DNA of 64,000 nt from Balanoglossus misakiensis (lineage: Eukaryota > Animalia > Hemichordata). Location: the NCBI GenBank assembly GCA_040954595.2, contig CM082588.2, positions 3,060,513 to 3,124,512 on the forward strand, in the 5' to 3' direction. Below the pieces are notes generated by a model. That model was not told the origin of the DNA. It was given only the letters and a program-made list of their open reading frames with translations, and searched no databases. Shown piece after piece: positions 1-64,000 of the stretch (position 1 is its first letter; each line of letters starts with the position of its first letter). The position numbers and the translations under genes were made by a program.

Positions 1-3000
1 TGTGAAAGAAATCTCTTTACCTAACTTGGTTACGTTGGCTCACTTAATGCAAGTAATTGCAATTGCTGTATCAGAAAAATCAATAACGCATTTGAGTCAT
101 TCCACTAGGACGATAAAAATGCGTAGTTGTAGTCTCACCAGTGTCGTGGTATCTTTTGAGTTACTTTGATCTTAACATGCTGTTTAGTGTGTTGCTTTCA
201 GCATGCGAACGTAGGTTGCATACTGTGAAATGGCGCGTGGTGCTGTTTTTCGAAAACACGACAAGGTCAATCAGTGTTACATATCTGAGGGTAACTTGTC
301 AGCTCGATGGACAACCAGAGTGTGTCCTGCATTTTCGACATTCCATGATTTAATTCCAGGTGGAGTCGGGGAAATACAAGTACCTATGATTCCAATTCCA
401 AGTGTTATCGATAAAGGTCGTTTGGGGGCAGGAAGCCCCCCAAAAGCAAGAAATAGACTGGGTGTTGGTATATTGCACACCATGGAATGTGAAAAGCACC
501 TGGCAAGGGTTTTTTTTATCTCAGTGAGAATCACCTGGCAAGTGGGTGCTATCTGTACAGACTGCTGATTGATATCAAGCCAGTAGTGGTAATAGAATTT
601 GATATGCTGTTAGTGCAGACAGACATTTAGCAAGGAAGTCAAAACAAACTGTTTTGGAAATAATGGCTGATCTGAGGTAATAATACTTTAAGTGCACACT
701 ACAGCAGAGAAAATGATTGTACGCGTTTCGAGAAATAAACAGCACACCCTTGTATCAACTCCTTGTCAAATTTGATCTCCTGATATAATCTACCATGACC
801 GTCAGATTGAAACGAGAAAAATATCTTGGATGTCTTCCGTGACTCAGATGGCAATCACCCTTTCAAGTTTTACTTCTCAACTCAGTGATAATAAATCACA
901 GGCAAATGTTGTCGTCATTGATGCGTTGCGTGATATCAGATGCAAAATCGGCCACTGCAGGCCTCCCTCATCCCTGCTTTATTAAACCCAGAATTCAATC
1001 AGAAGTCTGGCTCTTTGCCTCCTACTCCATCTTATGATTCATCAGACACATTAAACTGGGTGAGATATGTCTATTCAAACGGCAGATACTTGGTTTTTAG
1101 AGGAATCATTTTACAGAGAGAAGGTTCATCCTGAATAACCCCAGCACCCTATACTTTGTCAACATGATTCTTCCAACTATTGATGGGAATTGGCCATAAT
1201 AACAGACCGGTGTATGCAAACAAAGAGTGGTCATGCAGTGCGGATCAGAATACTGCAATTACTAGCACTGATGTGGTTGTGACTCAACTAGCTATTAGCC
1301 TGTCCTGATAACATACAGTCAATCTCAGAATAAGAACAGATATTTTACGAAAACAACTCCCCTGTCAGTTGCATATGGACCGTTCTCCAAGTCGACAAAT
1401 CCTTCAGTACTTCTTGAGGCCAATTACAATAAACCTAAAGGGCCTTTAAATATGCTGAGTACTGTATATCTTTCACAACTGTATTTGCTGTGTACAGTTT
1501 GGTTACCTTAGCAACAGAAAATATAAATAACTTGGAAATAGATGTATCTGGCATACAGGTCTATAGTTCTTGAGTGTTGCCTGGTTAGTGTGAATATCAG
1601 AATGCCGATGATGTGGGATTTAGTTGGCTTTGTACATTACTCAGGAAATCTAATAAGTGTACCTGAAGCATATGCACCAAGCAGCATGTGGCTTCAGCAA
1701 TGTTTGCTCAGGTTTGGTTACCCTAGCAACAAGACATTGGGAAAGCTTGTGGAATTGATGTAATCCAGGCACTGAATCCAGGTAATCTGTGACAACTGTG
1801 TCAATCCAGCAGTTTAATATCTGTGTCAACAGGCATATTAAGTAGGACCATTGGCAAGAGAAAAAAAATAATGTTCCTATAACAACATGCAATGTACATG
1901 TTCATGTGCCTTAATTTGATCAGTTGTTGCTATGGTAGCGAGGCCTTTCTGTTCTACTTGTAATAAGGCGTCTCCTGTTCTTCTTGATCAGTGGCACATT
2001 GGTGATGACAGGTAACATATGAAAATAAATTGTATTTCATGTATCAGAATGTCGAAATAAATTGGTGATTGCATTAATGCCAGGGGAGAGTTCAGAATGA
2101 TGGCCTCAGTATCTTTTACATTGTATCCCTGTAAAATAATGATAAAAATTCAAATAGCATCTTATAAAATACATATTGCGTACAGAACTAAATGAGTGAA
2201 AATTTGGACTGAATAGATTGGAATATTAAAAAATGGAATGTAAACAAATGTATTATAACCACGGCTTCCTTTGTGGGTATGTGGCCACGCACCGTTGATA
2301 ATATACATGTATGTGTTTCGAGTGCTGTACTTGATTTGGTGTGGCGTACAGCCTGACACCATCAGGTAATGGATTGACGTCAATTTGAGTGTGTCTTCCT
2401 TTTACTATAGTATTAGAAAAAAAAATTGATTAACTGTAAAGGAATGGGTTTGTACATGGTTCTGGATGTGATGATGTAACGCAGTGCGTTCGTGGGTGAT
2501 GTCATGCATAGCCTAATTGGGGCTTCATTCAGGGTTCACTGGAGTTGATGAGACATTCACGCTTGGTTCTGGTTCAGCTGCTGTTCTATTGGTTCAGTTA
2601 GTGATGAATAGTGAATGTATGAAGCCATTTTGATGGAAATTAGAATGTATTGATGCAAAATTACATGTGCTTTTTGTGTTTTTCAGACGTTGGCGTTTGC
2701 CTGTGATGATCAGTGTCGTTGCCATGAAACTATCAAACGTAATTTTTAGAAATGAAATAAGCCCCGATCATGTACGTGTTACACAGTTGATTCCCGTGGA
2801 TTGTAACTTTTCTAAGCATCTGTTCCGTTTCTTCAGGCTTGATTCTAATCGATGGAATTGTTTTATGGAAAACATGCCGGAATAGATTGACGTTTCCTGC
2901 GTCATAACTCAGTTAATGGTTAAATTTAGCTTCTGCAGGATTATGAGATGTTATTACAGGAAAACATTGGCACTCAGATGGTAGTGTAGGTGGCTGACTT

Positions 3001-6000
3001 TTTCCGCAGGCAGTTTCAGATGTCAGTGTTTACTGCGAGAACTGAAGGTCGGGAGTTTTAAGGAATTCGAAATCTACGTGCGCTGATTTCGTCATACTGT
3101 GCGTAGAGATATGTGAACGTTTGTATTTATGTTGCGTAGTGGTTGGGGAGTTCAGTGTAATGACTTAAATCACAGTCTATTTAAAAGGGTGGACGTCATC
3201 GGATCTGTATCTCTGGCTCTGCGGCTTTCCTGTTTATAAACATCACATTTCACTCGCAATGTTTATTGTGGGGTTGTCGACGTTAGTGGCAAACTGTTAA
3301 CTATTACAAGGTACATCATACTCATAGTAAACAATGTGTTGTTGGCTCTCGTCCCAGTCCAATGTAAGTTTGATATCTGAGTTGTTGGCTGCAAGACTTC
3401 ACTGCCGCTGACAGGGTAGATGCAATGAAGTTTATTCTCTCCTGGTAACCACAGAGCCAAAGAATGCCAGCTATGTTCTGATTAACAGGTATACAGTAAA
3501 CATACCAAGTGCAGGCAAGCCCAACCACAATGGTATTGTCAGCATCAGTTTATATTGGATTCTGTGGTCAGAATAACAACCGGTTAAAATTACAACTTCC
3601 ACCATGACCGCCTCCCATCTCCTGGGGGGAATCGCTAATAAACACTTTATTGGTGAATAATCAAATTAGATTTCATGGGGAAAATGGCATTTGCAATTCA
3701 TCAGGAATGATGTCACACTCCAAGGCAAAGATCCTGGGTTGTCTATATCACTGTGACTTTCTGATATGGTGAAAACCCTTTGTGCCACGCGCCTTCATCT
3801 AATTTCCCTGAAATCATACGCTCTTGTGTATGTATGTATGTCTATAAATGTACACATGTATGAAGTCTGCTGAAACCTAACCCAAACTATTCCATTTCAA
3901 GTCAAAATATTTACCCAGGAGGCTCTCCTTTCAAGTTGAACAATGGCTTGAAAGTCAACTTGAATTCACCTCACATGGGAATTGCACAGCCAATAGCCGA
4001 GCCCTGGAAATGCATTTCTGAGAAGGGAAGCCATACATGTAGATTAGGATGAAAGGAGTCGGATGTCAAAAAATGGTCACGTCGAGTTCAAGTTCAAGGC
4101 TGCTAGGTCAGGAAACATCGGACTTGGTATATCATGTGTATAATAATATATATGCCCATGATTTTTTATTACCTCAAGTTCTCTTGTAGAGATTAAGTAT
4201 AATATTACAAAAATACTATTTTAATTTTAAAAAATAGCAAATAAAATGTTTTAAACATATATCAGTCTAAAAAGAATATTTTTATTCCCCTTAGTTCTCT
4301 GATAGTGGCTTTCTGACTTTAATAATTCATGTACAATTACATACTACATGTAAGTAGTGTGCGTGTCCTGTAATCAGGCCAGCCCTACATTGGCCTCTGG
4401 ATCTCGGCAAATCAAATTTAACCTTTGAATGATACAGGGCAGTGATTAAGGCTTCGTGCAAAGAATGTGTTTTGAAGCACTTCCTAACGTGTTTAAGTTT
4501 ACAGATTATTGTGTTTGTCTCAGGCCCAGCAGCAACATTCTAGAGCTCTCAGGGTAATACACAGTGATCACACTCCAAGGAATGTTAATATGCTCTCAAA
4601 GAATTCAATCACTTAAACACTAGCGTATATATAAGTGGAGAAATGCTTAAACATTTTCAGCCTTTGGCAAAAAATAGAATCAGTCAAAATCTGATATTTA
4701 TTTGATAATAATAGTTTCTTGATTCATATTTTTGTATACATGAAATTACAGCCTGTTTTTAAACCCCTTTATTAAATTCTAATTGGGTATGAGTTGAAAT
4801 ATTAAAAAATAAACAGGAATTAAATTGTTCTTATTTGTGTGACAGTGTGGTGCACACTAGCATTCATGATGACTTTCTCTACATAAAACCTTGCCCGTCA
4901 CAGTCAGAGAAAATTGGTGGATTTGGAGTGAATGAATATTTGATGAGAATGTGTCTGTCATTTTGGAATATTAAATCCCTGTATTTGATGGGAGATTTTA
5001 TTTGAATTGAGCAGCCTTATCAGTGGCAGTAGTTGTGAATCTTGAGATGGGGAAATTACCGAAGGCCACTAGGGACTGTGTGAGTGGATTTGTGTGTAAA
5101 AAAAGAAGAGTGCATGGAATGAGTTGATCGCAATATACTAGTACTCCATCTGCCAGGTAGCAGAGACTAGAACATATAGACCCTTGTGAAACAGACATGC
5201 GAAACAGACGCACTGACTTGCAAAAGAAATTGGATTAGGATTCAAGCTGTCTATTTCGTGATGCCTGTAGTCTTGAATATCCCCTGGTAATTTCTGGCCC
5301 TGTTAATAATGCAAAATCACTGTCTGGGTGCGGGTGTGCACATTTACATGCACATGGATCTCATGTTATTATCCAAACCAAGTAACACACATGATATAAT
5401 GGTTGCATTGAATTAGAAATGATAGCAAAATAAGTGATAATTTGTCGCAATGGTACAAATTCTGTTAATTCTGAAGTACTAGTATCTCAAGGGAAAATTA
5501 AGACGTATGTCATTAAAAATTTGTATTCAGTTAAGATTTGTAGCTTAATAAACATAAATTTCAAACTTCAGTAGATCTCGTGATGGTTCTTATGGTTGCA
5601 CTTTATTGGAGAGATCATTGCCCTGTTATTTGAAATAGACATGCGTACATTGTTACATGTACTGTGTATTATCCCCAGCAATTTCATTCATTTGATCCAA
5701 TTGCATTTTTATGTGGTTCAGCCTGTAAATAGATCATCCTGTAATTTTTATCTTGCGTCATGCTTGCAGCATCAGGTGGATGTATGCCTATCAACAGTGT
5801 CGTCAGCAACTAAGCACTGTCGTCACAACCGGTTCCGTGTAAACAACATGTTGCGTGTGGAGAACTTTATGAGTGAAATGGGCATATGTCTGGTGAACTA
5901 ACATTGAACTATGAACCCAAGAATACTGGAAAATAAATTGATATAAGTAATCTTGTTCACACACATACAATATACCCAGGATCTGGCCATGGTTGGCTTT

Positions 6001-7037
6001 GGTGTCCATGTTCCACTGTTCCACGAAGTCTATTAATAGCAGTTCTTGTTTGTTGAGTAAATTATGCCTTTGAGTATTTGATTTACGTCACGTCCACACA
6101 AGCAGGATGAGTAAGCCCTATCGACTAATGATTCAGACTGCATCATGGTGTCAGTAGATATCACTGTATAGTAATGCTTTCGCAGTCAGTTTTACTGAGT
6201 TGTGTGTTGCGCTGTACTGAACTCATTGCGACAATCCCAGTTCGTTAAATCCTCTTTTATGTGGGGGTAGGTTTGTAGTGGAAAAGGAAATGAGAAGCTT
6301 GCAATGGAACACCTGTGTTGATAGATTAGAAGGCCCTCGGCTTTCTGATGTGAACATTTCAATCAAATTTATTCCGAAAATAAATGCACTGTGTGGGTGG
6401 TACATGTATCATAAGCTTGGGTGTTCCAGACTGCTTCTTAGTTTACTGCGTTGCTTTAGCCATCCATCTACAGCAGAGAAATGGCTCAGAGCAGACTGGT
6501 TTGAAATTTCAATACCGAGCACACCTGCATTCCACTTAGTTAGACAATGGACCCTTTCTATTACTGTGGAGTTTCTTGTCATCTGGTCAGCCACAAGTAT
6601 GAGTTTCAGCCAGTGGTCAACTGCTTGTCTGAATCTCTTGGTCAAAAAATATAAAAATAAATCATTAACTGTCAACTCTGAAAGGAAGAATTGTTAATAT
6701 TTGTTCTATCGTGTACAAATAAGGTGACATTTATTGTTACAGAAGTTCCATATGGCTGTGACTATTTTTGAATATCAGTAATAATTTATAAATGATTAAT
6801 ATAAGTCAAAGGTGACATAGTTGTGAAGGGAAATACGTTAAATGTTATTTTCAAATGGCAGTGTAGTTTATTTTCATGCATAATCCTCGAACACATAATG
6901 CTAGTCCCACCATATTGGCCTTGGTCTGCTATTGGCTCTAGAGGGCGTCTTCAAGTTGAAAATAATACATTACCGTGGTAATATTGTCACAAAGCAAACA
7001 ATTAATTTCCCATTCTCTCCTGTGTCTTCTCAATTAG

Positions 7038-10000
7038 ATTTACTACAGTGCACCAATGAGCAAAATATCAACATTCCACAGCTGGGAGAGTTACTGATTG
7101 AACGGACTAACAACGCAAGTTGGGTGATTGTATTCAAAGCATTAATTACATCCCATCATCTTATGGTATACGGCAATGAAGTAAGTCAACTATATTATTT
7201 GCTACATACCTTTTGCACTGATCAAATCAATCAGAGTTGTTCTGCATATATTACAAGGAAATATTTCAATAAGATGATTTCTGCACGTACTGAATGACGA
7301 CTTTATTATTAACCATTTTTATGCTTTTCGTCTCAACAGCGATTTTCTCAGTACTTTGCGTCAAGAACCAACTTATTCAATTTATCCACTTTCCTGGACA
7401 AAAGCGGTACGCAAGGTAGTGTCACTACTGCCATTTCTAATTATTCTGCATGTCTCTATCAGTTTAGTACCCAGAGATGCGTTGTACACAGTCCTTCAGG
7501 GTTTCTGGTCCCTGTGTCAGATTATAAATATTGATGATTTCTAAAATGTCAACACTGTATCATTATGAGTGAAGTGAGAACATTAGTGTATATTGTGTTG
7601 GGAACCAGGATGAACAACTCATGGTATTGTGGACAAAAGTCACAAAGAACGATGTATTCAGTGATGTTTGGTACAATTACTCGGGGAACTCTAGGACTGA
7701 CTAAACAGCAGTTTCATGCACTTCATTATTATGTACATTGCACAAAACTACACGCAGTTCTCCTCCTCTTTTCCCAGGTTATGATATGTCAACATTTATT
7801 CGTCGTTATTCCAAATATCTTAATGAGAAAGCTTTAGCATACAGAACAGTTGCATTTGATTTCTGTCGAGCAAAGAGAGGGTAAGTTTGACGCTTTGCAT
7901 TGGTGACTATTTTGTTGAAGATTGTGAATTGTAGAAAATATTAACCCGAGAAGAAGAGTAGTATCACTAGTATGTTCACTCATGAATTTTTGGTTGACTT
8001 CTTTTTCTTCTGTTTTTTTCCAGGAAAGATGAGGGAATTCTTAGAACAATGGGCACAGAGAAGGTGGGTAGCTGTACCTTGTATATATGTGACATGAATG
8101 TTGTCAGGCGCAGTGATTGTGTAGAATCTAATTGCAATAGTGCAATGTAAAATTCTGGGACAACGTTAACTTTCATCTCACTTTGTTTCCATACACAGCT
8201 GTTGAAAACATTACCTGTAATCCAAGGGCAGTTGGATGCTTTGCTAGACTTTGAAGTAAGTACAGGGCCACTGTCAGTGTCAAATTTTGATATGATATAT
8301 GTAAGATTTCTGTAACGTCTGTAGTCTGATTGTGATCTGGTAGCTTCTTCTACCATAAACATGCAACTGACAAGATGTTTTTCTCTCTCTCTCCCACAGT
8401 GTAACACAAATGAATTAAGCAATGGTGTGATCAACGGGTGTTTCCTTCTCCTCTTCAAAGATAGCATTAGACTTTTCGCCTGTTACAATGATGGCATTAT
8501 TAATCTACTGGGTAAGTACCTGCCAGAGAAACGAACTGGCAGTTTTGTTCTTAAAGATGTATTTAGTCATTGGTCCCTTACATACATGGACACTTTTAAC
8601 CATTGAGTTAAGTGTTCTGACTTTCGTATGTCAACTTCTCTCTCCACAGAAAAATATTTTGACATGAACAAAAAACAGTGCAAAGAAGGGTTGGACATTT
8701 ACAGAAAGTTTTTGATCAGAATGGAAAGAATGTCAGAATTCCTCAAAGTCGCTGAGGTAAGTTTTTCTTTTCCACCACCACCATATACTCGAGGCAGAAG
8801 TGGATGTTTGCAAGTGCACACATCGGAAGGGACCTGTCGGCCATTTTGAATATTTCCCAGCATTCATTGTATGTCAATGATCAGCAGAACAGTTGTCAGG
8901 GTGCTTTACGTGTGTCAGTGTTAAAACGCATCCTTTCAAGTTCATTAAAAGATCATAAGCACCACAACAGTTTCTCTGTCTCATGTTATTATTTTTTCAA
9001 CATCCAACGTATGATGTTCAACCCATAGTCTTTCACACATACACACACACACTGCTTGGCGCTTAGACTATGCATACATGTATGTTGGTAGAATATTTTT
9101 TTTATTGCCCTGATTGCTAAAATCACAAAATTGTATAAATAAGCTATTTATGATTTTGGAAAGTATAAAGTTTTGCAAACCTAAGTTCTTTTTTCGAATT
9201 GATGAAGTTTAGATTGATATTTCCAGCAAAAATATTACTACAGCTGTGAAAGTGCAGTCTGTTGAAATCAAATTCTTTCTTAAGTGATCAATCTGTTCAA
9301 ATTTTTCTCCAAAATTTTCATGTTTGGCCAAATATGCAGTTGCCGGTAAGTAAGAAATAGGCAGAATTTGTAGTAGCTTGCTGTTAGGAAAAGAACTTTG
9401 CATGCAAATTTTTTTTTAGTCTTTTCTGTTCATGTGTATTACAAACCAAGTGTAAAATTGTAAACTGTATTTGGCCTTTCCCAACCATCTGTTGTATTGT
9501 GTGAGCAGTTTATTGTGAAATTCTAAATCCACAGGACTTCACTGGAAATTTGTGCCTCCTATTTTCCCTTAGTACGAACCTATACTTCCAGCAGTGCTTT
9601 AGAAATGTGGCAGAATTTGGCCGTTAACAACAGCAATTGTTTTACTTTGATAATTATAAAACAGTGGTACAATACTCATGCCTTCTCTGGCACGGATGAC
9701 CCCTGTATAGTATATGCATATTTCATCAAACACATCAAAGTTGATATATAATATCTAGGTCTGAGTCTGGCTGTCTTTTCTTCATAGTCTCTGTTTGTAA
9801 ACGAGTTTGTCGTCATCCTCATTCAGACTGTATTTATGTTCCATTTGTTTTGTTGCGCATTTTGTAAACTATGTAGATGTTTACTGAATGTTTTGTGTGA
9901 AGTCAGATTCTATCTAATCCATTATAACTGTACATATGATAGTTTGAGATTCACTCTGCACCTTGTGTTGAGTATTAAGTCGTTGATTTACTGATAGTCT

Positions 10001-13000
10001 TAACACTGTACATGTTTCCCTTTCTTACACACCAGTGGCCCACATAATGTTTTGTGCATAGATAGATGTCACCCTGTATAGAGTAGAGAACTACATGTAC
10101 TAACATTCCAGATAGCAGAATCTTTATGTCATGAGTCTCTTTACTTGGTCTTTCTGAGTTTTGTAACTGAGGGAAGTGTGTTTGGAAATCATGGAAGTAC
10201 ATGAAATTTCCTTGGGGAACCATGTCAGTTTCTCAAGACATTTTAAGGTGTGACTCGAGTGGATTAAAATCAGCTATTGAGTTAGGGTCTGTCTTGAACT
10301 TTGCTGGGCGTTTGCTGCTTCTTCTGCCTCCCCTGCATCTGACCAACATTAGTCAGGACTACCGACCAGTCAGACGTCACCATTGTCAGTGGTCATGACA
10401 ACAATCACCATGGTGACTAAGACACTACATAGAAGGTGCCATACAGGGAATATATTCATGCATTTAGTGTAAAACATGTGTTGGTTAATAATAATGACAA
10501 CTATTTTTGTTCTTTTTTGCTTACAGCAAGTTGGAATAGACAAAGGCGAAATTCCAGATCTTGCAAAGGTTAGTTCATTCATATCTTGAATCTTATGATA
10601 TTTTGAGGTATATTTTCAAATATTTTGCATTTCAGTGATCTGCTTGCACATGCGGTGGTGAAAAAGATGTCACCTCTGTAGAAACAGCAGCATTTTTGAG
10701 TGTGTGGGGAATACGGATTGAATGGTAGATGATTCTCACACCAAGGGAGTCAAGCTGATGGTTTTGTGAAAATTTAACGTGGGACACTAAAATTAGCAAG
10801 CAGACTACAGTATGTAGTTAAAATTTAAGAGAGTGTGAATGAAACAGATGTGTTTCTGAGATCAGTGATTCTTTTTTCGTTAGATGAGTATTTGATATTT
10901 GTTACTCTGTGACTACAGGTTATCAAGCCAATACCAGACATGCAACCAGGTGTGAGTGTTTTATTTTATTGGGTTTCTGTCTCGTGACTTGTTATTAGAC
11001 AACTAGGAAAACTTCACAATTTCAGCATTTCTGTGTTTTGTTGAAAAGTTCTAAAAGGGCGAAAAAACATGCATATTTCATAGTATTGACAAAATGGTGA
11101 AATTTATTTAAAGTGAGCTGTGTGTCTTGGAAAATATTCTGAAAATGAAAAGAAAAATTGTGAAATTTCCCCCCTGATAAATGCTGTCTAAAACAAGTGA
11201 TGATGACACATCATTTTCAGTTCAAATATCACCAGTTTGTGTGGGGCATGTCCACCAACATTAGTAATTTCAAACTCGGTTTTACAAGCCCATGCATCAA
11301 TTCAACACATCCTCCTAAGCTCTCACACTTTCAGGTTTCTTCCAATCTTTCATTCTCCTTTTTTTAACAACTGCAAAATTTTCGGGCATATGCTGCAAGC
11401 TTTTTAAAAAACAAATTACTAACTTCACACCTTGTCTCATGTCTGGTTGGAACTGGTCAAATGTGCATGACTTGGTACAGTTGAGGTACTGTCAATATGA
11501 TAAGTAGATAGGAATAAACATTTGCATAATTAATATGAGTATGATGTCGCAACCAATCATATTATTATTGAATGACAGTGACATGAATTGATTTGAATGA
11601 ATAACGCACTGTATGATATCTCAACCAGTAATGTATGCATTTTAAAAAGTGTAAGTGATATTTAGCATCTGTTCAGTGTGTATTTTTGGGTGTATGAAGG
11701 TAAGTGGATTGGGTGGTTCAGTATCATCAGTATCATTGCTAGTCCAATGAGACTTGGCATGGAAGACCACCTGGTTGGTGAATGAACTGATAAAAAACTA
11801 CTGACCAATCAAAGGCATCTTTACAAGATGCTTCACAAGAACTCTCTCATGGCTGTTTTTGCCGACGTAACTTGGAAACTCATTATGCATCATGTGCAAA
11901 AGCATGTACATGTATTGGATATTGTTCAGTGTCATATACAATTAATAGCTTGCTGTTCACATGATACTGTTGATAAACTTAGCAATTTGTGAAATGTTTT
12001 AAACCATTCTGGAGTATATTGCATGCAGTTTTACCCAAAGTATCACTTCTAATGCAGGTTTAATGGTTAAATATACATAAACAACAAGTAAACGTTAAAA
12101 ATGTTTATGTGCAATTATTTTATTGCCTTATAATATTATAAGAAACTCAACTGTATCCATGTCTGACAAATTTGCCAATTGTCCGTCGATGAAAGAATTG
12201 TATGAAGTGCACATTGTTCATAGTGGTGAAGGGTGTAATGAAAGGTTCATAAGAAGGTATATTGATAAATCAGTAACTTGCTATTTCCATGTCTGTCGAT
12301 GTGTGCTCACTATGTGGCTACAATAACATTGCATCTTTTACTGTGCATCTGTGTGTTGGGGTGGCTTATAATGCTCTTTGCATATGTTCAAATACTTTTT
12401 ATCCAGAGCGGGAAATCCTAGGTTTAATCTCAGCTCTGTACATCTGTGTTTTGTGTTGCATCTACTAATGTGGATAGTTGCATCTCTGCTTTTCATTTTG
12501 ATATGGTTTGGTCCAAAAGCATAGTTCTCTACGGTAAAGTTGGACCTGTGGATAAGGAACTGGGGATGAAATGGTTAAGGACAGTCACAGTTTGAAGGCC
12601 AGTCATACTCTTGTTCCAGCAATGGATGTCGATCGTCCCAAGATTGTACAGTGCCAAGAAACATTTTCAAGTAAATCACTCGGGGGGAAAAAACATTCAT
12701 TATGTTATCCTTTTCTGTATTTACCTAGGCTCCAAGCAGTTTATTAGATGCACTCGAACAGCATTTAGGATCCCTGGAAGGCAAGAAAACACCAGCTACA
12801 AGGTACGTATTTTGATGAATCTTTCAAACGGAACAGTGTCTTTGTCTGTAGTTTTATATCACAGTGGTGGTATATTTAGCCAGACATGATACTGTTTCGT
12901 GACAAAATTCAAAGGCGACATCACTCTAGAGAATTCTACACACTGCACTGTTCATAGAGCAACCTGCAACAGCGTTTCGATGTCCAAGACTGAATGTTGG

Positions 13001-16000
13001 TGGTTTATTTTACAGGAGTGTGAACATATCAATGCAGGTAGCAGCATCACTGACACAAACCAGTAACTCTCTGGCAAGCATTGAAGCAGAGGAGAAGAGA
13101 AAAGCACTGGAAGATGAGAAAGCAAGACTGGCCATGCTCAAGGTATGTTGCAGTAGAACCCCCTGGGATTCCTAGAGTAATGAACCAGCCCAGCAGTTCC
13201 TGGTTTAGGAGTTAGACCATTTCATTGCAACCAGAGTGGGGAGGGTCATCTGTACATTAGGGTTATCTCCCATAGTTGCCCCCCACCCCACAATAAAAGG
13301 ACAGAGCTGAAAGATTCTTTTTGTTAAAAATGACTATAAGATATTGCATGTTGTAATCATAACCAATACAGTCACTGGCTGCCTTGCAATAGCAGTGTTC
13401 TAAATTCCCCCCTGCCTCATTGAGAGAATGTTTCTTAGTGTATGTTACAGCTGTAATCCCAACCTCCCTTCAAGGAACTTGTGTTGTTTGAACGAAGTGT
13501 TTTCTCTATATAGTCGAGAACCCTTCAGTATATAATCTAGAATCTCCTGGTTGCCGTGTATTTTTCCCTGTAAACTAGAGAACCTCTTAGGATATGCTCT
13601 AAAATCTCCTGGTTTCGAGGGACAAAGGTTCATTTAGAAAGTAGACCTTGGTGGAGACAAGTCTTCGTATGGGGCATGATACCTATGATTGGGTTGGTAG
13701 GAGTAGGTCAAATTTTTGAATGCACAACTATGATTGTTTACAAGACAACCGAGGGTAATAAGACTCTATATGCCCTGGATTCGCCGGAAGATGTGCCCCT
13801 GACTAGCCCAGCAGAGTTTGACACTTTTGACTCCCCCCTGGCTAGCCCAGTCGAGTTTGCGACTTTTGATGCCATCTATCTCAACATTCAGGTACCACGC
13901 ATAAGTTTTATGAAACTACACTTGCAGTAGAACATGAGTGGTAGTGGGTGTTTTTAGATGCTAGATTTACACTATGATGAGTATAGGTACATCAGAACCA
14001 TAAGTCAGGTACAGTGCTTACTCCATCTGGCCATAGACGGCACAATTACTGTCTGGGTAAAAATGGCTTCAACAGATAAGACGTTTATCGTTTACTCATC
14101 TGTGTGTAGCAGAAGTGCGATATGATGGGTTATGAAAGGAGAATGGCAAACATTTTGGATTAAATGATAAAACAAAAGTCTTGGAATCCAAATTTATTCA
14201 TATGAACACGTGCTACGTGTCCATACAACTTTTCATCATCAAAGTTGAATTCTCCAATCACTTGTGTAGGAGCAACGTCTGAAAGAAGCCAGCCAACCAC
14301 AAGCTCCCAGTCCCCAGAGTTCACCTCAGATGGCGGTGGCTGCTCCAGTCTCGGTGCCAGCTCCGGCCCCAGCCCCGGCTGTGTCGAGTCAGAACCCATT
14401 TACGCCGATGCCGGTCGTCGCGCCACCAGTGCAGCAACCAGTGGTGCAGGCCACGCAGCAGCCAGACCTCTTTGCGGCAACACCGCTCCCAGGTAAGTAC
14501 TTAGCAAGGACATCTCTCTCATCATCTATCACGTTCGTTTGCCGTTTTTTTTCGTTTTCCGGTGACGACAAACTAACTCCCAATTTTTGTCTTTTGCAGC
14601 ACCCACTCAGGCTAACAAGCCGTCAGATGACCTCATGTCATTAGGAAATCCATTCGCTGCCAATATCCAAGCAGCCATGCAGCAACCTGCCATGCCCACT
14701 TCAACGGCAAATGTTTGGGGATCACCCAATGGTAAGCTTCCCCAATCCGCCAGGCACAGCGTGCACACTGATGGCATCTGTTTACGGATAGTTAAAGGGT
14801 CTCTATTCAAGATCTCTTTTCTCATTCGTTGGGTGATGTACTAATTTCTCTATCTTATTGGCTGCAACTTTCTTGAACCCTCTAGCTTAGAAGAGAATAA
14901 AAGAGTCCAACATGTCATGTCAATGCCATCTGTTGTCTACTGGCATCTGTTTTGGTGTCTGCTGAGTTTCCATCTTGTAAAACAAACATTAAATACATAT
15001 CATTTGTCTCATGTTCTCATATCTGTGCTACTCTTGTATTAATGTAATATTTCCATTGCCATATCTCACTGTAGTCTGCTTTTCAGAATGGTCAATGTCT
15101 GTGACTCATACTGTACAAGCTGAAAAATCTTGCGTCGGTATTTTGCATGATCCTGTTGCCTGCCAAGGCCTTTTTGCCAACATGTACATTTTTTGGAGTG
15201 TGTATGTAATCACTCATCAGTTCAATGCTTGACTACGTGTCCCAAGTTGACGTGCTGGAATTTTTTCTCTCTTTTTTGCCTCCCATTTTTCCACTTGCTT
15301 GCCAAGAATTTGGTGGATTACCAGCGCAAAGTAATACCACTACCACAGCAGAAGTTCCATCACTGTTTGACACAGACCCTGCAATAGAGTCAATATTTTC
15401 ACCACCACCGCTACCACCAACAAATGATGGTACTGATTATATCCGTCAAATCGGATCACTTTTTTAATGACTCTTAACGTTAGTTCTGGTAGCTACCCAA
15501 CCTGTCCAGTGAAAGTAAATTTTAAGAAAGTGGCCCCAGGTAGTTTAGTGTGCCCCATCCCAGACACATACATTAGTGTGATTATACATTTACATGTATG
15601 TGATTGTGTCATTGTGTCTGTCAGTACAGGTTCATTATGTGTAATCTGATCATGTCCTAGTTTCATAGGGTTTGTCTCACTGTGTTGTCATACATGCTGT
15701 GTAACTGTATTCTTATGTATGTTGGTATATGTCACAGTGTTTGTCACCATACATGAAGAGTATACTGATATGTTCTGTGTTAGGTCATATGCATTGTAGT
15801 GTTTTTGCCACACTGACACACCCATATACACAGATTGTTCCAAATAGCAAGCAAAACTCTAATGATCTATAATTTCTGTTCCGTATCCACCCCCACCCCC
15901 AATCTTTATCTGCTGACTTCACACACGGATAGGCTTTGACATCGCGGCTTCTGCTGGCAACACAGCTATGTCCCAGCAAGCTATGGCACCCTTCAGTCTC

Positions 16001-19000
16001 ATGGATAACGATGACACACCTCAGCAGACAGGCATTGATCTACAGGCCGTGTTAGCGCCCTCTCTGTCGCCGGCTTCTCCTGCTAAATTTCCAAAGCCAT
16101 CCCAGGGGGCTCAAAGTATATATAGTCACTAGCGTTCTTCTACTTGCAGATTCTTAGATTGTGTTTCTGTCCCTGTAGTGTGTTAGATCAAAAATAAAAT
16201 GTGTTCAGTTTGTACATGAAGTAAGGTAGTTGACTAGACCTAGCTCTAGATTTTCCTTCATAGACTGACCACTACTGTCCATGCTTAAATCTAACTAGTA
16301 ACCAACTGTGTGTCATCCTTACATTGTTGTGCTTCGTATCACCCGTCAACATCTGTGTTTTGTGTGTAAACATGTCATGTTTATGAACAGTACAACATTT
16401 TGTCTTCTATGTTTGTGTTACTGTGTCTTTCATCCGTACTATGCTTTCCTATCATCCTGTGATGCCAAAATGTTGGACTATAAAATATGTATTAGGATTT
16501 ATTTCAGATTATCATTTTAGGTTATATACTGATTTTAGCTGACTTGCCATAGTTGTATATTGATTTGATGTGGTGTGTATTGTGCCAAAATTATGATTAA
16601 GTCAAAAACGTTTGTCTACAATAATTAATTAGTCAGTTGACAAAAAAGCAAGCAATTCCTTCAATGAAGTACATTGATCTAGTCATAATTTTGGCCTGAT
16701 ATCTCACCTATATGTGTTCACTTGATTATTATTCATGATTGCCATGTGATGGTCAATGAAAACACTAACCTATCAAAGAACATCCCTATTATCACGAGAT
16801 TTCTTGTTTCCATCCCAGTACAGCATGTAGACCAGCTTCTTATCGTTCTTACAAATACTTTCCTCTGAAAACTCATCAATTCTAACACTCTTTCATTTCT
16901 TCAAAGCATGCTACCCCCTCCCCCTAATCTACAGACTGACTGTGATCGCATGCTAAAAAAAGTTCTAACATTTCGAAATTCCCTCCACGGAGGAAGTACG
17001 CACTGTTGCACCAACTAACTTTTTTTTCATCAGCGCACGTTATTTTTTTTTCTTCTCCTTCCATGTGTGTGTGTGGCGTATCCTGTGTTGCACTTTTGTC
17101 TTCTGTCTCGCCGTCTCCGTATATAACAGGACCAGGCTCTTATCCTTCTGCAGGTTTTCAGGCTAGTTTCCCCTCTCAGCAACCGGCTGTGGGTGAAGGT
17201 AGTTCTCACTTACTTCATACTTGCAGTAGTAATATTAACGTGTCACTGACCCCAACTCTGGCCTGCCCCGTGTATGAGCCCCATCACTGGTTATAACAGA
17301 TACAGTGTATGCTGTCAGTATGGGGTTTTTGTGTGACAAATATATGAATCAGACAAACTGAGATCTGTTCAAAGTTAGAATTTTCTAATTTGCCCTGTTA
17401 TTGACACTGACTGCATAGCTGTATCTACCATAACCAGTGGGCACATACACAGGTTGCCATCTTGTCAGTACATATTAGATTTTCTCCCACCCAAGTTGAT
17501 GTAGTCTTTTTGGCCCTCTACCTTCCTCTCCCGACCACAGGTTTCACAAACAATAATGTAGTAGGGGCAGATTTTGACAAAGTGTTTGGGGCGACCGCTG
17601 AACCTGAAAAGCCAGGTAAGAATGGCATTGGTGTCAAAACCAGACCTGTGCACAGATGTCACTTTGCAAGAAAAAAATCTCCATGCACTCTAAAAATGCA
17701 TGATATTCTGAGAAAGAAGACTTATTTGACATGATTTGAACTTTGACACTACATTTGACATAAGCATGCTGCCTGCCTTACATTGTCCCTTTTCCCCCTC
17801 CCCCCTAAATGTGCACTGTGATTGTGAAACAAATAGTTCCCATGGTTACATGTATTATATTAAGTACTGTTATTTACTGCACGTTATTTTCTTAAGTCGA
17901 GTTTTAGGAGCTCTCAAATGTACTAACCGTAGGAATTGAAATGCATCATCAAGAATGTGAAGGAAACATGCGATTCAGGCTTGTGTGAGAAAAATCTGAC
18001 GGTGTATGTACTCAGTAGAATATTCAGAATACAAGAAAGTATACGCTGTTGTTTTAGCCCACCTGAGATTTTTAAAACTGATGTCAACATGATGGAAAGT
18101 GCACAGGCATTTTGGAAATGCATCACAGGTGAATTACAGGGCAACTTGTCACATCAGTCTAATAATGGACAAGGTACTGACTACTTTTCCACACCTCCAT
18201 TTTCAGCCGATGGTCTTGGCGACATCCTGCTCCCTATGTCCAGTGGAGGACAGTTGCAACCTGAACCCAAACAGACAAATCTAGTAGCTAGCGACAAAGA
18301 CTTAGACTCCACCTTGGCCAATCTGGCTGGAAGTCTGGACATCAACAGTCCTGGAGGAAAGAAGTATGTACCCTTTGGTTTCAACTTTTGGACTTTTGAT
18401 ACTCGCCAGGTCGATGATTATAACTTCTTTGAATTTTAAGAGTTGCACTGTGTCCTGCATTGTCATAAATTATAGTCTATGACAACCTGGTCATTACAAC
18501 ACTTTGTCATTAGAGTTTTGGAATTCATTTATAGTTATGCGTAAGTTAGTGACAGTTGGGTATTTTCGTGTGGAAGCACATTGACAAGTTATGCTGTGAA
18601 CTTCGTCGGTGATTCATCAATGTCAAAATCTCTTATTCTTATCTCAAGGTGGCACTGTATTACCCTAATGTCCGCTTGCAATGGAGACCCTGTAATGATA
18701 AACCCATACTCATTTCTGCTGGAAATTACATAGTGTATAATGATTCACTGTCAGTATGCACAGAGAATTATTATTGAGGACATTATCCAGGCAGAAATCT
18801 GCTATTTTTGTGGTTCTACCAGATAGATAAACTTATTTATGACGTCTGACCTCTCAGCCACAGCAATACTAACAAAGAATTATCTTTTTGTCTCTCTGTG
18901 CAATTTTTTTCTCTCTTCATCTGCAACACACTTGCCACATTTTCAGTTTTGATTTTGATTTTCAACTTGGCCCGGCAGACAGGATAAAGTATGTTGTACA

Positions 19001-20065
19001 GCTTATCGAAATTCAGTATTTGGAGAGAAGTTCGTTGTGTGGTTCTGGTACTGTTATATTGCTGTGGAATATGAAAACAGAGTTCTGTGATCTTTCAGTG
19101 ATGCCCCCCTTGCCCTCCCCCATCTCTTGCAACCTCCAGTACTTGTTTTGTGTGCCTCCTCCTCCCCCCAGGAAATCTCAGTACCCCCAGATTGTCTATC
19201 ACAGTGTACATATTTATGCCAAGTTTGGAGTTTGTGTAGGATCTAGGTTTCTGTGTGTGTGAATCGTCACTTTGATGTTGGGTGTCTGTAGGTAAGGTCA
19301 ATTGTACAAATCAACTGATAGAATGCCAATGGAACCATAGACAGTAGAACTAAAGTGAGGTGACAAAGAATTTCTATGTATCTGCAAGAATTATAACAGT
19401 TTGTTTTCCAGCTCCAGTATTCGTCATTAATCTGGTGATACGTGTGCCCTCAATACTAATCTAATTATAAGGCATATGAAACAGAAATAACCAATGTCTG
19501 GAAAAGGGTAGTGATTTACTACCTTCTTGAGCTGTGGTCAAGAACCTGTTGACTTTTCCTGTTGCACCCCAGTGATCCACTCACAACATATTCCAACACG
19601 ACTGGCGTCATTCTATGTTGGCAGTTTTATTGAGTGGACTATGTTTTGATAAAATGAACCAAATAATAAATAATGCAGTAGGTGACTGACTGTTGTGTTG
19701 ATGCTTTGTGCAGGACACAGCATCAATGGACGAAACCCAGCAACCAGGTGAGGACAGGAGGAAACCAATGGACTCAAGCACAGAGTGTCACCACATGGCC
19801 GTCACAGCCAACATCAATGGTAAGAGGGGGTAAATGTGTGAAGGTTAAAGTGTCTTGTTGTGGTCTGTGGTGCTGTAGAGAATGAATTGGGTTTGGATGG
19901 TTTTGGTTGGTAGGTGTGTTTTGAATTTGGTTGATGACCAGTTGGTCAGCCTCCGGATTCACCAGTTAGCTGGAGGTGTTAATAAAGAGTTTGTTTCAGT
20001 GGTGTAATCTGTTTCACATGGAAAAGAGGGAGGAAGAGAGAGAGAGAGATATGGAGATGCGCCAT

Positions 20066-20098
<33 letters not shown>

Positions 20099-23000
20099 AG
20101 AGAGCTTGCTTTTGGATGTTAACATCCTATATATCCAATGACTGCACCATGTTCAATGATCACCACTGTCGACCATGACATCACCTTACTATATATAATT
20201 ACAACTCATTATTTTTAATATAAAATCTTTTTCACCCAATTCCAGAAGGTGTAGGACATTATCTCAAATGATGCACTCTTTCATTTCCACCGTCAACAGT
20301 CACCCTTTCCCCCCTTTTTGTTCTTTGTTTATTTTTCCTGCATTCTTTCAGTTATTGGGGTAGCGGTGTTGCACATTCTATAATCCGTTTCTGAATGTGG
20401 TCTTTGGACTGTGAATGCCAGTTTTACCAAATAAAAAAAAATGGCAGTTTTCCTTTTCTTTGCTCGACTGTGTGTCGGTGGTAATTCCTGCAGTAGGTAG
20501 GGCTTGCCCCTTCGTGCTTGCTGTTTTGGGGGAGGCTGCGTTGACCCGGTGGCTGCTGGACAAGAGAATGAAGACGGTATAAAAAATAACGTGAGAGAAA
20601 TTAATAATGACTGTGTTTAAGAGCTTGGTTTGCTTCCTGTGCTTATCCATGTTTTGCCCTTCATTCTTTCAAGGAGTCGAGTAACCAGCAGAACCCGAAG
20701 CCGGTGAGTTTTTGATCCCCCCTCTCACAAAGAATGCATTGTAGGACGTAGAAACTCGCCCCTTCCCCCTCACACACCAACTCCCAGGTGTACCCAGTGG
20801 CTGTACCCCAAAGTACCCAGATTCATCCCATGTCACCTGGTTCTACCCAGTGGCTGTTGCTATGACATTACCCGACACATCCCTGTTGGCTGTTGTGTCG
20901 GTCGCAATGTGTGTGGTGTTTGTCAACCCAGCTCCCTGATTTGTTTGTGTCTGCAGAACTCGAGGCAACTTAAGATTATTCTGTGTTAAAATTGAGAATG
21001 AAAACCTTACTGTTTACAGACTTTTGAATGGGAGAGAAAAATTGTCTCAAATTTGAAATTCAAAATGGCCACCAGTCTCTATGGAGAAATGTTTTTAAGC
21101 AGTTGTGATTTTTATTTTTAAAAAAACTTGGAAGTATTGAGTATGTAGTATTGGAACTGATGATGAATATTCATGCATGTAAATTATTATTGAGAAACCA
21201 ATGAGTTTGGAACTTTCAAGTTGCACTCATGATTGTAGATTAATGTTGGGCTTCTGTGACAATGTTGTCTGGTGATCTGTGTTTCCATGTATTGAATGAT
21301 GCTGGCTTTTCCCTGTCTCTCTTAGTTCCTGCATGCTACCCCAAAAGCTGACAGCACCAACCTTGGCTGCTTGTTTTTATCATTCACTAACAGTGTAAAT
21401 GTTGTAATTTGTGGTGTTTGGTGTATGTGTTTCCCTTGGTGTACATTTTTGTGTATTCGTCTGACTTTTTTCCATGGTTGCACAATGACACCAATGAGTG
21501 CACTTATACGAAGATTTTTACGCGTAACCTACCGTTGGAACTATGGGAATCAGAACTTTGCTGAATATTTTCGGTCGCACACTAAACATTCGCAGTAATA
21601 ATCAGCATCTTTTTAAATTGCAGTAAAACCTGTCTAAACCGGTTTGTGAGCTTTGGGAAACTTTGGGTACCAAAGATGGTTCTGTCAAACTATTGCAGAC
21701 ATAACTAATGTTTGGTTTAGACAGGTTCTGCTGTATGTGTGACCAGTGGATCGCACAGAGCCAGCCTCTTGTTCTCATTATATTCAGCACTGCACCATAA
21801 CTGACATCACTGCTAGTATATTACACTTTACTAAGATCACCACCTCACAGACAGACGACTTCTTCTTTACAGTGGTATCTGGCGTAAGCCATCACTTTCT
21901 GAGGGCTGTAACGGGAGAGCTTATTAACACAGAGGGGTGAAAGGTGTAATAAATGGAACAGTCGAACCTTTCTGTCTTCTGATTTATGCCCTGCAAACTT
22001 CAAATTTTTAAAATAGTGTTTTTTGCTCTGTCTAGTGTTAATACCTATCAGGTAGTCCAACTTCATATAAACTGCACACAAGCTAGCCAGTTTCACCGAT
22101 TGTTTCATTTCATATATTTCCATTTTTTCTCATTTCCTGACAAAACGTTTGTATCACACACGAAGGTGTTTTGCACTTCATGCAAACAGCTGCAGTAATT
22201 GAGGGTTATTCCATTCCATTTTTAAAGGGTGGCCAACCGGCAGATTGGAGGGGCAATGCATACTCGGGACATTTTACAACCCAGCCCACCCCTGCAATAC
22301 CATCCATGGTGAGAATTCATTTCAAAGCAACAACAAAAACTCCCATCAGCCAGATCATCTCAGACCGTCTCCCTTTTGTATGTCACCGCTTTATCATTTT
22401 TCAAATATTTAAAAAAAAAAACATATCCAAGTAAAATGCATGTGTATGGTGGTATGTCCATAGCAATCGGATATATGTGTAGTCATTTTTTGAATGCCTA
22501 ATAATATAATGGACATTTTTGGTAGAAGTCTTGTGAAAGTAGAATCATATGCATAACATAGCAATCATATCTGTGCCCCACTGTCGGTAAGGTGATATAT
22601 GTAGGTCCAAAAATGCATGTCATAAACGCTCCGTAAAAGTTGCCTTTGAAAAAAAGAAATCTTCATACAAAAGGGAGAGAGTTTGATTATCTGGCTGGTG
22701 CCTTTTTATTTCATTTTGAAATTGTTAACATTTTCATATGTTTGAGTTGCTGACTTCAAACGAGTTCCATTTCATTAACGCTGTAACCCGTCGCTGGCCT
22801 ATTTTCTCGTAGCTGTCTGCAGGGGCTAGTTGTAGTCGTGATCGATGAGAGTACTGATCAGCGAGATTAATTTGACCCTAACGCATTGAACATGGACACC
22901 CACACACACACAAAGTCATAACATTTACCCTGATGTAACTCATCTTCACACATCGTGTCTTTGCCTGCACTGTGGTGTCTGTTTGGAATGTGATGCGTAG

Positions 23001-24170
23001 CCATGGAGATCGTGATGTAGTAGTTTGCCATTCAGACTTCTGATGAAGCCAGTCAGCTGACCGCTAGTAACGCCAGTAGCAGATTTATAGTTTTAGCAGC
23101 AAGATGGCTGAAGAGTATAACCCTATCTGCCTGCTGTAGCTGTTCACAAATTGCCTGATTCTGTATGGTTGTCCAGCAATCCTGCTGCATGGTCGCCTGT
23201 ACCACATACATGTTCCATCATCATGTCGGCGCATACAAATCATTTCAAAGATTATTCTATTTTCTACAGCATTTTAAACCATCATACCTACGCAAACACA
23301 TAAGTCACATAAGCACACACACACATTCCACATACATAATCAAACTTTTTGTATCAGTTTTTGGCATTCACATCAGATGGTATTGAAGAAGAGAGGCTGC
23401 TCCCACATTTCCCCACACACACCATACAGCTACTAGATATTTAAAACTAAACAAATGTGAATTGCATGATTCATTAAATCACATCAGACAAAAATTAAGG
23501 GTAATAGCTTGTAAAGGTAAGAGAGTGTGTCGACAATGCCCAAGTGGCAGTATCTTGTTGAACTTTAAAGCCCCTCACAAGTAATTGACCCTGAACACCC
23601 CCTAGAAGTCACTGCAGATAAATCAGTGGGTTCAAACCTGCAGTAAATATGGGAAATTCCATCACAACCAGAGGTAGGTGGAATGAAGAAACTGAGGGGT
23701 ATACTTGTTCTGTGTTATTGTCGACTCTTTGCACCCAGACCTCTGTCTGTTTATGTGCAAAAGGATTTATTTTCCCCCCAACATGCATTTTGGTTGCTTC
23801 CAGGCGGCAGGCAGAGCTCCCTACGGAATGGCCGGGGCACCCGGAGCCGTGCCAGCAGCCGGCATGTATCCACCACAACCACAGCCATTCGGAATGATGG
23901 GACAACCCATGGGAATGCCACCCGTGAATGCATTTGGAAGTCAACCAATGACAGCTCCAGTATCACAGCCCAAAGACCCATTTGTAAGTGTCTGTCTGAT
24001 TGGTACATGTGTGAACTGAATGGAACATATTTGAACAATAAGACTTACGCACTCCCCCTATAAGTCTCTTTCCATGCTGTATTGTGAAAATATCTCCGAC
24101 ACAGCAATATATATATATGTGTGTGACTATATTTCGTTCTCATTTCTCCGAACAACAGGGCAACTTGTGA
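7038..24170 (+). CDS. PICALM: Phosphatidylinositol-binding clathrin assembly protein (PICALM/AP180/LAP family, ANTH domain); 5'-partial, exon 1 is upstream of the window
   Basis: GT-AG, phase-compatible exons: 7038-7180 ([47 protein letters not shown]), 7340-7415, 7778-7880 ([18 protein letters not shown]), 8024-8063, 8199-8255, 8400-8511 ([19 protein letters not shown]), 8650-8756, 10527-10568, 12729-12802 ([13 protein letters not shown]), 13016-13142, 14270-14492, 14600-14731, 17541-17615, 18207-18363 ([13 protein letters not shown]), 19714-19819, 23804-23983, 24159-24170 (ends KDPFGNL-stop). The tail has NPF, DLF and DPF motifs. Probable cassette exons are listed under findings. Confidence 0.96.
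13796..13872. repeat. Imperfect tandem duplication of about 39 bp within a PICALM intron
   Basis: CCCCTGACTAGCCCAGCAGAGTTTGACACTTTTGA is followed by CCCCTGGCTAGCCCAGTCGAGTTTGCGACTTTTGA. Confidence 0.7.
20034..20104. repeat. Compound (GA)n/(GT)n microsatellite
   Basis: A GA run, then a TG run, then another GA run, directly visible. Confidence 0.9.
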
Positions 24171-27000
24171 TGGACGCACAGGTCTTCAGAACTGAGAGAA
24201 AAACATGTCTATATATTACACACCTAAACTACAATCAAGTCAACTTTTGTTACCATGGGAACGGCTGGAGTACTGAAGAAGTAGCACATGTGTGACTTAC
24301 AAGCCTCATTTCTGACACGTCAAGTCGTCCGTACAGTTTTCCATTAGAACACTGCGAAAAAAAGCAATATCTGCATGAACGATTAGTAAAATGTCTTATT
24401 TAAAACAAAAAGAAATGACAGGCATTATTAATTCCCATCATAAGACCCCTATTACAAATTTATAAAATAACTTATATTAACATATTTTTTAATTTTTTGT
24501 AGAATTAATTTTGTAGCAAAAAAAATCAAGACTGTTGCTACTTTTCTTTGTTCTGTGCATGCAAGATATTCAGAGATTTTTTGTGGATTACTTTATCTGG
24601 TTGCACAAAAGAATTGCAATGTATGAATTCTATCTATCTTCTACTCTGATACATAAAAACACAGTAAAATTAAAAAAAAAATATGTGGACTTCATTGTCA
24701 CAGATGGGTTGAAGTGGTGTTAGAAATCTCAGAGTGATTTGTAAAAAATAATTAGAAATGTTATATTTCAAGCTTATCTGCCAAAAGACAGAGATATAAA
24801 TTTGCTGTGTATTTTTTTTAGTTATATGTATAATACTAGGGATGTTTCTTGATTTGAAGCACTGGTTGCTTGCTACAGCTCCTGAATTGAATTCTCTGTT
24901 CTGTTTTATGCAGATTTTCGTATTACACTCCCCCCCCCCCCCACACCAATTCATTGAACGTGCCCTTACCACAACACATGCGGGCAAGAAAGTACAAACT
25001 GATCTGAGTGTGACATACTCTTTTTTGGCACACTGATAATAAGGTTAATTCGTGTTTTTTTCTGCAGAGAGTGTTCTCAATTTTATTGAAAGGGTGATTG
25101 AAATGTGTTTCCATTGCCTTGTTGAGCAAGTTAACAAGGCACCGATTCGTATTGCAGAGTTATAATATGCAAACAAGTATATATACCAGATATGCCATTT
25201 CAGTTGCAGTAAAAGACTGAAATGCCCTTAATACCCATGTAGTCATCATCTCAAAGTGTAGTCTCATATTTTCTTCTTATCTTGAGAACTTCTGGTTTAG
25301 TCTTCCTGTCTCCTCAATCTGGGTCATCAGTTTATGATTTGGAAAAAAAAAGATGAAGAGTACTCTTACTTTGAACAAAAGTAGTGCATCATCGTTGTGC
25401 TGTGAATATTTTTAGTGATCGTGTGATTGAATGCACTGGAAGGTGCACATCACTGGCAGATCTTGGTTAGGTTGACCCATTACGACAAACTTGACTATGT
25501 TTTCTGACTGCTTTGGCAGTTTTCACACACGTCTGCACACAGTTGCTGTGTTTCACTCATTTAAGTACCTTTAAGTTTATATAAAACACTAAATGTGATT
25601 TACACCTGACTGCAAAAATGAGTCGGGTACCAGCACCATGCTTAGAGACTTTTTTTCCAGTTTGATAAGGAGTAGTTTGTTTGCAGCTGCTTCAATCTGA
25701 TTGGTCAGATGTGTCGATATTTGTGGTGCCCCTTAGACTCCCAGGAAAATGTCAGAGGTGTTTGTCTTGTCATAGTTGTCTGTGCCGGTGTGTTTAAATT
25801 GGAAGTGGAAATGATATATTTGTTTACTGTCTTAATACCTGATTTCAATGCAGGGAACATGCATATGATTTGAGGTGTTGACTGGTGCAAGTAACCAATT
25901 GTTCTGCAACTGTCGGATGTACATACATATTTGAGAAAACATAGTGTCTTCTTCAATGTTGTGAATATTCTAGAGAGTAGTACACAATGACAGTGTTTTT
26001 TTCTGATTGACTCTGATGTAGTGAATAAAGCATGTCTTTTGTAATAAAAATTAACAAAACGAAATAAGGGGAGAAAACCCTCCTCCCCAATACAGGATAT
26101 TGTGGTCAGGAGAGATCTTCGGCTCAACTGGGAAAATGAGAAACTGATCTTCGTCCATGATCAGCATAAAGGTTAATGCTACTCAGTGGTTGGTGTTACT
26201 ACAGTCCTGTGGTTTTCTATTCAAATGTCGATCTCAGTATTTGAAAATGGCCAGGGAAAAACACACAAAAAATGATAACTTTGTGTCACTTTTGTAGGCT
26301 GTGTGAGAGTGGTCAGTAGAGGAGTTTTACCAAGCTGTATAAAGGCAATAATGTTTCGGTGGACTTGTGTGTAACTAAGCAGTAGTTTTCATGTTGGATA
26401 GTGCCTGGCAATATTGCTTTCACCTCACAGTTGAGTCCAAAGGCTTCTTTGTACTGAGGTGCTTTTCTACAGTGAGCTTCAATGCATTGCACCCAGTATG
26501 CTGGAAAGGTCTGTGGGTGCACCATCTGAAATCCAAGAGGGCAGAAGGGACATGGGGGAAAAGAATAAAAAGTAATGATGATGTTTCAGATAATTTGTGT
26601 AACCCATTCATCACTGTTGGTGTGGTTTACCTAGCCAGCCTCCGTTAGATATCAGATGGTGCAGTCCTGTCCACGTGATTTTGTATCTGCAGTATAGCTT
26701 GACTGTATAGCTGAAGCAGAAAATAATGTATGTCATGTTCATTTGTGTCTGTCGTAGCATGGGAAGGCAACCTATGACTTTCTGACAACCACTCTCCAAT
26801 GTAATGTATTTGTCCTTTTTTTCAATCTCTGTCCAAGATGGTAAAAAAACAAAACAGTGAATGGAAATTTCAATATTGTGTCAGGATCTTTACTTTCCAG
26901 TTGTATTAGAAAAGAAAGCCCAGGGGCGACTTTTTTGTAGCAGAATTTGTTCAGGAAACACAAACTGTGTACCTTACAATAAAAGTACCTGTATCAGTAA
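24171..27000 (+). other. Long 3' UTR of the PICALM-like gene (end approximate)
   Basis: AT/U-rich non-coding tract after the stop at 24170. AATAAA signals occur near 26023, 26043 and 26978. The next gene starts at 27720. Confidence 0.5.
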
Positions 27001-27719
27001 AATAAGCCATGACTCCTGTGGTTGTTTGTGTGAAAGAGGTGACTGTTATTGTTTCATGTCTATGATACTTCGCGTCTTGTTTTTTAAATTTATTTTAAAT
27101 ACCATGTGCCAGAAACTTTTAAACATGCAAACCCTATATGTATACTGTGAATAGTGCAACATGTGATCATCTCTTGTTTTGACTGTAAATCTCATGTTTA
27201 CTAATAGATGTTGCAGCCATGTTGTTTTCTCTTCTTTACATGCAGCATTCTGTGTTATAAAAACATCAAGATTTGAACATTTAATTCCGAGTTATAAAAT
27301 CATTTACACAGGAATATTGAAAAATGTGAGGGTATGAATATTCGCACTATGCCGGTGGTAGAAAAGCAGCCAAATTTAAATCCAGGCAAGACAATGTATG
27401 CAGTGAGATTTCACCATTTTGTCACCATTTCCTTTACATAAAAGTGGAATCTATCAGGTCTTATGGCCTACCAAGGATTTCTTAACTCAGTCTGTTTGCT
27501 TAGGATTGGTTACAGCTGTAGCACTACACAAACTGACGACATGATAGGGTGTCACACCAACTATCTGTAGATATTTGTGTGGATTACGTGTACTTTCATT
27601 GAATGAGCACAATTTAAATCTCCGTTCAAAATTGTTGCCAAGGTATTGGCATTGCAGACAACTGATATTTTATTCCACGCTTACTTCAAATTGACTGGAT
27701 AAACCCAGACACTCTAATC

Positions 27720-30032
27720 ATGCAAAGGTAAGCACCATGGAAAGTGTAATATATGTGCACAAGTCAAACCGGTCATAGATCATATATTCATCCAAGGCAT
27801 CTTGCATTCATGACATGGTCACACAGGATCTCAATGTATAACTAAAGTTCCTCTGTTCCTCAATATTTAGGTTGTTCATCCGTTTAATCTGTATTGGCTG
27901 TGTTCTCACCGTGTTGGGTTACACACTACAGAAGAAGGCAGGGGTGAACATTTTCCACTATAAGGCGACAATGCACGAACCAGTCATGAAATATGGCAGT
28001 GATGAGCAGCTTAATAACTCACACCAGGTAGGCCTAGTAAGCTTTTTTGTACGTAGTCCATTTAGAGTCAATATGCACCTGGAAAGCTATAGACACAGTA
28101 TTAACCCATGGAGGTACATCCAGAAATCATTTTCTTTTTAATTTTTTTCCACACAGGAAGAAGCTAGTACAACAGACAGTAGGACGGCATCTGTGCAGGT
28201 GATGATGAAGAATAAAACAGTGGTAGATAAAAAATATTCACAGGAAAATGTTCAAGAGATCTCAACCAACTCCCCAAGACGGATCCTAACATCAGATCCA
28301 GCACAGGTGAATAACTCCATTTGTAAGAATATTGGTGTGTATCCATTGAAATTGAAGGCAGGCCAAAAACTGGAAGATACGTCAACAAAATTTGTGATCC
28401 CTCTGTACGGACCTCCAGGTGGACCTAACACGAAGTACTCTCCATTCAGATGGACAGTACAATTCGCAATTCAAAATAAACTTGGTCTAGCAATCCATCG
28501 TTTCAAAACTTATCATTCCAATGTAAATGCGGACAATTTTCTAAAGACGTTCAATGAAACCTATGACCTTGACAAACTTCGCCAGCTACTACCAGTGATA
28601 ACGTTGGAGGAATTTCATGATTTGTGCAAGGGGGAAGTTTCTCCCGGGGGACTTCTGTATCTCCCGAAGAAAAAAAGCGACATCAAAAGTCAAACTTGTG
28701 TAAAAGCCAGGACTGTGGTATGTGGAAAATTGACGTGTTCTAGCAAGACCGGACAGTTAGGTCGCAATGAATGGTTCGAGCAAGAGACTGAACCCTACTA
28801 CCTGAAGATGCCGGACATGCCAACGAGTTATGATGATTACCTCAACCATTTGCAAAACTCAAAGTCAAATGAACCACGATGCTTGGCGTATTGTTTTAGT
28901 GATACACAACTTCCATGTAACGATGAAGTATTGGCACTTCTGGATACATACTTGATCCGCGCACCATACATCCGTCAGATGGCCGACCAGGTGTATGAGA
29001 AAATGTGTGATGGGAATTATGCTGTTGTGCACTGGAGGAACACGAGTGCAGAAGGTTGGAAAGTGTAGGTTTGACACAGTCTGTCTTAGAATAGCAAATA
29101 CTGGAAAGAATCCGTTTTCAAGTCTCACTCTGTATGTGCAAAGATATTCAAGAATGGTTATATACACAGTTATTCTAACAGCGTATAAACTGAGTTAGTC
29201 TTCTAGTGCATCACCATGACATTCTTTCCTTGCAGCTGCCAGCCTCCTACTAAAGAACACGAAATACAGTGTAAGAGAAAAATGGATTCATTTCACCACC
29301 TGATTGAAATAACTGAAGACGCTGCACTGGACATAGAGAAAACACTCAAGTCAGAGAAGGTGTCATGTGTTTATCTTGCCAAGCCTCCCTTTGCACAAGT
29401 ATGTAGTATTGTTATTTCTTCTGTGTTGTGTGAGATTGTTACTTTGACTGAGATTAATATTGTTTTCATTTCACAAGGTCAAATACTGCCATGACCTGCA
29501 GGTGAATACTTGCTTGTCTCAAATGAAGGATGCAAAATTATGGCATTAAACCTTTGAATAGTGTTCAATAAACGAAAGGACATCTTGTGTACATTGTATT
29601 TCCCTGCCTTACCATTCCTCATCTTTGCCTTGCAAGATTATCGAGGAACAACTCCGGAAAACAAGCCTGAAGGTGTACACAGTGGAGGACATGCTAAAAG
29701 TGATTCCAGATTTGCAAAAATACCATGACGACAATTACGTCATCTCACTGGTTGAACAAGAATTGGGTGAAAGTATGTGGCTTCACATTTAAAGTCAGGA
29801 TTTTTATTAGTCCACAAATTATTATCTTCTCCTATTTTGGGTCGTGTATGCCACATTATCATTCTGACCAAAGAACCGTCTCCATTTTCATTTTACAGGA
29901 GCGGAGATATTTTTCAGCTACCGGTCGTCCAGCTGGTCTTTTTACGTGGAATTCACCAGAGACATGCGAGGAAAGAAAACTATAGGCTTATTAGAAAAAT
30001 ATCGCTTTGCAGAAGTTGATTCTGATAAATGA
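27720..30032 (+). CDS. O-fucosyltransferase-family (GT-B, POFUT-like) type II membrane glycosyltransferase, about 501 aa
   Basis: Exons 27720-27727, 27871-28027, 28157-29064, 29236-29398, 29637-29772, 29899-30032 sum to 1506 nt in frame. The N-terminus is a signal-anchor (MQRLFIRLICIGCVLTVLGYTL). O-FucT-type motifs: LYGPPGGPN...LAIHRF, YAVVHWRN, VYLA, and SLVEQELGERAEIFFSYRSSSWS. Confidence 0.72.
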
Positions 30033-31195
30033 GTACTTGTACACAATCGTGATTTTATCATTCACCTTTTCGGTATGTATGGTATAAGGGAATCTGATTT
30101 TGTGGGTTATTGTTAGATTGGTGCATAAATAATATTATGTGTGTTCATTAAATTCTAGAAAAGTAGGTACACCTACAGCTAAATAAGTAATGAGACACGA
30201 TATATTTGAAATTGACGATATTTTTATTTCTCAGCAAAATAGGCAAAAAAAAAAATTAAACATGAAAATGACATAAAACAATTAATAATATCTCACTGAG
30301 CATCCTGTGGCAGTGTTAAAAATGAGCAGGTTCAAAATCTACAAGTATTTCTGCTACAATTACCATTCCAAACACCATTCTCTAATAAATAATTGAATGG
30401 CATAAGGCCACATGGAATACGAATTATTGATCGTGGTTTTATTAGCTTTACGCTGATTTTGTACATTCTGGGAAGTTTCAGACATACTGGTATTTGCAGC
30501 ACCACTATCACTTTACACAGCTGCACAAATGAACTTTCACAATCCCTGTGTAAGTTACAGCAAGTTCTACTTTGATACATTTCGTTCATTTGGCTCCGAG
30601 TGGGAACTCGGCAGTTGTCTCGTTCAGGAACACAAAGGCACTGACTGCAGATGTACATGTATATGTCTATTCCTTGACAGGCATTAAGTACAAAATGCTT
30701 TGCATTTGGTTGAACGAAGTAAGCAAAAAAAAAAAAAAATAGGACAGAACTTTTAGTAAGTTTCATGTTTTTGCGTAAAAAGCAACAAAACATATAAATT
30801 CCAAATTTGGTATAAATTAGTTTAGATATATATTATAAAATTTTCTCTGAAGCCAACATTTCAGTTAGGTTAGATCTTTATAATATAAAATATTTTCATC
30901 TGTCATCTTCTGTGTGGCCAGTAAGAATTTACTGCCCTCTGGTGTTCACCTGCTATTCAGAATATCATGTTGTTCAAAGGCTGTTGTAGTCAAAGATTCA
31001 AAAGAAAGAGACACCATTTCTGGTGAGGTACATTGGTTCTTTTCTTTTAAAAAACAAAAAAGACTGGGATGTCTGGAATCGAGGGAATCCCGGCCGAGTA
31101 CATTCTCTGATAGGGCACCAAGGGTTCAGTTATTTCAAGATGGCGAGTTCGATAAATATTTCAGTGGTTGGTCTTCACAGTCAGCTTCTCCGTCA

Positions 31196-34100
31196 TCAGA
31201 GATCCAGGGCCACTCTGATCAGAGATGCCATATCAGCTGTGTTGTCATCATCTGGTGAGTACAAGAAACATGATTATGTTCAGAAACACCACAGGCTTGG
31301 TTGCAACTATGCGGTCAGTATATGAATTTATTCAGTAAATGAATAATGTTAATGCTAAAAGTGAAAGCCCACGGAGTGTAGGTTACAGTGTGAAGGGGTC
31401 TTGTAACATTGCTTTTGATTGGTCAATTTCTTTGTTGATACACCAAACACATGAACGCTAACCAATCACACCCGACAATCTTGCCTGAAGACTCACCTGA
31501 ATCATTTGTGGTCATTTCTTTTTCCAGATTCAGTTTCCCATTGGCACACCTCAACATGGCCTCCTCGATTGTATTCTCGCTGATCAATCGTATGACACTG
31601 ACATCCCTGCGGGTGAAACAGAAAGATCGAATTCAGACTTGAATTCAAACATTGCTGATTTCTACAAAACAACAAGCAAGACTACATTACCTGGTTTGTC
31701 CCACTCTGTGACATCTGTCCTCAGCTTGTTTATCGTTGTACGGGTTGAAATCAATGTCGTGGAGGATGACTGTATTGGCCGCGGTCAGGTTGATGCCAAG
31801 ACCACCAGCTCTGGTTGACAGCAGGAACACGAATATGCCATCATCATTGTTGTATTTATCGATCAATTCCAACCTGTAATAGTCAAATAGTTGCACTCAG
31901 TGTAAGGACAAACAGTTGGACTTGTGAATACTTGTACAAAAATGCACTTTTCCCAGACTTGGTCGTCGAGCAATAAGTGAAAACTCTCACCTTTCCTGCA
32001 CAGCAATTCGACCATCAAGACGCAGGAATTTGTACTGTTTGACGTTCATGTAGACTTCAATGATGTCTAGCATCATGACGAACTGACTGAAGAGAAGCAC
32101 CCTGTCGCCCTGGAAACAGACAACAAAACAATAATTGTAACTAAGCAACACACAGGTTGGCAGCAGTACTCATACGAACTCTGATATTGATTACAAAGTG
32201 ACTGTAATCTCAAAGTATGTTAATCTTTACTCACGTTTTCCTTTAGTGTAGGCAGTAATTTATCCAGCATTTGGAATTTCCCCGAGTTAAGAATGATGTC
32301 ATCAGAGAGACGGTTGCCACGGATGCGGCTGAAGTTATTGCACAGTTGATGTAATTCAAAATCTGACATCACACTCATGTCTTCAAAGATCAGCTTGGGA
32401 TCAGCATCATGGTGAGTCGGTTCCTAATTATTCAGAAAAAAAGGTTATTTTGCAGTAGTAGTCATCATCAGTCAATGATTTAGTGTAAAAACCAAGTTAC
32501 CCAGCTACAAGCTTATGTCAAAGCATGGAACTTCCCTCTATTACCTTCAACATCAGCTTGGACATCTTCCTCAGCTTACTGTCAGTGTACTGGTGTCTGT
32601 GCAGCAGGGCATGGTTGGCCATTTTCCTCAACTGCATCATGGCCCCGGACAGCTGGCCAGAGTCTCTAGCTCCTTTCAGGGATTGGGATAACGTGAGTAT
32701 GAGGTTGTTGTACTGCTCGCGCTGGCTGGTTGATAAGGGACACTTCTCGATGCGCTCACGCTTCTTGGGAAGTTGCTTCAAGACCTGTGAAGGCAAGACA
32801 AGTCACATCATTTCTACCTCTGTGACACAGATTGGTGGTTCAGCCTTGATGTGTTCGGTGGTCAGTTGGACTGGTCTACTTTGAAGACAGGGGGGTGACA
32901 GCCCCTAAACCATTGTTGGCTTTCTCTCTCAAGAAGCAGTAAATATTGAAAGAGATGTTCAGAAAACAAGAAAAGTCTTCAAGAAGAATGAAAATACTCT
33001 AGACTCTTCTACTTACGTCTTCCTTCACTCTTCGCAACACAAATGGCTGCATGATATGTTTAGCATGGGCTATTCTGTCACGTAGAAAATTACTCTGGTC
33101 TGTATCATTGGAAGCTACTTTCTGCAATCAAGAACAGCACATGAACATTAGAAGTTAAGGAGACATTGCAGAGATAGGGAGTTCAGCTAGGCTAATTTCG
33201 ACATGTGCTAGAGTTTCACCCCCAGTTCCATCTACAGAGGTCCAAGTAAACAATAGATTTGGGCCAACGTGAGTTAACAGTGTGTACACTTACCGACGAA
33301 AACATTCGCTTGAGATGGTCTGTGCTGCCACCAACAATGAAGATGTGAGGCATGACAAACGCCAGCAGAGACATCAACTCCAGCAGGTTGTTCTGCAATG
33401 GTGTTCCAGTCAGTAATAGCCTCCTCTCCGCCTGTGTGTGAAATTCAGGTTTCAGTGATGGTGTTTTGGAAACACAGTATGAACATAGTATGACAAAACT
33501 TCAATTTAAAAATTCATAATGAAGAAGCAAAAAATAATTACGGAAAGTCCATAGTATATTGAACTGGTCGTTGACAGAATTATGCAACTTAACTTCTTAT
33601 TTTTTTCATGGAGTCAAGAAGAAATGGTATACACATACCCTTATTTTCAGCAATCCCTTGTAACGCTGCGAATTCATATTCTTTAACATGTGCGCCTCAT
33701 CCAAGATGAGATACTTGAAGTTCAGTTTCTTCAACAGGTTTTTGTCCTCTGCCGTGCTGACACAAATGTTGTACCTGTGGACGGGAGAGATCAGTAAATG
33801 GGTTCCACGACTTTCCAGGAGTATTTTGATTTGACGAGGACTTCCCTAAGTGGTTTCACATTCCGGGATTATTCATGACAGACCCACAATGGGGGAACTG
33901 TCAAAGTGTCATACTTACGTTGACACCATGATGTTGAACTGTACACTGCCGGCAAAGATGCGAGCTCGTAACATCTTCCTGTCGTCTTGAGATCCAAAAT
34001 ACAGCAAGACTTCAAGGTCGGGGCACCAGTTGTTTATTTCACGTATCCAGTTGTCTAAACATGAGATGGACAAATTATTACTAACAGCGATAGAATGGCA

Positions 34101-37100
34101 GTAGTCTTAAAATTTACTTAGGCATATACTATTGTGCATAATCCTTCAACATCAGCCAATTTCATGTCAAACTTACCCATGGTAGATGAAGGCACCACAA
34201 TGAGAAAGGGTCCGGTAATTCCTATCTCCAGTAAATGAGCCAGAAATGCTATGGCTTGAATTGTCTTTCCCAGACCCTGTCATATAAAAAACCAAGTGAC
34301 CAAAAATTAATATATGACTACATGTATATGACACAAATAATTGATTGGAAAAATTGGCTTAAAAAAAATTATCATGGATGGTTTCCCACTCACCATTTCA
34401 TCAGCAAGAATACCGTTGACTTTTTTTCTGTACAGCAAAACCAACCAGTTGAGACCTATCATCTGGTAAGGTTTTAAAGAAAAGCTGCCAAGAGAAGTAA
34501 ACACAGGAGAATGACTGTTGTGTGTTTAATACCTGGATATTTTGACCTGTAAATAACAGGAACTGCCAAGCTGGAGAACTTGATTCTGCCAGAAATCACC
34601 GTACACTAGGATTTCCGAAAACTCATGATTCCAAGCATGTACAATTCTTCTTACCTTGGATTTAACAGTTTAGGCTGTTCCACCAGTTGGCCTTCAGTGT
34701 CGGAGTCATTACTCCCACCCTCCAGAATCCTGGAGACGATCGTCTGCAGAGCTTCGGATATTTTGCTGCATTTGTTCATCAGTCTCTTCAGCACCTCCCG
34801 CTCCTGCAGAATGGTTTTGCTGTCCCAGATGATGTCGAAGCTCAAACCTTTGATGCTGTCAAATTTATCACACTGTAATTGAACGAAAAAAGAAAAAGTC
34901 ATCAGAGATGGCACAGTCCCTGTAGGTCAAATTGTATTCTGAAGTTTTCAGGGAATAATCAAAAGAGCCGTTAGACGCACTCACCAGGTTATTCCAGGAA
35001 GTGAACGGCCTCCCGCCTCGAATCCTCTGAGATTTCATTTTCGAACACCCGGGTATGGTCTGCAGCTCCTCGATGGTGGCATCGTTGAAAAAGGACAGAA
35101 TCACCTCCTGGCTATCAGCACTGAGTTCCTCCTCATAACTATCATCACTGTCATCATCATCCACGTCGTTCTCACTGTTGCTCCGGTTACCAGCACTATC
35201 CTCCTCCTCCTTCTCCTCTGCCGCATCATCTCCCTTGTTACTAGCCTGCTCTGCCGAGTGTTCACTCTCTCTGTCATCGTTACTTTCTACCTCTAGAACC
35301 CTCATATTCCCTTTGCTACTAGCATTACAATCTTTCTTGGATGTGTCCTCGTCCACCTGATCATCAACATCATCGTCTGCGACTTCAACATCACTACTGT
35401 CTTCATCCTCTTCCTCGTCACTAGAGATGGCTAATGGAATTTTTCTCAACTGAACGTCTTTGGTTTTGGAATGTGATTTCTGTTTATTATTGCTCGCCTT
35501 GGATTGTTTCTGCATTGGGCTCGCACTTTTACTGCCCTTTTTGGATTTGTCCACTTTGAAAGTCTCTGCACTGTCCTGCTGTGGTTGTTCGTCATCCATG
35601 ATGATTATTGGACTGGCTCTTTCCTCTTCTGCAAATAAACAATGGAAGGAATGACCAACCTTGCAATCAGAAAGAATTAAAAATAAAAAAGAATGGCTGA
35701 TTCAATCAAGATCAATGAAATGCCATGACCTACCCTCATCAGCAGAACTGTCCTCATCTAAGATCTTAAGCACCCTGGTAGCCCTGTCAACTGACCAGTC
35801 ATGATTCTCCAATATTCGCTCCAAGTCCTGGTAGGGTGGGCAAGAAAAAAAAGCAGGTTTGTAGTGAATCGATCAGCAGTATGGGATAACCATGATATTA
35901 TTCTAAAGGACTTTCACCCCAAAATGTGGATGTGCAATGTGCTTTTCCAGCAATCATGATGGATTTTCAAAACTGCAGATTGACACTCGGAACTTACATT
36001 GGTGGAATGCTTTGGGAATGAAGCCTTGAGTTGATCAACCAATGAGTCTCTGTTCTGCGAGTCAATGAGAGTCGCGTCAGAGTCCGTTGTGAAGCTGTCT
36101 TGTAACTCTACCGGTTGTTTGCGTGTTCTCTTCTTGGCGGGCTTGATGGACCCACTGCTGTACTCGGTGTTCTCAAACGGTTCGGGTGATACTGATCTCC
36201 TACGTTTCTGACGGTCTGAGAGAAAAGGGTCATGAGATATGGTAGATCGCGATGGTATAAACAAGTACTGCAATATTAACAAACAACATCAGATATGCCA
36301 TAGGGAGACATGCATAAATACTCACTATTTCTTTTGGGCGGATTAAAGATCATCTCCATAGCTTCATCTAAACTACTTGTCTTATTCGCAACATCTTCCA
36401 ACTCTTCCTTAGTACGATCCGGAAATATATCCTGAAGCTGGGCCAGAATCTGCTCCTTCTCTTCCTTGGCATCATTTGTTGCAGCAGTCAAGCCCTCGTT
36501 GTTGGAGCCGTAACCGGACGTTGAACTGCATGGCCTACTGGGTGGCTTTTCTACATCCGTGTCAGACGAGTCGCCCTCACTGCACGATGAATGGATCTGA
36601 AATGTTTGCTTGCTGGATGGCAAAAAAAGGGCAAGAAATGTACATGAATCCCCACATGAAACAAAAGCTTTATAAATATTCTCAAAGTATTGTGACTTCA
36701 TTAGACATCTTTACACAACCAATAAGTTCCACCCTGATTCTCAAACTGCTTACCTTTTATGTATCTTGCTTTTAATGACAGACTTCACTGTGGCTTGTTT
36801 CAGAACACTAGACAAAGTGGCCTTTTCATCTTCGTCTTCATCTCCAGAACTAAAGACATACTTCACTGTCTTTTTCACTCCCCTGCCAGCTGCTTTTCTG
36901 AACACTGGACTTGGACGTTCTGAAGGCGGAGTCTCGGGAATGGTGTCAATGTCTGTGTATGTGAAGTACCACATCGAATGTTCATATGAATAACAATTAT
37001 GATTATCATGTACATGTCATCATTTCAACAGGGAAATAATACGTCACGCGTTATATCCTCTTTATATTTTGACAAAATCTTTGAAATATTCTTTGTTTAA

Positions 37101-37309
37101 CACAAAGGGTTATGCCGATGTGTGTATCTCAACATACCGGGGGGGGGGGGGGTTACATCAGTACATGTACATTTCTCTGAAAGTGACTAACCTGTCGATC
37201 GCGGAGGTGTAGCAAAACGATTCTGCTTTTTACTTCCTCGAAGGCTGCTGTCCGCCGCCTTGCTGTTCGCCAGTCTCCGCTGGTATTTAAACTTTTCAAA
37301 TCGGGACAT
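31196..37309 (-). CDS. SMARCAD1: SNF2-family chromatin remodeller SMARCAD1 (Fun30/Etl1 type)
   Basis: Exon 1 37192-37309 encodes [12 protein letters not shown]. There are two CUE-like segments ([19 protein letters not shown]; [12 protein letters not shown]) and an acidic region at 34985-35630. Helicase motifs: [82 protein letters not shown]. The last exon ends [12 protein letters not shown]-stop at 31196. Confidence 0.95.
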
Positions 37310-37986
37310 TGTTCAGCTCTCTTGGCTAAAACTGTCAACTGAAATCAACCCGTTGTATCTTTCACGAGCAATGACAGCTGAGTTCTGCTGACAGAGCGGT
37401 CTGAGTGTTGAACAAAAAGAAATCGCCGACTTGCATATAATTTTCAAGACAATAAGTATATGTCTCTAACCCTTTCCTGGCAAATGCTTTGGGTAAATAC
37501 TTCGCGAAATATAAACACGAAAAGTTATCACATAAAGTAATTAACCACTGTAAAGCAAATGATTGGTAATGACCCCTGACTTTCGCTAAATTTCCCGCTA
37601 TGTTCCGGTTCTTATACGGCGCATGCCCAAACTTATCCTCAGCCGACAGAAGTGAAAATATACACACAGAAAATAATGTTACGCCTGTTAAAATAGTATT
37701 TAAATCAAAATACGATATTTACATGTTAATTTAATGGTATGATTTTGATCGCATAACACATTTGGTCCTATATACATTCGTCATAAATAGTCTTTTCTTG
37801 CAAATTATTTCTGCTTTGGGATATTTAAATATCTGTCGAGGGTCAAAAGTGTATAAGGTCAAATCAGGTCACAGAGACTCGGTTTCAAAACAAAATGTCT
37901 GCGCGCATGTGAGGTGTGTGTTTATCATTCACCATGGCAATTTGTACCTGTTTTGTGCGTATATTCTGTAATTTCCACAGGTAGCC
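37310..37986. promoter_or_regulatory. Compact bidirectional promoter region between SMARCAD1 and IARS2
   Basis: Divergent start codons at 37309 (-) and 37987 (+). Motifs: E2F-type TTTCCCGC 37591-37598, palindrome TTCGCGAA 37501-37508, inverted CCAAT (ATTGG) 37562-37566, NRF1-like GGCGCATGCCC 37618-37628 and TGCGCGCATGTG 37900-37911. Confidence 0.6.
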
Positions 37987-44123
<6,137 letters not shown>

Positions 44124-44515
44124 CATGGAATGGGAATTAATATATCTGGGAAAAGGATATTTTAAATTAGTACTTGAACCGATTCAAGTTCAGTGTGTTT
44201 TATTTTTTTAGATAGGTGTATGTTTTTCAGGCTTGGGAATTTTACTTGCACATAAAATGCGGGTGGTCACCAAAATCTGAAACACCATCATCTCATTCAG
44301 CTAAAAACGTGGTGACTGTTGTAGAAAATATCAAGATGTGCCCGGTAGAGGGCGCTGTTGCAAATCGTTGCCCAGGTGACAAACAAAACTTCTCAAAGAA
44401 AAGAACGAGGAAAATATAAAAGAATATCTCAAACAAGAAGACAGAGAACTTCGTTTGGTGCAACATTCCATCTTTAATAACTTCCACATGAGGAAAAACA
44501 GCACGGTATTGTCGG

Positions 44516-47500
44516 TCACTCCATCGAATTCATCATAGAAAACAGAAGTAGCAATGAGACGAATATTGTCCAGGCACTTTGCAAATTGACTGAAGTCGAC
44601 GACACGGTTGGTGATTCAAAAACTTGCGGAATGAATTTACTATGGAGGCCGAAGGGCATGATCTCCGGTGAAACAACTCGACCTAGCTCGGTGAAAGTTG
44701 CAGCATCTAACACGACGACCATTCCTATATATAAAATAAATGAAAGTGTATGTTAATAGCTAAGATTAGATATGCAGACAGACACACACAGGCAGGTAGG
44801 CCAGACCGACGGATGGATGGGTGGATTAATTACCCTTTTCTGTGTTGGTATCCATTACGTTCGCGATTACAACGCCGTCATCCTCTGCGTTGGAATCGGG
44901 ACTGGCCACAAAGATTGGTTCGCCGGGCAGGAGGCCGTCAAATGGTCCCCAGTATACAGATTCTCCTGTGTCCACGTTTAACTGTAATATTGATGCACAA
45001 AGCATTCTTAGTCTCTCTGAGTTGTAACTACCAAATGGCAGTTACGATCTCATTCTTCGAGACCGCATAAGTACATTTTGCATTGGCCAACTTAGAGCTT
45101 GGCTATGTATACTGAGAAAATATTCTGTCATGAAAACTTTAATGAAAAGCAATTGTGACGAAATCTTGCCCGTTTTCTTTTGGTGAAAACTTTGATAAAA
45201 CTCTCCAGGGTCTATGGTAAACCGCTCAAGAAGAACGTGTCTACAAGATCTAGCCGTCTTACCTTAATCAGCGAATTAGCGAGAGGATCAAAACCAACCA
45301 TGTATGCGTATGTGTACGGTCTGCCATTGTATGCTTCATAGTTCACTGTAGAAAACTCCAACAGTTCGTGATCACGCGTTGCAAAGAGATCGGTTCTGTC
45401 TTCTAAGGTCCAATCAGACATGTCCACAACAAATCTCTCCACTCTGGTTGTCATACCACGCTGTAACGAACGTTTGTTAAAGTTAAGAATAATGGATATC
45501 AAAGGGTTACTGGATTCAGTTTCATTTCAACATGCAAAATTGCATTAGATTTACTGTCAATTTTTGGTGGTTGAATGCCTTTTTGATGACATTCTAATCA
45601 AGTTTAGCATTATAAAGAACGAACAGCTACTCTTCACTTTTCTAATATTTACCCTTGCATAACTTAAGTGGAAAAAATCTGTCCCACATTACTCACCGGC
45701 CCGGCCATCAATTCATCAATGTAGAAATGCCAATAGACATCACCATGATAAGTTAACATGTCGAGATACATTTTCCCATCTTTTTCATAAGAATTCAACT
45801 GGAAAATGAGAAATGAGTGAAGTTGTATCTAAGTGAGGTAATAATAATCATACATGTTGAAATGCGCAATTCTAAATATCTTGTTCAAATATGTTGAAAA
45901 AGAAATATCAAAGGCATTTTACCTGATGAGTGACAAAGAGACCATCTGGGGTCGAGAACTCCCCGACAACCTCATTGGTTGATCTGCTGATGATGACGAA
46001 ACGAGTGGGCGTGGTCTCGGAAAAGTCAAAGTTTCGCGTGAAAAATGGCTCTTCGGGACCAGCTGGGTCAGACACTGAAAGGCAATGAGGATTTACTGTG
46101 AAGTACTTTCCTACGATAACTTCAGAGGGCAAGGATTCAGTTTCAATTTCCCCAGACTTCAATTAAAGGAATATCCCAGTTCATGCTTACTCCACTGAAA
46201 AATCCAAATTTCTTTCGTTTTTATTTCTAATACAAATGCTTAACAACTTTGGACAAAGTTACTTCTACACACAAAAAAAACACGTAACAACATTCAGCAC
46301 CTACTTACCGAAAAGGCTGCATATGTCAAGCATATAAGTTGAGATAGGCAGAATGAAATAGTTTTCTGTCATAGAAAATGAGTGCATATAACCCCCTCTG
46401 GAATCCATCTCAGGGTATGAACCATTCGGCAAGCATTGGAAAAGATCAAAAGGCCCAGCTTCGTGGAACGAGGCTATCGCGATTCGCTCTTCGTCGACAA
46501 TTTTATAGACAACACGGCTGTGGGTAAAATGAACGGAAGTTGTGGCCAGGTAATCATTATTTCTATGGCGTTATTGAAAACTTGAAACGAATGAACTTTA
46601 CAGACATTAGACGTGTTATTTCAATGCCGATAGAGCAGTCACTACTCTTTTGATAAAAATGCTAACATTCTAGAAAATGGCACAGGTAGATTCGGTTTAT
46701 GGATGAACCATGACAAGATTTTAATCACTTACGTGGCATTTATACTATTGATGTCGCTGACGTCATACATTACTGTTGATCCGTAGACAACGACACCATC
46801 CTCGTCCATATGCTCATGCGCAGGATTGTTCACACTAACCATAAAGGATGGCAGGCCCAGATTGTCATCTTTGAAGGGGTAATAACCTTTAGACTCGAGT
46901 GTGTCTAGATCAAACCAAATTCCTGCAACCAAAGAAAAACGTGAATCACCTTCATACAAATTCGAATACTTCACTTATGACTTCTATGGCAGTGAAAAGA
47001 TCCTGCACATTTGGTTCTAGCATCATCCTATTCTCCTTGCTCTTGTAGCCTTGCTTTCTTGAAGCACAATCTTGATATTCTTGGCACTTACCAGCGATGC
47101 CTTCGGACATGGCTTCCACGTTGTCCCCGATCTTCCAGAAGGCGACGTTTGGGTTCTCCAGTGGATGGTCGTGAAACGCTGACCATTTGTCTTGTTGAGC
47201 TTGGTGCTGAGGAAAGAAAGTTGTCAGTTCTCAAAGACCTTTGATTATGTATACCCTGACTGCCTGTCCTCCTGTCTCTGTGTGTGTTGTATAGTCCAGT
47301 CTATTTGTCCGCAACTGTCGAACTGCAGAACTAGCTCCTCAGATGCATATACATGAAGCAGTTTCAATCTGCAGTTCCAGTTTCACCCCCCTCCCCGATG
47401 ACAAAACGTAAAATCAGATAGGCTCGCCCGCTATGTGACACAAGATCACAACCATTGCATGTGAATTATGCGCATACTAAAATTAATCATTAAAACTACA

Positions 47501-48513
47501 TCTAAATGTACTTGATGCTTTATAGCATTAATACAGGTCAGTGACATTTGACTGAGGCGAAACACTTGCTAATACTCACCACTGGGCTATAGGTTGTGCC
47601 CCAGGCCACTTTGCTTCTGTCCATATCACGGTTGTAGTAATCAAAAACCTTGTACGACTGGGTAAGGTAATACCTGAAAAAATACACCAATCAAGGAATT
47701 AACAAATTCCCATCAAAATCGGAAAAGATTTAGCATGTGTATATATAATTATTATTCATTCATTTATTTTTAATTTCTTAATTCAGTAACGATACTATGT
47801 ACAAATTATTTGCGTTATTACCTGGTGGAATACATTGCATAGCCGCTGTTGAATTTAAATGAGGCGACTGCACCCACCCCGTCGAATGTATGGGTCATTT
47901 TCCCGCCTTCTTCGGTGTTGCTCTGGTTACCGAATGAGCCAGCGGTCTGGTGTATGAAGTATCCTGAGGAAAGGTTGAGAATGAGTTGATGAACGACTTT
48001 GAAATTCGGCCATTAATAGTCCGCACATTATGTAAACGAGCCTAGTACGTTCAGCATAGTTACTCTGTCGTACACAGTACCAGTGCACAGTTTCTCATAT
48101 CAAAAGGTAATACAAGTCAGAAATAAATCATATTTGTCATTAATATTGACAAAAGGATGGGGCAACGGCAACAGTTTTTGTTGCTATCAACCGACGGAAT
48201 TGTTTGACCATATCTTACTTTGGAGTCCATGCCTGGTAAAGCCTTGCTGTCACAAATGATATCCAGCTATCACGGCTATTTGCACAAAGATTGTGTCACA
48301 AACCCGCGTGCCCAAAACAACGTTCTAAAGGCAGGCTCGTCTTCGCCACTCACCAGAAATCCACTCGGGAACGTTGCCCTTGACCTCGGCTTCTGTATAA
48401 GGATGCTCGCTGCTGATCGTGCCGAAGTACGTGTCCATTATGTTCTCTGGAATATCCCAACTGGTCGCCATGGTGATAACCGCACACAATAGAATTAGCT
48501 TTGAGTGATACAT
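44516..48513 (-). CDS. Carotenoid-cleavage oxygenase family protein (BCO/RPE65/NinaB superfamily), about 572 aa, with predicted signal peptide and GPI-type tail
   Basis: Eleven phase-compatible exons: 48354-48513, 47822-47963, 47580-47673, 47092-47206, 46733-46922, 46309-46517, 45923-46074, 45697-45798, 45263-45460, 44834-44981, 44516-44724 (1719 nt). Family motifs: VKGNVPEWISG, HTFDG, NPNV...AMSE, and EPIFVASPDSNAEDDG. All four Fe-His motifs are present: PAHEH, YMHSFSMTENY, FVTHQLNSYE, PFGLHSKF. Confidence 0.93.
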
Positions 48514-51500
48514 CTTGGTATTGTTTTAAGTCTGAAAAACTCAAAAAGAAATAGGCTTCAGGCTCAATCTTCACCAATTAGCAATGGGGCTAGTGTTTCC
48601 CGCAACTCACCACCAGGCGAATACCTGGTACCTTAAAAACCATGAAGAATATAAAACTTGTGGGCATTGGTTAATTTATGAAGCTGACTTTCATTGTAAC
48701 CAATCAGAATCTTTTTTATCATAATGCCATGTCAAACATTTACATGTAATCAATTTATAAGTCAATTATAACCGTTCACATGATTAAAAACACTAAGATA
48801 AAAACAAGCTTTGCAAATTTAATTAACGATTGTGAAGAACACTCCTTATAGTGATTTAAATATTAAGATATGGTTTCGTAAACTGGGTTAACAAATTTCG
48901 GATTGTGTTGGTGAAATTCCATTTGTTACGCGTCGCGAGAGTTATACTATTTCAGGTCAGCGTTCTTGAACAGCACTTTTAAGACCGACAACAAACACAA
49001 ATTGTCATGACAGAGGGCTAAAAATTATAGAAAGAGCTTTCCAACAATATATAACTCTTTGGACTAAAATGTGAACTTGACCAAGAAATTTGCTGATAAA
49101 GATATGTTATCTCGAACCTGCCACGGTAGATCTGGACCTATATCGGGCCATTGCATAACATTCGTCAAGCACCGTGCGAACATAGATAAGATGTTCCAGT
49201 TTACTGTACCATATACATATAAACCACAAGAAAATAAGTAAGTTCTGGTTACTACAGAGTCGTATATAACATCATCCACACTCACCCTTGGGTTTTCCCA
49301 GCTCTTGTAAGTTGAAACCAACTTGAAAGTTTTGTCAGAAAGCGGCCCCGCTGGTTCGGAATCAAGTTAGTCTGTCGAGTGGCGACTCTAGTGGCACAAG
49401 CACGCAGATATGCGTCCTATATAAGAGACGGCAAGCCCAAAGATGACTCAGCGACAGCAAGCTTACTGTTGACTTACACTCTAATCTGTGAGCTGCCCTA
49501 CTTTTAGATCCCACGACGCATGCCACTTCAATCAATCAATGGAGTGGCCTGGTTTAGGACATTCAGTGTATAGTTGCGAGGTCTGTTCCTCTGTCAGTGT
49601 ATTTTGTCTGTCTGTCTGTCTGTCGCCTAATGAAAGCGAAATGACCTTCACTGAACCTTTCTGTATACCTCCCCATTCTGTTTCTCTACACGTTTCTGTC
49701 CCTCCATATATCTGTGTTAACCCTTTAAGTTAGTGTCTGTCTCTCCGTGTCTCTTTTCTCTATACCAGTACATGTATTCTAATATAATGCCGTAGGATAG
49801 TATTACACTCAGAGTTTAGGTATCTAATATATCTCCTACTGGTTTGGAACATGCAAAAATGCCAGTTAATATTGATGAGCGCGGGTGCTTGATACCGATG
49901 CTGTTTAAAAGGTCAAAAAGTACACCCACAGTCACTTTAAGATGACAGTCACCTGTCGCGTAATGAGAAGATAAGGAGCGGATGATTCGTAAACCAAACC
50001 TTCGGCAAATATGTACAGGAGAGTTTGTTGTCACGACGACGGACAAAACACATACGTAAACAAAACACATTTAAAAGCCAACCTTTTTAGACCGTTGTAG
50101 AATCATGGAAAAGCCAAGCATTTTTATCAAAGACATCGGGGAGAACTTGCCAGTTTTATTCAAAGGCAAAATGTCCTGCCAGATGTGGTCTAAGATTTTG
50201 GTCAGGCCACGATTTCCACAATCGCATGCCCTCACCGTTCAGTGTCAGCGCTCTCATCGCACATCGGTATCCATCACGGATTTCTTACAGGAATGATCTG
50301 TAAGCATGCGCCTGACACTCTCTGGACTCCGTGGAGATAAAGCCCTACCTTCTTATCATTCAACTCTGTTGTGTATTTTCATTTGGATAGATGCCACGTA
50401 CACAAATGAAGCAAACTAAGTAACCGCATCAAATTATCTGCTGCACCTGCAGATTGTGCGCAAACAGTAGTCATAGAAACATGAAAAACACGCCGACCTT
50501 GTTCCTCCCAGTGAAATGTGCACAAAAGGATTTAACTTTCAGAAACGTATGTTATTGGGATGTGTGTTTACTGTATAAAGCGTGTCTTGTGTCTTTATTA
50601 ATGTAAATCACGATTGGAGGTGTTAGGAATTTTTTTGGAAACATTGATAATGCACTTACTATATCCTGATACTGAGATAAACTTTGCGTATTAACTTAGA
50701 ATCTTCGCAGAGGGCAATCAACTTCAGGCGTGACGAATTTTGCACCTGCTATCGATATGCCATTTCGAGTCCAAGGTTATTATTGGACATCTTTATTTTG
50801 ATCCTCGGCAAACACGTCATTCTGTTTAACAGTAATACTGCGGTGAGCGACAAAACGTACCCCTATACACGTTTTCGTTCTTGTAAGTGCTCGTTTGGAA
50901 AAATTGATGCGAATATTGCGTGCGTGACAATGACGTACACATGAACATGATATCCTATCGTTCAGGCGTAGAACACGACCAGAAAAGAAAGAAATAAGAA
51001 AATTCTACTCACACGATATAAGTAGTGCGCTAAATGAAAAAATAAAACACACGCCGTATGATTTATTAACAAACCATCTTGGAATCCTAAATCATTTATA
51101 ATAGTCATCGTCACCACTGCCGCAGGCGATACATAAACTATAAAAAAATACACACTTCAAAGAAACCTGCGTCGTCAATAAAAAAATGAAATTGTATTCT
51201 GCGTTTGTCAAGAAATACGACAGCAAACAATGGAGTATGCCGCAGGCATTGTTATTGTAACTATGATCCTTCTAAGAAAACATTTGGTACCTAACACTGC
51301 AATTTAGCACGCTTTAAGGCAAATATGTTATTCATTCACTATTTCATATATCACCGTGACTGCGCTTGTAAAAGTGTGTCGCGTATGCATTGAGATAGAC
51401 CAAGTTTTTAACTGGGGGTAGACCGTGATTTGTTCGCCAATCAGTCTTTAATTCAATCTTCGGGCGACCTTTCAAGCTTCTTTCAAGCTCTTACAAATGT

Positions 51501-52681
51501 CGTTTGTGTATGGACGAAAAATTAAGCCTCAATCCTTCGCGATAATATTTGCTCTACTACAGTAACCCTTTGAATGAAAAAGAAATACAATCGTGAAAAA
51601 TTCAATGTTCGCTGAAAAGGGGTGACTACATCATCACCTGTTATGGCAATTAGATCACATGCTAATTACAACGGAATATTTACATGTGTTATATAAGTAG
51701 TTACAGGCCCTCGACAGCCAATAGAATTGAGATTTGTCATCGTTCTGAATTTGGGTCGACTCAACTCATCCTTTTTTCCGAACAGTCTTTTAATTTAAAT
51801 ATCATGAGCAATAACGTAGAAGTTATTTGAATATCAAAGCAGTGAATGGGAGGGATTTCAAGGGATTATATTGTATTGAAGCCACATAGTACTCAGTGGC
51901 AGCAGATGACACCGACTTACATCACGGAGAAGACAAGAAGCTATCGGCCTCCTTGAGTGATAGTCCTCCTGCTTTGTCTACGCCGTAGTCGTCACGTAGG
52001 CAACAGCCGACAGATTCTTAGAGAAATTATTAGAGGCAGCTCGACGAGGTATTGACGACTCGTATTCCCAACTCGGAGCAACGGGCAGCGCTACACGCTG
52101 GGAAAAGGGGCGTTCAAACTAGACTTGTATATTCACGGCGGGTGCTATCGATCGACCGTGAAGAGATCTTGAAGTCTTGCGTTGCGTGTTTACCTCGAAG
52201 CGTTTTTTTTTTCATTCAAAGTCTTTCGACGAGCTGATTTTTTTTTTCGGGGGAAACTATTGCGAGGCCGGGTAGAGCAGGAGAGTCGACAGGGACCCGT
52301 AGTCAGTCTTCTGTGCGGCTTGTAGGTGGCCACCCTCGTTTGGAGTACCTGAAGAATTAACGAGGGAAAGGTCGCGGGCCCTCTGCGACGGAGGACCCCG
52401 GCTGTGCCCGACCTTGACGTGACGACTTTTATTGTATTCGTTTGAAAGATTGAGATGTAGTATCGCGTTGGCCGCAGTTTTTTTTACCTGTCCATGTCAA
52501 GCGGCACTCTTAAAAGGCAGCCATCCAATCACTTTCCGGTTCAGTTCAGCCTATCGCTGGAAGCGTGGCAACCCAGATCGCCTTACTCATCAAAACCGTC
52601 GACAGAGACACAAAACCACGCAAAAAAAATCAATCTACCGCCAACGAGCCAGCCTCCTGGCAAATATTATCATCGGGAGAC

Positions 52682-53275
52682 ATGGGGTGTGCCGAATCAA
52701 TTGCCATAGCAACAGATGTCTACAAAAACAAGAAGAATGCGAGTAATTGGAAATTGTCCAAGGCGCCCAAATTCTCACAGGAAGAAGTTCACGAGCTCAG
52801 GAGGACGTGGCCAAAACTGGCCTGTGATGCCACGGGAAACGGGGGACAGGTATTCCTCCACATTTTCTCGACGAATCACTCCATAAAGAATCTATTCCCG
52901 TTCCGCTACGTGCCGAACGACATCCTCTCCAAGAACGAATCGTTTAAGATGCACTCCCGGCGGTTTATGGCTGCTGTCGGCGCCTGTGTGGAGAACCTGG
53001 AATCCCTGGACGGCGAGGTATCGGCCTTGTTCATAGAGTTGGGAAAGAAACACGTCAAATTCGACGGCTTCAATGTGGAGTACTTCACCAGCTACATCGC
53101 CAGCATGCAGTTTGTTTGGGACCTGGAACTGACGGGGCATCATTACACGAACCAGACCAGAGAACTGTGGACAAGTATATTTCAGTTTGTCGTGAACCGG
53201 ATGAAAGAAGGATACGCCATTGCCCAGGAAGAACAGTCGGCAGAAGAAAATAATTCGGAAATCGCAAAAATTTGA
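52682..53275 (+). CDS. Globin X-like / neuroglobin-like globin with N-terminal acylation motif, 197 aa, single coding exon
   Basis: The first in-frame ATG is at 52682 (the track's 52565 start is GTG). The sequence begins MGCAES. Globin landmarks: A-helix LRRTW, CD1 Phe in NLFPF, distal His in FKMHSRRF, proximal His in LGKKHV, H-helix ELWTSIF. Confidence 0.9.
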   Translation: MGCAESIAIATDVYKNKKNASNWKLSKAPKFSQEEVHELRRTWPKLACDATGNGGQVFLHIFSTNHSIKNLFPFRYVPNDILSKNESFKMHSRRFMAAVGACVENLESLDGEVSALFIELGKKHVKFDGFNVEYFTSYIASMQFVWDLELTGHHYTNQTRELWTSIFQFVVNRMKEGYAIAQEEQSAEENNSEIAKI

Positions 53276-55514
53276 GCACAGTACTTTTCTATATGCACAG
53301 AACCCAGTTTCTGTCGAGACTCGATGTCAGTTAAACGAGTCATATAGCCAGCTTAATGTACCAAAAACTGAACACGACCAATGAGACTTATAAAGATCTC
53401 CTTCATGCGTACTTGCACCTTATGCGTGCTCAACGATTTACCTGTTAATTACAGAACCGTTCATATTGAACTATCTAGGAAACGCTTACGTTGACAATAC
53501 CGTGGACCTTGACTATGCAGTCGGACAGACAACGGAACTAATTCATTTGCGAACCTTATATACCAGCCTCGTTAAATGTCGTGACATTCTGCGTGTGCGA
53601 GTAAACAATTTCCTGTAAGTTGTGAGATTTTTCCTAACATTTATTTAAACAAAGGACATGTCAGCAGGACTGGGGGATTCTTCGGTATTCGGATTATCAA
53701 TGTCACCGCGCCAGACGACTTCCAAGGGCTTGCTCATCAGCTGCCCCCCCCCCTCCCCCCCCCACTATGATACACAGAGCACCGCTGGAATCGTGTTGAT
53801 TATTTTCAACCCAAAGTGTGGATTCTGAGCTAAACTGCAATCACAGTACATGTACCATGAGCTGCACGCTCTGACTATCATGATCATAGGGAGCAACAAT
53901 GCCGCTCGTAGTGGGCTCCGCGGAACGTGCCTTATTGCGCCAGGCACATTAGACCTAGATACCGCGACACGGCGTCCATTTACCGCTTATTGGGCTGATT
54001 TTCTGAGAAGTTGCCATGCTTGACGTGATCAATCGCCGAAAACGACGACCCTTTCCCCCGTATACCTATAAGTTGATGATCTGTATAATACATGTAGGTT
54101 GACTGACGGTTGAAAGCATTTGAAACCGTCTATCTATCTAGTATCTATCTCTGCCGATAATGTAATTTTGATGAGAGCACGCTAGCACGTGCTCCTTCTT
54201 GTTTAAATGTCTATATAGTATCTGGGACTAGTATACTCGTTTCGAATAATGACAATGACGCACTCTCCATCTTATCCTTCAACGGAATTGCCATTAACCA
54301 CTGACAACATCAGCATTGAATTTCACATCAATTATCAATTGGTATATTGAAAGTTCAGGTGTGTGTCTTTTTTGCATATTGCGTATCCACTGATAGGTTT
54401 TTTTGACATGCCGAGGCTGTTATTGTGTTTGAAGATTGCATGCAGCGTTGTCTACGTCAGAGTTGTGACGTTGGGTGTCTTTGGGTGTAAATCAATTTCA
54501 TCTCGCCGGGATCTCAGTGAGACACCCGGCGATATTCAGTTAAAAATGCCAGATTTATCATACAACTGCTTGATTTCAACTTTTATTCAGAGTCTGATCT
54601 CAACCTTTGTCTTGATCAGCAATCGTTGTCGTCAGATGACGAGTTTATTCTACAGGGTCAATGTATTCCGCATCAACAATGCAGTTGGTACATATAGTTA
54701 ATTCCAAATTACAATGAAACTGTCGGAAATTGTGAATATCGGATGAGTCATAACGAAAGCGAAAAAATACTATTTTAAGAACGATCGTAAGTTGTAGCAG
54801 AAGATGACGTACGCTTCTCGTACGCATATACGAAGGCTCGCAGATCGTGAACATTTACCCTGCGGTCCCGTGCAATTAAAACACAACCCGACCTTTTGCG
54901 GATGGATCTACTTTAAAACAAAACTGTCAACGTTACCCTGACAAATATCGTCAATTAAAGACCGTTATAGGACACTGGGCCTCCCAGACGATGAGACAGA
55001 GCGATCACTCGGGAGATACGTCTGCCGACAGCGACAATCCGGTAAAAGGATCCATTAGCTTTTCTGAGATCCCCGTTGCGTTGGGTGTACTTCTGAGGAC
55101 AGGCAGCTGTAATTTACCGATTCATTTAAATGTCCAAACAAGAGTGTGTAAATCTTTGAAGGGCCGGTGTATTTCACACGTGTCAGTGCCCAGCGCAGGC
55201 GCAACGCACTACATATTCATCCTATGTACTCTTTAACATGTAAAGTAATTTTTCTGGTAAAAGCAGACCGCCGGTTCGAAAGTGACTCCATATCGGTGTT
55301 TGATTTGTGAGTACAAGCGGGACGGTGTTCTAACTTTATTTGATCTCGTACGTGAAAGTTATCAACACAAATTCAGCCTTTAAAACTGCATACATGTATG
55401 TTCATCACGCACTTCCCTTAATACCGGGGCTTTAGCTGACTGTAACGCAGACGTCATTATCGATCTCGACATGACACGTCGAGTTTCCCCTTTGATGATG
55501 GTTTCCAACACAAG

Positions 55515-55553
55515 ACGACGACGACGATGATAGTGGTGGTGGTGATTATTATT
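55515..55553. repeat. Compound trinucleotide microsatellite (GAC)n(GGT)n(ATT)n
   Basis: Directly visible: gacgacgacgacgatgatagtggtggtggtgattattatta. Confidence 0.75.
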
Positions 55554-57370
55554 ACATGTATCTCTTTCATTTATTGCGAGCTTGCATTCCCACGAACAAA
55601 TGACTGTGAAGTGCAATGGATCGTATGAGGTTATTCAACCGAATAAACTTTGAACACTCTATAAGGACACAATAGAGTACTAGTATATAAAGATGAAATT
55701 TATTGCTTCTCAGTTTGAATTCCCCGTCTAATTTATTGCTGCCATCCTCTTAGCGGCCGTGAATAATGCAGAGAATATGGTTAAAATCGACAACAGGGAA
55801 AGATCTGCGATATAAGCCTCATAGAGTGTATGATGATACCGCGACCATCGTCAACTGAGGGGATCGATCATGTCGGTAAATGATACTCGGCGTCTCAAAT
55901 CTTATTACATTTAAAATGACTACTCCATTTTGACGTGTAGTGTAGTGCTATATCTCTATATCGGAAATCTATCAACATGAAGTAGGCCTATGCTGTTCCT
56001 TCACTGTATTTTCCTTCTTTGAAGTGACCACTGGACAAATGTTTTGATTATTGGAAATGTCCCTGTGTAGTGGATAGTACTTGGAAGCAAATTGCATAGT
56101 CCGGGTTTAGTGCACTGATTTCCCTATTTGATTAGAAGTGCTTTCCTATTTGAACGTTTTTCATGCAGTAATAATTGTTGTGGGCACAGACTAGCGAGTA
56201 GGTGCTGGAACTATGAATACAGACCAGAAAGAAGGGCTAAATCGAAATAAAAAATATTTCGAAATTTTTCAACTTCATGTGGAGACCGCATTGAGGAAAC
56301 GAGGGGAGTGAATTACACTAATCAGATTGGAATTACACTACCCCAGTCACTTTCCGCGCACCAAGAGGATTTCTTCACTACGGACTCGTCGACAGAATCT
56401 TTATTAGGATCTGTGTTTTCAACAAGGTAGATTTCTTAGCGTTTAGAGGTAAAGAGGATTGCCTCTTCGATTCCCAAAAGCAATCAAAGCAGCCGTCAAG
56501 ACGACGGGCAAACCCTCTCAAGTCATCAAAATGTAATTAACGGAATAGCTTTCCTTCTTTGAGTGTCTGTGTCAAGTGGCCAGTGATAGTGTGTTTGTCG
56601 GGCTTCGCGCCGATGAATAAACCCCGTAAGGTCTAAATTGCACGCGTCCTCTTTACTGAACGATGAAGAGAAGTTTTGCCTTGTGGAGGCTTTCTCCTTC
56701 CTTGCGCAACGAGATCTCGAACGTCGTTGGTTCTGACATTCCCGGTGTTGTTTTAAGCTGTATAAACGAGAGAGGCTCAGTTGAACCGTTTTCTTGCAAT
56801 ATACTGCATCATACGTGTATTGCATTACACGTAGCTGGGGCAGGGCGTTCTATGATTCTCGCGTCAACAAGATCAGTCCTGGCTATCTGCGTCATCCGGA
56901 ACGACAGCGTCAATCAATAATATTCATGCGACATATCATACAAGGAAAACGGAAACAGAGAAAGGCCTGTGTTTGGCGATAACGATGCAACATGATCGTT
57001 TAGAACTCGACATATTTTGCTTCCGTGAGTGGGATATGCCATAAAATCAATATTTACATTCTGATTATGTTTCGATATATTTTATATTGGCACTGTTAAG
57101 GGAGCCTCCGTGGTAAATAGTTTCGTACAGCAAAATATATCATATCACAAACGAGTGGTTTTGAAAAGAATATAAAAAGAACTCGTAATATATAAAAAAA
57201 ATACAGTTCACTACAAATATCCATCATTCATTTCATTGTAGATTTACAAATAACATAACTTTTTATCACAAGAGTTTTTTTCCTCTAGGAAAAAAATACT
57301 GAAAACAGCCAAAACTTAGAGTTAGGGTCTACTGGGGCTTTAATCAAGGGAATACAAACAGGCGCATGTC

Positions 57371-58630
57371 CTAGACAGCCTCGTACACGTTTTCAGATGA
57401 CGATTGGCTTTCATGATGTATCCCTTCGTATTGGGAATCTGACTTCTCTGCAGTTAAACCAGCGTAGTGTTCGGATCCTTCTCTCTTGCCGTCTGCTGTG
57501 TCCATCTCGACATTCTCGTACGTCTCTTGGTCCCCTTTGTCCACGATTGCCTGGTCTCCGCTTTTCACTTCTTTTTTCTTGCCTCTTTCCACCCTGCTGA
57601 CACTTTCATCCTGTTGTTTTGTATTTCTGCGCCGAGAATCGAAACACTTCCTTAACTTACCGGAACGGACGAGGAACACCAAGGCAACAACCGCCAGACA
57701 CAACAGAGTAGCAAAAACACCTCCGAAAAAGGCCCCGGCGATAGCTCGGCTGGGGAGATCCTTTTTGTCGCATTTGGACATGATTTGAGAATTCTCGGCC
57801 GTATACGGCGATAATGTGGTCGTGGATGCAGTGGTCATCTTTACAATTGCAGTTCCTTTCTGTTGATTTGTAGAACTCTTAGTCGCAAGCGAAGTCGATG
57901 GCGTGTCCAAGTTAATAACCCCTCGGGCGATGCTGGTGCCATGCTCGTTGGTAGCTTCGCATTTAACAAACAGTTCGTTGCGATCGGTCGGCACTGTTTG
58001 GATCATAAGAGCATCTGGTTGTGGAATCACCACTCTGAAGGCCCCGTTCACGGCGTGTTCGATTTTTGTGTCGTTTATGTACCAATCAAAGTGGGTTAGT
58101 AAGGAAGGTCCGGTGTTAACATGGCAAACACATACCGTAGTCAACAGTTTCGATTCTTCAAAAGTGTACGCTTTCAGGGTAGCCGTTAATGGTCCGGTAT
58201 TGCAAGTGGCATCAGGAGGAATAACGACGGAGAGATTGTAGCTTGAAATCTCTGAAAAGTCCAGGTCACACGTGTACTCTCCTTCGTCTTGCACGGTAAC
58301 ATTTGTAATTATCAAGGTCGCACTTTCGCAGATGAAATCTGAATAATACTTGTCTGGTGAGTATATAAATAAAGTGTTACGGGAGCAATCGTAATACCCA
58401 GCTCGCGGTCCAGCAAAACACGAACATAGCTCTACTCCGGATCTTTTCCATGATATTATGAAATACTCGTCGGGAGGATTGTACCCGTCAAAGGAACAGA
58501 GAAGTGCGGCGTTCTCACCTTCAACCACTCTCACGGTCTCACGTTCAGCTGCGACAACCGACAGGTATGCTGCAGTCAGCAAGAACGCCAAAAGTCCCAT
58601 ACAAAGGGGCACGTGAATGAACTTGGCCAT
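57371..58630 (-). CDS. Type I membrane immunoglobulin-superfamily receptor (V-type plus C-type Ig domains, S/T stalk, TM, tyrosine-motif tail), 419 aa, single coding exon
   Basis: Signal peptide MAKFIHVPLCMGLLAFLLTAAYLSVVAA. Domain 1 has EGENAALLC...ISWKR...ATLIITNVTVQDEGEYTC. Domain 2 has C...FDWYINDT...VKCEATNEHG. These are followed by a Thr/Ser-rich stalk, TM AIAGAFFGGVFATLLCLAVVALVFLV, and cytoplasmic YENV, YAGL, YEGI and YEAV. Confidence 0.9.
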   Translation of the reverse strand: MAKFIHVPLCMGLLAFLLTAAYLSVVAAERETVRVVEGENAALLCSFDGYNPPDEYFIISWKRSGVELCSCFAGPRAGYYDCSRNTLFIYSPDKYYSDFICESATLIITNVTVQDEGEYTCDLDFSEISSYNLSVVIPPDATCNTGPLTATLKAYTFEESKLLTTVCVCHVNTGPSLLTHFDWYINDTKIEHAVNGAFRVVIPQPDALMIQTVPTDRNELFVKCEATNEHGTSIARGVINLDTPSTSLATKSSTNQQKGTAIVKMTTASTTTLSPYTAENSQIMSKCDKKDLPSRAIAGAFFGGVFATLLCLAVVALVFLVRSGKLRKCFDSRRRNTKQQDESVSRVERGKKKEVKSGDQAIVDKGDQETYENVEMDTADGKREGSEHYAGLTAEKSDSQYEGIHHESQSSSENVYEAV

Positions 58631-58817
58631 GGAGACGAGCGAGTAATAGTCTTAGTCTCTTTAGGCTTCACAGTGGAGAATGAATGGAAAGAAATGTTTC
58701 TATTTCCTTGATCCGGGTATTCTTAATCGTGCGCTGTCTCTATTTTTATAAGAGATGTAGACCTCGTTTTGACACTCTGCAGCGTTAAAAGGGGGGCAGG
58801 GAATTGAACCAGACCGT

Positions 58818-58875
58818 CCATCCATCCATCCATTCATCCATCCAACCATCCATCCACCCAAACCCATCCATCCAT
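58818..58875. repeat. (CCAT)n tetranucleotide microsatellite
   Basis: Imperfect ccatccatccat array, directly visible. Confidence 0.85.
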
Positions 58876-59114
58876 CTGCCATATGAAAATACCAGCTAGT
58901 CACCAGGTTTCACAGAGCACCATAAGTAACGGAATGCGCTAATATTTAATTTGCATTGAATGTACAGAGCAAATCTACGTCAGAAGAGACAAGTTTACCA
59001 TCATCACAGTATGTGTTTGATATAATCAGAATTAGGAGCCACATAGGACACCTAAAGCTATGCGGCATCTGACAGTCCTTCCAACGTTGTTTGCTTTCTT
59101 GTAATTAACTGCAA

Positions 59115-60182
59115 TTAATCCAGCTTGATCTTAGAATTTCTGCTTACAAGCAGTACGAGCAGACCAACCGCACATCCAATGGGAAGCAAAATATTTGCCG
59201 TCTCTCCGAGGTGAATTAGGGTCCACGCCGCGCCGACCATTTCCACCAACAAAATCACTGCACTGGCTTGCTGCGCCCTGATTGGGCCCCACCAGAGCAG
59301 TACGCCCGCTATCAACTGTGACATGCCGATGACAAACTGATAGTCGACAGGGTCCGGTCGGTAACCAATGGATGACAGGGGAAAGACCTTAGCATACTGA
59401 ACGAAATGGCTATTCTGAAAATCAAAATGAAAATATAGTAAGCGTCTTTCACAGAACAGATTTAAATTGTGGCTTTATGGGAATGGAACTCTGACAAGCG
59501 TCTGTAAACTTCCGACATTCTTGGGTGATCAACAGGTGGCCAGACCCGTCTTGTCGTTCGGACCACGATCACTTCTAGTCACACACAGTGACCGTTTTCG
59601 GACACACCCTGTTGTGTGGTTGTCAAGTATTCTTGAGTGTTGACATCATATTTTCGTGCACAGTTACAGCGTCATTGAAAGCAAAAGTAACTGGGGGTGG
59701 CGAGATGGCGGACACGCGAACGAGTGGTGGCAGTATCATAGTACGCGTAGAGGCGGAGTATATAACAAGAATTCGCCCTGTTTTTTTGAACTTATACAAA
59801 CATGGGCGTGCACGCCCAGTGTACTTTTCGTAGCAAACGCGTATTTCAGATTGTAAATGGAGATTTCAAAAGAGGATAGCCAGACATCATTGTGCGAGCG
59901 CGACAGTAATGACTTTCAACCAGAAAAACCTTCAGTAAAACCACCATTATTGGCCTGGTCAATTCTATAGCCTATAGGCCTATATACACTAAATTTATCT
60001 GAGGTGGGACTGTGCTGCGCCTGGTTGAAATTTGACCCCAATAAAATACTAGCTGCATATTACTACAGTTGTAATCAACCTACCAGTGTATTGTGTATTT
60101 GACCTTGAGGTAGCAAATGAATCGTCCCTGAAATACAGTAGAAGACGCCAAATCCGTACAGCAGGTAACCTAGAGTATTCAT
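59115..60182 (-). CDS. TMEM35B-like (NACHO/DoxX family) membrane protein, divergent copy 1, 132 aa
   Basis: Exon 1 60084-60182 (MNTLGYLLYGFGVFYCISGTIHLLPQGQIHNTL). Exon 2 59115-59414 (NSHFVQYAKVFPLSSIGYRPDPVDYQFVIGMSQLIAG...KIKLD). The 99-nt first exon and phase-0 intron match the other two copies. Confidence 0.85.
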
Positions 60183-60739
60183 CGTTCAGTTGACGTCGGA
60201 AATTTCTTCCCACAAAACGGTATTGACTCAGGGAGCGTTCTGCGTGTCAGGGCAGTGGTCACTCAGTGGTAGAATGGTCGTGAAAGAAAGCTAATCAAGC
60301 AAATCACCTTCACCGAGGCAACGTTTGAGTGGCATTACGTCACAAGTTTGTCTGCAAGTAGGTGCAAACATGAACGAGGTACCTATCAGCTCGGGGTCGG
60401 ACTTTCCAAGTTGACCAAGAAATTGCACAAAATAAAAATATTGAAATCAAAGCGAAAAGTTACAGCTAATGGGGATTTAAATGTGTTGAATCATGAACTT
60501 TTAAGCTTTTTATTATGGAAAAGAATTTTTCAGTGCCGTTTCAGTGAACATGTGGTTTTATTCTATACCATTGTTGGCTGTAAAGATAACGGAAAACGAG
60601 AGGTCTACTGTAAATTGGCGTTGGCGGCGTACAATATGTGCCAGCTGGCTGAGTGTGCAGGAGCAACACAAAGTGCCTTCATTTGAGCTTTGTCTGACAA
60701 GGGAGGAGGGAAACACGCCACTGTGACTGTAAATAGACG

Positions 60740-61768
60740 ATGGGTACATTTAAGTATGCGGTGATATTGCTAGGCATCCTTTTCGCGGCATCTGGAGTGG
60801 CGAAGTTGATACCGGCGGGTTCTGTTCACGAACACATGGTAGGTTTTCCCCGTACGTTTCGCTCTCACTCACTGCCTGGATCCAGTGGGCGTGGTTCACA
60901 GTGGCAGTGGTTTTCCATCCATGTGGTGAGCAATCCCACTGGAAACTAGCGCAGTCGCTTGTGGGCTCTAAGTCTTCTCTGTATGTACGCGCTAATATGC
61001 ATTCTAAACCGATGAGCTAGCTGAGCCTAGGTGTAGCTACTACAATAGTAGTCCATTTCAGGAAATGGACGCGCAGAATGGACATGATTGGAGCCTGGAA
61101 TCGACAAGCGACCTTGGCGCGTGTACATTTCTTTGTTATCAGCCAAATTCCAAATACATGAAACACATTACATAAGTCCTCGAATGCACCCTTCTTTCAC
61201 AGTTACAGACAGCATAGTAGCATTCTGCATATCGACCTCCAGCCCTGCGTACAGGTCTGTGTGTTCCCGGTGTGGACGTAGCTAACTTCCATGTGTACAT
61301 GTATTCCATTATGCCACCAGGGATGAATTACTTTGGAAGACAATGATGTGTGAATTTCCGGACCCCAGACAATAGAGTTGCTTGTTACTTTGTTTCTAAA
61401 AAATAAAAAAAGCAGAGCAGTATAATGGACTATAGTTAAGTCGCCGAATCTGTCTTCTATTTCAGACCAAAGAATTTGTACGGTATGCCTCTGTGTTTCC
61501 ACTGCTCAGCTATGGCTACAAACCAGAACCCGCTCAGTTCCAGTTTGTCATCGGCATCGTCGAGGCGGCCGGGGGGCTGCTGCTGCTGATCGGCTCGCTG
61601 CGACTCAAGAAGATGGTCGCCCCGATGCTGATGGTGATCATGGCCGGCGCCGTGTGGACGCTGTACCACCTCCACGAACCACCACCAATGATAGCGTTCC
61701 CGGCAGTGTGTGGGTTGGGACTCTTTATACTGTTGTTGCAAGGAGAAGAGAAGCCAAAATTGGAGTGA
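60740..61768 (+). CDS. TMEM35B: TMEM35B-like (NACHO/DoxX family) membrane protein, copy 2, 133 aa
   Basis: Exon 1 60740-60838 (MGTFKYAVILLGILFAASGVAKL...). Exon 2 61466-61768 (TKEFVRYASVFPLLSYGYKPEPAQFQFVIGIVEAAGGLLLLIG...IMAGAVWTL...KPKLE). This matches the TMEM35B pattern GxxKL...VFPL..GYxPxP...GxxE...MxGAxxTL. Confidence 0.88.
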
Positions 61769-61973
61769 CGGATGCACTAGCCTCTCCGTGTTGGAAGTAC
61801 GGTTGGCAATGTGGACTCTGGAATGATGAAAGCTTTATATATATAAGTACATTTTTACTAATCAGGGTTGTATTTTGAACTACATGTACTATTACATGGG
61901 AAATATGCAGTGTGTTTGTTCACATTTGGAGAAATAAATAATTGTTAATCTTGGTATACAAAGTTTGGTTGTA

Positions 61974-62152
61974 CAGTCAAACCTGTGTTAGTGACCACCT
62001 CTATATAGTGACCACCTCTATATAGTGGCCACTTAGTTACAGTCCCTGTACAATTTACACGTGTATAAATTAACCTGTCTATAAAGACCACCTGTCTATA
62101 AAGGCCAGTTTGGTAAAGTCCCTTGACTGGCCACTATAGACAGGTTTGACTG
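61974..62152. mobile_element. MITE, Tc1/mariner/pogo-like non-autonomous element, 179 bp
   Basis: Terminal inverted repeats CAGTCAAACCTGT ... ACAGGTTTGACTG, flanked on both sides by TA (target-site duplication). Internal 17-bp tandem units GTGACCACCTCTATATA and ACCTGTCTATAAAG repeats. Confidence 0.88.
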
Positions 62153-62373
62153 TATATGAATTTTCTGGATGTTTTGGTCCTGGAGTTGACCCACATGGTC
62201 TTATTTGAAATTTTTGTGGATTATGTTAGAAATTGATTGGTATGAGAACAAGTATAGCCAACGTGATTAAAACTACCAGTGTCATAACTATTCTGAACAA
62301 ATGGGAGCAGTGCCCTTGGCGCTATATTTTGGTATTGGTCTCGGGACAAGAAAGAACCACGGCATTGGTTACG

Positions 62374-63396
62374 ATGGGTGCATTCAAGTATGCAGTGGTA
62401 TTGCTGGGCGTCATTTTCACGGCATCCGGAGTGGCAAAGTTGATACCTGCGGGTTCTGTTTACGAACACATGGTAAGTTTTCCGGCCTGGCCGCCTGCAT
62501 TGTTTTGAATGCTTTTTTTTTGCTCCAATTTACATGCAGGTGGCTGTCGTCCAGGAATCTGGGTAGGGATGTGTGTGTATGTGGGGGGGGGGTGCATGTT
62601 AAGTGGAACTGCCTCGTAGTGCAGAGGATAATCAATTTCCCACAAGAATATTTTGTACTTCGAAGTATCCTCACACATTTTACTTGCCATTTGGACAGAA
62701 TTCTCAATCAGTAATGGCAAGAACTTGGCAGACAGGCCATGTAGCAGACAGTGATGATATATGCAAAATGCAAAGCAAAGGTTTGTTCACAAGCCGACAT
62801 TCAACTCTTTAGGCGCTTTTTATACGCTGGTTGTATTGTTGTACGTCTTTTCATTGATTCAACCCATGCATAAAGTTTCATTGATCTTTGCCAAGGCCAT
62901 GTACGTCGCCCTTTCAGAGAGGTTCACTTTGCTTTAAATAAACAGCTTGGCTGGCACAGAAGCTTAACTTGCTGAGAAAGTAAATTTGACAGTTGATTAT
63001 GGGGATGACGAATAAACTTGAAGAAATTTCTCAAGCACATTTTCAAAGCAATGAACAATATAAATATCATTCATACGAGTGTATCATCTCTTTCAGACCA
63101 AGGAATTTGTACGCTTCTCGTCTGTGTTTCCACTTGTCAGTCTTGGCTTCAAACCAGACCCTGCCCAGTACCAGTTCGTTATCGGAGTCATTAACACCGT
63201 TTGCGGGCTGCTCCTTCTGTTTGGTTCGCCGAGACTCCAGAAGCTGGCCGCCTCGGTGCTGTTGGTCATCATGGCCGGAGCCGTGTGGACACTGTACCAT
63301 CTCCACCTACCTCCACAGAAAGTGGCGTTCCCGGCAGTGTGTGGATTTGGACTCCTGATATTCCTTCTGCGGGGAGAGAAGCCTAAAACTGAGTGA
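62374..63396 (+). CDS. TMEM35B: TMEM35B-like (NACHO/DoxX family) membrane protein, copy 3, 132 aa
   Basis: Exon 1 62374-62472 (MGAFKYAVVLLGVIFTASGVAKL...; 12 of 99 nt differ from copy 2). Exon 2 63097-63396 (TKEFVRFSSVFPLVSLGFKPDPAQYQFVIG...KPKTE). Confidence 0.88.
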
Positions 63397-64000
63397 GGGG
63401 CAGAGGAAATTTGGGCGCCGTCTTTACTTTTGCTGATTCTTTGCTGCTCTGTTACAGAATGAATTAACAATACTCCCATGATCTCTCTACAAAAAGTGTT
63501 TATTTATCAGTTTGTCACTTGGTTGCCTAAAAGACTGAACATTAAATTTCCAAGAACTTACAAAATTGGAAAGATAGTTCTGAGGAATTCCCATTGAGAT
63601 GGTGTGATTCAATATGACTATCTCTCAACAGTACAAGTTTGCATAGTTGTGTGCTGATAACACTTTACATCATATAAACCCACAATAATATTTACAGACC
63701 TGAAAAAATGCAATCACATAAACATTACAATATTAAAATTCACTTCTAATTTCAATGCATGATCCAATCTTGCAAATACCAATGTATATTCTGTTTCAGA
63801 CGCCTCTCTCAGTATTTCAAAATACAAAAAATTGTGTAAAAATGCTAAAATATGAATGGTTGGGTGTTACATGTACTTTGTAATAAGCGATCACGTATTT
63901 TTCCTTTCTTCAGGTTCTGAAAAATTTACATAGCAGACTCTAGTACTGAATATTTTCCGCTACTCTCTGACTAATGTTTTCTGGGGTAAAATTTATTACA

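What the first reader, a model, noticed from the sequence alone, without database searches (positions are those of the whole stretch)
44516..48513. A carotenoid-cleavage/RPE65-family oxygenase built as a secreted, probably GPI-anchored cell-surface enzyme
Seen in sequence: the spliced protein starts with a short hydrophobic leader (MYHSKLILLCAVITMATS|WDIPEN). It keeps all four iron-ligand His motifs and EPIFV..P....EDDG, and carries sequons NQS, NAT and NGS. Instead of ending just after the last His motif, it continues FIPQVFESPTVSSTSVNLQSAWTIFVSLLLLFSMMNSME: a Ser/Thr spacer followed by a terminal hydrophobic stretch with no basic cytosolic tail. Established knowledge: characterised animal members (BCO1, BCO2, RPE65, NinaB) are cytosolic, mitochondrial or on the cytosolic face of the ER, and end near the GLHG motif. 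Inference: this is an intact Fe-dioxygenase working in the extracellular or lumenal space, for example on dietary carotenoids, apocarotenoids or stilbene-like alkenes at a gut or epidermal surface. I know of no characterised ecto-enzyme in this family.
Basis: partly seen in the sequence, partly recalled or inferred. Interest (0 to 1): 0.88.

Follow-up and report, generated by a model that had tools for sequence, protein, structure and literature searches.

The report
Likely GPI-anchored carotenoid-cleaving enzyme
This intact acorn-worm-type gene encodes a carotenoid-cleavage-family enzyme with a secretion-type leader and a hydrophobic tail that likely tethers it to the outside of the cell by a lipid (GPI) anchor; secreted relatives are already known, but a surface-anchored form was not found in the papers searched.

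Summary
An 11-exon minus-strand gene gives a 572-aa RPE65-family protein with a leader, four iron His, three sequons and a Ser/Thr spacer plus hydrophobic tail. Contigs of one run are spliced at introns 6-10 and cover the stop. The nearest relatives are acorn-worm proteins, 58-75% identical, with the same termini.

The secreted part is not new. BCOL proteins were described with signal peptides in 2017, and lancelet BCOLg is secreted, glycosylated and cleaves beta-carotene (PMC5643517, PMC13734108). The 2017 'Saccoglossus BCOLa' is a 56%-identical relative.

What looks undescribed is the tail and the branch. A home-made GPI rule passes 14 of 31 branch members, including annelid and jellyfish proteins, and 0 of 118 outside. 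The branch (bootstrap 100) mostly keeps Glu at all three second-shell sites, has its own cysteine pair, lacks BCOLg's Asp swaps and disulfide, and includes Amoeba.

GPI attachment, tissue and substrate are inferred; no GPI predictor or assay was run. New variant of a known kind.

The parts
48460..48513 (-). Predicted signal peptide, residues 1-18; likely cleavage after S18
   Evidence: Most hydrophobic 11-residue window of the protein, KD 2.9 at residue 6. Same leader type in five hemichordate homologues. In-frame stop 5 codons upstream. No SignalP run.
48354..48513 (-). Exon 1 (coding part)
   Evidence: aligns to P0001; no spliced-contig cover
47822..47963 (-). Exon 2: FDG motif, sequon N66
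   Evidence: Pfam RPE65 E 0.009
47580..47673 (-). Exon 3: loop where canonical animal members carry PDPCK; motif absent
47092..47206 (-). Exon 4: second-shell E167
   Evidence: the equivalent residue of P0001 aligns to RPE65 E148
46733..46922 (-). Exon 5: iron ligand H206, sequon N232
46309..46517 (-). Exon 6: iron ligand H279, C262 and C300 (branch-specific pair, predicted disulfide), sequon N265
   Evidence: Both Cys in 36 of 37 branch members with both columns, 0 of 124 outside; intron 6 joint in X3
45923..46074 (-). Exon 7: iron ligand H353
   Evidence: spliced in X3
45697..45798 (-). Exon 8
   Evidence: spliced in X3
45263..45460 (-). Exon 9: short blade-IV loop, second-shell E423
44834..44981 (-). 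Exon 10: EPIFV (E475) and EDDG
   Evidence: Pfam RPE65 36 bits; spliced in X3
44516..44724 (-). Exon 11: iron ligand H531, tail and stop
   Evidence: Intron 10 joint and contig over the stop in X3
44594..44602 (-). Best candidate GPI omega site S545-S546-T547 (S546 and S548 also fit)
   Evidence: Home-made rule; published pattern
44531..44578 (-). C-terminal uncharged hydrophobic stretch, residues 553-568, followed by 4 residues with no Lys/Arg
   Evidence: kept in the second allele

Best explanation
The gene encodes a four-histidine iron dioxygenase of the carotenoid-cleavage family that is likely secreted, likely GPI-anchored on the outer cell surface, and would cleave dietary carotenoids or apocarotenoids there. 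SHOWN: gene structure, iron ligands H206/H279/H353/H531, second-shell E167/E423/E475, both termini, splicing into the tail exon, and conservation of the tail's pattern though not its sequence. PREDICTED: a seven-bladed propeller (modelled for the orthologue P0001). INFERRED steps: (1) the leader takes the chain into the ER and is cut after S18; (2) glycans are added at up to three sites and C262-C300 form a disulfide; (3) GPI transamidase cuts near S545 and swaps the last 27 residues for GPI; (4) the enzyme sits on an exposed surface such as the gut lining and splits an alkene of algal or sediment carotenoids with O2, releasing retinal or other apocarotenals next to the cell. Odds by step: secretory pathway about 0.95; GPI rather than another use of the tail about 0.75; carotenoid-type substrate about 0.8.
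For: Gene and splicing. Tail fits the published GPI pattern: small omega residue, small omega+2, polar spacer, 15-20 hydrophobic residues (PMC10491789); here S545, T547, then 16 uncharged residues and 4 non-basic ones. Five hemichordate homologues keep the pattern with only 4-10 identical residues over 28-32 aligned tail positions, against 61-78% identity in the core. The rule passes 14 of 31 branch members, among them Capitella and two jellyfish, and 0 of 118 outside; passing members lie in six places of the tree. The second allele has no indel in exons 10-11, while intron 10 has 8 indel rows; its tail has 3 silent changes plus V538A and S570L. The mature chain has just two Cys, conserved in 36 of 37 branch members. 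Fold of P0001: pLDDT 79, Z 39.8 to archaeal CCD 6VCG, propeller ending near residue 537, then a low-confidence linker and a terminal helix. Secreted BCOLg cleaves beta-carotene to retinal and is transcribed in gut.
Against: No SignalP, NetGPI, PredGPI or DeepTMHMM could be run; my rule is home-made and was written after seeing these tails. The 0 of 118 control is weak, because only 2 of those proteins have a tail of 25 residues or more. 17 of 31 branch members fail the rule, and the Saccoglossus orthologue P0184 lacks the tail though it sits inside the tailed hemichordate group. Six of the 14 passes are the window protein and five close relatives. Several homologue tails reach a 19-residue KD above 2 or end in Lys/Arg, which also fits a transmembrane anchor. 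I found no assay for any member of this branch, and BCOLg is distant (65 bits to P0001, below RPE65 at 84), so its substrate need not carry over. No tissue data. The fold was run on P0001, not on the window's own protein.
Confidence: 0.6

Rival explanations
1. The tail is not exchanged for GPI but stays as a short C-terminal transmembrane anchor, so the enzyme faces the ER or Golgi lumen, or the cell exterior, as a type I membrane protein.
For: Best 19-residue KD is above 2.0 in several homologues, and some tails end in Lys/Arg, e.g. P0004. AlphaFold models the P0001 tail as a 20-residue helix.
Against: The window protein has 16 uncharged residues with best 19-window KD 1.59 and no basic residue after them. 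P0001, P0011, P0057 and P0186 end on the hydrophobic stretch with nothing after it. All 18 hydrophobic tails have a small-residue omega candidate at GPI spacing, though that criterion is loose.
Confidence: 0.14
2. It is a surface or lumenal dioxygenase, but its substrate is not a carotenoid; it cleaves stilbene-like, phenolic or other alkenes from food or sediment.
For: The branch is long and separate (0.91 substitutions per site, bootstrap 100), and I found no assay for any member. It scores better against archaeal CCD than against any animal enzyme.
Against: Stilbene dioxygenases rank below carotenoid and retinoid enzymes by sequence (44-72 bits against 153-266) and by fold (Z 31-33 against 35-40).
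Confidence: 0.14
3. The GPI or tail is transient: the enzyme is shed and works as a soluble digestive enzyme like BCOLg, so the anchor is a sorting device only.
For: Many branch members have a leader but no hydrophobic tail (P0013, P0043, P0045, P0184). BCOLg is proposed to work in the gut lumen.
Against: The tail pattern is kept in hemichordate, annelid and jellyfish members and in both alleles here.
Confidence: 0.1
4. The termini are artefacts of the gene model and the real protein is an ordinary cytosolic oxygenase.
For: Exons 1-4 have next to no spliced-contig cover, and X3 is not on record as RNA.
Against: The tail is in the same exon and frame as the last iron His. X3 is spliced into that exon and covers the stop. 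Five RefSeq models from two other genera have both termini.
Confidence: 0.02

Closest known systems
'Saccoglossus kowalevskii BCOLa' of PMC5643517 (current RefSeq XP_077867579.1 = P0184)
   Same: 56% identical; same hemichordate group, bootstrap 100; leader, four His, three second-shell Glu, the cysteine pair, no PDPCK.
   Different: Its annotated C-terminus is polar and basic and fails the GPI rule. No assay of it appears in the parts of the paper I read.
Lancelet BCOLg (PDB 9PLV; PMC13734108, PMC5643517)
   Same: Secretory leader, N-glycan sites, four-His iron site, no PDPCK, short blade-IV loop.
   Different: BCOLg is soluble and ends 6 residues after the last His motif. It has Asp at two second-shell sites and a C422-C449 disulfide; the window protein has three Glu and a different Cys pair. 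It scores 65 bits to P0001, below RPE65, NinaB and archaeal CCD.
Canonical animal BCO1/BCO2/RPE65/NinaB
   Same: Pfam RPE65 domain, four His plus three Glu, seven-bladed propeller.
   Different: They are intracellular and carry PDPCK and the long blade-IV loop. The window protein has neither and falls outside their clade.
Nitrosotalea devanaterra CCD (PDB 6VCF/6VCG)
   Same: Best solved match by sequence (266 bits) and by fold (Z 39.8, rmsd 2.5 A, 442 aligned).
   Different: Archaeal (recalled), 472 aa, 25-27% identical, ends at the last strand with no tail.

Membership tests
Carotenoid cleavage dioxygenase superfamily (PF03055) | Pfam RPE65 domain | tested here: met
   5 of 11 exons hit singly, exon 10 above cut-off; orthologue P0001 239 bits over profile 6-468
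Carotenoid cleavage dioxygenase superfamily (PF03055) | Four iron-binding His and three second-shell acids | tested here: met
   H206/H279/H353/H531 and E167/E423/E475
Carotenoid cleavage dioxygenase superfamily (PF03055) | Seven-bladed propeller fold | tested here: met
   On orthologue P0001: pTM 0.81; Z 39.8 to 6VCG, 36.2 to RPE65
Carotenoid cleavage dioxygenase superfamily (PF03055) | Oxidative alkene cleavage | not testable with these tools
   Needs an enzyme assay
BCOL, broad sense (2017 clade) | Groups with sequences the authors named BCOL | tested here: met
   Groups with P0184, whose sequence matches their Saccoglossus BCOLa apart from the last residues; bootstrap 100
BCOL, broad sense (2017 clade) | No PDPC(K) motif | tested here: met
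   0 of 38 branch members contain PDPC
BCOL, broad sense (2017 clade) | N-terminal signal peptide | tested here: met
   By hydropathy and homologues only; a crude rule also flags 24 of 124 outside proteins; no SignalP
BCOL, broad sense (2017 clade) | Monophyly of this branch with the BCOLg-type proteins | tested here: inconclusive
   No BCOLg-type sequence was identified among those in my trees. The paper's own support is 44% ML, 66% MP, 98% ME, 99% NJ. The branch profile scores 9PLV at 153 bits, below RPE65 182 and archaeal CCD 266.
BCOLg-type BCOL (lancelet, mollusc, annelid) | Asp in place of Glu at two second-shell sites | tested here: not met
   Window protein E/E/E. Branch: E at site 1 in 32 of 35, at site 2 in 28 of 34. 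In the paper's alignment, 17 of 17 BCOLg-type sequences whose site 1 I read have Asp.
BCOLg-type BCOL (lancelet, mollusc, annelid) | Disulfide equivalent to C422-C449 | tested here: not met
   The window protein has Cys only at 10, 262 and 300
Canonical BCO1/BCO2/RPE65/NinaB | PDPCK motif and long blade-IV 'metazoan' loop | tested here: not met
   Alignment blocks; separate clade
GPI-anchored proteins | Small omega site, polar spacer, terminal 15-20 hydrophobic residues, no cytosolic domain | tested here: met
   Home-made rule and hydropathy against the pattern in PMC10491789
GPI-anchored proteins | Positive call by a trained predictor (NetGPI, PredGPI) | not testable with these tools
   No such tool here
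GPI-anchored proteins | Covalent GPI, PI-PLC release | not testable with these tools
   Needs experiment

The most novel reading that the evidence does not exclude
This branch is a second, ancient lineage of exported carotenoid-cleavage enzymes that entered the secretory pathway independently of the BCOLg type. It spans an amoeba, jellyfish, nematodes, an annelid, a bivalve and acorn worms, has its own disulfide and an unaltered Glu shell, and is the first in the superfamily to work as a GPI-anchored surface enzyme that processes carotenoids before they enter the cell.
Probability: 0.3. Interest if true: 0.7.

Novelty: new variant of a known kind. Interest (0 to 1): 0.45.

Why it matters
Carotenoid cleavage in animals was long taken to be intracellular, and one soluble secreted enzyme has now been characterised. 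A GPI-anchored form would add a third location: cleavage at the cell surface, ahead of uptake, as with brush-border digestive enzymes. That bears on how marine invertebrates obtain retinoids and handle algal pigments. The branch is widespread, has nematode members including Caenorhabditis BCOL, and appears unassayed, so it is directly testable. If it is separate from the BCOLg type, the published view of BCOL as one clade marked by Asp swaps needs revising. The step from 'secreted' to 'anchored' is real but modest, hence the middling score.

Tried and rejected
No genome is held for the window, so paralogues and synteny could not be examined. No RNA holder was listed; X3's lack of cover over exons 1-4 is not used as evidence. 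The Atlas search on the window's tail did not complete, and the P0001 tail gave no usable hit. The whole-protein Atlas search gave only RPE65-family clusters under 0.9, plus one nematode-rich cluster by structure. 9PLV was not among the fold-search rows shown; this is inconclusive, as it may be absent from that library. Sequon density does not separate the groups well: 4.1 against 3.15 per 500 aa. My crude signal-peptide rule missed P0003 and flagged 24 of 124 outside proteins, so it is not used as a count. Support labels printed were shifted by re-rooting; those are used. The 2020 review PMC7423639 is not held. Earlier-findings searches gave nothing. Paper searches added nothing. No complex prediction was run, since no binding claim is made. 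Rejected: a cytosolic BCO1/BCO2 orthologue (no PDPCK, separate clade); a processed pseudogene (the window copy has ten introns); BCOLg-type membership (two defining features not met).

Full report
1. Observation. Five of 11 exons hit Pfam RPE65 on their own; the domain ends in exon 11 and about 37 residues follow. The model aligns with Ptychodera flava P0001 at 74.8% identity, with no gap at any splice junction. An in-frame stop lies five codons before the ATG. Three public runs of one sample hold the stretch. In X3, contigs skip introns 6-10 at the predicted ends and one covers tail and stop; X1 and X2 show none of these joints. I read X3 as RNA-derived, though it is labelled 'DNA?' by guess. 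Exons 1-4 are next to uncovered, so the leader rests on homologues.

2. Relatives. The nearest proteins are from acorn worms: three from P. flava, two from Glandiceps talaboti (58-75% identical) and one from Saccoglossus kowalevskii (56%). The window is therefore likely from an enteropneust (inference). A profile search returned 150 representatives. Of 184 sequences, 162 went into a FastTree tree; 22 were dropped as fragments, over-long or poorly covered. A branch of 38 separates with support 1.0. An IQ-TREE run on 43 sequences (30 of the branch, 13 outside; 100 iterations) gives bootstrap 100 and length 0.91. Named members include Capitella, Owenia, Mactra, two scyphozoan jellyfish, four nematodes and Amoeba proteus; many others are unnamed metagenome proteins. 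The branch keeps the four His, mostly Glu at all three second-shell sites, no PDPC in 38 of 38, and a cysteine pair (C262, C300) in 36 of 37 members with both columns against 0 of 124 outside.

3. The tail. The published GPI pattern is a small omega residue, a small omega+2, an 8-12 residue polar spacer and 15-20 hydrophobic residues (PMC10491789, passages). Here S545-S546-T547 lies 27 residues from the end, followed by a polar stretch, 16 uncharged residues (553-568) and four non-basic ones. A home-made rule passes 14 of 31 branch members that reach the last His, 4 of 8 further fragments or duplicates, 0 of 118 outside proteins and 279 of 10,000 random 60-mers. The outside control is weak because only 2 of 118 have a long tail; within the branch 21 have one and 14 pass. 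The tail sequence itself is poorly conserved (4-10 identities in 28-32 positions against the five tailed hemichordate homologues), as expected for a physical signal. Passing members lie in six places of the tree, mixed with tail-less ones, so ancestral presence with losses and repeated gain cannot be told apart. Against: the Saccoglossus orthologue lacks the tail, and some homologue tails could be transmembrane anchors. The second allele differs at 15 codons in exons 10-11, 11 of them silent, with no indel; the tail changes are V538A and S570L. Differences listed for other exons are a subset (one search showed 40 of 175 rows).

4. Fold. The orthologue P0001 was folded with a 13-row alignment: pLDDT 79, pTM 0.81, an N-terminal helix, a propeller ending near residue 537, a low-confidence linker and a terminal helix. 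The best solved matches are Nitrosotalea CCD (Z 39.8, rmsd 2.5 A, 442 aligned), NinaB (37.0) and RPE65 (36.2); stilbene dioxygenases score 31-33.

5. What is known. PMC5643517 (read: parts 1-3 of 5, passages, supplement parts 45-53 of 58) defines BCOL, reports TargetP signal peptides and says some members have C-terminal extensions, without interpreting them in the parts I read. Its alignment holds 'Saccoglossus BCOLa', which matches P0184, grouped with Caenorhabditis BCOL apart from the rest. I saw the C-termini of 21 of its BCOL sequences (all but lancelet BCOLa_1); by eye none ends in a GPI-like signal, though two lancelet models have very long extensions, one with an internal hydrophobic stretch. 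PMC7221588 (passages) calls BCOL a secreted subfamily. PMC13734108 (preprint; parts 1 and 3-6 of 8; supplement not seen, and its Table S2 on the Asp swaps may bear on this) shows BCOLg secreted, glycosylated, cleaving beta-carotene to retinal and transcribed in lancelet gut. Its main text has no hit for GPI, transmembrane or C-terminal. Searches pairing the family with GPI terms found no relevant paper by title and abstract; subscription journals are largely not covered, and a 2020 review was not held.

6. Membership. It is a CCD-superfamily member and a BCOL in the 2017 broad sense. It is not of the BCOLg type: the Asp swaps and the BCOLg disulfide are absent, and the branch profile scores BCOLg at 153 bits, below RPE65 (182), NinaB (190) and archaeal CCD (266). 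Capitella has both types. Whether the two exported groups share one origin is open: I identified no BCOLg-type sequence in my trees, and the paper's support ranges from 44% (ML) to 99% (NJ). Similarity scores alone do not settle this.

7. Mechanism. Most likely the protein enters the ER, is glycosylated and disulfide-bonded, exchanges its tail for GPI near S545 and works on the outer face of an epithelium, cleaving carotenoid-type alkenes with Fe(II) and O2. Gene, residues and termini are shown; fold is predicted on the orthologue; GPI attachment, tissue and substrate are inferred. Confidence 0.6. Rivals are a transmembrane tether (0.14), a non-carotenoid substrate (0.14), shedding to a soluble form (0.10) and a gene-model artefact (0.02).

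8. Verdict. Real gene, correctly read. Secretion in this family is published; the likely GPI anchor and the distinct, ancient branch that carries it were not found described. New variant of a known kind; interest 0.45.

Noticed in passing
P0184 (Saccoglossus XP_077867579.1): The published 'BCOLa' sits inside the tailed hemichordate group but ends in a polar, basic tail: a true loss of the anchor or a gene-model error.
   Followed up: partly
P0045 (Amoeba proteus): A non-animal member of the branch with a leader and the cysteine pair but no tail, which suggests the exported branch predates animals; transfer or contamination not excluded.
   Followed up: partly
Outgroup proteins, e.g. P0019, P0063, P0074, P0076: 24 of 124 proteins outside the branch, apparently mostly prokaryotic, have signal-peptide-like N-termini by a crude rule: possibly exported bacterial CCDs.
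   Followed up: no
window 45408, 45448, 46796, 46842: Contigs in X1-X3 match short conserved parts and then diverge, pointing to further paralogues in this genome, also present in the spliced run.
   Followed up: no
window 52682-53275 (+): Single-ORF globin (Pfam Globin), 197 aa from a Met-Gly-Cys start, which resembles the acylation motif of membrane-bound globins (recalled).
   Followed up: partly
window 57371-58651 (-): Single-ORF immunoglobulin-domain protein with a leader, a transmembrane-like stretch and Tyr motifs in the tail.
   Followed up: partly
window 59115-63396: At least three tandem DoxX-like small membrane protein genes.
   Followed up: partly
window about 38650-44123 (+) and 32500-36900 (-): Neighbours: a class I tRNA synthetase gene (isoleucyl-type by recalled motifs) that appears to end about 400 bases from this gene's stop, convergently, and an SNF2-family gene. 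No functional link seen.
   Followed up: partly
window 28142-29068 (+): 308-aa open frame without a Pfam hit; looks like the lumenal part of a glycosyltransferase-type protein (recalled, untested).
   Followed up: no
P0042, P0049, P0066 and Caenorhabditis BCOL: Nematode-type members carry long Ser/Thr/Pro-rich C-terminal extensions with no hydrophobic end, a mucin-like alternative to the short tail.
   Followed up: no
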